A stretch of DNA of 64,000 bases. It comes from Selaginella moellendorffii. Lineage: Eukaryota; Plantae; Lycopodiophyta. A program made the translations under genes and the position numbers. Shown one piece after another: positions 1-64,000 of this stretch. Each line of letters starts with the position of its first letter. The stretch's first letter is position 1. The notes under the pieces are model-generated. The model was not told where the DNA came from. It saw only the letters and a list, made by a program, of their open reading frames with translations, and ran no database searches. The DNA is taken from contig NW_003314265.1 of the NCBI RefSeq assembly GCF_000143415.4, forward strand, positions 944,405 through 1,008,404, given 5' to 3'.

Positions 1-2
1 TG

Positions 3-284
3 GCAACAGGTGGAGCATCCCGAAGCACAAAAAGTTTAGCAACTGATCGCTCATGTCAGTTCCAGGCAGTAGTCACTTCCAAAGATGCTGCTGCGTGTTT
101 GTCAGCCAGTAAAACTGGCAGCTCCACACAGCAGGAAGTAGAAAATCTTTTTACCGCACCTTCTCATGTTTCTTCTTTTCGCAACTTCTCATGCATTCTA
201 AGATCCAATCATACAGAACGCGAAGGATCAAAACGGTCACTCAGTCTGTTTGAAGTATCTAGCACCGCATGCATACAAAACTGA
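3..284 (+). CDS. possible 3' end of an upstream gene (open frame from the window edge)
   Basis: Frame 3 is open from base 3 to TGA at 282-284. The translation is Ser/Thr/Ala-rich with no recognisable domain. Confidence 0.3.
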   Translation, partial: ATGGASRSTKSLATDRSCQFQAVVTSKDAAACLSASKTGSSTQQEVENLFTAPSHVSSFRNFSCILRSNHTEREGSKRSLSLFEVSSTACIQN

Positions 285-329
285 AGCAGGATAACTAGAA
301 GATCAGGACGAGCATAAACTAGAATTTGT

Positions 330-1091
330 CTAGCTTGGAGCAGCAGGAGCTTCCGGAGGAGCTTCCGTAGGAGTAGCGCCAGCGGCAGATTCCTTAGGCA
401 GCTCTTCGGGCAACGGAGGCTCGGGCCCCTGTGGATTGTTTTTAAGCAAGAAAGCAGCTAAATACTCGACTGGATTCGACGGCCTGGACAGAGACAAATG
501 CAATGGGAAGCAAAACAAGAGAAAACCGACGAGAAACAAAGACTGGCTAGACTGCTAAGACCTCCCTTCACTGTGCACTGCTTATAGGAAGACGAGGAGT
601 CAAAACCACGTACCTTTCAAGAACAAGGTGGTGCATGCCTTGCAATAGGAGAGGTACCACCGTTTTTTCCTATGAGAGATCGAAAACAAGGTAAATTCTC
701 CAAACGAAACACGAAGAGGAAGACAAAGAGCTTACCAGGAATTGCCGCACGGACAGGGCTCTGATCTCTATCCTGTTTTTCAATTCCAATGCTGCCTGTT
801 GAGCAGCTTCTCCCTGACAACCAGAATGAAAGGAACGATTTCTTCCCGAAAGGATGGATCGAGTGAAAGAGAAACGCACCTCAACCGGATCATCGAACCA
901 GGTGCCTGTGAATGTCGGCTCCGGCGGCGGCGCCTCGGCCGCCTCTGGCAAGCAAGAACAACAGGGTGCTTGTCAGCATCGATTCCCAGCCTGCATTTCG
1001 TCAGGATCGATAGCTTCGGCAGTGAAATACCTACAGCCGCTGGCTCCGAGGCTGGCGGCGGGGGCGGCGTTGGAGCGGCCTTGGGCGCCAT
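330..1091 (-). CDS. Dpy-30 motif protein (about 5 exons)
   Basis: Spliced reading through GT..AG introns gives MAPKAAPTPPPPPASEP...IEIRALSVRQFL-EKTVVPLLLQGMHHLVLER-PSNPVEYLAAFLLKNNP, a clear Dpy-30/RIIa-like dimerisation motif with Pro/Ala/Glu-rich flanks. Confidence 0.8.
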
Positions 1092-1200
1092 GGCTCTTCC
1101 CTCCCTGCGGTTTTCACGAAGAACGACGATCCTAGGATCACAGAATATGCGCTTTACGTTAGGGCTAATCACTTGACGGAATATTCGTTGCGAGTTGGCT

Positions 1201-1208
1201 TAGGGTTT
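1201..1208. promoter_or_regulatory. telo-box (TAGGGTTT) in a 128-bp head-to-head intergenic gap
   Basis: The motif lies between the divergent ATGs at 1091 (-) and 1220 (+). It recurs in the other divergent gaps (48035-48043, 54491-54498). Confidence 0.45.
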
Positions 1209-1219
1209 AGGGCTTTGCA

Positions 1220-3863
<2,644 letters not shown>

Positions 3864-3896
3864 GAAAAAAAAAACCCACCTTTTTTAGGGTTAGAA

Positions 3897-4494
3897 ATGA
3901 AGAAGCGGCAGCCAGGCGGCAAGGGAGCGAGCAAGGAGGCAGTGAAATCCCGGTCGTCTTACAACCCATGTGAAATCAGTGAGTCATTTGATCGCATTTA
4001 GTATCAATCTTTTTGCTCTTCCCTGCGCAGAGAAGAAGCGTGAGTTCTATCAGAACGCCAAGAAGGTGCAGAAGTATAAGAAGCTGAAGAAGGAGCTCGA
4101 TCCTCAAGTAAGTTTTGTAGTTTGTGCAGAAAATGTTGCTGAGAGAGAGAGCTTCTTGTAGAAACCTGAAGAGCAAACACACGCAAGGGCACAGAATGAA
4201 GATGGTGCTGGCGGCAGCCGTAGCCAAATTGGTGGAAGAAGGCACAGAAAACGGGGCTTCAGTTCCCTGGAGAGGCTGAGAGGCGAATATGAAAGGAAGA
4301 AAGAGGAGGTGGAAGTTGTCAAGGAAGAGAGAGCAAAGGAGAATGTGGCGAGGCAGCAGGCTCGGGAGCACTCGGAGAAGCTGAGGAAGCAGACCAAGGC
4401 AAAGATGTTTAAGAAAACTTCCAAGGGTCAGCCAGTGATGAAATTCAGGCTGGAGCAAATACTCAACAATGTGAAGTCTGGTAAAGCACAGTGA
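3897..4494 (+). CDS. Fyv7/TAP26-like rRNA-processing protein (basic, coiled coil), about 3 exons
   Basis: MKKRQPGGKG...EKKREFYQNAKKVQKYKKLKKEL...KMFKKTSKGQPVMKFRLEQIL. The C-terminal KKTxKGQPxM motif is typical of this family. Confidence 0.7.
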
Positions 4495-6337
4495 AAGAGA
4501 GAAGTTATCCCGTCTCACCTGGGCTCCTCGGCTGATGTTAGAATCTCACAGCAAGTAGCTGCTTGATAAGAAGTTACTTTTGAAAGAATCTTATTGTGTT
4601 CCTGACTCATTCTTAATAAATTATATAATAAGCCTGTTAAAATTATAAAATTGCCACTAATATAATTGATGACAACCATTCAATTAAGCATCATTGGCAG
4701 TTACAACTTTGTATGTAATTGCTTAATGTTTGAACTAATTTTAAAGTTAAAATTTTGAACTAAAGCAAGGCACTTTGAAAACCATTATAATCCACAAAAC
4801 ATTATTGTAATAAATAACATATTTCATCACTAAATTTATTTATTAGCCATCATTTAAAATTATTATTAACTTGATCAATAAAATTTATCTTTGGGTCTTC
4901 TTTTTTGTCAATATTCAACACTGCATATAGGAAGTTAAATTTGCTTTATTTATCTTTTCACATCTTCTTTATCCCTTCCTTGAAGGAAAAAAAATCTGAA
5001 ACCTAGTTTCATAAAAACTTATTACACTTAACCTCACTTTGTTATTTATATTCAACTTCATTCTATTACCACATTTGTTTAACCATTAGATTTGTGTTAG
5101 ATGTTTTATTCAAACTTAGTATCTTTGTACTCACTATACTTGTACTCATCTACAATCCATGTTTTTCCTTTTTGCTTTATCAATAAATCCTCACTCCATC
5201 ATTCTCATCACTCCTCCACCTCTTTTTTTGAAAAAAGAAAGTTTGAAATCTCAAGGAAAATAAGAGAAATTACTGAATTAAAAATTAAAAAATAAAAAGA
5301 AGAAAATGTGTTCAAACACATGGAAAACAAAAGACCTCTTGTTACAAAATATATTAACCACCATAACATAAGTAACAAATTCATATTGCTGAACTTCCTC
5401 AACACACACCTCAAGCCTCCACTAACAAAATAAAAGCAAGATTTTTAACTTTATATATATACTCAACATCTAGATTTTCTATAACAAAAACCAAAAACAC
5501 TTAACTCAATGCTTATTTAAGAATGAGAATGATAAAAGTCACAAATTATTGATATCTTAGGAAAAGGAAATATTGTAGATGAGAAAAAAGCATTAGGAAC
5601 ATGAGAAAGTGGCTTAAACTAAGAAATAAAAAAAAAGTTGAGAAAGAGAAATATAAAAAATCAAATGGTAAATTGAAAAATTAACACCTACCCCACTAAA
5701 TCTTCAACTCATCTTGAATTCTTTATCAATATAATTCCACTTAAGCTTGTAAACATTATCTGATCATTAATATCTCTACAATCACAATATCACAATTATA
5801 CCCATATCAATAGGAGATGGCAAGACACTAAGAATAGAAGCTATATAATCACGTCTTACGAGAGTTAGAGATGATAATACACAAAGGATAGGCATAACAC
5901 TAATATAATCATACATTATAACATCAAAAACTCAATTCAATGGAGTAATGTAAAGTGATATACTCTTTAATCGATAATTGTATGGCATTATAGAAGAAGA
6001 GAATGTAATAGAGATTAAAAAAAATTCAAATCTGATAGTTACAATTTTAAATTTGGCAAAAAGTTAATATAGATTTAGATCTAAAACAGAATGAAGAATA
6101 AAAATGAAAGCATAATCCTGAATATAAAACATTACCAAAACAACCTTGCCCTCTAAAGATACATTGCAAAGGTCTTCACTTTCATGTGAATGCTTGAGAT
6201 TTAGAAATAGGTATTTAAACTTCTCCTTATATACACGAATGAATGGAGTAGATTTAATCCTAAACTTAATATAATTAACATATTACCTATGTAGGGTAAT
6301 ACATACACACACACACATACACACACATATATATATA

Positions 6338-9300
6338 TATAGTGAGGGCCAAGTGTAAGATTACGATGCCGTATACTAATATTAACTAATATTAATATAG
6401 TGGGATTTTGGTAGCCGTCGGATTGATTTCAATCCGGATGTAGTGCATGTGATCATGGAATGAGATTTGAATATACTGTCACCGTGGATCCTTGAAACCT
6501 TGGGGATAAATGGGGATAAAATAGCCACTAAAGGCTCTTTCATCAAACAATTGCCCCTTTTTCCAATTGGTTTAAGGGGAGAGAGATAAGGTGTGTTACA
6601 GTTGGTATCAAAGCAAATGGCACGAGTTCGATTCCCATTGATTAGTGGCTACTTAAAAATATAATATACCCTTGAGCAAAGTATATTTCTACTCCTAAAT
6701 TTGAAATCATACGTATTGGACATCCATGTATACGTCCTTCCTCTTATGTGGAGTATTTATGGATGAAGGTATCCACTATAGGACTCAAATGGCACGAGTT
6801 CGATTCCCATTGATTAGTGGCTACTTAAAAATATAATATACCCTTGAGCAAAGTATATTTCTACTCCTAAATTTGAAATCATACGTATTGGACATCCATG
6901 CATACGTCCTTCCTCTTATGTGGAGTATTTACGGATGAAGGTATCCACCATAGGACTGCAGTACAGGTGAATAACTAGTTGCGTCACATGAAATAACTGG
7001 TCTACACAATGGAAGGATTGGTAGATTGAGTGCGGAAATGGAAGTGTTGATTCCCTTTAGCGCAGTAGGGGTTATTAATCAATAGTCAATGAGAACATTG
7101 ACATCTCTGAAGTGGGGGTGAGTATAGAACAATGGAAGGATTGGTAGATTGAGTGCGGAAATGGAGGTGTTAGTTCCCCTTGGCTCAGTAGGGGAATAGT
7201 CAATGAGGACATTATGAGTGTAGTGCATGTGATCATGAGATAAGATTTAGATATACTGTCACTATGGGGTGAGTGTAGGGCATGTGATCATGGGATGAGA
7301 TTTAGATATACTGTCATCATGGATCCTTGGAACTTGATGAGATTTAAATATACTGTCATCATGGATCCTTGGAACTCTAGGGGATAAATGGGGATAAAAT
7401 AGCCACTAAGAGCTCTCTTATCAAGCAATTGCCCCATTTCCAATTGGTTTAAAGGGAAAAAGATAAGGTGCGTTACACCAGACCACTTGCTCTTGTATAT
7501 AAGCTAAGGTTTTTGGGCTAATTGACATGCATATTTTTTATATTTCTTTTCTATATTCTAATCACTCACATTGGTGGACGTGAAGGGCACCTTTGATTAT
7601 CCTTAAGGAGTGTTTGAATTTAAGATTTTGGTTTAGATCTAGCTTTTACATCATCTAGATTTAACTTTTTCCATTTCCTTTTTTTTTTTCTTTCCTATCA
7701 GAATTTTGTTTTAGATCTAGCTTTTTGCATTGTCTAGATCTTCATTTCCTTTTAACTTTTGTCATTCCTCTTCTTTTGCTCTTTCCTTTTCATGGCAGAT
7801 CAATAATCTCCTCCTTTGATTTTGGAACAACAATTGGTACAATTGCTTGATGCTATGCACTTGCAATTGAACAACCAAACTCAATTAATGGCAGCGTTTA
7901 CAACACGTGGTACAACTCCTCCTACTCTTGGTGCCAATCCTTGCGTTCGGCTGGAGTTTTTTCACGGGAATTCTGGGGATGATGTGTACCATTGGTTCAA
8001 TCACTTCATGGTGATTGCCACATATCATTCTTGGGATGATACTTGACATTTATGTGAGTTTCCCATGTGTCTCCAAGGGATGGCATTGCAGTTGTACAAT
8101 GGTTTAAGTGCAGCCACTCGTGGGGATTGAAGTGTTCTCCCGAACGTCTTCAAACGTGCATTTGGACATGTCGATGATTGTGATGATGCCTTCCAACAAT
8201 TGCATCTTCTTCACCAAGGGCCATCTGAGTCAGTGATGCAATTTAGCATTTGTTTCTGAAGTCTTTTGCTTCGTGTGGAGCCAAATATGTCAGAGCGGAT
8301 CAAGCTAGGAATGTTGTGGCTAGCACTTCATCTAGATTTTGTCAAACTTGTGCATGCACTTGCTCTAACCACCCTTGACGATGCTCTTTGCTTGGCACAA
8401 CGTTATGAGATGTCACCTCTTCCACTTCTTGCTGCCCGTCCTTCCGCTCCTCTTCTTGTAGGCGATGGTCCTGTTCTAATGGAGGTTGATGCTGCTGCTG
8501 CTCGAATCCAAGGACAAGGGCGAGGACGTGGTTGTCGCCGTGACGTTCGTTGTTGGGCATGTGATGAATTTAGGCATACTTATCGGCATTGTTAGCGTTT
8601 TCCGGATTGGCAACCTCCATTTTCTAAGTGAAGACCTTAGCATCAACAACATCCTATTGGTGCTACTGTAGTGGAAGGTCTAGACACCATGATGCATCCA
8701 GGAAATGAGGAGTTGCATGAGTAATAGAAGGACTTTGTGCGAATAAATCAGTGACCCCTTCATCTTTCTTTCAGGAGTATCATCAAGGGGTTCATTCAGC
8801 ACTAGTTTATCCAATGTTTACTTTCCAAGCTCATTTTTATAACAAAAGGTCTCTTATTATTCTCTCTGTATTGGTTAATACAGGTTCGAATTTATCTTCT
8901 ATTGCTTGACCTGTTGCCACATGTTGCTGTTTACACTTGCATCGTATGGCAAAACCAGTTTTCATTCTTTATAGCAATGGCGTACACATGCATGTGCACG
9001 GGATGAGGCAAATGTGGTTGTGCGTATGGGCAATTTCGAGATTGAGTTGCAGTCTTTGCGGGTGGTGCCGAGTCAAGCTTTTGACTTCATCCTTGGTATA
9101 AATTAGTTGCAGTGCAATCATGCTAAATGTGATTTTGAGGCTTCTCCCCCTTGTCTCATACTTCCTTATGTTTCATTTATTCCTCTCACTTTCGTACCTC
9201 TTTGTCCTTTTACTTTTACTTCTACTTCTATTACTTTTGTCCCCCCACTATTTCCTCTTATATTTCCGTCTTGTTTTGCTCTTCCTTTTTCCAATCCCTG

Positions 9301-12165
9301 TGACAATCTTTGTGTTGCAATGGTTAACCGGCTCATGAAAGAGTATTTTGATCTCTTTGACTTTGACTTATCATCTGGGGCTAAGATTGCCACACATCAT
9401 CCGATTCCAACCGGGGATGCTCGTTCAATCAAGGTTCCTATTCGTCATCAATCACCCAAAGAGATTAAGATTTTACGTGCAAACATTAAGAAGATGTTAG
9501 AGAAGGGTGTTATTTAGAAGTCGCAAAGTCCTTGGGAATGTAAACTTCATCTTGTGATGAAGCCTGATGAAAGTATTCATTTCTACATTAACTATCATCT
9601 ATTAAACAAAATGACGATCCTAGATGTGTACCCTCTTCCTCACACTACTGATGTCTTAGATCATCTAGGGCAAAGTCGTTGGTTCACCAAGCTAGATCTT
9701 GCTTCTGGGTACTAGCAAGTACCGATGGTCGAAGAAGATATTCTTAAGACTGCTTTTGTACACCATTTGGATTGTATGAGTTCTTGGTGATGCCGTTTGG
9801 TTTGAACAATGTTCCAGCAACTTTCCAATAGATGATGGACGAGGTTCTTTGCGATATTGTGGAGGTGATTGCTGACTTCATTGATGATGTCTTGATCCAC
9901 TCGAAGGGGACGTGGGAAGAGCACGTTCGTGATGTTCGTAAAGTGTTGGATAGGCTACAAGGCATTGGTTTAAAGCTGAAGTGGTTGAAGTGCGTGTTTG
10001 GGTCTAAAGACACAATTTATTTTGGGTATCATATTTCTCGTGAGAGTTTGCAAGTTGGTCTTGACAAACTTGTGGCTGTTCTAATGTTCCTTATTCCGAA
10101 GTGTGTAAATGATGTGCAACGCTTCTTGGGCAAGGTGCAATATCTCGATCGTTTTGTGGATCATTTTTTTGATCGCACTGCACCATTGCAAACATTGTTG
10201 AAATTATCAATGTCATCTTTCATTTGGTCTCCAAATTATGAGCGGGCGTTCGTGGATCTCAAAGAGCTAATGACGACTCCTCCAGTTTTAGCATATCCTA
10301 ACTACACTCGACCTTTTATTTTGCGCATGGATGCTTCTGACATTGATATTGGAGGAGTGTTGATGCAAGAAAGCTCTAATGTGCTTAGTTAGTGCTATCC
10401 TATTGTGTATATAAACCGTACATTACAACTAGCGGAGATGAATTACTCCACGACAGAGAAGAATAGTTTAGCAGCAATCTGAGGTTTCGAAAAACTTCAT
10501 GCATATCTACATGGTTCTCGAACGTTACTTGAAGGTGACTATGCTGTTGTTATTTCATTATTGAAGCGGAAGAACCTAGTTTATCGTACTACTTAGTGGG
10601 TTTTAAAGCTTCAAATATATGATTTTAATGTTGTTCATCGCCCAAGGAGTTCTATGGCTGATGCTGATGCCCTTTCTCGAGCTTTTCTTCCTTCTCCACT
10701 CTCTTCTCATGTTTCTAACAAGCTTGTTATTCCAGCATCTGTGGATTTTCAAGACAAGGATTATGTGCCATCGACAGTTGCTGTATTTGACGTTAAGTGT
10801 CCACAAGGCACAGAGCAAGATCTACCTTCTCTTGATGAGGTTCGCAAGGCTCAAATGCTTGAGTCATGGATTCAAAGGTTTCCAAAGGGGTTTGAAAATT
10901 CTACATCACTTACTGATGATTTGCTTTTCCAGCATTTACATTCTTAATATCGCCTTGAAGATAGCTTTCTTTATTTTGTAGGGACAGATCCTGATGATCA
11001 TTTACGGCTGGTGGTGCCTTCTGTCTTTATTCCGTGGTTTCTTTATGCCTACCATGATTCTCCTGTTCTAGGTGGGCATATGGGTCATTGTCGTGTAACC
11101 AAGAAGCTACGCAAGTCTTTCTATTAGCCGGAGATGCGACGTGATGTTATTCAATATATGTGTAGCTGCATTTGGTGCCATGCTCATAATACTCCCCCTT
11201 GTGCCACAAAAGGACGGTTGGAGTTAATTACAGTTTCCCGTCCGTTTGAGTTGGTGGTATTTGATGTTATAAGACCTTTTCCACAGTTGACTGTTGGCAA
11301 TGAGTATGGTATTATTGCTTTTGACTACTTTACTTGTTAGTTGGAAGTTGGTGCTCTTACTAGCAACTCTGCAACTGTTGTTGGATACTTCCTCCTCAAT
11401 CAAGTGGTGTTCCAGCATTCTTGTCCTGAGCGAATTCTTTTGGATAATGGTTCTGCATTTATGGCTGAGACATTTCATGTTTTGATGTCTCCGTTGAGGA
11501 TACACCACACTTTCGCGAGTGCTTATCAGCCATAATCAGACAGTCTAGTGGAATGGCTCGTTCAGACATTCAAAAGGATGATTGCAAAGTATGTGAACTT
11601 TCAACATTCGAATTGGGATGGTTATTTGCCGTCTCTTCAGTATGTATATGTCACAGGGGTGCAGAGTTCTGTTAGTGCTTCACCATATAAACTCTTATAT
11701 GATCATGATCCAATATTACCAACAGAGCTAGGTTTACCTTTGCGATTGCCATGAGCTGCTAATGCTAAGTCATGGGATCAGTATTTGATGAGTATTTTTC
11801 CACTTGTCCGAGCAGAGTCTGTTGAACACTTAAGCCACGTACAAGTGGGATAACAACGGCACTACAACTCCCATCATCCTCCACCTATGGAGTACAAAGT
11901 GGATGATTTGGTGTTAGTCTGTTTTCCCTATCTTACGGTATGTGGTTTATCTAAAGGGCTCCTAGCGCAGTGGAAAGGACCATATCAAGTGTTGCGGCAA
12001 GTTGAACCATAAGTTTGTGAGGTTTGGCATGATGTCCAGCAAGTCGATCCTCTAGAGATGGTGCATGTGCAGCAATTGAAACGCTTCATACAAAGGGATC
12101 AAGAGCAGTTAATACCACCTAAAGATCTACCAATGCCTCCTCCTGATGTTCCTCCAGATATTAAC
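6338..12165 (+). mobile_element. decayed Ty3/Gypsy LTR retrotransposon (copy A), 3' end missing
   Basis: 5' LTR at about 6338-7570 (about 190 bp net of a TRIM insertion), ending TCACA; PBS-like TGGTGGACGTG at 7572. Gag with PVLMEVD and CWACDEFRHTYRHC knuckle; RT (FIDDVLIHS), RNase H (MDASDIDIGGVL), integrase HHCC and core (FELVVFDVIRPF). Many stops and frameshifts. Domain order PR-RT-RH-INT. Confidence 0.9.
6439..7477 (+). mobile_element. TRIM (terminal-repeat retrotransposon in miniature) nested in the 5' LTR of Gypsy A
   Basis: 162-bp LTR TGTAGTGCAT...GTTACA (6439-6600), tRNA-Met-type PBS TGGTATCAAAGC, purine tract GAAGTGGGGGTGAG, second LTR about 7219-7477 with internal duplications. TSD CCGGA/CCAGA. 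Non-coding interior with a ~172-bp tandem duplication. Confidence 0.85.
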
Positions 12166-12232
12166 CCACACATATATACATACAAAAAATATGCATATCC
12201 ATTAGCCCAAAAACCCTAACTTATATACATGA

Positions 12233-12425
12233 GCAAATAGTTTAGATTCAAACCAATCCAACAACTATCAAAATCCCTTTCAGGAGGTGAAAAACCCTTT
12301 GCAAGAGGTAATGCAAATGATTTTCACTGCAAATAGTTTAGATTCAAACCAATCCAACAACTATCAAAATCCCTTTCAGGAGGTGAAAAACCCTTTGCAA
12401 GAGGTAATGCAAATGATTTTCACCG
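12233..12425. repeat. 96-bp tandem duplication overlapping an inverted Gypsy LTR fragment
   Basis: GCAAATAGTTTAGATTCAAACCAATCC... starts at both 12233 and 12329. Confidence 0.85.
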
Positions 12426-13169
12426 CAAGTGCAAACTATTTGGTTTCTAATCTCATTGAAACCAAAGACAGCTTTGGCCAGCACTGCCAAAGACAACATT
12501 CACAAGGACCTCGAGTTGGAAACTTCTGGCTTCAGGAAGTGTTTTACTGGCCAGAACTAGAACCAGCAGCAGCAACAACAGCAACCAAGCAAGACGTGCA
12601 CCAAAGTAAGATCTCATTCTTTATTTGAAGTGCCAGACTCTGAATCTTCTACTTTTCAAAAGTTCACAAACAGGTTGCAATGGGACAAGCTTTGGACTTG
12701 TCCAAGTTTGGGGATTATACATGCAACACGCAACTCCTGGAGGAGCTGCAGCATCTGTTCGGCATTGACGAGAACCTGAACGTGGCAAGCCGTGTACGTA
12801 GATAACGAAGGCAACATGCTGCTCGTCGGAGATGCATTTCATGTTGTGTTTGTTTAACACGACGGTGCGATGCACATACGGATCCTATCGCCAGCTCAAG
12901 GAATCCTGCTGATCGGAGCTTGCTGGTTGGCTCTTCCGTGCTGCTGTTGCCAGCACGGGAAGCTTCTGGATCAAGTAAGATTCTTCGTTTTGCACTAATT
13001 GAGAACTTCCCCTTTTTGCCCTGTCTATATAAAACAGTGGTACTTAGCTCAAGTTTAGGGCTCATCGGTGATCAAGGGCTAGAGCAGTGATGGATGCCGC
13101 ATCTTGGGGTTTCGCGACCCTTCCACTCTGCCCATTGATCAGAGCTCCAGGTAGGCCGCTTCGCCTCTC

Positions 13170-15310
13170 TCCACCCTCGCAAGGTAAGTTTGTTTAGGTA
13201 GGGCTTTTCTTTGCTTTAGGAGTAAGACAGAGATTTGGAAAGCGAAGCTGCTTGCAACGAGCTAAGAGGTATGCTAGAGGCGATCAAGAAATCGTGTTGA
13301 AACTCTCAACGCTTGAAGACACCTCTTTTCGATTGCAACGCAAAAGGGAGCCAGTGACACAACAAACAACTCAAACAAGCAAAGTGCAAGACAACGGGCC
13401 AAGGAACTCTCAACGCGAAGGGAAACTCACCGATGTGGACACCGCTGTTGAACAAAACTAACGATCAACGATACTTATTTTCACGTTGCCAGGTTTGCGT
13501 GTGTTTCGATTTGTTCTAATTTCTTGTCATGAAGAAGCCAAGTGACATGCTGGTGCTGCTCAACGACGATAAGAACTGAAAAACTCCCATGTCACAGTGT
13601 GTGCCAAGAAGAGAAGAGATTGGAGAGATTTTGTGTCAACGTTTTGAAGCTTTGAGTTGTGTTGTTGCTGCGCTCAACGCAAGATCTGCGAGCTGAGAAA
13701 CAACGTTGGGAAACTGCGATCTTCAGAACTTAAATCCAGCTGAAGTTCTACATGACAATGGTCCAACCTCAATGAAAACAACGATCAGGGCCGGTCAAGG
13801 ATCAGCGACGGATCAAGTCCACTCTCACCTCGCAAGGTAAGTTCGTTTAGAGTAAGACAACGAAACAAGAGAGATTTGCTGGAGACAAGACAGCGAAGCT
13901 GCTTGCAACGAGCTAAGAGGTATTCTCTAGGCTAGAGGCGATTAAGAATTCGTGTTGAAACTCTCAACGTTTGAAGACGCTCTTTCTTTTCGATGCTATG
14001 CTCAACGCACACAGTCCAAGTTAATATGATATGCTTGATCAAACAACTCAAACAAGCTAAGTGCAAAACAAAGGTCCAAGGAACTCTCGACGCGAAGGGA
14101 AACTTGTTGTCAGGTTTGTGTGTGTTTCAATTTGTTCTAAGTTTTTGTCATGAAAAAGACAAGTGACATGTTGGTGCTGCTCAACCACGATAAGAACTAA
14201 AAAATGCTGTGTCCAAGAAGAAAAATGCTACGAGATTGGAGAGATTCTATGTCAACATTTTGTAGAGATTGTCAGCGATGTTTGCTGCTGCTCAACGCAA
14301 GACCTGGGAGCTGAGAAACAACGTAAGGCATCTGCAATCTTCAAAACTTCAATCCAGTTGAAGACGTACATGACAATGGTCCAACCTCAACGAAAACAAC
14401 GATCATGAAAACTCTGGCTGTCCAACGATATGGAAGTCGAAGTTTAACAGGTTCGTGAGCTGTTTGTTCTAACCAAAACGTTTGTTGAAAATGTACATGA
14501 CAATGGTCCAACCTCAATGAAAACAACGATCATGATCCGTCGCTGATCCTTGACAGGCCCGGTCCACTCTCGCACCTCTCCACCTCACAAGGTAAGTTCG
14601 TTCAGTTTTCTTTGTGTTAGCAATAAGCGAGTAAGACAACGAAACAAGAGAGATTTGCTGGAGACAAGAAATATGCTCTAGAATGATCAACGATAAAAGA
14701 GAGGCTAGAAGCAATCAAGAATTTGTTGAAACTCTCAACGTTTGAAGACGCTCTTTCTTTTCGATTGAGATTGTCGACGGGGTATGCTCAACGCAAAAGG
14801 GAGCCAGTGACACAGTCAAGCTAAGATGATATGCTTAAACAACTCAAACAAACTAAGTGCAAAACAGCGGCCCAAGAAACTTTCAACGGGAAGGGAAACT
14901 AACGATCATTGAAAGTTGACATACTTAGCTTCATGTTGTCAGGTTTGTGTGTGTTTCAATTTGTTCTAATTTCTTGGCATGAAAAAGACAAGTGACATGT
15001 TGGTGCTGCTCAACCACCATAAGAACTAAAAAGCGCTGTGTCCAAGAAGAAAAATGCTACGAGATTGGAGAGATTCTGTGTCAACATTTTGGAGAGATTG
15101 TCAGCAATGTTGCTGCTGCGCTCAACGCAAGACCTGCGAGCTGAGAAACAACGTTGGGCATCTGCGACTTCAGAACTTCAATCCAGTTGAAGACGTACAT
15201 GACAATGGTCCAACCTCAATGAAAACAACGATCATGAAAACTTCGGCTGTTCAAGGATATGGAAGTCGAAGTTTGACAGGTGCTTGTTCTAACCAAAATG
15301 CTTGTTCAAC
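13170..15310. repeat. three diverged tandem units of about 650-750 bp with internal TGCTCAAC sub-repeats
   Basis: CCTC(G/A)CAAGGTAAGTT recurs at about 13175, 13828 and 14583; CAGGTTTG(C/T)GTGTGTTTC recurs at about 13490, 14111 and 14940. Confidence 0.8.
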
Positions 15311-15588
15311 GAACTGAGAGGCTTCAACCCCAGGTCTATGTTCTCTTTAGTTTTCTTTATGGTTTCTCTAACTTCCTTTTGTTTTTGCAACGCCATGAGA
15401 TTGCAACGGTGACATAGAACAATGTTCCATAGCGATAGGTAGATGGAAGTGTACGCTTTGGCAGTGGCAAAACGAGACGACCTACACAAAGCTACCCTGT
15501 GGTTTCCTTGAAAAGAAATGAATACATTTACAAACATTTGCCAAGTAGTTATTAAAAAACACCAAAGTAGCTTGCCAGAGACGAGCGT

Positions 15589-18500
15589 CTAGCTACTCAA
15601 GAGCTCGTTAAACCTCTTGTAGCTGTCCGAGCTTGAAGACCTCGGGCTCGTCACTTCCAAAACTTCCAAGTCGATCCCCTCTGGCGTGAGCACGAGCAGC
15701 TTCGTGTCCTCTGTCCACGGCCGAGGAATTTCTTCTAGTCCAGTCGCTGCTGCCTGAGTGTTTTCATCCAGCCTTTTGTCCAGCCTTGCCACTAGCTCGT
15801 CCAGTCGTGCCTCTGGCTCCGTCTGAGGTAGCACTGCCTCTTCTTCGTCCCTGGCCTTCGGAAGTAGCTCGAGCTCATCTCCGCTTCTCAGGTACTTGAG
15901 CTCATGCCTGAGCATAACGTCCTCTGGCTTTGAAGTTGCAGTATCACAGGCAGTCTCGGCCTCCTTGGTGTACTGCTGGTTGTATCTCTCCACAAAACTC
16001 ACCTGGATCGACTTGGGGAAGTTGCCACCTTGGAGCCGAGAAGCAAACGCGAGACTCTTTTTGTAGTCCCCTACCACGTCTCTGTGCAAGGAGATCTTGC
16101 GCAAGAGATAAACCGTCGGGGAGGCTCGCTGTTGGGACGCATCAGCTTCGTCCAGAAAATGCTCCGGAACACCCGACGCCCGCGCGGCCACCTTCCGACC
16201 ACTCGAGGGGAAGAAATGCATAATACAGCACCGCTCACTCTTACGTGGTTGCCCCTTTGCCACGCTCACTCCTCTCTGTGGCGCGCTTAGTCACGCCCTA
16301 AATGTTTAACAACTAATTCTAAATTAATAACGCTAAACTTTATGTTTGTGCTCCTTATAATTTCTTTCTTATTTTATTCATTCTCTTTAGTATTATGGCT
16401 AGAATGGATATATTGATCATGCTCAAGATAGTATTCTTTCTTTTTCTGATTTTATTGAGAGAACTAATAATAAAGTAAATTCTTTTACTTTTTGTATTAG
16501 GGTTGGTCTTCTTCCATAAGAGAGAGAATGTGAAAGATGCCATCAACAAATGAGATATCAATTTGATAATCAAGGTTGTAAAGATGGTTTAAAGTGGAAT
16601 TATAAAAATTGCAATACCACAAGATCTCTTAGAACTAATACATGGTTTGCAAATAGTAATTTCACATTTGCTCAAATGCTTAGAGTGATGTATTGTTGGT
16701 GTATTAAAATATCACAAGATCAAGCTCGTATTAAGTGTAATATTAAAAGTGAGCATACGACAACAAATTGGTCAAACTTTTGTCGTGATATTTATGTTAT
16801 CACATTACATCAAGGTAGTCAAAAGATTGGTGGTCTAGGAAGAATTGTGGAAATTGATGAAAGTACATTTGGTAAGTAGAAATATAATCATGGTAGAAGA
16901 GTAGAAGGTTAATGGGTCTTTGGAGGAATTGAACGTGATTTAGATTGAATGTTCCGATCATACTACACAAACTTTAACTGATATATTATATACATATGTT
17001 GAACCAGATAAGTTCTATTTCTATTATTATTCTTAACTAATAATTATAATTAATTTTTTAGGAACAATTATATATAGTGATTGTTGGGCTAGTTATGATT
17101 TAGAGTGGTTGAAACAATTGAACTTCACTCATTATACAGTTAACGACTCCCAGAATTTTGTTGATCCTGTGATTGGAGTTTATACAAATTATATTGAATC
17201 AACATAGAATGTAATGAAAAGATCCCTTCCTTGCTATGGTACAACAAAAGGATTATACAGCTCTTACTTTCAAGAATATATTTGGCAAAAAATATATATT
17301 GAAAGAAAGGAAGTTGCATTTAATATTCTAAGCAGTCATATTAAGCTGCACAATCAAGATAATGCTGTTATAGTAGAATTAATAATATATTTGATTTTGT
17401 ACTTTTAAATACTTACAAATAGTTGAAAATAATGTACTAGAACAATCTTTAATTTATAGTAATGAGGTGGCATGCGCATGTAAGCAATGAGGTGGCATGC
17501 AAATCCAAATAAGCAAATACCCTAAATAAGGGGGGTGCTGTATTATGCATTCTACCCCTCAGGTCCACTTCCAGTAGAGACATGTATTAAGCTCTCACGC
17601 AGTCGGGGAGCCGCCGCTGACAATGGTGAGAGAGCCAGAGCAAACGTGGTTCGTTCGTCAAGATGAGGAAAGGGAGGCAGTTGGCAGAGCTCCAGCGCGT
17701 AGAAATTGGCTGCTAAGTCGCAAAGCTGTTCCAGCCTGCGGGAGGAGTGTCTTGATCCTTATACCAAGCTTGACGAAGTCGCAAGGTTGGGAGGAGGCCA
17801 GTGACTGGGACTCGTACTGGCAGCATTTGTCACCTCCGCTGTAGCGTCGTGGAGTGCTTTGCTGAAGAAGTAGTCTCCGGGCCCGGCTTTGGTTTCTTCC
17901 CGTGACAAGTTTAACGTAGAGTAGAGCTTTTCTGCCACCAAGTCACGGAGATCCACAGCATGAAGCTCTGGCTGAGCCGGCGCTAAAGTCGCAAGCCACT
18001 CAATACCCCTGGCTAGAGTCCCACTGCAGTAGAACTTGTATTCGCTTTTCCCAGTGGTCAATAAAACTATCCAGCTGCTGATCTTGTCGCCGTACAATCT
18101 GTGTAGCTGAAGCAGCAGCCCCACTCTTCTTCTGGTGGCGGCCTTCTGTTGAGATCGCCTTCATCTGATCCAAAGCCACTTGAAAATACCAACAGTGGCA
18201 CAGAGGTCCCGATCGGAAGAGATTCCACCAGTGAATGTAGCTTGCTGCGCATCCTGCTTAGAGGCAAGCCTTCGTCAACCAAGAACAAGAGAGTGCTTGC
18301 CCCGTTGATACTTGGCTGGAAGCTTCTGTCAAGACCAATCTCGCAATGGTACATTTTCGACGTTGCTCGAGATGTAGCATGCTACTGTGTTCCCTTCCAG
18401 ATTTCTGATCAGCTTCGACCTCAGCCACGATGCCGGAAGCTCACTGCCTCGTCCCTTGGACGAATTGTCTCCCATGCAGAAAACCAGTTTCCAGTAAATA

Positions 18501-18745
18501 GTTCTCGCCCGTGGATTCCTAGCTCTGAGAACCAGAGAAACTATTTCTGACACATCCAAGAACTTCCAGATGCTGTTGAGAGGTGAGACTTGATGCATTT
18601 TTAAGTCTTCTTTGGCGAGTCCTTGCTTTGTGACTTGAGAAATGTTCTTTCATCCATGTTGGATCAGCAAGCCAAGGATCATTGATGATAGAGCTGCTCA
18701 GGCTTATAGTTTTCACAATCTTGCAGCCTCCATGATAGCATCAAT
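15589..18745 (-). pseudogene. C-terminal fragment of a SAC3B/GANP-like gene, frameshifted and split by a Merlin element
   Basis: WKFLDVSEIVSLVLRARNPRARTIYWKLVFC...SWLRSKL, GASTLLFLVDEGLP...LHSLVESLPIGTSVPLLVFS and LARGIEWLA resemble the plant SAC3B C-terminus. The pieces lie in different frames and no 5' half is present. Confidence 0.7.
16209..17556 (+). mobile_element. Merlin (IS1595/ISXO2-like DDE) DNA transposon, decayed
   Basis: TIRs GGAAGAAATGCATAATACAGCACC and GGTGCTGTATTATGCATTCTACC. Transposase remnants: CERCHQQM Zn-ribbon, KIGGLGRIVEIDESTFGK*KYNHGRRVEG*WVFGGIER, PGTIIYSDCWASY, TVNDSQNFVDPVIGVYTNYIEST, YFQEYIW. Degenerate TSD ACTCGAGG / CCTC-AGG. Confidence 0.88.
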
Positions 18746-19997
18746 CTTACATTATATGGCATTGTAGATGTATACTTGGACCTCATGTCATCCCCTCCTC
18801 TTGAAATGATGGAAGACTATCAAAGTTCTCTTATGAATGGGCTAGGATCTAGAGGAATATTAAAAGGAGGCATTAGTAGATTATAGATGGTTCTAGTTGT
18901 TTTTAATCCCTTTGAGCAAAACATTTTAAGTGTTGTATAGGCAAATTTTCTGGAGGATTAGGTTGCTGGATGTCATGTCGAACTTTATAAATTTATGGTC
19001 CAACTTACCATAACACTTGATATTGTCCTTTCCACTGACTAAGGAGCCCCTTAGATAAACCACATGTTGTAAGATTGGGAAATAGACTAACACCAAATCA
19101 TCTACTTTGTACTTTACAAGTGGAAAATGATGAAAGTTATAGCATTGTTATTGTCCTATTTGTATACGGCTTAAGTGTTCAGTAGACTTTGCTTGGACAA
19201 ATGGAAGAATGATTATCAGATATTGATCCCACAACCTAGCATCAACAATTTGTGGCAATTGCATAAGTAAACCAAATTTCATTGGTAGTATTGGATAATG
19301 ATCATATAAAAGTTTATATGGTGAAGCATCAATAAAACTTTACACCTTTGTGGCATACGCATATTGAAAAGATGGTAAATAGCAATCCCAATCCAAATGC
19401 TAAAAGTTTATATACTTTATGATCATTCTTTTGAAAGTTCAAACAAGACATTCCACCAAACCGTTTAATTGGATGATAAACACTCATGAAAGTGTGGCAT
19501 ATCCCCAACTGAGACGTCAAAACTTGAAATGCTTCAGCGTATAAATGTGGGACCATTATATGAAAGAATTCACTCCAGACAAAATTGTTAAAACACCACT
19601 TGATTGAGGAAGAAGTATCCAACAACAGTTGCAGATGCACTAGTAAAATATTGACTTCCATTTAGCAAGTTAAATAGTTAAAAGTAATAATGACATACTC
19701 ATTGTTAACAGTCGACCATGGAAAAGGCCCCATCAAATCAAATGTCATCAACTTAAATGGATGAGAAATTACAATTAACTCTAACCATCCTTCTGAAACA
19801 CAAGGGGGAGTATTACGAACTTGGCACCAAATGCAGTTATGCATATACTAAATAATATTATATTGCATCTCCGGCCAATATAAAAACTACCCTAACTTCT
19901 TGGTCACACGATAATATCCCATATGCTTGCTTAGAACAAAAGAATTATAGTAAACATGGAGAAAATATAGAATAAAGATTGAAGGCACCACTAGCCA

Positions 19998-22900
19998 GAG
20001 CGCGGACCACTTTTGAGCTCATTTGAGCTCGCGAGTTGAGCTCAATTTTCAATTGCAATTTAATACAAATATTATAAATTTTAAAAAGTTAAGGTTATAG
20101 AAAACCTAACTTTATACTATATTTTCATAACTCTCTACATTTTATATGGATAAAACTATTTTAGAGGAGGCTTCTTGTCCAAGAATTTAAATATTTACTA
20201 TATATTATTTTATTTAAGTTCGTCAAAACATAAAATAAATGGTTCTAATATTGGTAGTTTCAACTCTTGAAATTTTTCTCCTCATGGTAGTAATTCAAGG
20301 ACTAAGAGCTGCAATATTCATCCCATTGCACAACACATTCAAAACATATAAAAGATGGAAAAAGAGGATAATGAGAATAATGATCATATATTGGAGATAA
20401 ATGAAATGATAAAAGATGCAACAATTTAGGTGAAAAAGAATGCCCCCCTATTTTTTTTAAAAAATTACAATTCCATGACTTTCAAGAAATGCCATATTTA
20501 TTTCTAGCTTTTGGTGGAAACAGTGGCAACAATCAATACAATAGTATATACACTCTTGCAATATATTGCAATATCATGGCCCTAAACTACTATGAAATAT
20601 ATTTTGAGATGGTAAAGATAGAAAAAAAAGACACACTAGTATTACAAATAGTATTGTAAAAAGAAAACTTGGAAGTATACAAAATGAAATGAATGTTTTA
20701 CTATTAATTATATAAAGTATAAAAAGTATATATTACTGATAGAGAATAAAACTTGCCTGATGTATATGAATATCCACTTTAGGATCTTAGTGTAAAGTGT
20801 TGATGAAAATGTAATATATATATGCCTTCTTATATTTCTTGTGCTTAGTAAAGTTTAGTTATATGCAAGGAAAGTATTGAATAACAATTGTGTACTCTCC
20901 ATTTTTTTTTTTTTACAATGTGCAATATCTTGGAGCAAAATAGTACTTAATATCAAGTCTATTATTGAATACTAGGTTTTTCACTCCAAGACCTATACCA
21001 ATATCTTCATCAATAAAGAAAAAATAACACTTTAAGTGAAAAATTTTCATATTACTAATAGAAGCTTAGGAATTGTACTTTATAAATGTGCCACGAATCA
21101 CTTTCTCAATTACAATTGCCACTTCTTGAGTTAGTGAAGTCCTTTTCCTTTTTATCCCATTATATAACATCTCAACAAAAGGCCTTGTTTCTAATATCTT
21201 TCTTTCTTAAATGCTAATGCTTTTGAAAGCTACTTTATAGTATATATCAAATCCAATAAACATGTTTTATACAAACTTATCTTCTCTTTCTTTACCTCAA
21301 AAGAATACTAGCTTAAGTGCTTACTTTTTAAGAGATTCATTATTGGGATGTATGTGAGGTCCTCAAGTGGTTGGTTCTAATTAAAAAGATAATATTAAAA
21401 GGAAACAAAAATAAAGAAGAAATAAGAGGCTTCATCTCTTCTAACCACTCTATCCCACAAAAGGAAGTAATACATTTTGCCCTTGTAAATGGCACAATAT
21501 AAAGGAAAATTATTGCAAAACCAACACTTGAATCCAATAATAATGGTGTCATAGGCAAGAGGATTGATTATAGACATTTCAAAAAATATAAAATTTTTAT
21601 AGCTATTTTGATTACATGTTTCATCTATGTAATCCAAATGCTTACAATAGTAAACTATAGACACTATTCCTTCAAAATGCTAAAGGTGTGTGGTCTTGAT
21701 CTTACGCCAATTTTAAACATTTTACTTGGTCTCCATCCCTTTTCATTTGGAACTAGTGTTGTTGATAAGAGGTTTTAGATCAAAGAAGATATTGTTGTTG
21801 TAGCAAGATGGAAGCTCACTCATGGGTATATATAGAAATAAGTGTATCTTGACTGAGAAGTGGGAAAAGTGGAAAACATTACTAATACCTTTGAATATTA
21901 CTGAAGATGGAGCTCATGAATTTAGGGCTAACACTAGCATAGTTTTTCCACTTAAATTGGAAGAGGAGGAGAGGATGATGACTAACTCTTTCTTCACATT
22001 CACTTTAGCTTAAACACTTTGATTGGAGATCCATAAACTTGAATCTCTATAAAGTTCGGTTTATGTTTTATCTTTCTACCCTTGCCAACACTAGAAAGAT
22101 AAAACACCAAGCAACAACCATACTAATATTGTTGCAGATCACAACCTCTAACAAAATAGAGCCAAGATGAAGATAAAAATGGCAACATAAAAAACTTTTA
22201 GAAACATGATTTTAAGAGAACAAAAGCGGTGGGTGATCTCAAAAATGTAGAAGAACCTTTTCATCCTTCTTTATAGGTTTGGAGTTCTCTATCTCCCTTA
22301 TGCTACTTGTAAAAATCTATAGTGAAACATAAATTGAGATTTAAGGAGATTAATAAGAAGAATAATAACAATATACAAATGAATTTAAATACTATAGCAT
22401 ATCTAATATGTGTAAGTGTGATAGTATTATCATATGTTCTGTTGTCTATTGCATGCACACAAATCCAAGAAAAGGTTTTCAGCACGTGAAGTTTGATTGT
22501 TAGTGATGATAGTAATAACATTCTGCTTTAGCATGGAGATGCAAGATATCCGATCACATGTAAAATATCAATAGTTTGTCAAATCTTTAGTGTTAGGTGA
22601 TGTTAGTAATGATAATTCTTCAATGACATAGTTTTGATTCTCAATATGAGTTGAGTTTTAGCCATATATACAAATACTCCTCAATGGCATTTAGAGCATA
22701 TGCCTATAATTTAGGTTCTTACACAATACAAAACAAATTTATGGATATGGATTCATCCATTCATAGATTAAAATAGTACAATATATTTAATATAATAATG
22801 CAACATACCAGATTTATACTCTTTAAAGTTCTGTCATGAATCCAAAATATGTATGAAATCTTGTTTAGAATGCATCCTTTCTATATAAATGGGAAAACTA

Positions 22901-25900
22901 ATATTAATTGTCAAATAACTCACATATTGAAAGGTGCTATATATACCATCATTTAAAAATTTTAAAAAAATTTACATACAATATAAATGTATCTTATGTT
23001 ATTGATAAAATAATATAGGGTATAAGCCAAGTAGTTTCTGGCCTCCGGACCTGGAAACTACCCGAGGTCGAGATCGGGCTCGCCACCTCGGGCAGTTTCT
23101 GGCCTCGAGGGCCCGAGGTTATTCAAATAACCTTGGGCCGCCGGACCGGGAAACTGCCCGAGGTCGAGGTCCGGCTCGCCACCTCGGGCAGTTTCTGGCC
23201 TCGAGGGCCCGAGGTTATTCAAATAACCTCGGGCCCCCGGACCCGGAAACTGCCCGAGGTCGAGGTCCGGCTCGCCACCTCGGGCAGTTTCTGGCCTCGA
23301 GGGCCCGAGGTTATTCAAATAACCTCGGGCCCCTGGACCCGGAAACTCCCCGAGGTCGAGCTCGGCCTTGCCACCTCGGGCAGTTTCTGGCCTCGATGGC
23401 CCGAGGTTATTCAAATAACCTCGGGCCCCTGGATCCCCAAACTGCCCGAGGTCCAGCTCGGCCTTGCCACCTTGGGCAGTTTCTGGCCTCGGGTGAGCCC
23501 AATAGTGCCACTAACATCATATTGAATCTTGTGGTTGAGTAGATTTGCAATATATTCCTAGGTATTGATTTGAAACTCCATTAGCAATGCAAGTTTTGCT
23601 TGAGCTCTATTACTCACTAGATAGTATTGTGACTGATTGCACAATAAGTAATGGTTATATGGTGGAGTTAGCATATAATTCTAGTAGATTGGTGTTTGCT
23701 ATTAAAAAACATCATTTATTTAAACACTGGCTTAGAGTTACCTCTAACCTCAAGGAGGTAATTTATATTTATTAAGATTTCATTACATATTTAGTTTTGT
23801 TTTATATATCACACTCACCTTGAGTTTTTAGAGTTTGAGGTTTTTGAAGTCTATTAAAGTATGCAAAGGCTATGGCTTAACAAATGCAAAGTGAGCACAA
23901 TCCCAATATAGACGGAGGCATAGAAGGAAATGACATGTTGATGATGACATAGAAGAAAGTTAAATGAATCCTTACTTGAGAATAAAATCCTATCATATAT
24001 CAAATCGTCAGTAATAGTGTTAGTGTTAGTTATCAATGTTAATATCATATTCCATAATTGCAAATTGGTATTCTCACATGCAACCATCAATTTGTAATGT
24101 TTGTGTGTTGTCATCTCATCCTTCAATATCTTATCAACAATTATATGAAGTGATAACACTAATTATGTAGCAGTTGTGGCAATGCTCAAGAAAACTATAA
24201 AAGCCCTTAAAAATGTCCTGATTTAAGAAAAAAAAGGCATATTAGGCATCTTAGAATTAAACTCTCAATTTGTTCATTAATTCCCATTAAATCAAGAGTG
24301 AGATCTTCTATGGATTGGGTGTAATAGACTTCAACTTGAGGAAACTCCCCATCATTGACTTTGTCAATAGCCTAAAAAACCCATATTCTACACTAGCTAA
24401 TGCATTGTTTCCCATGGGGATGTTGTTCCTCACCATGAAGAAATAGTGGGTATGTGTCTATAATTTATTCTTGAATTTATTGTACATCTACACTTTCTAC
24501 GCCCATTGTTAGGCAATTTAAAAAAAATTTGTAATGAAGACATTTGTCTTGTCCAAAAAAAAAGTAACATATTAGACATTGAATATAATAGCATTTTGTG
24601 CTTTTAAGTAGTCTTGCCATACCAAGAGCAAGATCTTGCAAAAACATGTGGCACTGCTCTTGAAGCATTGAAGGTAATCACTCTTTAGTAACAATATTCA
24701 AAATTTTGTATACAGGGAGCTTTAGTTTGACTTTATAAAAACCTTTAATAGAAAGAAAATTGTAATATGGTTATGGTGGAGACGAATGTGGAATGTTGGT
24801 AAACCTTAGGGATGAAGGTAGAAACTAATATGAGATGTTAGGGACTTATAGATGAGTAGTAATGACTTTCCTTTGAGCCATTTCTATATTAAATATTTTA
24901 GGAGTGTAAGGATAATAAAAATACTATAATAACTAACTTTTTTGGAATTTATATATTAATTTTTAGTCTTGGGAATAAGGTTTATTTATTATGACACTAA
25001 TAATACTCAGATTCTTGAAATGTCAATCTCAGAAATGAGATTTCAAAATCATAGTCTATTTATGAATAGAAGAGCTTCTAGCATTCTAGATACACATGCT
25101 AGAATATTTATCATTTTAATGACCATCTATATATATATTTTTCTACACTTGAACTTTCTAGAAAAATACACAAGGAAATATAAATTATATTATAGTAGTA
25201 GAGTATGCAAGCACACGGGCCCACATGCATTCTCTTATGTGAGATTACCTCTCAAGCTTGGAAATGTAGATAAACTTGATTCTTTGATGTGATATCACTT
25301 TTGAGTCTTTTAAAATATTTTGATTTCTATTATTATTGTTCACAAATGACTCTCAAAAAATGCTAGTGGGGATTCATCCAAAAAATATACCTTAGTTTTC
25401 TCATATAGGAGGATTGTGCTATAGGCAAGTAAGTAGAGTTTTTTATATGAATTACTATATAATGGTCTTTACATTCTAATAAGGACTAGAAGTGTAATAT
25501 GAAGATTGTGATAATGAAAGAAAATTAATATTCTCACATTGATTTGCCCTACAACTCTTACTTACAGATATTTTATTTTACTTAAGAACTCTAGAATTAA
25601 TGAATTTTATGTAAATATATATTGCCTTACCATTATACACTATAAATGGCTACCCTTCAAAAACTTTATCTTGATTCATATTAATGAATTGTAAGAAAAT
25701 CAAAATATGATAGTTGTAAAGATAGTCTTTAGTAAGAAAATAGATAGGTTCTCATGAACTTAAAATTTTCTAAATAACTCAATCTAGTAGAAACTTTTGA
25801 CCTAGGTATTCATATATTTTAATATTTTAAAGTTTGTCAGAACCTTAAATTTTTTAACATAGATTTTCTTTATAAGAGTTATAGTTGACTACATTGACTT

Positions 25901-25960
25901 ACATTGACTTGTGTTGAATTGAGCTCAACTCGTGAGCTCAACTCAACTTTGGACCATCCC
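19998..25960 (-). mobile_element. MULE/MuDR-like TIR DNA transposon (5963 bp), heavily decayed
   Basis: 9-bp TSD CACTAGCCA (19989-19997 and 25961-25969) inside the Gypsy pol sequence. Imperfect ~45-bp TIRs with a TGAGCTC(G/A)CGAGTTGAGCTCAATT core. Minus-strand remnant SELPSCYNNNIFFDL...KGMETK...NWRKIKTT...CKHLDYIDETC resembles GCM-type transposase N-termini. Confidence 0.7.
23033..23491. repeat. GC-rich 96-bp tandem array (about 4.7 units), two hairpins per unit
   Basis: GGCCTCG starts at 23101, 23197, 23293, 23389 and 23485. Hairpins GGGCCCGAGGTTATT-CA-AATAACCTCGGGCCC and AAACTGCCCGAGGT-N16-ACCTCGGGCAGTTT. Confidence 0.95.
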
Positions 25961-26198
25961 CACTAGCCATAAATGATCATCAAGATATATCCCCATAAAA
26001 TAAAAAAGACTATTCTCAAGGTAATATTAAGAATGTAAATGTCATAATGTTAAATCATTAGCAAGTGATGCAATACTTTTAAACCCATTGCAAAGCCTTC
26101 AAATCCACAGTTTAATCTCTTGAGCCTCACGAAGCTTATCAATGGAAGGTAAATCTTACTCTGCACCTTGTGGACATTAAACATCAAGTATAGCAACC

Positions 26199-26360
26199 TG
26201 TAGTGCATATGATCATGGGATAAGATTTAGATATATTGTCACCATGGATTCTTAGAACTTTAGGGGATAAATGGGGATAAAATAGCCACTAAGGGCTCTC
26301 TCATTAAGCAATTGCCCCTTTTCCAATTGGTTTAAAGGGAGAGAAATAAAATGCGCTACA
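26199..26360 (+). mobile_element. solo LTR of the TRIM family seen at 6439
   Basis: 162 bp, TGTAGTGCAT...GCTACA, homologous to 6439-6600; perfect 5-bp TSD CAACC. Confidence 0.9.
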
Positions 26361-27421
26361 CAACCATAGATGGTATGGAATTCTCATCTAAAAAATGCAT
26401 AGATGCTAAAATAATAGGATTATTAAAAACATGAGAAGAGAGCGAAGAAGGAAGAGGAGCTCAAGAAAGGGCATCAACATCAACTATAAAACTCCCTAAG
26501 TGATGAACAACATCAAACCCACTAAGCAGTACGACTAGCCAAATTGTTCTACTTTAATAATGAAGTAAATGCAACATGATCACTTTTTAGTAATGTTCGA
26601 GAACCATGTAGATATACATGAAATTTCTTGAAACCCTAAACTACTGCTAAACACTCTTTCTATGTCATGGAATAGTTCACTTCACTTGGTTGTATGCAAT
26701 AAAATGGTGTTGACCAAGCACACTCAAACTCTCTTGTATCAACATACCTTTAAAATCAATATCAAAAGCATTTATGCGTAAAATGAAAAGTCAAGTGTAG
26801 TTAGGATACACCAAAATTGGAAGAGTCGTCAATAGAACACCTGCTCATAGTTTACATACCAGATGAAAAATAATGTTGACAACTTGAGCAACACTTGTAA
26901 CGATGCAATGTGATAAAAAAGATGATTAACAAAATAACTAAAATACTACACCTTGCCCAAGAAATGTTGCATATCATTCATACATTTTAGAGTAAGAAAC
27001 TTTAGAACAACCACCAGTTTGTCAAAATCAACTTCCAAGCTTATATCATTTCCGAGTGGATCAAGACATCATTGATGAAGTTAGAAGTCACTAAACACTT
27101 GATCACTGCCATGCTGGTGGAACCCAATGCCATGATCTAGAGGAGCTTATTAGGCACTTACAAGATCCATGGTGACACTAAGATGTCAAAGTTCTCTTGT
27201 GGATGGGCTGGGACATGAAAGAAGATCAAAAGGAGGCATTAGTAGATCTGTAGGTGAGCCAATTCAACACCTTATAAACATCATGAATGTGTTCCTCCCA
27301 TGTCCTTTCCGAGTGAATCAAGACATTATCAATAAAGTCAACAGTCACTTCTAGCATATCATAAAGAACTATATTCATCATTCATTAGAAAGTTGCTGGA
27401 GCATTATTCAAACCAAACGGC

Positions 27422-28127
27422 TGTAAGCTCTTAAATTTAAACTTCCCAAGAGATCACTTAACTCAATATTATTCAAACCCAAGGATGTTTAAGCCCAAAT
27501 ATCCCAAGACTTTTAACTGATTGAAAAAGAGGGTGCACTCTTGTTCATAAGCCCTTTCCTTATATATTTGAACCCCATAGATCGTCTTTCAAACCGTTCT
27601 CTTTAGTTATTTATAATTCACCACACTTCCCTACAAGTTCATGCCCTCGTGAACAAAAGCTAAAAGCTACAACTTTCCCAAGAGCCTTGCTCTCTTAACA
27701 CTCTACCCCTTGAGTCGAGCTTAGCTAGAGAAAATTGAACCATTCTCTTTGGTTGTTTATAATTCACCACACTTCCTTGTAAGTTCATGCCCTCATGAAT
27801 GAAAGTTGAAAGTTATAACTCTCCTAAGAACTTTGCTATGTTGACACCTTACCCCTCAGAGTAAATTAAACCTATTAGATGTCAATTAATATATGGTGCA
27901 ATTCCCCTAAGCGAACCAATAGAGTCAGACCCTAAACCCTCTTTGATACAAAATATAAGCTCCTGAATTTGGATTTTTTGAGAGGTCACCCAATCTAGTA
28001 TTATTTAAACTCAAGGACACTTATCCCCAAATATTGCAAAACCCTTAACCGATTGGAAATGGGCTCTTTCCCTCTATATTTGAACCTCATAGATTGCCTT
28101 TCAAGTCATTCTCTTTAGTTGCTTATA
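27422..28127 (-). mobile_element. Cassandra-like TRIM with a 5S rRNA-derived segment in both LTRs
   Basis: LTRs 27422-27615 and 27954-28127; decayed Met PBS (CTTTGATACAA on +) next to the right LTR; TSD ACGGC/ATGGC within the Gypsy RT. Segments 27439-27493 and 27971-28025 align without gaps to the reverse complement of the 5S rRNA A-box/IE/C-box region. Confidence 0.8.
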
Positions 28128-28927
28128 ATGGCATCACTAAGAACTTGTATAAACCAAATGGTGTATAAAAAATAATTTTATGAATATTTTTCTCGGCCAT
28201 CGATACATGCCAGTACTCAAAGCAAGATCTAACTTGGTGAACTAACGACTTCTCCCAAAATGATCTAAGAGATCAGTAGTGTGAGAAAGAGGGTACATGT
28301 CTGGGATCGTCACTTCATTTAATGGATGATAATCGATGCAAAAATAAATACCTCCCATCAAGTTTTGTCACAAGATGAGATTCATATGCTTAAGGACTCT
28401 GCAACTTTTGAATAACACCCTTTTCCAATATCTCCTTAACATTTGCACATAAAATCTTGTAAACATTGATTAAACGAGCATCCCCAGTTGGAAAAGGACT
28501 ATGTGTTGCAATTTTGGCCCTAGATAATAGGTCAAACTCAAAGAGATTGGCATACTTCTTCACGAGTCGGTCAACCACTACAATACAAAGACTGTCAGAG
28601 GGATTGGAAGAGGGAATAAGAGAATAAGATGGAAATATAAAAAGGCCTCAAAGTCACACTTGGCATAATTATGCCACAATCGATCCATACAAAGGATGAA
28701 GTTAAAAACTTGACTCAGCAGTACTAGTAATAACTGCAACTCAAGCTTGAGACCGCCCACACACTAAGTTTACCTCATCTCGTGTATATAGATGTGTATG
28801 ACTGTTGCCATAAAGAATGAAAATTGGCTTTACCACATGATGCAAATGTAGATGATAACGTGTGATAAGAAGCTGAACAATAGAAGATAAACTCAAGTCT
28901 GTATAACGAACACAAAGAGAAGCATAG

Positions 28928-31900
28928 TGTGAGACACAAAATCCCTAGGCCCCAAAGTGGAGCCGGAAAGGGTGCCACGTGGTAGTGGCTGAAGCGAGAG
29001 CCAAACGAGCATAACACGTTTGGACCAAAAGCTCCGACTCGAAAAGTCAAGAGCGGGAGTGGAACTCCCAACGAAGTGCTCGAGGAACGAGCACGAAGCG
29101 AGCAAAAAGCGAGGCTCCAAAAAGGGACCCAAAAGGACCAACATATGACACGTGGAAGTGTCTGAGATGGACTCGAGTTGGAGTCCGAAGTGGAGTCCGA
29201 GATGGACCCGAGTTGGAGTCTGAAGTGGAGTCCGAGATGGATCCGAGTTGGAGTCCGAAGTGGAGTCCGAGATGGACCCGAGTTAGAGTCCGAAGCGGAG
29301 TCCGAGATGGACCCGAGATGGAGTCCAAGATGGAGTCCGAAGTGGAGTCCGAGATGGAGTCCGAAGTGGAGTCCGAGGTGGACCCGAGATGGACCCGAGT
29401 TGGAGTCCGAGGTGGACCCGAGATGGACCCGAAATGGAGTCCGAGATGGAGTCCGAGATGGACCCGAGATGGAGTCCGAGATGGAGTCCGAGATGGACCC
29501 GAGATGGAGTCCGAGATGGAGTCCGAGATGGACCCGAGATGGAGTCCGAGATGAAGTCCGAGATGGAGTCCGAGATGGAGTCCGAAGTCGAGACCGAGAC
29601 CGGGACCGAGACCGAGACCGAGACCGAGATCGGGACCGAGACCGAGGCCGAGGCCAAGACCGAGCCCGAGCCCGAGTCCGAGTCCGAATCCGAGTCCGAA
29701 TCCGAGTCCGAGTCCGAGTCCGAGTCCGAGTCCGGAGCCTGAGAGGGTGAAAGCCCAAAGCGTTCGTCTCCCAGACCCTGGGGGGTTTGGTGAGCTCCAA
29801 AAGTATAGTAGGGGGAGGACTGCAGTGGAGCCAGTTTGGCCAGGAAAGGCCAGTTTGGCCCAGGAAGGCCGGACCCAGTGTTGGGTGATGAGCTGCCCAC
29901 TGGGAAGTCCAAGACTAGAGTGAACACAGACCGACAAGCGGGGTAGCTTGGTGAAGTGTTCAAGAGCCGGCTCTAGTTCCCCCGGGAGATCGACTGGCCG
30001 ATGCTCCCAGTCCAAGTGTGGGTGGCACTACCTACTTGGATACCTGGTGTGGCTCAACGGAACCCGCTCTAAGCCCATGGCTAGAGCACCCAAGGGCAGA
30101 AGGCGAGGAGAGTACCCAGGTGGCTCGCGTAAGGCCACGGTGTTCCGAAATGTTGTCCCAAAGGCCCAGACTGTGGAAAGGAAGAGGAGAAGTCCTCTGG
30201 GGTAGTGACCAAGGACACAGTCGTGTGGTGAGGAAGTCCCAGAGGACCGTGGGACTTAGTGGTCAGGCCTGTGGGTCTCGATCCAGTGGCAGTGTTGGCA
30301 AACACGGCCAGGGGCAGGAAGGGACTTAGTGGGGACTGACAGAGGGATATTGGGGAAGGCTATTCCCCTTGTCGGTGGGCATCCTAAGGATGCTAAGGAG
30401 TGGATCTGAGATGACCACTCACGGATGGTTTGCCTAGTCTTGGAGAGCCAAGACGGTGATGCAAGTGGTATTGGACTACCAGTGTGGCAAAGGTGATTGG
30501 GCATGGCCTTAGCGTAACGGGCTGCTATGTCGGTGGTACCTTTGAGTGTCGGTCATGGGATCAGACACGTGGAGCACTTGGACCAAGTGCAAATGTTGAG
30601 TGGCATGGATGCCATTCTCGGGGCTAGCAAGTCCCAAGTCCTGGATTGGACTTATGGAGGTTGTGAATGAGACTCCTCCAAGTGGTCAGAGGTGTGGTTA
30701 AGTGACTAAAGTAGAATGGAAAATTTAGTCGCTTACAATTTAGTATCAGAGCTGTTCCTTAGTCCGACTTTTATTGGTGCTCAAGTATATCACCACTAGT
30801 GTTGGCATCGGAAGGTCCGAGGAGTGGGCCTATCCTTGAGGAGTAGCAAGTCGGGAAGACATGGCTCTCCATTACAGTTCATGTGTGAACTTGTAGACGA
30901 GGTGGTGGATAGAAAAGGGCCAATAATGGAACGACTTTGGGATCTTGGGAACAGTGCAAGGTTTTCCTCATTGAGTTGAGGATGTGATCTGGATGAGCAT
31001 TTGTCTCAGCAAATTGGCTAAGGTTGTTGTGGTAAACAACTAAAGTTGGGATCACAGGAAAGATAGAGACTCCAAAACAATAAAGGAGTCACAAGATTAT
31101 CCTCATATAGTTGAGGTTGGTGCTCATGAATGTGAGACCAGAGGTAATGACCGTGGGAGGTCAAATACGGAAGAGGACTGAAGTCCTTGAAATGGTAGCC
31201 GAGGCTACCTTTAATAAATGCTGGAACAACCCAAGGAGTTGGGGGGTGTACTTAGAGATGAGTGGTATTCTCATCGCATAGACAAGTAGTCCTAAAGGGC
31301 AAAAGTTGCCCCCAGAGAACAAAATCAAGTGTCGGAGTAACACTTGTGAAAATAGTCCTTTTGAGTAGGACAGGAATGCAAGAAGTGTATTCCAGTGAGC
31401 TAGTGCCTCACAAGTAGAACCTTAAGGGTCTGTGGATTAACCAAGTCCAAAACTGCTGATAACTCAAGTAGAGTCAAGGGATGGTCCTAAAAGGACTGAT
31501 GGAAGCATTTGGACTGAGGTGTGTTGTACCCCACAAAGGATGGGGGGGGGATCATAGGATCCAAGGATGAGAACAGAGGGTATCTCATCGATGGCAAAAT
31601 GTGCCATGCTAAAGTTATGGGAAAGGTGTTCTCAGAAGAAAACAACTTTGACACAAAGTTGTGTGTGACCTCTATGGTGCAGTGCTAACGGATGGTTGGC
31701 ATGAGAAAGAGTGGTGTTGGTCTTGGCAAAGACATAAACACGAAGAGGAAGTGTCATAGAGGTAGGCTCGTGGAGCCGATGGTGTGGAGACACCAAATGT
31801 GCCAAGGTGTGATACCTTAAGGCTATGTTGGTGGGTTCATGAGAACCCCTTACCAAAGGAATCCCAATGGAAATGGGAATGGCATAGCCTAAGCTGCAGA

Positions 31901-34900
31901 GCATGCAGTTGGAGTGTGGTGACCCAGATAATGATGGAGGTGTGAAAGCACCAAACAATGAGTTGTAGGACTTGACAACTATGAGGCAACTAAGCAAGAG
32001 GTGCAAAATAATTGGTTGAACGGGTAGAAGGTAGCTATCCAAGACTTCTTAATAGCATAGGGAAGTCGGATACACCCTTACGGGGGATAAGTTGCTTGTG
32101 TTGCGATATAGTAAGTCAATGTCATAAAAGGAAATACTCATTGTCAAAAAAGCCATCATTGGGACACCCGAACACTCTAGAACACCAGAAGGTGGTGTTT
32201 GATGTTGCGAGGGCAATGGATAAAGCCCAAGGGACTAAGTCCCTAGCGAATGATGGATAGAAGGTGCTATCCAAATGTCCAAGGTTGCGGAGATAGGAGA
32301 GGACTGTCTACCCGAGTTGGACAAAGCCAAAAATGGAATTTTGGCAAGGCTAGTGATGGGCATGTAAAGGCCCATAAGCAACAATGTAATCCCAGTGTGT
32401 GGGATTATAAGGTGAGCATACCCGTATTGAGGAACCACTCCTTGGGCTATTGGGTAGGTACATCCCTAAGAATACTTGCTAAGGCATGATAGAAAGTGCA
32501 AAAGCTATCCTCCTAGTCTGGAGGAGAATAACCAAAGGAAACACATGGGGCCAAAAGGCAAGTAGTATTGGGATAGAACTGAACCATAGAAATCGAAGGG
32601 CATAACCAAGGTTAGTTATGCCAGCTGGGAGTGGAGAATCAAGTGGGGGCTCGAGGGTGTTGCCACTAGCAACCGTGATGCCATGGAGAGTCTAAAATAT
32701 GGAATTGTCCATGTTAGACTATGTGGCAATTGGAAAGCTTGCAAAAAGGGAGGCCTTAGCAAGCTAAGGGACAGAGTTCTTTCAAGGTTCCCATAGACGA
32801 TTCTAGGTAGCTTAGTACCTAGAAAGGCCAAATGTAAATGGTTCATAGAACGCGCGAAATCAGAGTGGCGCAGCAGAAGCGTGGTCTTGAAGCTTGCCAT
32901 GAGGCAAGGCTGTCAAGGTTAGGGAAGTAGTTCCCGAGTGTTCAAAGAGAGGGCTTTGAACGAAAGTTGATGGTTAAGGACTTCCACGCTTATGCATGAA
33001 CCATGTTACGGTGGCCGGATGACTTGCTAAGTGAGATTGGCAAGTTGGGGGGAACAAATACCCTAGTTGAAGGTGCTAACTTCAAAAAGGGTGGCCCATG
33101 GGGCCAAGCATGGAGGAGCCCATGCATGATCACAGATATGTCAAGTGAGAGGACTTGGCAGTGTGGGGGAACTAGGTTCCTAAGCTGTGATCTGTAGCGC
33201 GCTTTAAAAATAAGTTGGTGCACCGGCGTGGGGAGTCACACCAGGCATCTTGTGTGATGCCGTCCGTAGATGCATATACGGAGGTTGGGTTCGAGTCCCG
33301 ACCCTCTAGTGCTTGGGTTCGAGTCCCAAATCACTAGGGCGTGGTGATGGTTTGGAATATGAGGACACTCATATTTCGGTGGTCATGGACTCTCAGTGGG
33401 GAGACTGGTTTGGGCACACCGCCAAGCGAGGGATGCCTCAGAGTCGTGGTGCACGGTTAGATTGCTTAGTGTGAAAGCTCGGCATATCTAACTTGAACGC
33501 TTTGGTGCAAGTGGCACCAAGGACGTGGTGAGTGAGATGGGGACACCTAATCTCAGTTGCTATAGACCCTTGGCCGGAAGGGCTGGCTTGGGCGCACCGC
33601 CAAGTGTGGGGGATGCCCCCGGGGTCGTAGTTAACAAGTTAAAGGTCTGGAAGACCTAGTACCTATTGGCAAACCTGTTAAGGTGCCGAGGTGAGATCAT
33701 TAGGTGATCTTGTGGCTAAATAAGGATAACGTCCTTGTTTGGGTTAAGGAATAAAGTTCCTAGTTCAAAGTGTTGATTTGAACTATTGATGATGGTGTGG
33801 CTTGGTCAAGGTGACCAAGTGGGAAAAGCACCTTAGGGAAATAAGCTATGTCATTGCGATGGCATAGTGTGTCCAAGGAAAGTAGTCTCTAAAGAGACCC
33901 ATGAGAGGGTCACAAAGTTGGGCCGAGGATAGAGCCCACAGCAGAAGATGCTAAAAGAGACTTACTAGGGGTGAACACCCTAGTCTTGGCAAAACAGAGC
34001 CTTTGCTATGGAATCAAAAGAACACCTCAAGGAGGGAGGTAGAGATTCGATGTTGCTTGGTACAACAATCAATGGATAGGAGCAAAAGATGAGTGGCCAA
34101 GATAGGGCCGTGGAATTCCTTGGAAGGAATCCAAGTGACAAAGTTAGGCGAGGAACACTAATGTGTTGGACGCTAACAAATTGCAGGAAAGGAAGTGTGT
34201 TTCCAAGGATGGATTCCGAATAGCTCCGATTTGGCGAAAGTGGAAGCTCCAAGGGAGGGAGCGGTAAGGTAGCCAAATGATAGGGCGATGGACAACCCTA
34301 GCACAAAGTGTGATAAATGGAACTTAGTGCCCAAGGTGGCATGAAATAGAAGAGAGGATGATGGTGCCCTCAAGTAATGAACGTCCTAGGATAAGGAAGT
34401 GGAGTTGCACAATTTGTGCAATGCAAGGTGTTGGAGACACCTAGGAAATTGACTTCCAAAAGTCAAAAGAGTAAAAGTTCCAAAGTGCAAACATTCAATA
34501 GATGGAAATTGAGACTACTCGAGAAGGAGTAGTGGGATTGACTTAGAGAAGGGTCTCTAAGAGGTTTAGCAAGAACTAAACCAATAAAAGGAGAGAACCA
34601 CTATATGTGGTCTAATCAGTCTCTAAATTGGAGAGACTACCCTCCTTAGAGGATAGGCAAGGCATGGTGAGCCTTTGGTGTCAAACCATTAAGGCATATG
34701 CAAAAGGCATGGTGACCCTTCAATGTCAAACCATTGACAAATATTGGCTAGGTGCCAAGGATGGAAATGGTAACACATGCGAGTGTTACTTTACAAAATG
34801 GTTTACCGTTTGATGAGGACATCGAACTTCGTCTATGGGTGGTGGAGTTGTGAGACACAAAATCCCTAGGCCCCAAAGTGGAGCCGGAAAGGGTGCCACG

Positions 34901-36647
34901 TGGTAGTGGCTGAAGCGAGAGCCAAACGAGCATAACACGTTTGGACCAAAAGCTCCGACTCGAAAAGTCAAGAGTGGGAGTGGAACTCCCAACGAAGTGC
35001 TCGAGGAACGAGCACGAAGCGAGCAAAAAGCGAGGCTCCAAAAAGGGACCCAAAAGGACCAACATATGACACGTGGAAGTGTCCGAGATGGACTCGAGTT
35101 GGAGTCCGAAGTGGAGTCCGAGATGGACCCGAGTTGGAGTCTGAAGTGGAGTCCGAGATGGACCCGAGTTGGAGTCCGAAGTGGAGTCCGAGATGGACCC
35201 GAGTTAGAGTCCGAAGCGGAGTCCGAGATGGACCCGAGATGGAGTCCAAGATGGAGTCCGAAGTGGAGTCCGAGATGGAGTCCGAAGTGGAGTCCGAGGT
35301 GGACCCGAGATGGACCTGAGTTGGAGTCCGAGGTGGACCCGAGATGGACCCGAAATGGAGTCCGAGATGGAGTCCGAGATGGACCCGAGATGGAGTCCGA
35401 GATGGAGTCCGAGATGGACCCGAGATGGAGTCCGAGATGGACCCGAGATGGAGTCCGAGATGGAGTCCGAGATGGAGTCCGAGATGGAGTCCGAAGTCGA
35501 GACCGAGACCGGGACCGAGACCGAGACCGAGACCGAGATCGGGACCGAGACCGAGGCCGAGGCCAAGACCGAGCCCGAGCCCAAGTCCGAGTCCGAATCC
35601 GAGTCCGAATCCGAGTCCGAGTCCGAGTCCGAGTCCGAGTCCGGAGCCTGAGAGGGTGAAAGCCCAAAGCGTTCGTCTCCCAGACCCTGGGGGGTTTGGT
35701 GAGCTCCAAAAGTATAGTAGGGGGAGGACTGCAGTGGAGCCAGTTTGGCCAGGAAAGGCCAGTTTGGCCCAGGAAGGCCGGACCCAGTGTTGGGTGATGA
35801 GCTGCCCACTGGGAAGTCCAAGACTAGAGTGAACACAGACCGACAAGCGGGGTAGCTTGGTGAAGTGTTCAAGAGCCGGTTCTAGTTCCCCCGGGAGATC
35901 GACTAACCGATGCTCCCAGTCCAAGTGTGGGTGGCATTACCTACTTGGATACCTGGTGTGGCTCAACGGAACCTCGCTCTAAGCCCATGGCTAAAGCACC
36001 CAAAGGCGGAAGGTGGGGAGAGTACCCATAAGGCCCGCGTAGGGCCACGGTGTTCCGAAATGTTGTCCCAAAGGCCCAGACTGTGGAAAGGAAGAGGAGT
36101 AGTCCTTTGGTGTAGTGACCAAGGATACAGTCGAGTGGTGAGGAAGTCCCAGAGGACTGTGGGACTTAGTGGTCGGGCCTGTGGGTCTCGATCCAGTGGC
36201 AGTGTTGGCAAACACGGCCAGGGGCAGGAAGGGACTTAGTGGGGACTGACAGAGGGATATTGGGGAAGGCTATTCCCCTTGTCGGTGGGCATCCTAAGGA
36301 TGCTAAGGAGTGGATCTGAGATGACCACTCACGGATGGTTTGCCTAGTCTTGGAGAGCCAAGACGGTGATGCAAGTGGTATTGGACTACCAGTGTGGCAA
36401 AGGTGATTGGGCATGGCCTTAGCGTAACGGGCTGCTATGTCGGTGGTACCTTTGAGTGTCGGTCATGGGATCGGACACGTGGAGCACTTGGACCAAGTGC
36501 AAATGTTGAGTGGCATGGATGCCATTCTCGGGGCTAGCAAGTCCCAAGTCCTGGATTGGACTTATGGAGGTTGTGAATGAGACTCCTCCAAGTGGTCAGA
36601 GGTGTGGTTAAGTGACTAAAGTAGAATGGAAAATTTAGTCGCTTACA
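28928..36647 (+). mobile_element. young non-autonomous LTR retrotransposon (LARD-like, Gypsy-derived), copy 1
   Basis: LTRs 28928-30737 and 34849-36647 (TGT...ACA, about 1.8 kb, near-identical); PBS TAGTATCAGAGC; TSD CATAG/CATAA. The 4.1-kb interior holds only scrambled gag/pol relics. Confidence 0.92.
29160..29735. repeat. GAGTCC/GAGATG/GAGACC hexamer-dodecamer satellite inside the LTR
   Basis: Arrays of GGAGTCCGAGAT and GGACCCGAGAT. Homologous arrays lie at about 35080-35645, 37480-37892 and, contracted, 43207-43316. Confidence 0.95.
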
Positions 36648-37245
36648 CATAAAAGACCTCTTGTTATAAAAATAAATTTAGAAAGTGAACATTAGATGCA
36701 CTTATGTCGAGTGAACCCTTTGATGATACTCTTAAAAAAAAGATAAATGGGTCACTGGTTTATTTGCATAAGGTCCCTTTGCTACTTGTGCAACTCCTCA
36801 TTTCTTGAAAACATTTTAATATCTAGACTTTCCATTGCAACAACACTAACAAAATATTATTAATGCCAAGGTCTCCACTTAGGAAATGAAAGTTGCCAAT
36901 CCAGAAAATGCTGACAATGTCGATAAGTGTGACAAACTTTATTATACACCCAATAATGGACATCATAGGCACGACCACATCCTCGCCCTTGTCTTTGAAC
37001 TTGGGCAACAACAACATCAACCTCCATTGGAATAGGATTGTCTCCCATAGAAAGTGGAGTTGAAAGACGTGCAATGAAAAGTGGAAGAAATGACATTTTA
37101 TAATATTGTGCCAAGTGAAGAGCATTGCTAAGGATGGCAAAAGTAAATGCATGTACAAGTTTTTTAAAATCTTAATAAAGTGTTGGCCATAACATTCCCA
37201 ACTTAATCCACTCTGATATATTTGGCTTTACACGGAGCAAGAGGC

Positions 37246-40200
37246 TATGAGACACAAATCCCTAAGCCCCAAAGTGGAGTTGAAAGGGTGCCACGTGGTA
37301 GTGGCCGAAGCAAAAACTAAACGAGCGTAACACGTTTGGACTAAAAAGCTCCGACTTGAAAAGGTCGAGAATGGGAGTGGAACTTTTAACGAAGTGCTCG
37401 AGGAACGAGCATGAAGCGAGCAATAAGCAAGGCTCTAAAAAGGGACCCAAAAAGGACCAACACATGACACGTGGAAGTGTCCGAGATGGACCCGAGTTGG
37501 GGTCCGAAGTGGAGTCCGAGATGGAGTCCGAGACGCAGTCCGAGATGGACCCGAGATGGAGTCTGAGATGAAGTCCGAGATGGAGTCTGAGATGGAGTCC
37601 GAGATGGACCTGAGATGGACCCGAGATGGAGTCCGAGATGGAGTCCGAGATGGAGTCCGAGATGGACCCGAGATGGAGTCTGAGATGGAGTCTGAGATGG
37701 CCCCGAGATGGAGTCCGAGATGGAGTCCGAGATGGACCCGAGATGGACCCGAGATGGAGTCCGAGATGGACCCGAGATGGAGTCCGAGATGGAGTCCGAG
37801 ATGGAACCGAGACTGAGACCGAGACCGAGTCCGAGTCCGAAACCGGGACTGAGACCGAGTCTGAGTCCGAGTTCGAGCCCGAGTCCGAGTCCAAATACTA
37901 ATACAGGTAGTTGGGTGAAAGCCCAAAGCGATCGTCCCCCAAGGGGGGGGGGGGCTACGGGGGGTTCCAAAAGTATAGTAGGGAGAGTGTGGGGGTTGGA
38001 GCCCAGTGGAGCCAATTTGGCTAGAAAAGGTCAGTTTGGCCTTGGGAAGGCCAATTTGGCCCAGGAAGGCCATACCTAGTGTTGGGTGATGAGCTGACCA
38101 CTGGGAAGTCCAAGACTAGAGTGAATACGGACCGACAAGCGGGGTAGCTTGGTGAAGTGTTCAAGAGCCGGTTCTAATTCCCCCGGGAGATCGACTGACC
38201 GATGCTCCTAGTCCAAGTGTGGGTGGCACTACCTACTTGGATACCTGGTGTGGCTCAACGGAACCTTGCTCTAAGCCCATGGCTAAAGCACCCAAAGGCG
38301 GAAGGCGGGGAGAGTACCCATAAGGCCCGCGTAGGGCCACGGTGTTCCGAAATGTTGTCCCAAAGGCCCAGACTGTGGAAAGGAAGAGGAGTAGTCCTCT
38401 GGTGTAGTGACTAAGGATACAGTCGAGTGGTGAGGAAGTCCCAGAGGACTGTGGGACTTAGTGGTCGGGCCTGTGGGCCTCGATCCAGTGGCAGTGTTGG
38501 CGAACACGGCCATGGGCAGAAAGGGACTTGGTGAAGACCGGAAAAGGGATATTGGGGAAGGCTATTCCCAATATCTGTGGGCATCCTAAGGATGTTAAGG
38601 AGTGGATTTGGAATGATCACTCATAGACGGATGGCCCAGTCCTTGAGAGATGGGACTGTGATGCCGGTGGTGTTAGACCACCGGTGTGATCGAGGTAAAG
38701 GGGCATGGCTTTAGCGTAACGGGCTGATATGTCGGTGGTACCTTGGGGTGTCGGTCAGGGGATCGGACACGTGGAGCACTTGGATCAAGTGCAAAGGTTG
38801 AGTGGCAGAGATGCCATTTTCGGGGCTAGCAAGCCAAGTCTAAAATAGGACTTATGGAGGTTGTGAGTAAGACTCCTCCAAGTGGTTGGAGGTGTGGTTA
38901 AATGAGTAAAGTAGAATGAAAATTTAGTCCCTTACAACTTGGTATTGGAGTTGTTCCTTATTTTGACTTTTATTGGTGCTCAAGTATATCACCACTGGTG
39001 TTTGCATCGGAAGGTCCTAGGAGTGGGCCTATCCTTGAGGAGTAGCAAGTCGGGAAGACATGGCTCTCCATTACAGTTCATGTGTGAACTTGTAGGTAAG
39101 GTGGTGGATAGAAAAGGGCCAATAATGGAACGACTTTGGGATCTTGGGAACAGTATAAGGGTTTCCTCAGAGAGCTGAGGATGTGATCCAGATGAGCGTT
39201 TGATGCAGCAAACGAACTAATGTAGTTGTGGTAAACAACTATAGTTGGGATCACGGGAAAGATGCAGACTCCAAAACAATAAAGGAGTCACAAGATTACC
39301 CTTATATGGTTGAGGTTGGTACTTATAAATTTGAGACCGGAATTGTTGACCGTGGGAGGTCAAATACAGAAGAGGACACCAGTCCTTGAAATGGTAGCCG
39401 AGGCTACCTCTAATAAATGTTGGAACAACGCAAGGAGTTGGGGGTGTACTTAAAAATGAGTTGCTATTCTCATCACATGGACAAGTAGTTATAAGGGGCA
39501 AAGGTTAGCCCCAAGAAAATCATCAACTGTTAGAGTAACACTTGCAAAGATTGTCCTTGTGAGTAGGACATGAATACAAGAAGTTGTATTCCAGTGAGTT
39601 GGCACCTCTAAGACTGAGACCTCGCAGGTTGTTGGATTAGCAAAGTCCAAAATGCTGGATGACTCAAGTGGAGTTAGGGAATGGTCCTAAAGGATTGGTT
39701 GGAGCATTTGGACTGAGGCGTATGGTGCCCCATGAGGTATGGGGAGGATCATAAAATCTAAATATGAGAATAGTAGGTATTTCATTGATGGTAGAATGTG
39801 CCATACTAAAGTTGTGGGAAAAATGTTCCCAGAAAAAAGCAACTTTGGCCCAGAGTTGGGTGCAAACACTATGGTGCGGTGCTAACGGATAGTTAGCATG
39901 GGGAACAACTATATTGGTTTTGGCAAAGACCTAGACACTAATAAGTAGTGTCATAAGGGTAGGCTCGTGGGGCCGATAGTGTGGAAACACCAAATGTGCC
40001 AAGGGGTGATACCTTGAGGTTATGATGGTGGGTTCATAAGAACCCCTTGCCAAGGGAATCCCAACGGAAGCGGGAATGGCATGGCCTAAGCTGGAAGGCA
40101 TGCGGTTGGAGTGTGGTGACCCAGATAATGATGGAGGTGTGGAAGCACCAAGCAATGAGTTGTAGGACTTGACAACTATGGGGCAACTAAGCAAGAAGTG

Positions 40201-43200
40201 CAAGATAATTGGTTAAATGGGTAGAAGGTAGCTACCCAAGACTTCTTAATGGCATAAGGAAGTTAGATATACCCTTACGGGGGATAAATTGTTTATGTTG
40301 CAATATAGTAAGTCAATGTTGTAAATGGAAATGCCCATTGTCAGGAGGCCATCATTGGGACACCCAAACACTCTAGAATACCAAGAGGTGGTGTTTCGTG
40401 TCGCAAGGGCAATAGATAAGGCCCAAGGGACTAAGTCCCTAACGAATGATGGATAGTAGGTGCTATCCAAATGTCCAAGGTTGTGGAGACAAGAGAAGAC
40501 TGTCTACCCGAATTGGACAAAGCCAAAAAAGGAATTTTGGCAAGGTTAGTGATGGGCATGTAAAGGCCCATAAGCAACAACGTTAATCCTAATGTGTGGG
40601 ATTATAAAGTGAGCATGCCCAAGATTGAGGAACCACTCCCTAGGCTATCGGGTAGGTTCATCCTTAAGAATACTTGTTAAGGCATAGTAAAATGTGCAAA
40701 GCTATCCTCCTAGTCTGGAGGAGAATAACCAAATGAAACATATAAGGCCAAAAGGCAAATAATATTGGGATGGAACTGAACCATAGAAATTAAAGGGCAT
40801 ATCCAACGGTGGTTATGCAAGTTGGGAGTGGAGAATCAAAAGGGTGCTCGAAGATGTTATTGCTAGCAACTGTGATACCATGGAGAGTCTAAAATATGGA
40901 ATTGTCCATGTTAGACTATATGGCAACTATAAAGCTTGCGAAAAGGGAAGCCTTAGCAAGTTAAGGGACAGAGTTCCTTCAAGGTTCCCAAAGACGATTC
41001 TAGGTAACTTAGTACCTAGAAAGGCCAAGTGTAAATTGTTCATGGAACGCACGAAATCAGAGTGGCGCAGCAGAAGCGTGGTCTTGAAGCTTGCCATGAG
41101 GCAAGGCTATCAAGGTTAGGGAAGTAGTTCCCGAGTGTTCAAAGAGAGGGCTTTGAACGAAAATCGATGGTCAAGGACTTTCACGCTTATGCAGGAACCA
41201 TATTACAGTGGTCAGAGGATTTGCCAAGCGAGATTGGCATGTCGGGGGAACAAATACCCTAGGTGATAACTTCAAAAAGGGTGGGCCATGGGGCCAAGCA
41301 TGGAGGAGTCCATGCATGATCACAGACTTGTCAAGTGAGAGGACTTGGCAGTGTGAAGGAACTAGGTTCTTAAGCTGTGATCTGTAGCGCGTTTTAAATA
41401 TAAGTTGGTGCACCAACGTGATGAATCATGCCAGGCATCCTGGGTGATGCCGTCTGTAAATGCATATACGGAGGTTGGGTTCGAGTCCCGACCCTTTAGT
41501 GCTTGGGTTCGAGTCCCAAATCACTAGGGCGTGGTGATGGTTTGGAATATGAGGACACTCATATTTCGGTGGTCATGGACTCTCAGTGAGGAGACTAGCT
41601 TGGGCACACCGTTAAGTGGGGGATGCTCCGGAGTCGTGATACACGGTTAGATTGCTTAGTGTGGTTCGGCATATCTAACTTGAACACTTTGGTGCGAGTG
41701 GCACCAAGGACGTGGTGAATGAGATGGGGACACCCAGTCTCAGTTGCTATGGACCCTTGGCCGGAAGGGCTAACTTGGGCACACCGCCAAGTGTGGGGGA
41801 TGCCCCCGGGGTCATGGTCAACAAGTTAAAGGTCTGGGAGATCTAGTACTTATTCGCAAACCTGTTAAGGTGTCAAGATTAGATCACTAGGTGATCGTAT
41901 GGCTAAACAAGGACGAAGTCCTTTTGAGGTTAAGGAACAAGGTTTCTAGTTCAAAGCATTGATTTGAACTATTGATAATGGTGTGGCTTGGTCAAGATGA
42001 CCAAGTGGGAAGGACACCTAAGGGAAATGAACTACAACGATACAATGGTATTATGAATTCAAGAAAGTAGTCTCTAGAAAGGACCTATGGGAAGGTCACA
42101 ATGTTGGGCCGTGGAAGGGGCCCATAGCAGAAGTTGCTAAAGAGACCTACTAGGGGTGAGCACCCTCTGGACTTGGCAAAGTGGAGCTTTGCCATGGAAC
42201 CAAAAGAATACCTCAAGGAGGGAGGTAGTGATCCTTTGTTGCTTGATGCAATAATCAATGGATAGGAGCAAAAGATTAGTGGCCAAGTTTGGGCCCTGGA
42301 ATTTAATGGGAGGAATCCAAATGGCGAGGTTAGCCAAAGAACACTAATGTATTTGATGCTAACGGATTGCGGGAAAGGAAGTGGACTTCCAATGTTAAAT
42401 TCCCAAGTGCTCCAATTTGGCAAAGTAAAAGCTCCAAGTGAGGAGCGGCAAAGTAGCCAAAGGATAGGGCTGTGGACGATGATAATTGGAACGTAATGCC
42501 AAGGGTGGCACAAAATAGAAAAGAGGAGGATGGTGCCCTCAAGTAGAGGACTTCCTAGGATAAGGAAGTGGACTTGCACAATATGTGCAATGCAAGGTGT
42601 CAGAGACACCTAAGAAATTGACTTCAAGAAGTCAAAAGTAAACGTTCCAAAGTGCAAAGGTTATGTCGATAGAATCTAAGACTACTCGAGAATGAGTAGT
42701 GGAATTGAGTTAAAGACGATGTCTCTAACGGGTTTAGTGAGAACTGAACCAATAAAAGGGAGCAAATCACCCCAAGGGGCCGAATGAATCTCTATGTTGA
42801 AGAGACTATGCTCCTTAGAAGATGGACAAAGCATGGTGAGCCTTCGGTGTCAAACCATAGACAAATATTGGCCGAGGGCCAAGGATGGAAACAATAATAC
42901 ATGTGGGTGTTACTTTATAAAAGGGTTTATCGTTCGATGAGGACATCGAATTTCGTCTATAGGTGGTGGAGTTGTGAGACACAAATCCCTAAGCCCCAAA
43001 GTGGAGCCGAAAGGGTGCCACATGGTAATGGCTGAAGCAAAAACCAAACGAGCATAACACGTTTGGATTAAAAAGCTCCGACTTGAAAAGGTTGAGAGTG
43101 GGAGTGGAACTTCTAACGAAGTGCTCGAGGAACGAGCATGAAGCAAGAAATAAGCAAGGTTCCAAAAAGGGACCCAAAAAGGACCAACACATGACACGTG

Positions 43201-44254
43201 GAAGTGTCCGAGATGGACCCGAGTTGGGGTCCGAAGTGGAGTCCGAGATGGAGTTCGAGATGGACCCGAGATGGAGTCTGAGATGGACCCAAGATGGAGT
43301 CCGAGATGGAACCGAAACCCAGTGGAGCCAGTTTGGCTAGAAAAGGCCAGTTTGGCCCCGGGAAGGCCAGTTTGGCCCAGGAAGGCCATACCCAGTGTTG
43401 GGTGATGAGCTGACCACTGGGAAGTCCAAGACTAGAGTGAATACGGACCGACAAGCGGGGTAGCTTGGTGAAGTGTTCAAGAGCCGGTTCTAGTTCCCCC
43501 GGGAGATCGACTAACCGATGCTCCTAGTCCAAGTGTGGGTGGCATTACCTACTTGGATACCTGGTGTGGCTCAACAGAACCTCGCTCTAAGCCCATGGCT
43601 AAAGCACCCAAAGGCGGAAGGTGGGGAGAGTACCCATAAGGCCCGCGTAGGGCCACGGTGTTCCGAAATGTTGTCCCAAAGGCCCAGACTGTGGAAAGGA
43701 AGAGGAGTAGTCCTCTGGTGTAGTGACCAAGGATACAGTCGAGTGGTGAGGAAGTCCCAGAGGACTGTGGGACTTAGTGGTCGGGCCTGTGGGCCTTGAT
43801 CCAGTGGCAGTGTTGGCAAACATGGCCATGGGCAGAAAGGGACTTGGTGAAGACCGGAAAAGGGATATTGGGGAAGGCTATTCCCCATGTCTGTGGGCAT
43901 CCTAAGGATGTTAAGGAGTGGATTTGGAATGATCACTCATGGACGGATGGCCCAGTCCTTGAGAGATGGGACTGTGATGCCGGTGGTGTTAGACCACCGG
44001 TGTGACCGAGGTAAAGGGGCATGGCTTTAGCGTAACGGGCTGATATGTCGGTGGTACCTTGGGGTGTCGGTCAGGGGATTGGACACGTGGAGCACTTGGA
44101 TCAAGTGCAAAGGTTGAGTGGTGGGGATGCCATTTTCAGGGCTAGCAAGCCCAAGTCTAAAATAGGACTTATGGAGGTTGTGAGTGAGACTCCTCCAAGT
44201 GGTTGGAGGTGTGGTTAAGTGACTAAAGTAGAATGGAAAATTTAGTCCCTTACA
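37246..44254 (+). mobile_element. non-autonomous LTR retrotransposon, copy 2 (sister subfamily)
   Basis: LTRs 37246-38936 and 42973-44254; PBS TGGTATTGGAG; perfect TSD GAGGC; interior colinear with that of copy 1. Confidence 0.92.
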
Positions 44255-46175
44255 GAGGCTTCAAAAATAAATGTTAAATTGCATCACAGACTCAAATGGC
44301 TCTTAACAAGAACAATATAATTGTTGAAAGGCATTATCATAATTGTTGGCATATCCAAATGCTCTAATCCTTACAAGTGGCTGCACTTAAATTATTGTAC
44401 CATTACAACACTGTTTTTAGAGACACGTGGCAAATTCATAGAGATACCAAGCATCATCACAAAAATGACATATGGCAATCACCATGAAGTGATCAAACTA
44501 GTGGTCTATATCATCCCTAAAGTTCCCACAGAAGAACTCCAACAGGACTCAAGGATTGGCAACAAGAGTAGGAGGAGTTGTACCATATATTGGAAATTCC
44601 ACTATCAATTGAGTTTGATTGTTTAAATATAATTATATAACATCGAGCAATTGCACCAACTGTTGCTCCAGAGTCAAAAGAGGAGGAGGCTATTGCCCTA
44701 TTATAAAAATGAACGAAAAGGAAAAGAGCAAAAGAGAAGAAATTAAAAAAGCTATAAGGAAAAAGAAATCTAGATAATATAAAAGTTAGATATATAGCAG
44801 AATCCCAAATCCAAGCACTCTTTAAGGATAATCAAAATTGCACCATACTTCCACCAATGTGAATGTATGGAATATGAAAATGAATATAAAAAATGTAATA
44901 TCCATTACCCCAAAAACTTTAATTTATATATAAGAGCGAGTAGTTCGAATTGAAATTAATCCGATGGTTATCGAAATCCCACTATGCTAATATTAAAATA
45001 TAGCATTGTAACTGTACACTTATACTTAGACCTTATATATATAGCATAATTCAATTTATAATTTCTCCTTTAACTTCTTTTACACTATTCATCTAGAACT
45101 AAAAGAACTTTTATGGTTATATGATGTAACAGTTTTCACTTTTATTAGGTGATATGAATTTTTATAATTGTATTTTTAAAAATCTATATGAGATTTTATA
45201 GGAAAAATGTAATTATATTTTGTAGATTAAATTATATATTAATTGTTTTTAATTTTTTATAAAATAAATTTATTATTTTTTAATAAATAAATTTTAAGAT
45301 GTTATTTTTTAAAGAATTGAAAATATTGATGTTCAATTTGTAAGAACTAACTAGTAAATACTACTTTAAATGTCTTTTTTACTTAGTTTTTAGTTTTTTA
45401 GTAGTTTTTTTTATTATATTTTTAATTTGTTTATTTTCTTGTTGGAAATATAAGGTAGGAAGTTCTTTTTATTTTTCATTTAATATATTTTTTATATTTT
45501 TCTATTATAGTAAATATAAAATTTATAAATATTTTTTGGTATCTTATTTCACAATATAAAAATTTAACTTATGTAAATAAAATATTTGAGATTTAATAAA
45601 TATAATATTTATCATTAGTTGGTGAAAATGTAAAATAATCATGTTACTAAAAGGTTTTGTGTTTTTGTAGGATAATATACTAGAAATCTTTTTCAAATTA
45701 AGATAACCAAAAAAATTTTATACCTAAATGCAAGGTGATAATATTCATTATTGTGTGGTATATAGCTTTTTTGAAGCATTCGAAACGGTTCTAAAAATTC
45801 ACATGCAGTCAATACATAAATTTGAGTAGTTGCTATTTTTATATTGATAAAATGTAAGAAAATATTTCTTCTTTATGTTTTTTAATATTTAAAACTTTAT
45901 ATCAAAATATTTTATAATTATATATGATTATAAATAGTTTATATTATAATGTTACAAATCACATACATTAGACATTTAAATTTAATATATGAATTGTGAT
46001 AAAAAGATAAATTAACTTTATTAATTATAAGAAACCTTCCTTGTTTAAACTTAAACATTATTAATTATTTGAGAGGAAATTGTTCATTTATCTATTTGAA
46101 TATCATTTATTTCAGGTGACACTCACGACCTATCGAAATTGGATCTATGAGCGTTTTAAAAGAACACAAGAAATT

Positions 46176-47081
46176 CTAAAAGTCCTCGTTCATGTCGAAT
46201 CTTGGTGGCTCGCTTATACCCAGTCGTCTGCCTCGCAAAATCGCTAGCACGTCGTTCTTTCCTTTGGGAAAGTGGTACGCTCGATCTCTCTCCCACCGAA
46301 AGAATGCTCCCTTGAGAGCCTCCTCGATCTCCTCCTTCCGCCTCTTGGACTCGGCCGCGTGTTTGGCCTCCACCTCGAGCATCCTTTCCTCGCAAAGAGC
46401 TTTGAGTCCCTTGAGCTGGTAGAACTTTGCCTCTTCGTAGATTCCTCTGAGTGATGGCAAATCTTCCAGCCACAGCGTCCCCTCCCTGAGGTAATTCAGG
46501 ACATGAGCGAATCGGCTGCCATCTCGATCGATTCGCAGCTCCTCCTCGTCGCTGCGGTACCGGAGCACCCAGGCAGCGAGCATGGATCCGGAATCCATGC
46601 ATAGAGTCTCCACCGTAGTTGTCCACCGGATGCCCCCAACGTTCATCACAACCCATCTATCCGACGATCCGATCTTGGGCCTCGTATCCTCCCGATCAGC
46701 CCCAGATAAACAATGGTTGGGAATTTCTCCTTCCTGCTCTCCGCGACGATCATCCGGAGAAACCCTGGCACCGCGGTGTCGATCCGCCTCCTGCAAATTC
46801 TGCTCGAATTCCGCTGCGATCGCTGAGAAGGACGCGTGATCCAAAGCGATGTCTGCCAGATAAGGAGGAGCCGCGGCGGCAGTGGCGTCCTGGCTCCCTG
46901 AATCTAGATCCACGCCATCGACGAACCTGATCAGCGGCCTGGACGAGGAATTCGTCGCGAAATTCGGAGTGGATCGCCATCCCTGGAAGAGAATCGGTAC
47001 TCCATCGTCGCTGTGGCGCTCCTCTTCCTCCGCCAGGGCATCCTCGGGCAATGCCTCCATTATTAGGTCGTGGAGATTCAT
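46176..47081 (-). CDS. BTB/POZ (KCTD/T1-type) domain protein, single exon
   Basis: VVMNVGGIRWTTTVETLCMDSGSMLAAW...IDRDGSRFAHVLNYLREG...EEAKFYQLKGL. Confidence 0.88.
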   Translation of the reverse strand: MNLHDLIMEALPEDALAEEEERHSDDGVPILFQGWRSTPNFATNSSSRPLIRFVDGVDLDSGSQDATAAAAPPYLADIALDHASFSAIAAEFEQNLQEADRHRGARVSPDDRRGEQEGEIPNHCLSGADREDTRPKIGSSDRWVVMNVGGIRWTTTVETLCMDSGSMLAAWVLRYRSDEEELRIDRDGSRFAHVLNYLREGTLWLEDLPSLRGIYEEAKFYQLKGLKALCEERMLEVEAKHAAESKRRKEEIEEALKGAFFRWERDRAYHFPKGKNDVLAILRGRRLGISEPPRFDMNEDF

Positions 47082-47359
47082 CTTCCATAGAAGCAAGGCC
47101 AGAGATTTTTAAAAGGTCACAGCAAGACAATCCAGCACCAATAAAGTGCCATGTCAGCGCGCCCAAATGCCACATGTCAGTTTTTTGTTGGGTGCCAATA
47201 AGAACGTTAAAAAAATGCGAAGAAAATCCAACCATGAGAGAAGCTCGATCTGTGAAGGTTTTATTTTCAGAAAACCTGTAGAGTAGCGGATGAGAGATTA
47301 TGTAGCAAAGGAAAAGAATAGGAATCGATCATGGTGACCATCGATCAGAAAAACGAAGG

Positions 47360-48005
47360 CTATAATCCAGCTCTCACATACTTGCGACGAAGGCTTTCGA
47401 TCTGGTCCTCGGCCGATTTTACGACCTCACTGCAAGGCGCCTTTGTAGCTGCAAGGGGAACAGAGAAGAACAATGGAAACATTTGTTAGATCTTGCTCGT
47501 CGCAGCAAACTATGTCAAGAATTTGGATCTTACGCTGGAACTTTGCGGCGAGCTCCTTGTACGTGTTCTGCTAGCAAAAGAATGTCAAAAGAAACAAACA
47601 AGAAATATTTCCAGCTATGTGTTACCTCGATATCCAGGAGATCTTCCTCGTACTCCGTTGCAAAGATCTTCCACGCCCGATTGGCCGCATCGGCGCGCTT
47701 TGCCGCCTCTTCCTGCTCTGCCTGTGAAAGAAGTTTCATCCCACCGCAGCACGATCGGCATAGCTAGCTCAGCGACTGCTTACCTCCACTCGCTTCCTGA
47801 GCTTCTGGCGTGTCGATTCCAGCTCCTTGCCACAAGCCGCCTGGATCTTTTCCGCATCGGCGCGCAGGCTCTCGATCCGAGAATCCAAGCAAGCTCGCAA
47901 GGCGGCGAGATCGGAGACATTCTTCACGGGAGAAGAAGGCGCCAGCGGCGATGCAGGCGATGGCGCAGTGGCGGCATTCCTTCTCCGGCCCCGTCGAGCG
48001 CTCAT
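47360..48005 (-). CDS. short coiled-coil protein of unknown function (about 4 exons)
   Basis: Spliced reading MSARRGRRR...VSDLAALRACLDSRIESLRADAEK...RKRVE-AEQEEAAKRAD...DIE-NTYKELAAKFQ-PTKAPCSEVVKSAEDQIESLRRKY, with GT-AG introns. Confidence 0.65.
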
Positions 48006-48130
48006 CTTTCTTTCTCTTGCCCCAAAATATTTCCAAACCCTAGCCTCGCCCGCCAAAAGTTTGCGTTTTAAAACTCAAGCTTTTGCCGCCTTTAGGATTA
48101 GGGTTCTTGGAGTGGGAGTTTCTCTTATGC

Positions 48131-49729
48131 ATGATACAGTGGAGTCCTCATCCTATGGCAGCGTGCGCGATTTTCAACACGGCAGGATCCAAGTCATCGA
48201 GCCACCAGCAGCATTCTTCCCACAATCGTGGAGGATGCATTCTCCAAGGCCGCCCCAAGAAGGGCTTCACTCCCGATCGCCTGGACGAATTCCTGTGCGG
48301 CGCTACCTTCACCATGTACGAGTTCCTCATGAGATTCTGCGGGAGCCGGCAATTGCTCGGCGAGGGCAAGCGCATCCACCAGCACATTGTGGATCGCGGC
48401 CACGGCGACGATCGATTCCTGGCCAATCTCCTCGTCCAGATGTATGGCCAGTGCGGCGCGGCCGAGATCGCGCGCGCGGTGTTCGATCGCATTGCTGATC
48501 GCAACGTCTTCTCCTGGACGCTCATGATCGCGGCATATGCCCAGAACGGGCACGACGCGGCGGCGCTGCGGCTCTTCCGGGAGATGGATCTTCATGGCGA
48601 GCGAGCCGATCGCATCGTCCTGGTCGAGATTCTCGGCGTGTGCGCTCGCCTGGAGCTCCTCGCGCAGGGCCAGACGATCCACGCCCGGATCGTGGCGCTG
48701 GGGTTTGATGCCGACACCGTCGCGGCCACCGCGATCTTCAACATGTACGCGCGATGCGGCTTCCTCCGCCGCGCCAGGGAGCTCTTCGATCGACTCGAGG
48801 AGAAGAGCGTCGTTTCCTGGAACGCGATGATCACCGCGTATGCCCGGACAGGGCAAGCGCGGCAAGCGCTGGATATCTTCCGGCGCCTCGACCAGGAAGG
48901 AATCGAGGCGGACGAGATGAGCTACAGCGGCCTCCTCGCCGCGTTTGCGATGCGGCAATCTCTAGACAAGGGCCGGATCTTGCACGCCAGGATCAAAGCC
49001 TGTGGATTCGAGGCGATGCTCCAGGTCGCCAATCCTCTGATCAACATGTATGGCAAATGCGGCTGCGTGGAGGAGGCGAGGAGGATCTTCGATGCTGTGC
49101 CGAGCAAGAACATCGTCTCCTGGAACACGATCCTGGCGGCCTACGCGGGAAACGGCCGTGTGACCGAGGCGCTGGATCTCTTCGCCAAGATCGCGATGCC
49201 GCCCGACTGGATCAGCTTCTGCGTGGTGCTGCAAGCGTGCAGCCACGCCGGGCTGGTGGATGAGGCCTGGGATTTCCTCCTGTCGATGCGATCCCAGCAC
49301 GGAATCGAGCCCCGCCGCGCGCATTACAGCGCCATGGTGGAGATCTTCGGCAAGGCCGGGAAGCTGGAGGAGGCGGAGCGCCTGATCGCCGCCATGCCGG
49401 TGGAGCCCGACGCTGTGATCTGGAGGAGCTTGCTGGGCGCTTGCAAGATCCATGGCGACACCGAGCGCGGGACGAGGGCTGCCCTAAAGGTGATCGAGCT
49501 CAAGCCCGACGAATCAGGGCCCTACATTCTCCTGTCCAATCTCCACGCGGCAGCTGGACGGCTGGATGAGCTGGACAAGGTCCGCAAGCTCATGAAGGAG
49601 CGGCGCCTGGGGAAGAGCTGGGCGATGGATGCCGTGAGCAAAGAAACCCTAGAGTTGGAATCCAAACAAGTCCGTGAGAGGCTCCTGGCGCTTAACCGCC
49701 ACATGGAAGACCTGAGGGTAAATCGGTGA
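48131..49729 (+). CDS. PLS-class pentatricopeptide repeat protein, E subgroup (no DYW domain)
   Basis: Repeated MYGKCG/VSWNAMI PPR motifs, SHAGLVDEA and E domain (WRSLLGACKIHGD...YILLSN). The ORF ends shortly after E/E+. Confidence 0.93.
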   Translation: MIQWSPHPMAACAIFNTAGSKSSSHQQHSSHNRGGCILQGRPKKGFTPDRLDEFLCGATFTMYEFLMRFCGSRQLLGEGKRIHQHIVDRGHGDDRFLANLLVQMYGQCGAAEIARAVFDRIADRNVFSWTLMIAAYAQNGHDAAALRLFREMDLHGERADRIVLVEILGVCARLELLAQGQTIHARIVALGFDADTVAATAIFNMYARCGFLRRARELFDRLEEKSVVSWNAMITAYARTGQARQALDIFRRLDQEGIEADEMSYSGLLAAFAMRQSLDKGRILHARIKACGFEAMLQVANPLINMYGKCGCVEEARRIFDAVPSKNIVSWNTILAAYAGNGRVTEALDLFAKIAMPPDWISFCVVLQACSHAGLVDEAWDFLLSMRSQHGIEPRRAHYSAMVEIFGKAGKLEEAERLIAAMPVEPDAVIWRSLLGACKIHGDTERGTRAALKVIELKPDESGPYILLSNLHAAAGRLDELDKVRKLMKERRLGKSWAMDAVSKETLELESKQVRERLLALNRHMEDLRVNR

Positions 49730-50365
49730 TAAACCGGCATTTGCTGCAAATGCCGGTTTAGGGCATTTTCTTTCTTGAGAAAATGCCCGAATTTAGGGCT
49801 GCTACAGTTATGGTGGAAACTGTCCCCCTGCTAGGTAGCTTTTTTTTTAACCGTGGGTCACGCGTCTGATGCCGGTTTCACCCACCCCACCGACCGGCAT
49901 CAGTCGGTGAGTGGCTGCCATACATGGTCTCCATCATGGCCATCATGGCGCCTCATACGGCGCACATGCGACTGGGTCGATGGATGGCGCACAAACGCCA
50001 TAGGTATGATGCCCCATGCGTCCATGCACCCAATGTAGGACACCGGGCCAAGGACTCCAGTGTAAATGCCGCGGCCAGAGAAGACGTGGAGAGGAAGGGT
50101 TATACTTGCAAGTTCTATTCTTTCTTTTCTCTCGCATTTCATAGAGAGGGGAGAGCTATGGCGCTAGCGCGGCTCCAAAGAAAGGAGGCGCGATAGGGCG
50201 ATTTGCCCGACGGCGGCGCAGCGGCGGCGGATTTGATCGTCAGATGCGCCGGTTCTTCTTCCTTGCGCCGGAAATTCTTGCGTCATCTGGTAAATTTCCC
50301 TCGATCGATCGAAATTCCACGCCTAGACTTGAGCGGACTCACGCTCCATTCTTGCTCGCTCGCAG

Positions 50366-51388
50366 ATGGCTATCGTGGTGCTGGAGATCGTGTCGCTGCT
50401 GTGGAGCCACCCTATCCTCGCGGGGCTCCTCATCCTGCTCTTCACCACGCCCCTGTTCCACATCGTCCTCTTCTTCACGCCGCTGCTCATGTCCACGGCG
50501 CTGTGCGTGATCGCGCTCATCAGCATTGGGCCTCAGATCGAGAAGATAAGGGAGGAGCGCCAATTTAAGATGTCCATGAGCTCCAGGAGTGTGGTAGCGG
50601 CGCCCGAGAGGCCGGCGAACAGGTACATTGTTATAAGCCAGGGGCGGCCCCAAAGACCGGCAATGCGGCTCGGCGGCGGTGGCGGAGGGGGTCGAAGATG
50701 GAGCGATTGGGTGAAAGGAATAGAGATCCATGGCCACACGATTTGGCTGTCCGAGAGCCATATCATGCGTGACATCGCGGAGGAAGGCTTAAAGTCGGAT
50801 TTCTCTCACGAAGATGGCGGCATCGCGATGGCTCCGGAAGATTTGTGCTCCTCCAAGGGCGGTGCTTTCAGTTTGGAGAAAGCCACCGCCGCCAGCCTTT
50901 GTGACGTAGTCAATCCCGGGGAAGCTGACAGGCTAATTGAAGAGGAGTGCCAACATCTGGAGCTTGTGGAAGTCAAGCAGGCCGACGAGGAGCCTGCGTT
51001 ACACTCCGAAACGGGCATCGTGAGCTTGGATCCGGTGGCGGAAGGTGACAAAGAGGACGCAGCGCTGCTCGAGCTCGCTTCATGCAGCGTGACCCGTGCT
51101 GAAGACAATGCGGGCTGTGCTACGACCGAGAAGATGTTTACAAGGAACAGCAACGCTTGTTTCGTTGAGCTGGTTGGTCCTTCCGCAGCGGCCTCCACAC
51201 AACAGGTTTTGGCTCTGAGCGAGACGAGTTTTGCTTTGGGCTTGCCATCGCCTCCTCCTCCCATTGCCACGAAGAAGAAGAAGCGAACTTCCTGGTTTCG
51301 GAGACAAAGGATACCGTGCGGCCTTTCGAAAGCGCTTGGCCAGCTCAGGGAGAAGATCTGCAATCAACTTCGTCGCATCTTCACCTGA
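50366..51388 (+). CDS. uncharacterised protein with N-terminal transmembrane segments
   Basis: 340-aa ORF with a hydrophobic N-terminus (HPILAGLLILLFTTPLFHIVLFFTPLLMSTALCVIAL). The ATG is directly preceded by an acceptor-like CGCAG. Confidence 0.7.
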   Translation: MAIVVLEIVSLLWSHPILAGLLILLFTTPLFHIVLFFTPLLMSTALCVIALISIGPQIEKIREERQFKMSMSSRSVVAAPERPANRYIVISQGRPQRPAMRLGGGGGGGRRWSDWVKGIEIHGHTIWLSESHIMRDIAEEGLKSDFSHEDGGIAMAPEDLCSSKGGAFSLEKATAASLCDVVNPGEADRLIEEECQHLELVEVKQADEEPALHSETGIVSLDPVAEGDKEDAALLELASCSVTRAEDNAGCATTEKMFTRNSNACFVELVGPSAAASTQQVLALSETSFALGLPSPPPPIATKKKKRTSWFRRQRIPCGLSKALGQLREKICNQLRRIFT

Positions 51389-52737
51389 TCGAGGATCCAA
51401 AGCGAAAGAAGGAGAGGAGGGGAGGGGAGGGGAAAATCCTGTGTACAGTTTCGGGTTGGAGAGGTACGCGCCGTGCGTGCTGACGAGCTACACGAAAGAA
51501 ACAAACAAACCAAGGTACTTAACAAGCTTCGATTGGGAAAACTGCTGTGGTTCTCATATTCTTTGGTGATGATAAGATATGATCCAACACTACTTATAAG
51601 CTACGTCCATTCAAACTTCGGGGAGGAGGAAGTAAGTTCTCCTGGAATCCGGATTCGGATCATCCGTCGCGTGTTACTCCCGTGCTCCAGATATATAGGC
51701 CGGAGGCAGCTAGATAACAGGGGAAGCAGAACAGGTTTTCTTATGGGATAGAGTGCACAGGCAGTCGCAGGCAGGCGCAGCGCAGGGGTTCTTTTTTCTC
51801 TCGCTCTCTCTCCTCCTCAGATTGTGGGATTAAGTAAGAATTGTTCCAAGCTATCAACAGCAGGATCAAGGCGGCGCTGGCTATACGCCTCGGGAACAGG
51901 CGACATAGATGGTGCTAATAGGGAGGAGAAAACAAATGGATATCGTGCGCGACCAGGGATGATGCTGCTGCTGCTGCTGCTGCCAGGTAGCCATTTGCTA
52001 CGAGTACAAGTGGAGGCAGGAGAGCACGCTACAGGGCAGTGACTTGTTTTCTACGATCAGTGGAGGAAGTCCGAAGGATTAGCTCAGGCTGAAGTGAATC
52101 ACACGACAAAATGCGGCACGGCGTTTATGGAGAGGCGATTTCTCGTCGACAGCTTTAGCGGGGACGAGAGAGCTTGGACGACTTTTTCACACCACGGCAG
52201 TGGTGCCACAGGAAAGCGACACACATTGGTGACGAGACGCGACGAGACGAGACGACGAAGAGGCTATGGCATGGGATGGGATGGGATGGGGGGCTTTTTC
52301 TTCCGAGTTGTTTACATCTGGGGATTGGACTTTGGAACTTTGGACAGGATCAAAAGGTGATCGCTGTGTAGCACGGATTCGAAACCAGCTGTTGGCATTT
52401 AAGACGTGTGATGGAGATATCGAGAGTCGTCCATCGAATCGAAGCTATAGTGTTTTTTTTTTCTTTCATCTTTCTTCTTTCTTTTAGGAGGCTGATTGCA
52501 AAGCGATGGCTTGAGATCAAAGGAAAAGCTGGAGCGCTTTGAGAATCTTAACTGGTGTGATTCTTACGTTTATAAAAGGAAATTTTATTCGTATTCCGTC
52601 GCTGGAGTGTTAGGCCCTGGGTGCTTTCAGCGCTGGTTTTTTCCCACTAGATTATGACTTTGAATCTCTTTCCCAAAGCATATTCTTTACAGAAAGATCT
52701 GGAAGAAAACGTATTGACAAGCTAAACCTTTTATGAT

Positions 52738-54445
52738 TCACTCTTCTTCTTCACTGTCGCTGATGCTTTTACCAATCAGCTCTCCCAATTCATCCTCTGT
52801 AAATCGGTATTCTTCACCGCAAGCGTCACAAAATGCCTCAATGTAGCCTACAAAGATTAAACGCCGTGATTCGAGAAACAACGAAAGAAACAAACCACCT
52901 TTTGACTTGAGTGCCTGTCGAATCTGCCAGAATCCCTTGCTAGAGATCTCGTTCTCCAGTATGCGCTGTTTCATCTCTAGGCCGCAAGGACCGAATCTAG
53001 GATTTATCTGCAAGCCGTAAGAAGTTTTACGAGGAGAGAAACAGTTGAGAAGATCTCGCTCACCGTGCGGATGGTCTTGCGACGACCAATTCCTTGGAAC
53101 AGGAGCTCGCAAATCTCGTCAGCGTTTATGTTCCACTTAGGAAGATCTCGCGTGTTTTTCGCCATCCGGTCGAGCGTCATTTTGGAAACACTGGGCAGAG
53201 CCTGGAACTCAAGTAAAACGCTTTGGAATCGCTTTAAATTTTTTAAAGAGCGTTCTCTACCTGGTAAACGTAGCCTCGAGCACAAGTGATGGTTCCTTGC
53301 TTGTCAAGGAAAACACCAAACGAAGCAAAGGAATGAAGCTGCAGCCAAGAACAAAATCAAAAGAGAACAAGCAAAACAAGTTGTTTTCGTGACGTGAAAG
53401 CTCACCTTACGAGCTTCTGCAAGATAAGTCTCGACTCCTTTCGATATATTTCCTCTCGAGAGTTGCACAGGCCTCCTATAACCCCGGTGTCAAAAAGCTG
53501 TGGTTTAGAAGGAAAAAACTTAGAAAGAAGAACAAGCAAAGACGAAGCATACACTTTAAGTCTCTTCCACGAAGAATTGTGGAGCGTGACTGTTAAGTTG
53601 CCACGCTCGCCAAGAGTTCCACGCGCATCAAGCTGGAGCATAAGAGACGATTATAAGCAAGACTGCGAATAGAGGAAGCTTACCAAGCCATTTGGAAGGC
53701 ATGGAAAATCACTCCTTGGGAAATCCACATAGCCTTTGACAAGCCCGGTGTTTGAGCCGATTGCTGTGATTCCTCCAAGTGGTCCACCGCTTCCAACAAT
53801 CGTGATCTAGAACTTGAATGAGAAGGAGACGAAAACAAAGGCCAAGCAAGCAAACAAAATGGCCACCTTTATATTCTCGGCAGCGGCTTCAATAGCGTGG
53901 AGAAGAAGTGTTGCCATCAAAGCTTGTCCGAGAATCACAGTTGCCTGGAACAAGAAGAAGAAAGGATGAAAACTACGAAAGGAATGAGAATAACAATTTG
54001 GCTCTGGTCGTACCGCTCGGGCAGTGGAAAAGCGACGTTGGGCTTCTCGGACAACACTGGTCGCTGTGACACTGACCACTGATACCTGGACGAAAGATTC
54101 TCATAAAAACTAAGAACATGGACGAAAGATTCTCAAAAAAACTAAGAACAAGACATTAGAAAAAGAGAACCTCGTCACTCTCCGATACGCAATGTAGGAT
54201 CCGATCGCAGCTTAAACCAATCGGAGCAACTGGAACGCGATCTCCAACAACGCTGTAGCTCCCCCAAGGCCATGTAGAGCGACCCTTTTGAAAATCCTCT
54301 ATAGAAGCTCGAGAATTACTCGAGATCGAGGGAAGAATGAGAAGATCGTCGACATACCAGCAATGGGTCGAGCGTCCAGTGGCAGCGCGAAACGCCCACG
54401 TCCGCCCAGAGTGAAATGCCGCACGAAAAATCTCGGCAAGGCCAT
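52738..54445 (-). CDS. Hsp33 (HslO-like) chaperone, probably organelle-targeted, multi-exon
   Basis: DRILHCVSE..VSVVSVTATSVVREAQRRF..ATVILGQALMATLLL, GGPLGGITAIG..GLVKGYV and C-terminal PRFGPCG...IEAFCDACGEEYRF. The N-terminal MALPRFFVRHF looks like a transit peptide. Confidence 0.82.
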
Positions 54446-54510
54446 AAACCCTTAAAACCACATAAGGGGAATAAAAACCATTCTCGTCGATAGGGTTTGC
54501 GGGCGATCGC

Positions 54511-57500
54511 ATGGCGGTGGAGGAGGAGGAAGAGCGCAATGCTGGTGGCGCCGGTCCCAGCCGGATCACAGGTATCGCTACGGATTTGAGGAAACGAGGA
54601 GCCGGCGGGATCGGAGGCGACGACGATCAGCGCAAGAAGCCGAAGATCGAGGACATGCCCGCCGATTTTCTCGATTTTCTGCCCAACGCGAACGATGCCT
54701 CCCCGGAAGATGACGCCGTCGTCAGTGCCCCGCGGCCGAATCGCTGTCGCCAGTTTTGGAAGGCTGGAGATTACGACGGTTCCGGCGCGCAAACAATGCC
54801 AGGTAGTAATTGTTTCGATTGTTTGCGATCAATCCTTTCTCTTTTGCTGTGTAGCTAGCATGGATCACGTACGCATGCATCCAAAGTTCCTCCATTCCAA
54901 TGCAACAAGCCACAAGTGGGCTCTCGGCGGTACTTAGAAAAGTCTTGCTAGTTTTCTTCTTTGTGTTTTAATCTATGATCTCTTGCTCGGTTCGCAGCCA
55001 TAGCGGAGCTGCTGGACAATGCGCTCGATGAGGCTCAAAATGGAGCGACGTTTGTCAACATCAACGTTCTCAAGAATCCGGTTGATGGCTCGCCGATGCT
55101 TCTCTTTGAAGGTTCGCAAGATGTTTTCTAGCTGTGTTTTCTTCTTGCAGCAACGCTTTGTTTGTTGATCCAGATAACGGCGGAGGAATGACCCAGGAGC
55201 GTTTGCGAGAATGCATGTCCTTTGGGTACTCTGCGAAGGATAAAGCCGCTAACATGATTGGACAATGTATGTGCTCTATTTCGTTTTCTCTTTCTCCATC
55301 TCAGTTTGGAAATCTATTCAGATGGAAACGGTTTTAAGACGAGTACCATGCGCCTGGGTGCTGATGTCATCGTTTTTTCGAAATCGAATGCAAAGAGAGG
55401 CGGCAGGTATAAAAGTTGGTTGCCAAAGTATTTCCCATTTCCCATTCTTCTTTACGTTTGATACAGGCCTACACGGAGTGTCGGGTTCCTCTCCTACAGT
55501 TTCCTGCGTGACACAATGCAGCAGGACATCATAGTTCCTACGGTACTCTTAATAGAGAAATTCTCTGGGGTGTGAATTCACCTTGTTCTTGGTTGCAGCT
55601 GGATTACGAAGAGCACGGGGGTGAGCTGAAAGAGGTCCAACGAGGCACACATCAGGATTGGAAATATCGCATGGACGCGATCACGAAATGGAGTCCTTAT
55701 CAGTCTGAAGAATCGATTCGCAGCCAAGTAAGCACTCTGGATCTACATCCAATCTTAAGTTATGTGTCTCTCTGTGATGCCAGTTCAAGAAAATTAAGGG
55801 CCAAGGTACTAGAATCATTATCTACAATCTCTGGGAGGATGAGCAGCAGCGGCTGGAACTAGACTTTGAATCAGATCCTCAAGTATGCTTTGAAATTGTT
55901 TTTGGTTTACTTCACTGACCTCCTTCAAGGACATTCAAATTAGGGGCGGCCGTGATGATTCTCAACGTGATATGGCGGAAAAATATCCCAGTGCGAAGCA
56001 CTTCTTTTTGTACCAAAATTCTCTCAGGGTGAGAAAGAACATGTGTTTTGCTGTCATAAATTCATCCATTTGGTTTTGCAGATATATGCTTCGATTTTGT
56101 ACTTGCATCTGCCAAAGAACTTCAAGATCACCCTTCGAAACCAGGAGATCAAACACCATAATATCCTGAGCGACGTAATGCACATTGAGGAGCTTGTTTA
56201 CAAGCCTCAAAAGGATGGACAAAACGGGGTAAACGTAGGCATCTGTTTTCTTTTTGTTTCCCTTTGAAATCATGCGCCTTTTGGGTGCAGATGTCTGCAA
56301 AAGTACACCTCGGTTTTCTAAAGGATGCCCGTGAACACATAGATGTGCAAGGATTCAATGTCTATCACAAAAATCGGCTTATAAAGGTAGCCAATGGCTC
56401 GTTAGCTTCTTTTCTCATTCGATCTGTAACAGCCATTCTGGAGAATATGGAATTCGTCGAGCAGTCAAGGACGAGGTGTCATTGGTGAGTTTTGCAGCTT
56501 TTATTTTGGTCTCTTACATTTTTTTTCTGGTGGTTTAGGAGTTTTGGAGGCAAATTTTGTGGAACCTGCTCATGACAAACAAGGATTTGAAAGGACACCC
56601 GTTCTTCAACGACTTGAGCATCGGCTGCAACTTATGCAGAAGAAATTCTGGTTAGCACTCCCCTTGTTGCCGTTTGTTCTTAATGGTTTTCTATGCAGGA
56701 ATAACAACTGCCAGAAGGTGGGATATCAGGGACCTCCTGCTACTGGTTCTGCTACCAAGAAAAGGAAGACGATGCATGAGGACGAGATTTTATATCGACC
56801 ACGGAGAGCTGATCGTCTCCAAGGTAGGACTTTTTACCTTCAGCACCAGAATGATGTTTCTTCGTTTTAGACAAAGCCATCAGGAGTTCTAGAAGATGCT
56901 CATCATCATCCTCGGAAGTTTCAGACGATGAAGATGAGAGGCCAGTGAAAGAAGCTTTTCCTCGAAAGGCCAAGATACAGGCAAAGAAGGCCTTCAGGGA
57001 TCCAAATGCTGTCGATGAAGTGGACGTTGGAAGCCGGGTATGTGGTGCAAATCTCATGAGCAGCATTAACTTAGTAATATGCAGTTTGCGAAGCCAAAGG
57101 AAACAATCCCATCAAAACCAAAGCCAGTTCCCCATGTCCCATCCAAATCTAAGGAATCTGCTGTAGCTGTAGTACCAGTAGCGACAGCAAAGGACTCTCT
57201 GATACTCGATGACTTTGAAGCTGAGGAACAGGTCGAACCAACGGATCATCAGCTGAGGGAGCTAGAGGAAGAGACGAACGTTTTAGCTACCCGGTTTGTG
57301 AATTTTTTATTTTATTTTATTTTATTTTATTGTATTGCCTTCAAAACTCACTTTCAGTCTCCCGTTCAGAATGGAGAGGCTGGAGGAAGCCGGAAATGCA
57401 CAGCTAGAAGTAGGGGTTGCTCGAACACAGGAGCTGGAAGAAACGGTACTCGTCCCTCTCTCCCTTTCTCTCTCTGATTTGCATTGTTACAGGTTCATCG

Positions 57501-57878
57501 GCTTGAAATGGAGTTAGCTTTTGTACAGAATGGGCTGCTAGAGGAGTGCAACAAATACAAGCGAGAGCTCGAGGAAGAGAAGAAGCAGCGCGTCCTTGAT
57601 GATGCTGAAATCAGGAAGAAGCTCAAGGTTTGTCTAGTCATATTATTCTTTGTTGTTCTAAAGAGAGTGTGCAACAGACACTGGAGAGCGAGAAGAAAAT
57701 CCTGGAGAAGGAGAACAAGTGTCTCCGGGAGAAACTTGGATTGAAAGTAGATGCTATAATTAGTTAATATATGGTTTTCTGTTTTTCTATATTTTTTCTC
57801 TCCAAGTTTTTTCTTCTAAACCAGGGGAGGCCAGTGCAAGAGAGGAAATACTCAAAACTTATCTCGCAGGGCTCGTAA
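54511..57878 (+). CDS. MORC: MORC (microrchidia) GHKL ATPase, MORC4/7-like, multi-exon
   Basis: [95 protein letters not shown] and a C-terminal coiled coil. The last exon is uncertain (stop at 57767 or 57878). Confidence 0.93.
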
Positions 57879-58259
57879 GCTAAGCTTTGATATTTGCTTT
57901 GATTTATTTTTTATTTTATTTTATTTTACTTTTTGGCTGCAGCTTCATTCCTTCGCTTCGCGATGGTGTTTTCCCTGACACCATCACTCGAGGCTACGTT
58001 TACCAGGTAGCAATCGCTTTTAAAATTTGTTTCGTCGAGCGATCCTATTACGATTGCGGAATCTGCCTAGTGTTTCCAAAGTGACGCTCGACCGCATGGC
58101 AGAAAACAGGCGAGATCTATCTTCCTCAGTCGATGTCAAGGCTATGTGGATTTCCCATGGATGATTTTCCATGCCTTCCAAATGGCTTGGTAAGCTTCCT
58201 CTATTTATCATGCAGGATCTATGTGCTCTAGCTTGATGCTCGTGGAACTCTAGGGGCAA

Positions 58260-59800
58260 GGATGAGGATTCCGATGGCGCGAGTCCGGTGAGCAATCTAG
58301 TTGAATTGGAGGGTGAGCCGGAGCAAACCTCAAGTGCTAAATACGTTCCTCCTCACCAGCGAAAGCGAGATCCTTCCGAGGATGAAGTTCGCGTCAAAAG
58401 AAGAATCAAAGGTACGTTCTCATGGGAGAGGCCGTTTTTTTCCTCCCTCTCTTTGCTTAGTTCCTTGCTTCAACTAACATAGGAGATTGCCGAGTTCTTC
58501 CAGGTAAAACGCACTTGAAAGCCCTGTTGTTTCTACGTGGGGTGATTTTATAGCAGGAGCTTCATGACCGAGACGATCACTGATCATGTCTTGAAGTCTT
58601 GCTCCAGTGGTCCCCGTGGTAACGAGCAGTGAGCACAGTAATGCTTCTCTCACGCTGCTCTCTGTCCTCACATATTATAGTTTCATGGATAAATTTACGA
58701 AGCAGTCTTTGCAGCGAGCATCTCTGGCATCGCTTGTCTCGTCGGGATGGATTTCGGTGCTAATTTTATGGCGGGGCTTTGAGGTGAAACTCCTGGAGGC
58801 GTTTTTCAAATGGGACGACGCGCTGATTTTTCGGTTCTTATGTTTACGTTTTACTGCAGAGACAATATGAAAAGGTCTAGCTGTTCGCAACCTTACGCTT
58901 CTTGATTCTTCGCTCTACAGCTTGGGATTGATTACAAGGTGCGCTTGTGGTCTTTCTTTTTCGGTTTAACACATTTGTTCTTGAATGAAACAGCGAGCTG
59001 GTATACTTTTGCACCTCCTCTGCAAACGATTCCAGGAAATAGATGCCCATCGATGAAAGAGTTCATTCTTGCTGTTCAAGAACGCACGTCGGATTTATTC
59101 CACGACCGTGGGTGGCAAACCGAGCTCGAACCGGTGGCATGCAGCATGGAGCTGAAATGCCGAAACGAGTAAGCAATTGTCAAAACGTTTTTTTAATTTT
59201 ATTTTTGTTTGTACACACGCACGGAACTCCTGTAGGTGGACTTTATACTCGAGGGGATTTTTCGAAGTTTAAAACAATGCTCGTCATCCAAGGATGAAGA
59301 AGTGGCTTCAAAAGGTGTGTGTGTATCACATTCGCTTTACTTGCATTTTAGTAGCTTTGTTACTAGCTAAAAGTCGAGGACATACAACTGCGTTCCATAC
59401 CCTGGAAGAAGCTACTCGGTCCTCAAAAGAAAGGTCAGTGGTGGCTCGGGACAGTCTCGAATGAAGCAGACGACGCCGAAGTTCCACAAGTGGTGGATCT
59501 GATTGACTCTGAGATATTTGAAGCTGAGAAAGTGCACAAGCTAGCAGCTGCCCAAAGAATGAACACAGGCGCAAGACGAGCTATTTCTCTTTCGTTATGA
59601 GCAGCGAAAACTAGATTGATGCATTACTGAGGCTCACCGTGACGGTATCTCTCTCGATTCGTCAATTTACGAAGGTTGTTTGGTTTTTCTTTCTACCAGG
59701 ACCGACAAATCATGAGAGTCATCCTCGAATGGGTATCTGTACAAGATTTAATTAATTGGACTATCGTATTAAGGATTTTGTTCAAAGATAATAGCATGTG
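58260..59800 (+). pseudogene. NOM1/Sgd1-like nucleolar MIF4G-MA3 gene remnant
   Basis: AKYVPPHQRK...VKRRIKG, MKEFILAVQER, KGQWWLG, LAAAQRMNTGARRAI and DRQIMRVIL lie in broken frames; the remnant ends at the PPR gene. Confidence 0.7.
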
Positions 59801-59831
59801 TATTCTAAAAACAAGGAAATAAGATTCAATA

Positions 59832-62066
59832 TCACCAGAAGCCTCCACACGAGCAACTTCCATCCACGAACCTGTGGAAACGAACAGCATCCCTGCAAAC
59901 GATGGTCCTCCCCTCGAGCCTGGAGATCAAAGCAGTAGCCTCATGACAGTCATCACACACCCGCAGGTTCTTGACAATGCGAATGGCCGTCCCTGGAGCT
60001 GAGTTGACGAGAGCACAGGCTATGGCCAGCTTCTCGCTGTGCCCGCAAAGAGCCCACTCCTTCTCCTCGTCGGGCACGTTTGCTAGAACGCTCGAGAGGC
60101 GGGGAACATAACCGGCCTGGAGCTTCATCCTGGACAAGAGATGATCGAGCTTGAAGTGGATCTCTTCGCCCTGTGGATGGTGCTTGGCGTCCCCGGCCGA
60201 GAACTTGTGTACTCTTCCAGTGGAGCTGTCAGTCCAGGAGCTCAATCCGGGCTCCCTCTTCCAGGCCCCGGCTTTGATCCTCAAAGCTCGGACTCTGGCG
60301 GCCTCGTCCCAGTTGCCGACGCTTGCGTAGATGCTCGACATGAGAATGTAGGCTGAGGAGTTTGTATCGTCCAGCTTCACGAGGGCCTCGAAGGCCATGC
60401 GTCCAACTCCGACGTTCTTCCACTTTCGAGCGGAGCTCAGCAGTGTTGTCCAGGTGACTTCGTTGGGAGGAAAAGGCATGGATCGCAGCAACGCCACAGC
60501 ACTGTCGAGATGGTTCGCTCGTCCGAGGAGATCGATCATGCAGGTGTAGTGCTGAACAGTCGGCGATCGTAGAGACGAGAAGTATCTCTTGCCTTGCTCG
60601 ACGAGACCCGCGTGGTTGCAAGCCGTGAGGATCGACAGGAGCATGATCTCGTCCGGCTGCAAGTGTCTCTCCTCCCTCTCCATCCTCTCGAGGAGCTCAA
60701 ACACGCTTCTTGTGTCGCCCTGGCTGCTGTATCCCGTCACGAGTGAGCTCCACGATACCAGATCCTTTCGCCGGATTAGCTCAAACACCTCCCGAGCGTC
60801 CTCCATGCAGCCACACTTCCCGTAGAAATCGACCAGCGCATTCGCGACGACGAGATTGGTTTCCAGTCCAGCACCCCTGACTTGAGCCTCGATCTCTCTT
60901 CCACTCTCCAGCGCCGCCAGGCTTCCACAGGCTTGCAGCGCAGCCACAAAGGTGACGGCATCTGGAACGCAGCCGTGCTCCTTCATCCGGGAGAAGAACC
61001 CGAGAGCCAGCTCGCCATCGCCACCTTGAGCGTAGCCGGATATCATCGCAGTCCACGAAACCACGTCGTGCTGCTTCATTCCATCGAAGACCTCTCGAGC
61101 TTCCACCAGGCTGCCACACTTGGCGTACATGTCCACCAGCGCAGTCGCCAAGACCGTGTCTTTCCAATCCATTCCATGAGCTCGAGTGATCTGCAGGTGG
61201 AGAGCTCGTCCCCGTTCCAGGCACTCGAGCTTGACAAATCTTCCACCCAGCAGCCTGGCTTCCTCCTTCTCAGCTAGAACAGCGCAGGCCTTGAGCGCAG
61301 CGAGAACCGTGACACGATCCGGGAGAAAGCCCCGAGCTTGCATGAGCTCGAAAAACTCCAGAGCCAACTTTGCGTTGCCGGCGTGAGCGTATCCCAGGAT
61401 GATCGCTGTCCAGGAAACCACGTCGTGTCTCTTCATGCTGTCAAACACGCCGCGAGCTTCCACCATACTGCCGCATCTAGCATACATATGGACCAAGTTG
61501 CTGGCGAGAAAGAGCTCCAGCTCGTTCTCCTCTTTCTTTTTCTCGATCCGATGGAGAGCGACCGAGTGGATCGATCTCACTTTGTCTAAGCATTCGTGCT
61601 GTGCTCGCTCCGCCAGCTTCGAGCAGGCCTTCAGAGCGGCGAGAAGCGTGACCGAGTTTGGCTTGCAAGTGGCCTCGTTCTGCATCCGCGAGAAGAGCTT
61701 TAGAGCGGTGCTGGAGTCTCCGGCTTGGGCGTAGCCAAGGATGATGGAGTTCCAGGACACCACGTCGCGGTACTCCATGCTCTCGAAGACTTGACGAGCA
61801 TCCGGCAGGCTCCCACACTTGCAATACATGTCGCTCAAGACGTTCCTCACGAAGATGTTGGAGTAGTCGCCGGTGACGAGGGCGTCCCTGTGAATTCTTC
61901 TGCCGGTTTCTATGTCCCTGCTGTTCTTGCATTGCTTGAGAGCTTCCAGCACCACCCCGATGCTCGGTCTCACACCCCGCTGCTTGAGTTCTTCGTAGGC
62001 AGCGATGGAATTCTCCCTGGAGCTTGAGTTGGTGTTGCTGTGCTGGATCCTGGGCTGCATCGTCAT
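59832..62066 (-). CDS. PLS-class PPR protein with DYW cytidine-deaminase domain (RNA editing factor)
   Basis: PPR array, PG box (REPGLSSW), HSEKLAIA, KNLRVCDDCH and C-terminal CSCGGFW. Confidence 0.95.
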   Translation of the reverse strand: MTMQPRIQHSNTNSSSRENSIAAYEELKQRGVRPSIGVVLEALKQCKNSRDIETGRRIHRDALVTGDYSNIFVRNVLSDMYCKCGSLPDARQVFESMEYRDVVSWNSIILGYAQAGDSSTALKLFSRMQNEATCKPNSVTLLAALKACSKLAERAQHECLDKVRSIHSVALHRIEKKKEENELELFLASNLVHMYARCGSMVEARGVFDSMKRHDVVSWTAIILGYAHAGNAKLALEFFELMQARGFLPDRVTVLAALKACAVLAEKEEARLLGGRFVKLECLERGRALHLQITRAHGMDWKDTVLATALVDMYAKCGSLVEAREVFDGMKQHDVVSWTAMISGYAQGGDGELALGFFSRMKEHGCVPDAVTFVAALQACGSLAALESGREIEAQVRGAGLETNLVVANALVDFYGKCGCMEDAREVFELIRRKDLVSWSSLVTGYSSQGDTRSVFELLERMEREERHLQPDEIMLLSILTACNHAGLVEQGKRYFSSLRSPTVQHYTCMIDLLGRANHLDSAVALLRSMPFPPNEVTWTTLLSSARKWKNVGVGRMAFEALVKLDDTNSSAYILMSSIYASVGNWDEAARVRALRIKAGAWKREPGLSSWTDSSTGRVHKFSAGDAKHHPQGEEIHFKLDHLLSRMKLQAGYVPRLSSVLANVPDEEKEWALCGHSEKLAIACALVNSAPGTAIRIVKNLRVCDDCHEATALISRLEGRTIVCRDAVRFHRFVDGSCSCGGFW

Positions 62067-62360
62067 TGTTGTTGCTCCTCTTCCAGCTTAGATGGAATTT
62101 TTCCTGAAAAGAAAATGAGGAAGCAATCTTGACGTTATTGGTTTTTTCTACCTTGGGGGTGAGTTTGTGAGCTACCGCCTTCGTCCACTTCCATTCCATC
62201 AAGAACGAACAAGTTCATCCTCGAATGCCAATGCCTGCAAAATCTGCAATAGAGGTGTGACACCCAAAATCTAGAGACGAATTACCTGAAAATCTCTTCA
62301 TCGCCCACTAGAAGCACGACAAGTTCCATGGCCATTCCGCAAAAAAAATCTTTTCACTCC

Positions 62361-62432
62361 AGGAGGCAACCAGGATCGAACTAGTGACCTATCGGACTGC
62401 AGCCGATTGCTCTACCACTGACCTATACCTCC
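62361..62432 (-). tRNA. tRNA-Cys(GCA)
   Basis: GGAGGTATAGGTCAGTGGTAGAGCAATCGGCTGCAGTCCGATAGGTCACTAGTTCGATCCTGGTTGCCTCCT: 7-bp acceptor stem, ATCGG/CCGAT anticodon stem with GCA, U73 discriminator. An oligo-T terminator follows (A-run at 62341-62348 on +). Confidence 0.88.
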
Positions 62433-62517
62433 ATCATACAAAGTAATTCTGGTTAATAGTGATAAGACTCTACAAAGTAATGCTTCCAGTTCTTACTTTG
62501 TCCTAGTTGAGTGTTGA

Positions 62518-64000
62518 CTAGTTTTTCGATCCAAATCCCTTGGGAGCCGACTGCTTATTTCCAATGGCAGACAATTGCTTCTGGAGCTCGGATTTGCCTT
62601 TCTTCCTTCTTGCTGTGCCGGGTGGAAGCTACAATCCAAGCCATGTGTTAGAGCTCATAGTAAAGATATGGATGCCATGTCCTTCTTACCTTCGCTCCTT
62701 TGCTTAGCTCCTCGAGGTCTTCCAGTCCTGGCATCTTTCCGTCCTGCATTTTTGCTGCCAAGTTCTTCATTTGAGCACGCATTTGGTATAGTTGAGATAT
62801 AAGCTGGCCAACCTGCGAAAATCGCGACACTGTACAGATATCTGCTGAAAACTAGATTTTCAGTTTACCTGTGCTTCCGTTCTACCAGATTCCGTGGCAA
62901 CTCTTTTTCTTCTAACGGGCGACTTGGCAAGAAGCTCTGGATCTTCTCTTTCCTCTGCAGAAACAATGACTGAGAACGAGAGAACAGCAGGCATGGTCTT
63001 ACCAGGAGTCATGGCGTTTATCATTGCTTCTGCTATACTCAAGCTCCTTTCAGCTTCACGGATTTGCTGTGGAGTGACCTGTTTAACCCAAACGTTAGAC
63101 AGCAGAAAATGGTGAGAAATAGTTGGTGTCCACCTTGTTCATCCCAGGTATGAGTTTCAAAACTCCCCCCATTGATCCCATACGGGCTAGTGCGTTCAGC
63201 TGTTTCAAGTAGTCATTGAAATCGTATTTGGCTTCCATAATCTTCTTTTGCATATCTTCGGCATCTTCTTTCACCATCTGATCAAAACAAAAAACCGTTA
63301 GAAAAAATCACTGTAAAACTGATCTCTCGTACCGATTCTTGGGCCTTCTCTACAAACGACAGTACATCTCCCATGCCCAGAATTCGACTAGCCATACGAT
63401 CGGGATAAAAGAGCTCCAGAGCGTTCATACCCTCACCTTCTCCAACGAATTTGATGGGCTTTCCAGAAACCTGGTTACCAATGCAAGTTATCAACCAGAT
63501 AGCTCACTTGTTTATAAACGTTAAGCTTACCTCTCGCACGCTTAACGCGGCTCCACCCCTCGAATCCCCATCGACCTTTGTCATTATAGCTCCAGTGATT
63601 CCCACTTCCAAATTGAAAGCAGATACCAGAGCTGGAAAACGGCAAGAAATAACTCAGGATTTGCATGAGCTTACTGAACTGAAGATACTCACCAGCAGCC
63701 TCCTGGCCCGTCATGGCATCGACAACCAGTAGCACCTCGTTTGGATTAAGGACTTTTTTCATTTGCTTTAGTTCGTCCATCATTGTGGCATCAACCTGGC
63801 AGACGATGTAAACTGTGAGACACGAGATTTTGAAAAACAGACAATACCTGAAGGCGTCCAGCAGTATCCACAATAAGAACGTCTGTTCCTTTCTCCTTTG
63901 CTTCTTTCAGACCTCTTTTCGCAATCTCTACAGGACTTAGCTCAGTCCCTGCCTCGAACACAGGAACCTCAACCTGTTCCCACAGAAGTAAGACTTCCAT
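62518..64000 (-). CDS. cpSRP54: chloroplast signal recognition particle 54-kDa subunit (3' part; runs off the window)
   Basis: [74 protein letters not shown] domain, and plant-type tail APPGTARRK...PKGFG. Confidence 0.93.

Follow-up and report, generated by a model that had tools for sequence, protein, structure and literature searches.

A decayed Merlin-type transposon copy in Selaginella moellendorffii and a probable short intron in the transposase gene of its family

Elements of the Merlin superfamily are recognized by terminal inverted repeats (TIRs) of at least 24 bp that start with GG, by a target site duplication (TSD) of 8 or 9 bp, and by a DDE_Tnp_IS1595 domain in which the DDE triad resides in three conserved blocks (Feschotte 2004, summarised in PMC8101967). 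The superfamily is almost absent from land plants, apart from the genus Selaginella: three of its species, S. moellendorffii, S. kraussiana and S. tamariscina, have been described as carrying Merlin elements, with no sign of contaminating sequence, and the S. moellendorffii family is represented in Repbase as Merlin-1_Smo (Lopes et al. 2021, PLoS One 16:e0251133, PMC8101967). In the same survey the transposase domain of the S. moellendorffii Merlin was called truncated and functional copies were stated to be absent, while the Merlins described so far were stated to be without the N-terminal Zn_Tnp_IS1595 domain (PMC8101967).

The element described here occupies positions 16209-17557 (plus strand, 1,349 bp) of a 64,000-nt stretch of S. 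moellendorffii contig NW_003314265.1, hereafter called the window. [quoted passage not shown] Bacterial IS1595 and IS1016 (ISXO2-like) elements have a homologous DDE domain and an 8-bp TSD in common with it, and differ in that the window element is eukaryotic, appears to contain a spliceosomal intron, and has low identity to the bacterial profile. Family, species and locus have all been published (Repbase Merlin-1_Smo and PMC8101967), as junction words of 28 nt (left) and 25 nt (right) were both found in the S. moellendorffii FASTA file of that paper, in which the full locus is printed together with its flanks. The novelty that a preliminary description of this DNA had seen in a Merlin of a vascular plant is thereby forestalled, since the family was already catalogued for the species, and the window copy is a dead, ordinary member of that family.

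We propose, with a probability of about 0.85, that the element is a copy of the Merlin-1_Smo type that became non-autonomous by decay, that its transposase gene consisted of two exons separated by an intron, and that it lies in a duplicated fragment of a GANP/SAC3-like gene. In a live element of this family, the DDE transposase would catalyse cut-and-paste transposition and 8-bp target duplications would be made, assuming that the family moved by itself. The enzyme, of about 315 residues, would be encoded by a single gene and would combine an N-terminal C2C2 zinc ribbon with an ISXO2/IS1595 DDE domain.

Ends, insertion site and genomic copies of the element

The element has a GC content of about 29% (range 27-34%), against about 55% (52-56%) for the surrounding host fragment. 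It is bounded by inverted repeats with a perfect core of 18 nt (16215-16232 / 17534-17551), which occurs only twice within the window, at a chance expectation of 0.05. Including the tips, the repeat spans 24 nt (16209-16232 / 17534-17557) with 20 of 24 positions matching and GG at both starts, in agreement with the TIRs of about 24 bp beginning with GG noted in the preliminary description. The features of the two ends are as follows.

16209-16232, plus strand: 5' terminal inverted repeat, starting with GG; element-free paralogous contigs cease matching exactly at 16208
17458-17500, plus strand: two subterminal direct repeats of 18 nt each, AGYAATGAGGTGGCATGC
17534-17557, minus strand: 3' terminal inverted repeat, whose reverse complement starts with GGG; paralogous contigs match again from 17557

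The last base of the 3' TIR is ambiguous by 1 nt. In other family copies the left tip reads GGAAGAAATGC, immediately after the 8-bp TSD, and the right tip reads GCATTCTACCC, immediately before it; this comparison favours 17557 over 17556 as the right end of the element. Of the extent 16209-17556 given earlier, the left end was thus retained and the right end shifted. The subterminal direct repeats are possibly binding sites for the transposase, a function that we infer.

The element interrupts a host sequence on the opposite strand, of which two parts could be recognized.

15589-16208, minus strand: host gene fragment, C-terminal open reading frame through its stop, covered by an RNA-type contig of a paralogue that is about 92% alike
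17558-18716, minus strand: host gene fragment upstream of the insertion, with broken frames and a weak MCM3AP_GANP match at 18332-18598

This flank is present in several paralogous genomic copies, and is probably a duplicated, dead fragment of a GANP/SAC3-like gene, into which the window copy would have inserted. The support for SAC3/GANP in the flank consists of the one weak MCM3AP_GANP match (E 0.028); a search of a language-model atlas with the 205-residue host reading frame returned nothing usable. Further along the window, a reading of the open reading frames at 19332-19844 (minus strand) as a retrotransposon integrase was dropped, as Pfam provided no support for it.

In the paralogous flank contigs, similarity to the window ends at 16208 and resumes at 17557-17571, i.e. 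at the tips of the TIRs. The site is not a simple pair of filled and empty sequences, because in the RNA-type contig of the expressed paralogue (3343 nt, about 92% alike) the place of the element is taken by 88 letters; about 66-80 nt of host DNA appear to have been lost beside the element. A clean 8-bp target duplication is absent at the window copy, probably because of this loss of host DNA: the octamers immediately outside the element, ACTCGAGG and CTCAGGTC, are alike only if a slip of 1 nt is allowed, and do not bear out the degenerate 8-bp TSD that had been proposed for them. Perfect 8-bp TSDs were seen by eye around four other family copies in the supplement of PMC8101967 (GAGGAGTC, GCCTACGC, AAGAATAA and ATCCAAAA).

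Two DNA sequencing runs of the same organism contained 647 and 504 contigs that are at least 90% alike to the stretch. Those belonging to the family number in the hundreds; they are 90-99% alike, and include diverged copies as well as derivatives with internal deletions, recognizable by contig joints from which 890-994 nt of internal element sequence are absent. The S. moellendorffii file of PMC8101967 has 110 headers, some of which are overlapping extracts of one locus. A resident multicopy family is therefore supported, as the preliminary description had argued from the window. That the element could instead be a contaminant or an assembly artefact has a negligible probability; no observation spoke in favour of it, and it was ruled out by an 874-nt contig that crosses the left junction without a single difference (16036-16909), by the hundreds of diverged copies in the DNA runs and by the paralogues that break off exactly at the TIR ends; in addition, no evidence for contamination of the S. 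moellendorffii genome was found in the survey (PMC8101967).

The transposase gene and its decay

Combining the three frames of the plus strand reveals a transposase gene that is disrupted by stops and frameshifts.

16395-17007, plus strand: transposase exon 1, broken, with an ATG at 16395; profile positions 24-209
17062-17381, plus strand: transposase exon 2, broken; profile positions 210-301

The motifs encountered along the gene are ...CERCH...KNCNTTRS..., VEIDES, KYNHGRRVEG, WVFGGIERD, TLTDILYTYVEP and GTIIYSDCW, followed by TVNDSQNFVDP..TNYIES and ...YFQEYIW...; all of the ISXO2-type motifs listed previously (VEIDES, KYNHGRR, WVFGGIER, SDCW and TVNDSQNFVDP..TNYIES) are among them. The first catalytic Asp, at 16856-16858 (in VEIDES), lies in exon 1, as does a motif resembling a C2C2 zinc ribbon, while exon 2 contains the second catalytic Asp at 17079-17081 (in YSDCW) and the catalytic Glu at 17196-17198 (in TNYIES). 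These three residues align with the same residues in ten relatives. The CxxC...CxxC motif was not called by Pfam, and the language-model neighbours of the transposase suggested Zn_ribbon_IS1595, which we regard as a lead only.

When five stop-free pieces of the window reading were scored separately against Pfam no match was obtained, because the domain is split into fragments that are too short for scoring. The NCBIfam IS1595 model (NF033547) matched two pieces with E-values of 4e-4 and 6e-3, far below the curated cut-off; the matches are collinear (profile positions 1-72 and 135-180 of 215) and amount to 16-20 bits per piece. A phmmer search with a 119-residue piece against 1.84 billion representative proteins gave 1301 matches at E <= 0.001, none of which exceeds 50% identity. 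The best named matches are ISXO2-like transposase domain-containing proteins from a pseudoscorpion (Cordylochernes) and from Heterosigma akashiwo, and a protein of Gigaspora margarita is also among them. A word-index protein search with the same piece returned no candidate within its length window of 65-208 residues, outside which the full-length relatives fall. The DDE_Tnp_IS1595 profile proposed earlier as a check was blank for the separate pieces of the window itself, but positive for its relatives, since all seven related sequences tested (six full-length proteins and an exon-2-like open reading frame of L001, a 386-kb ENA contig) passed PF12762 at 49-79 bits (cut-off 27). Exon 2 of the window is 52% identical to this PF12762-positive reading frame of L001.

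A profile of 309 positions was made from the alignment of the ten relatives, and the window pieces were scored against it singly, so that all E-values derived from it are those of a search with seven sequences. The pieces are collinear on this profile: 24-41, 46-161 (piece b), 163-172, 174-182, 192-209 (piece e), 210-254 (piece f) and 259-301; piece b reaches an E-value of 1e-40 in the seven-sequence search. As judged from these alignments the entire transposase protein is present, in order, across the window pieces. Membership of the Merlin superfamily is thus based on the relatives and the home-made profile, and together with the matches to the IS1595 model they identify the element as a Merlin/IS1595-type class II transposon, as the preliminary description had concluded.

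Lesions of the window copy were called against the family, i.e. against the contigs of the DNA runs and the copies in PMC8101967. Exon 1 has lost 1 nt after 16407, where other copies have an extra A, and 14 nt after 16953, where other copies have TATGGTTCCGGTAG; its length of 613 nt is consistent with this (628 - 1 - 14), when compared to the intact exon 1 of copies in PMC8101967. Four premature stops are found in exon 1, namely TAA at 16517 (CAA in the family), TAG at 16877 (TGG or CGG), TAA at 16910 (CAA) and TGA at 16946 (CGA), and a fifth in exon 2, TAG at 17205 (TGG). The ancestral stop codon TAA at 17379-17381 now reads TTA, other copies having an A at 17380. To these is added a G to A change at 17008, the first position of the segment between the exons. 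All five premature stops and this last change are C to T or G to A relative to the family, a pattern that fits the methylation-type decay suggested in the preliminary description. After its insertion, the window copy would thus have accumulated five premature stops, two frameshifting deletions and a donor mutation, and would have lost its own stop codon.

A stretch at 16474-16500 had been put forward as a possible second intron. It was rejected, since it measures only 27 nt and encodes conserved N-terminal residues (V-N-S-F-T-F-C-I-R) as part of an open reading frame that is continuous in better-preserved copies; it lies ahead of the conserved GLL...C block of the relatives.

The 54-nt segment between the exons

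Between the two exons lies a segment that the preliminary description had taken for a decayed GT-AG intron.

17008-17061, plus strand: 54-nt phase-1 intron (putative), inside a Gly codon (G|GA); ATAAGT...TTTTAG in the window copy

Upon its removal, the window reading joins as V-E-P-G-T-I-I-Y-S-D, and the segment fits exactly between two adjacent profile positions, 209 (Pro, the end of piece e, ...YVEP) and 210 (Gly, the start of piece f, GTIIYSD). Read through, the segment adds 17 codons and an in-frame TAA at 17034 that are without counterpart in any relative, while the ten aligned relatives, L001, S. kraussiana and S. tamariscina are all contiguous at this place. As 54 is divisible by three, a restored frame alone cannot tell an intron from an insertion. 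The junction between the exons on the intron reading would be ...GAACCAG followed by GAACAATT.

At the donor position 17008 a G is found in every other family copy aligned there (six contigs in each of the two DNA runs), which agrees with the earlier interpretation of the window donor as a decayed one, and the junctions in the copies of PMC8101967 read CCAG|GTAAGT...TTAG|GA (GAACA), so that in the family the site is a CAG|G proto-splice site with canonical donor and acceptor. The GC content of the segment is 11%, compared with 30% for the coding sequence, and none of 814 coding windows of 54 nt is equally AT-rich. It also contains a branch-like CTAAT, the A of which lies 21 nt ahead of the AG. 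Such a length is not out of place in the host: the intron lengths of S. moellendorffii are reported to differ sharply from those of other land plants and to cluster with those of fungi, being of a short type (PMC6157073), and the introns of its expansin genes are reported to be short as well (PMC3680112). Taken together, the segment very probably represents a short spliceosomal GT-AG intron, the donor of which has decayed in the window copy; that it is actually spliced we infer from these sequence features. On this reading, the gene would have two exons split by a phase-1 intron of the short, AU-rich type. Because the intron separates the first Asp of the triad from the second, active enzyme would be made from spliced mRNA only.

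We also considered that the 54 nt could be a disabling insertion that became fixed in a non-autonomous subfamily, moved in trans by an intron-less autonomous Merlin, so that the published description of the domain as truncated would be literally true. The single RNA-type run (n=1) can be read in this way, as it has zero depth across 16316-17393, i.e. inside the element, and no spliced RNA was seen; the absence of the segment from S. kraussiana, S. tamariscina and L001 marks it as a late addition, and its length is a multiple of three. Against it, the segment starts with GTAAGT and, with TTTTAG as its end, occupies a CAG|G proto-splice site; it carries the branch-like CTAAT and is far richer in AT than any coding window. 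The 54 nt are, moreover, present in every copy seen: besides the six contigs from each DNA run that cover 17008, exact-word counts in the S. moellendorffii file of the paper gave 13 for the acceptor junction, 4 for the donor junction and 0 for the intron-less junction, although exact junction words are a weak test that mutated copies escape. Exon 2 also retains the second Asp and the Glu of the triad, and its 106 codons are open in one copy (manual reading). We therefore consider a disabling insertion unlikely.

With the short intron as the preferred reading, the difference from the published analysis can be traced. The S. moellendorffii reading frames in PMC8101967, which are about 85-90% identical to exon 1 of the window (by eye), terminate in ...YVEPGKFYFYYYS or ...YTYVEPGKFYFYYYS, inside the 54-nt segment, and their CD-search match was flagged as incomplete at the C-terminal end, whereas excision of the intron is predicted to leave a complete domain. 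What appears new relative to the 2021 survey is thus the intron itself, which was translated through in PMC8101967.

Origin of the family and its coding potential

The elements of S. kraussiana and S. tamariscina in the supplement of PMC8101967 can be aligned to the window at the DNA level, lack the 54 nt, and have an unbroken Gly codon. Where the window reads T L T D I L Y T Y V E P G T I I Y S D C W, the S. kraussiana copies read T L T D L I Y Q Y V E K G S T I Y S D C W, and a copy from S. tamariscina reads Y V A R G S I M F S D C W and contains one extra T; the codon count of both at the place of the intron equals that of the spliced S. moellendorffii reading. The closest relative outside the genus, L001 (49-52% identical), reads ...HFIFPGTKIISDCW... 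without interruption. By parsimony, this uninterrupted state in S. kraussiana, S. tamariscina and L001 points to an intron gain by the element within its S. moellendorffii lineage. Its apparent absence from the two other Selaginella elements and from the closest outside relative is, with respect to the published work, a new observation.

The same comparison bears on whether the family is an old resident of the genus or was recently acquired by S. moellendorffii through horizontal transfer from a non-plant donor (a fungus, an arthropod or a protist). Such a transfer would agree with the non-plant origin of the nearest named relatives (Cordylochernes, Gigaspora, Heterosigma), with a GC content of the element far below that of host exons, and with the near absence of Merlin from other land plants (PMC8101967). 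It is less readily reconciled with the DNA-alignable elements that encode the same local protein in S. kraussiana and S. tamariscina, nor does any of the representative proteins exceed 50% identity. In L001, which is closest, the TIR core of the window element was not found and no convincing pair of TIRs could be recognized, so that no TIR is common to the two; the intron, finally, is of the host type. Recent horizontal transfer hence seems quite improbable.

The first record of the S. moellendorffii file of PMC8101967 (NW_003314411.1_249986_252639) is flanked by a perfect 8-bp TSD (GAGGAGTC) and has an open exon 1 reading of 218 residues, an intron of 54 nt (GTAAGT...TTGTTAG), and an exon 2 that is open for Gly and 105 further codons up to a TAA (manual codon parse, by eye). 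If spliced, this copy (at about 250,986-252,000 of NW_003314411.1) would yield a complete product of 315 residues. That one published S. moellendorffii copy appears open in both exons, by manual reading, is to be added to what is new here.

We tentatively put forward, as somewhat less than an even chance, a wider hypothesis: the 54 nt would be a true spliceosomal intron, gained at the CAG|G proto-splice site once the S. moellendorffii lineage of elements had diverged from those in S. kraussiana and S. tamariscina, at least one copy (NW_003314411.1) would then encode a complete 315-residue DDE transposase, and an autonomous, recently active Merlin may persist in a vascular plant, contrary to the published absence of functional copies.

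As a transposon copy the window element has no importance, and what remains of value in the analysis is a correction to the annotation, with a minor evolutionary aspect. The sole Merlin family that is accepted for vascular plants was described as truncated and dead, probably as a result of translating straight through a 54-nt intron; the two-exon reading appears complete. The absence of the intron from sister elements in two other Selaginella species would make its gain within a transposon datable, and the host is one whose introns are unusually short. Both this absence and the copy that may be intact offer leads that are new, if modest; should a copy prove intact, Merlin would become testable as an active plant transposon.

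A possibly intact copy in S. moellendorffii

Among the family copies printed by Lopes et al. 2021 (PMC8101967, supplementary file 55 part 1) is one that lies outside the window, NW_003314411.1_249986_252639. Its first exon has an open reading frame, its 54-nt intron is a canonical GT-AG intron, and its second exon, read by eye, is open for 106 codons up to a TAA stop. The 8-bp TSD of this copy is perfect (GAGGAGTC). If spliced, it would encode a complete transposase of 315 residues, whereas according to the same publication (PMC8101967) there is no functional copy.

Zinc-ribbon-like motif and subterminal repeats

Two further features were located in the window copy.

Window 16526-16627: zinc-ribbon-like motif, CxxC...(about 19 residues)...CxxC, upstream of the DDE domain
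Window 17458-17500: 18-nt direct repeat in two copies, AGYAATGAGGTGGCATGC, a short way inward of the 3' TIR

An alignment of relatives places the CxxC...CxxC motif upstream of the DDE domain in the S. moellendorffii Merlin family and in most eukaryotic relatives, and atlas neighbours suggest that it is Zn_ribbon_IS1595. The window copy carries a mutation to Tyr in place of the third Cys, and the motif was not called by Pfam on this copy. Close to the 5' end (about 16258-16268) a word similar to the direct repeats, TGCCAC(G)CTCA, stands inverted; together with the repeats it may represent subterminal transposase-binding sites.

Surroundings of the element

The duplicated host fragment on either side of the element (window 15700-16208 and 17558-18000) has several paralogous copies in the genome; the DNA runs cover each position with 6-13 contigs. 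An expressed paralogue is about 92% alike and shows in-frame 9-nt indels relative to the fragment. Elsewhere in the window a GC-rich array was found, which contains long overlapping ORFs on both strands.

Window 23040-23491: GC-rich tandem array, 96-nt unit, 4.7 copies, 94% matching

Relatives and the 54-nt intron

The closest relative outside Selaginella was identified on an ENA contig.

L001:4001-4940: Merlin relative on ERZ25073694 ctg132017 (386 kb)

This element shows 49-52% identity. It, too, is a pseudogene: in-frame stops follow ...VEIDESKF and ...KRKFH. It lacks an intron at the Selaginella site and has no TIR in common with the S. moellendorffii family. Two predicted proteins of Cordylochernes scorpioides, P0001 (1611 residues) and P0002 (1750 residues), show 11 and 8 separate matches, respectively, to the N-terminal piece of the Merlin transposase; they resemble gene models in which numerous transposon copies have been strung together.

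The 54-nt intron is present in the S. moellendorffii family, but the site is uninterrupted in the related copies of S. kraussiana and S. tamariscina (PMC8101967, supplementary files 53 and 57, respectively), so the predicted intron of S. moellendorffii Merlin is lineage-specific.
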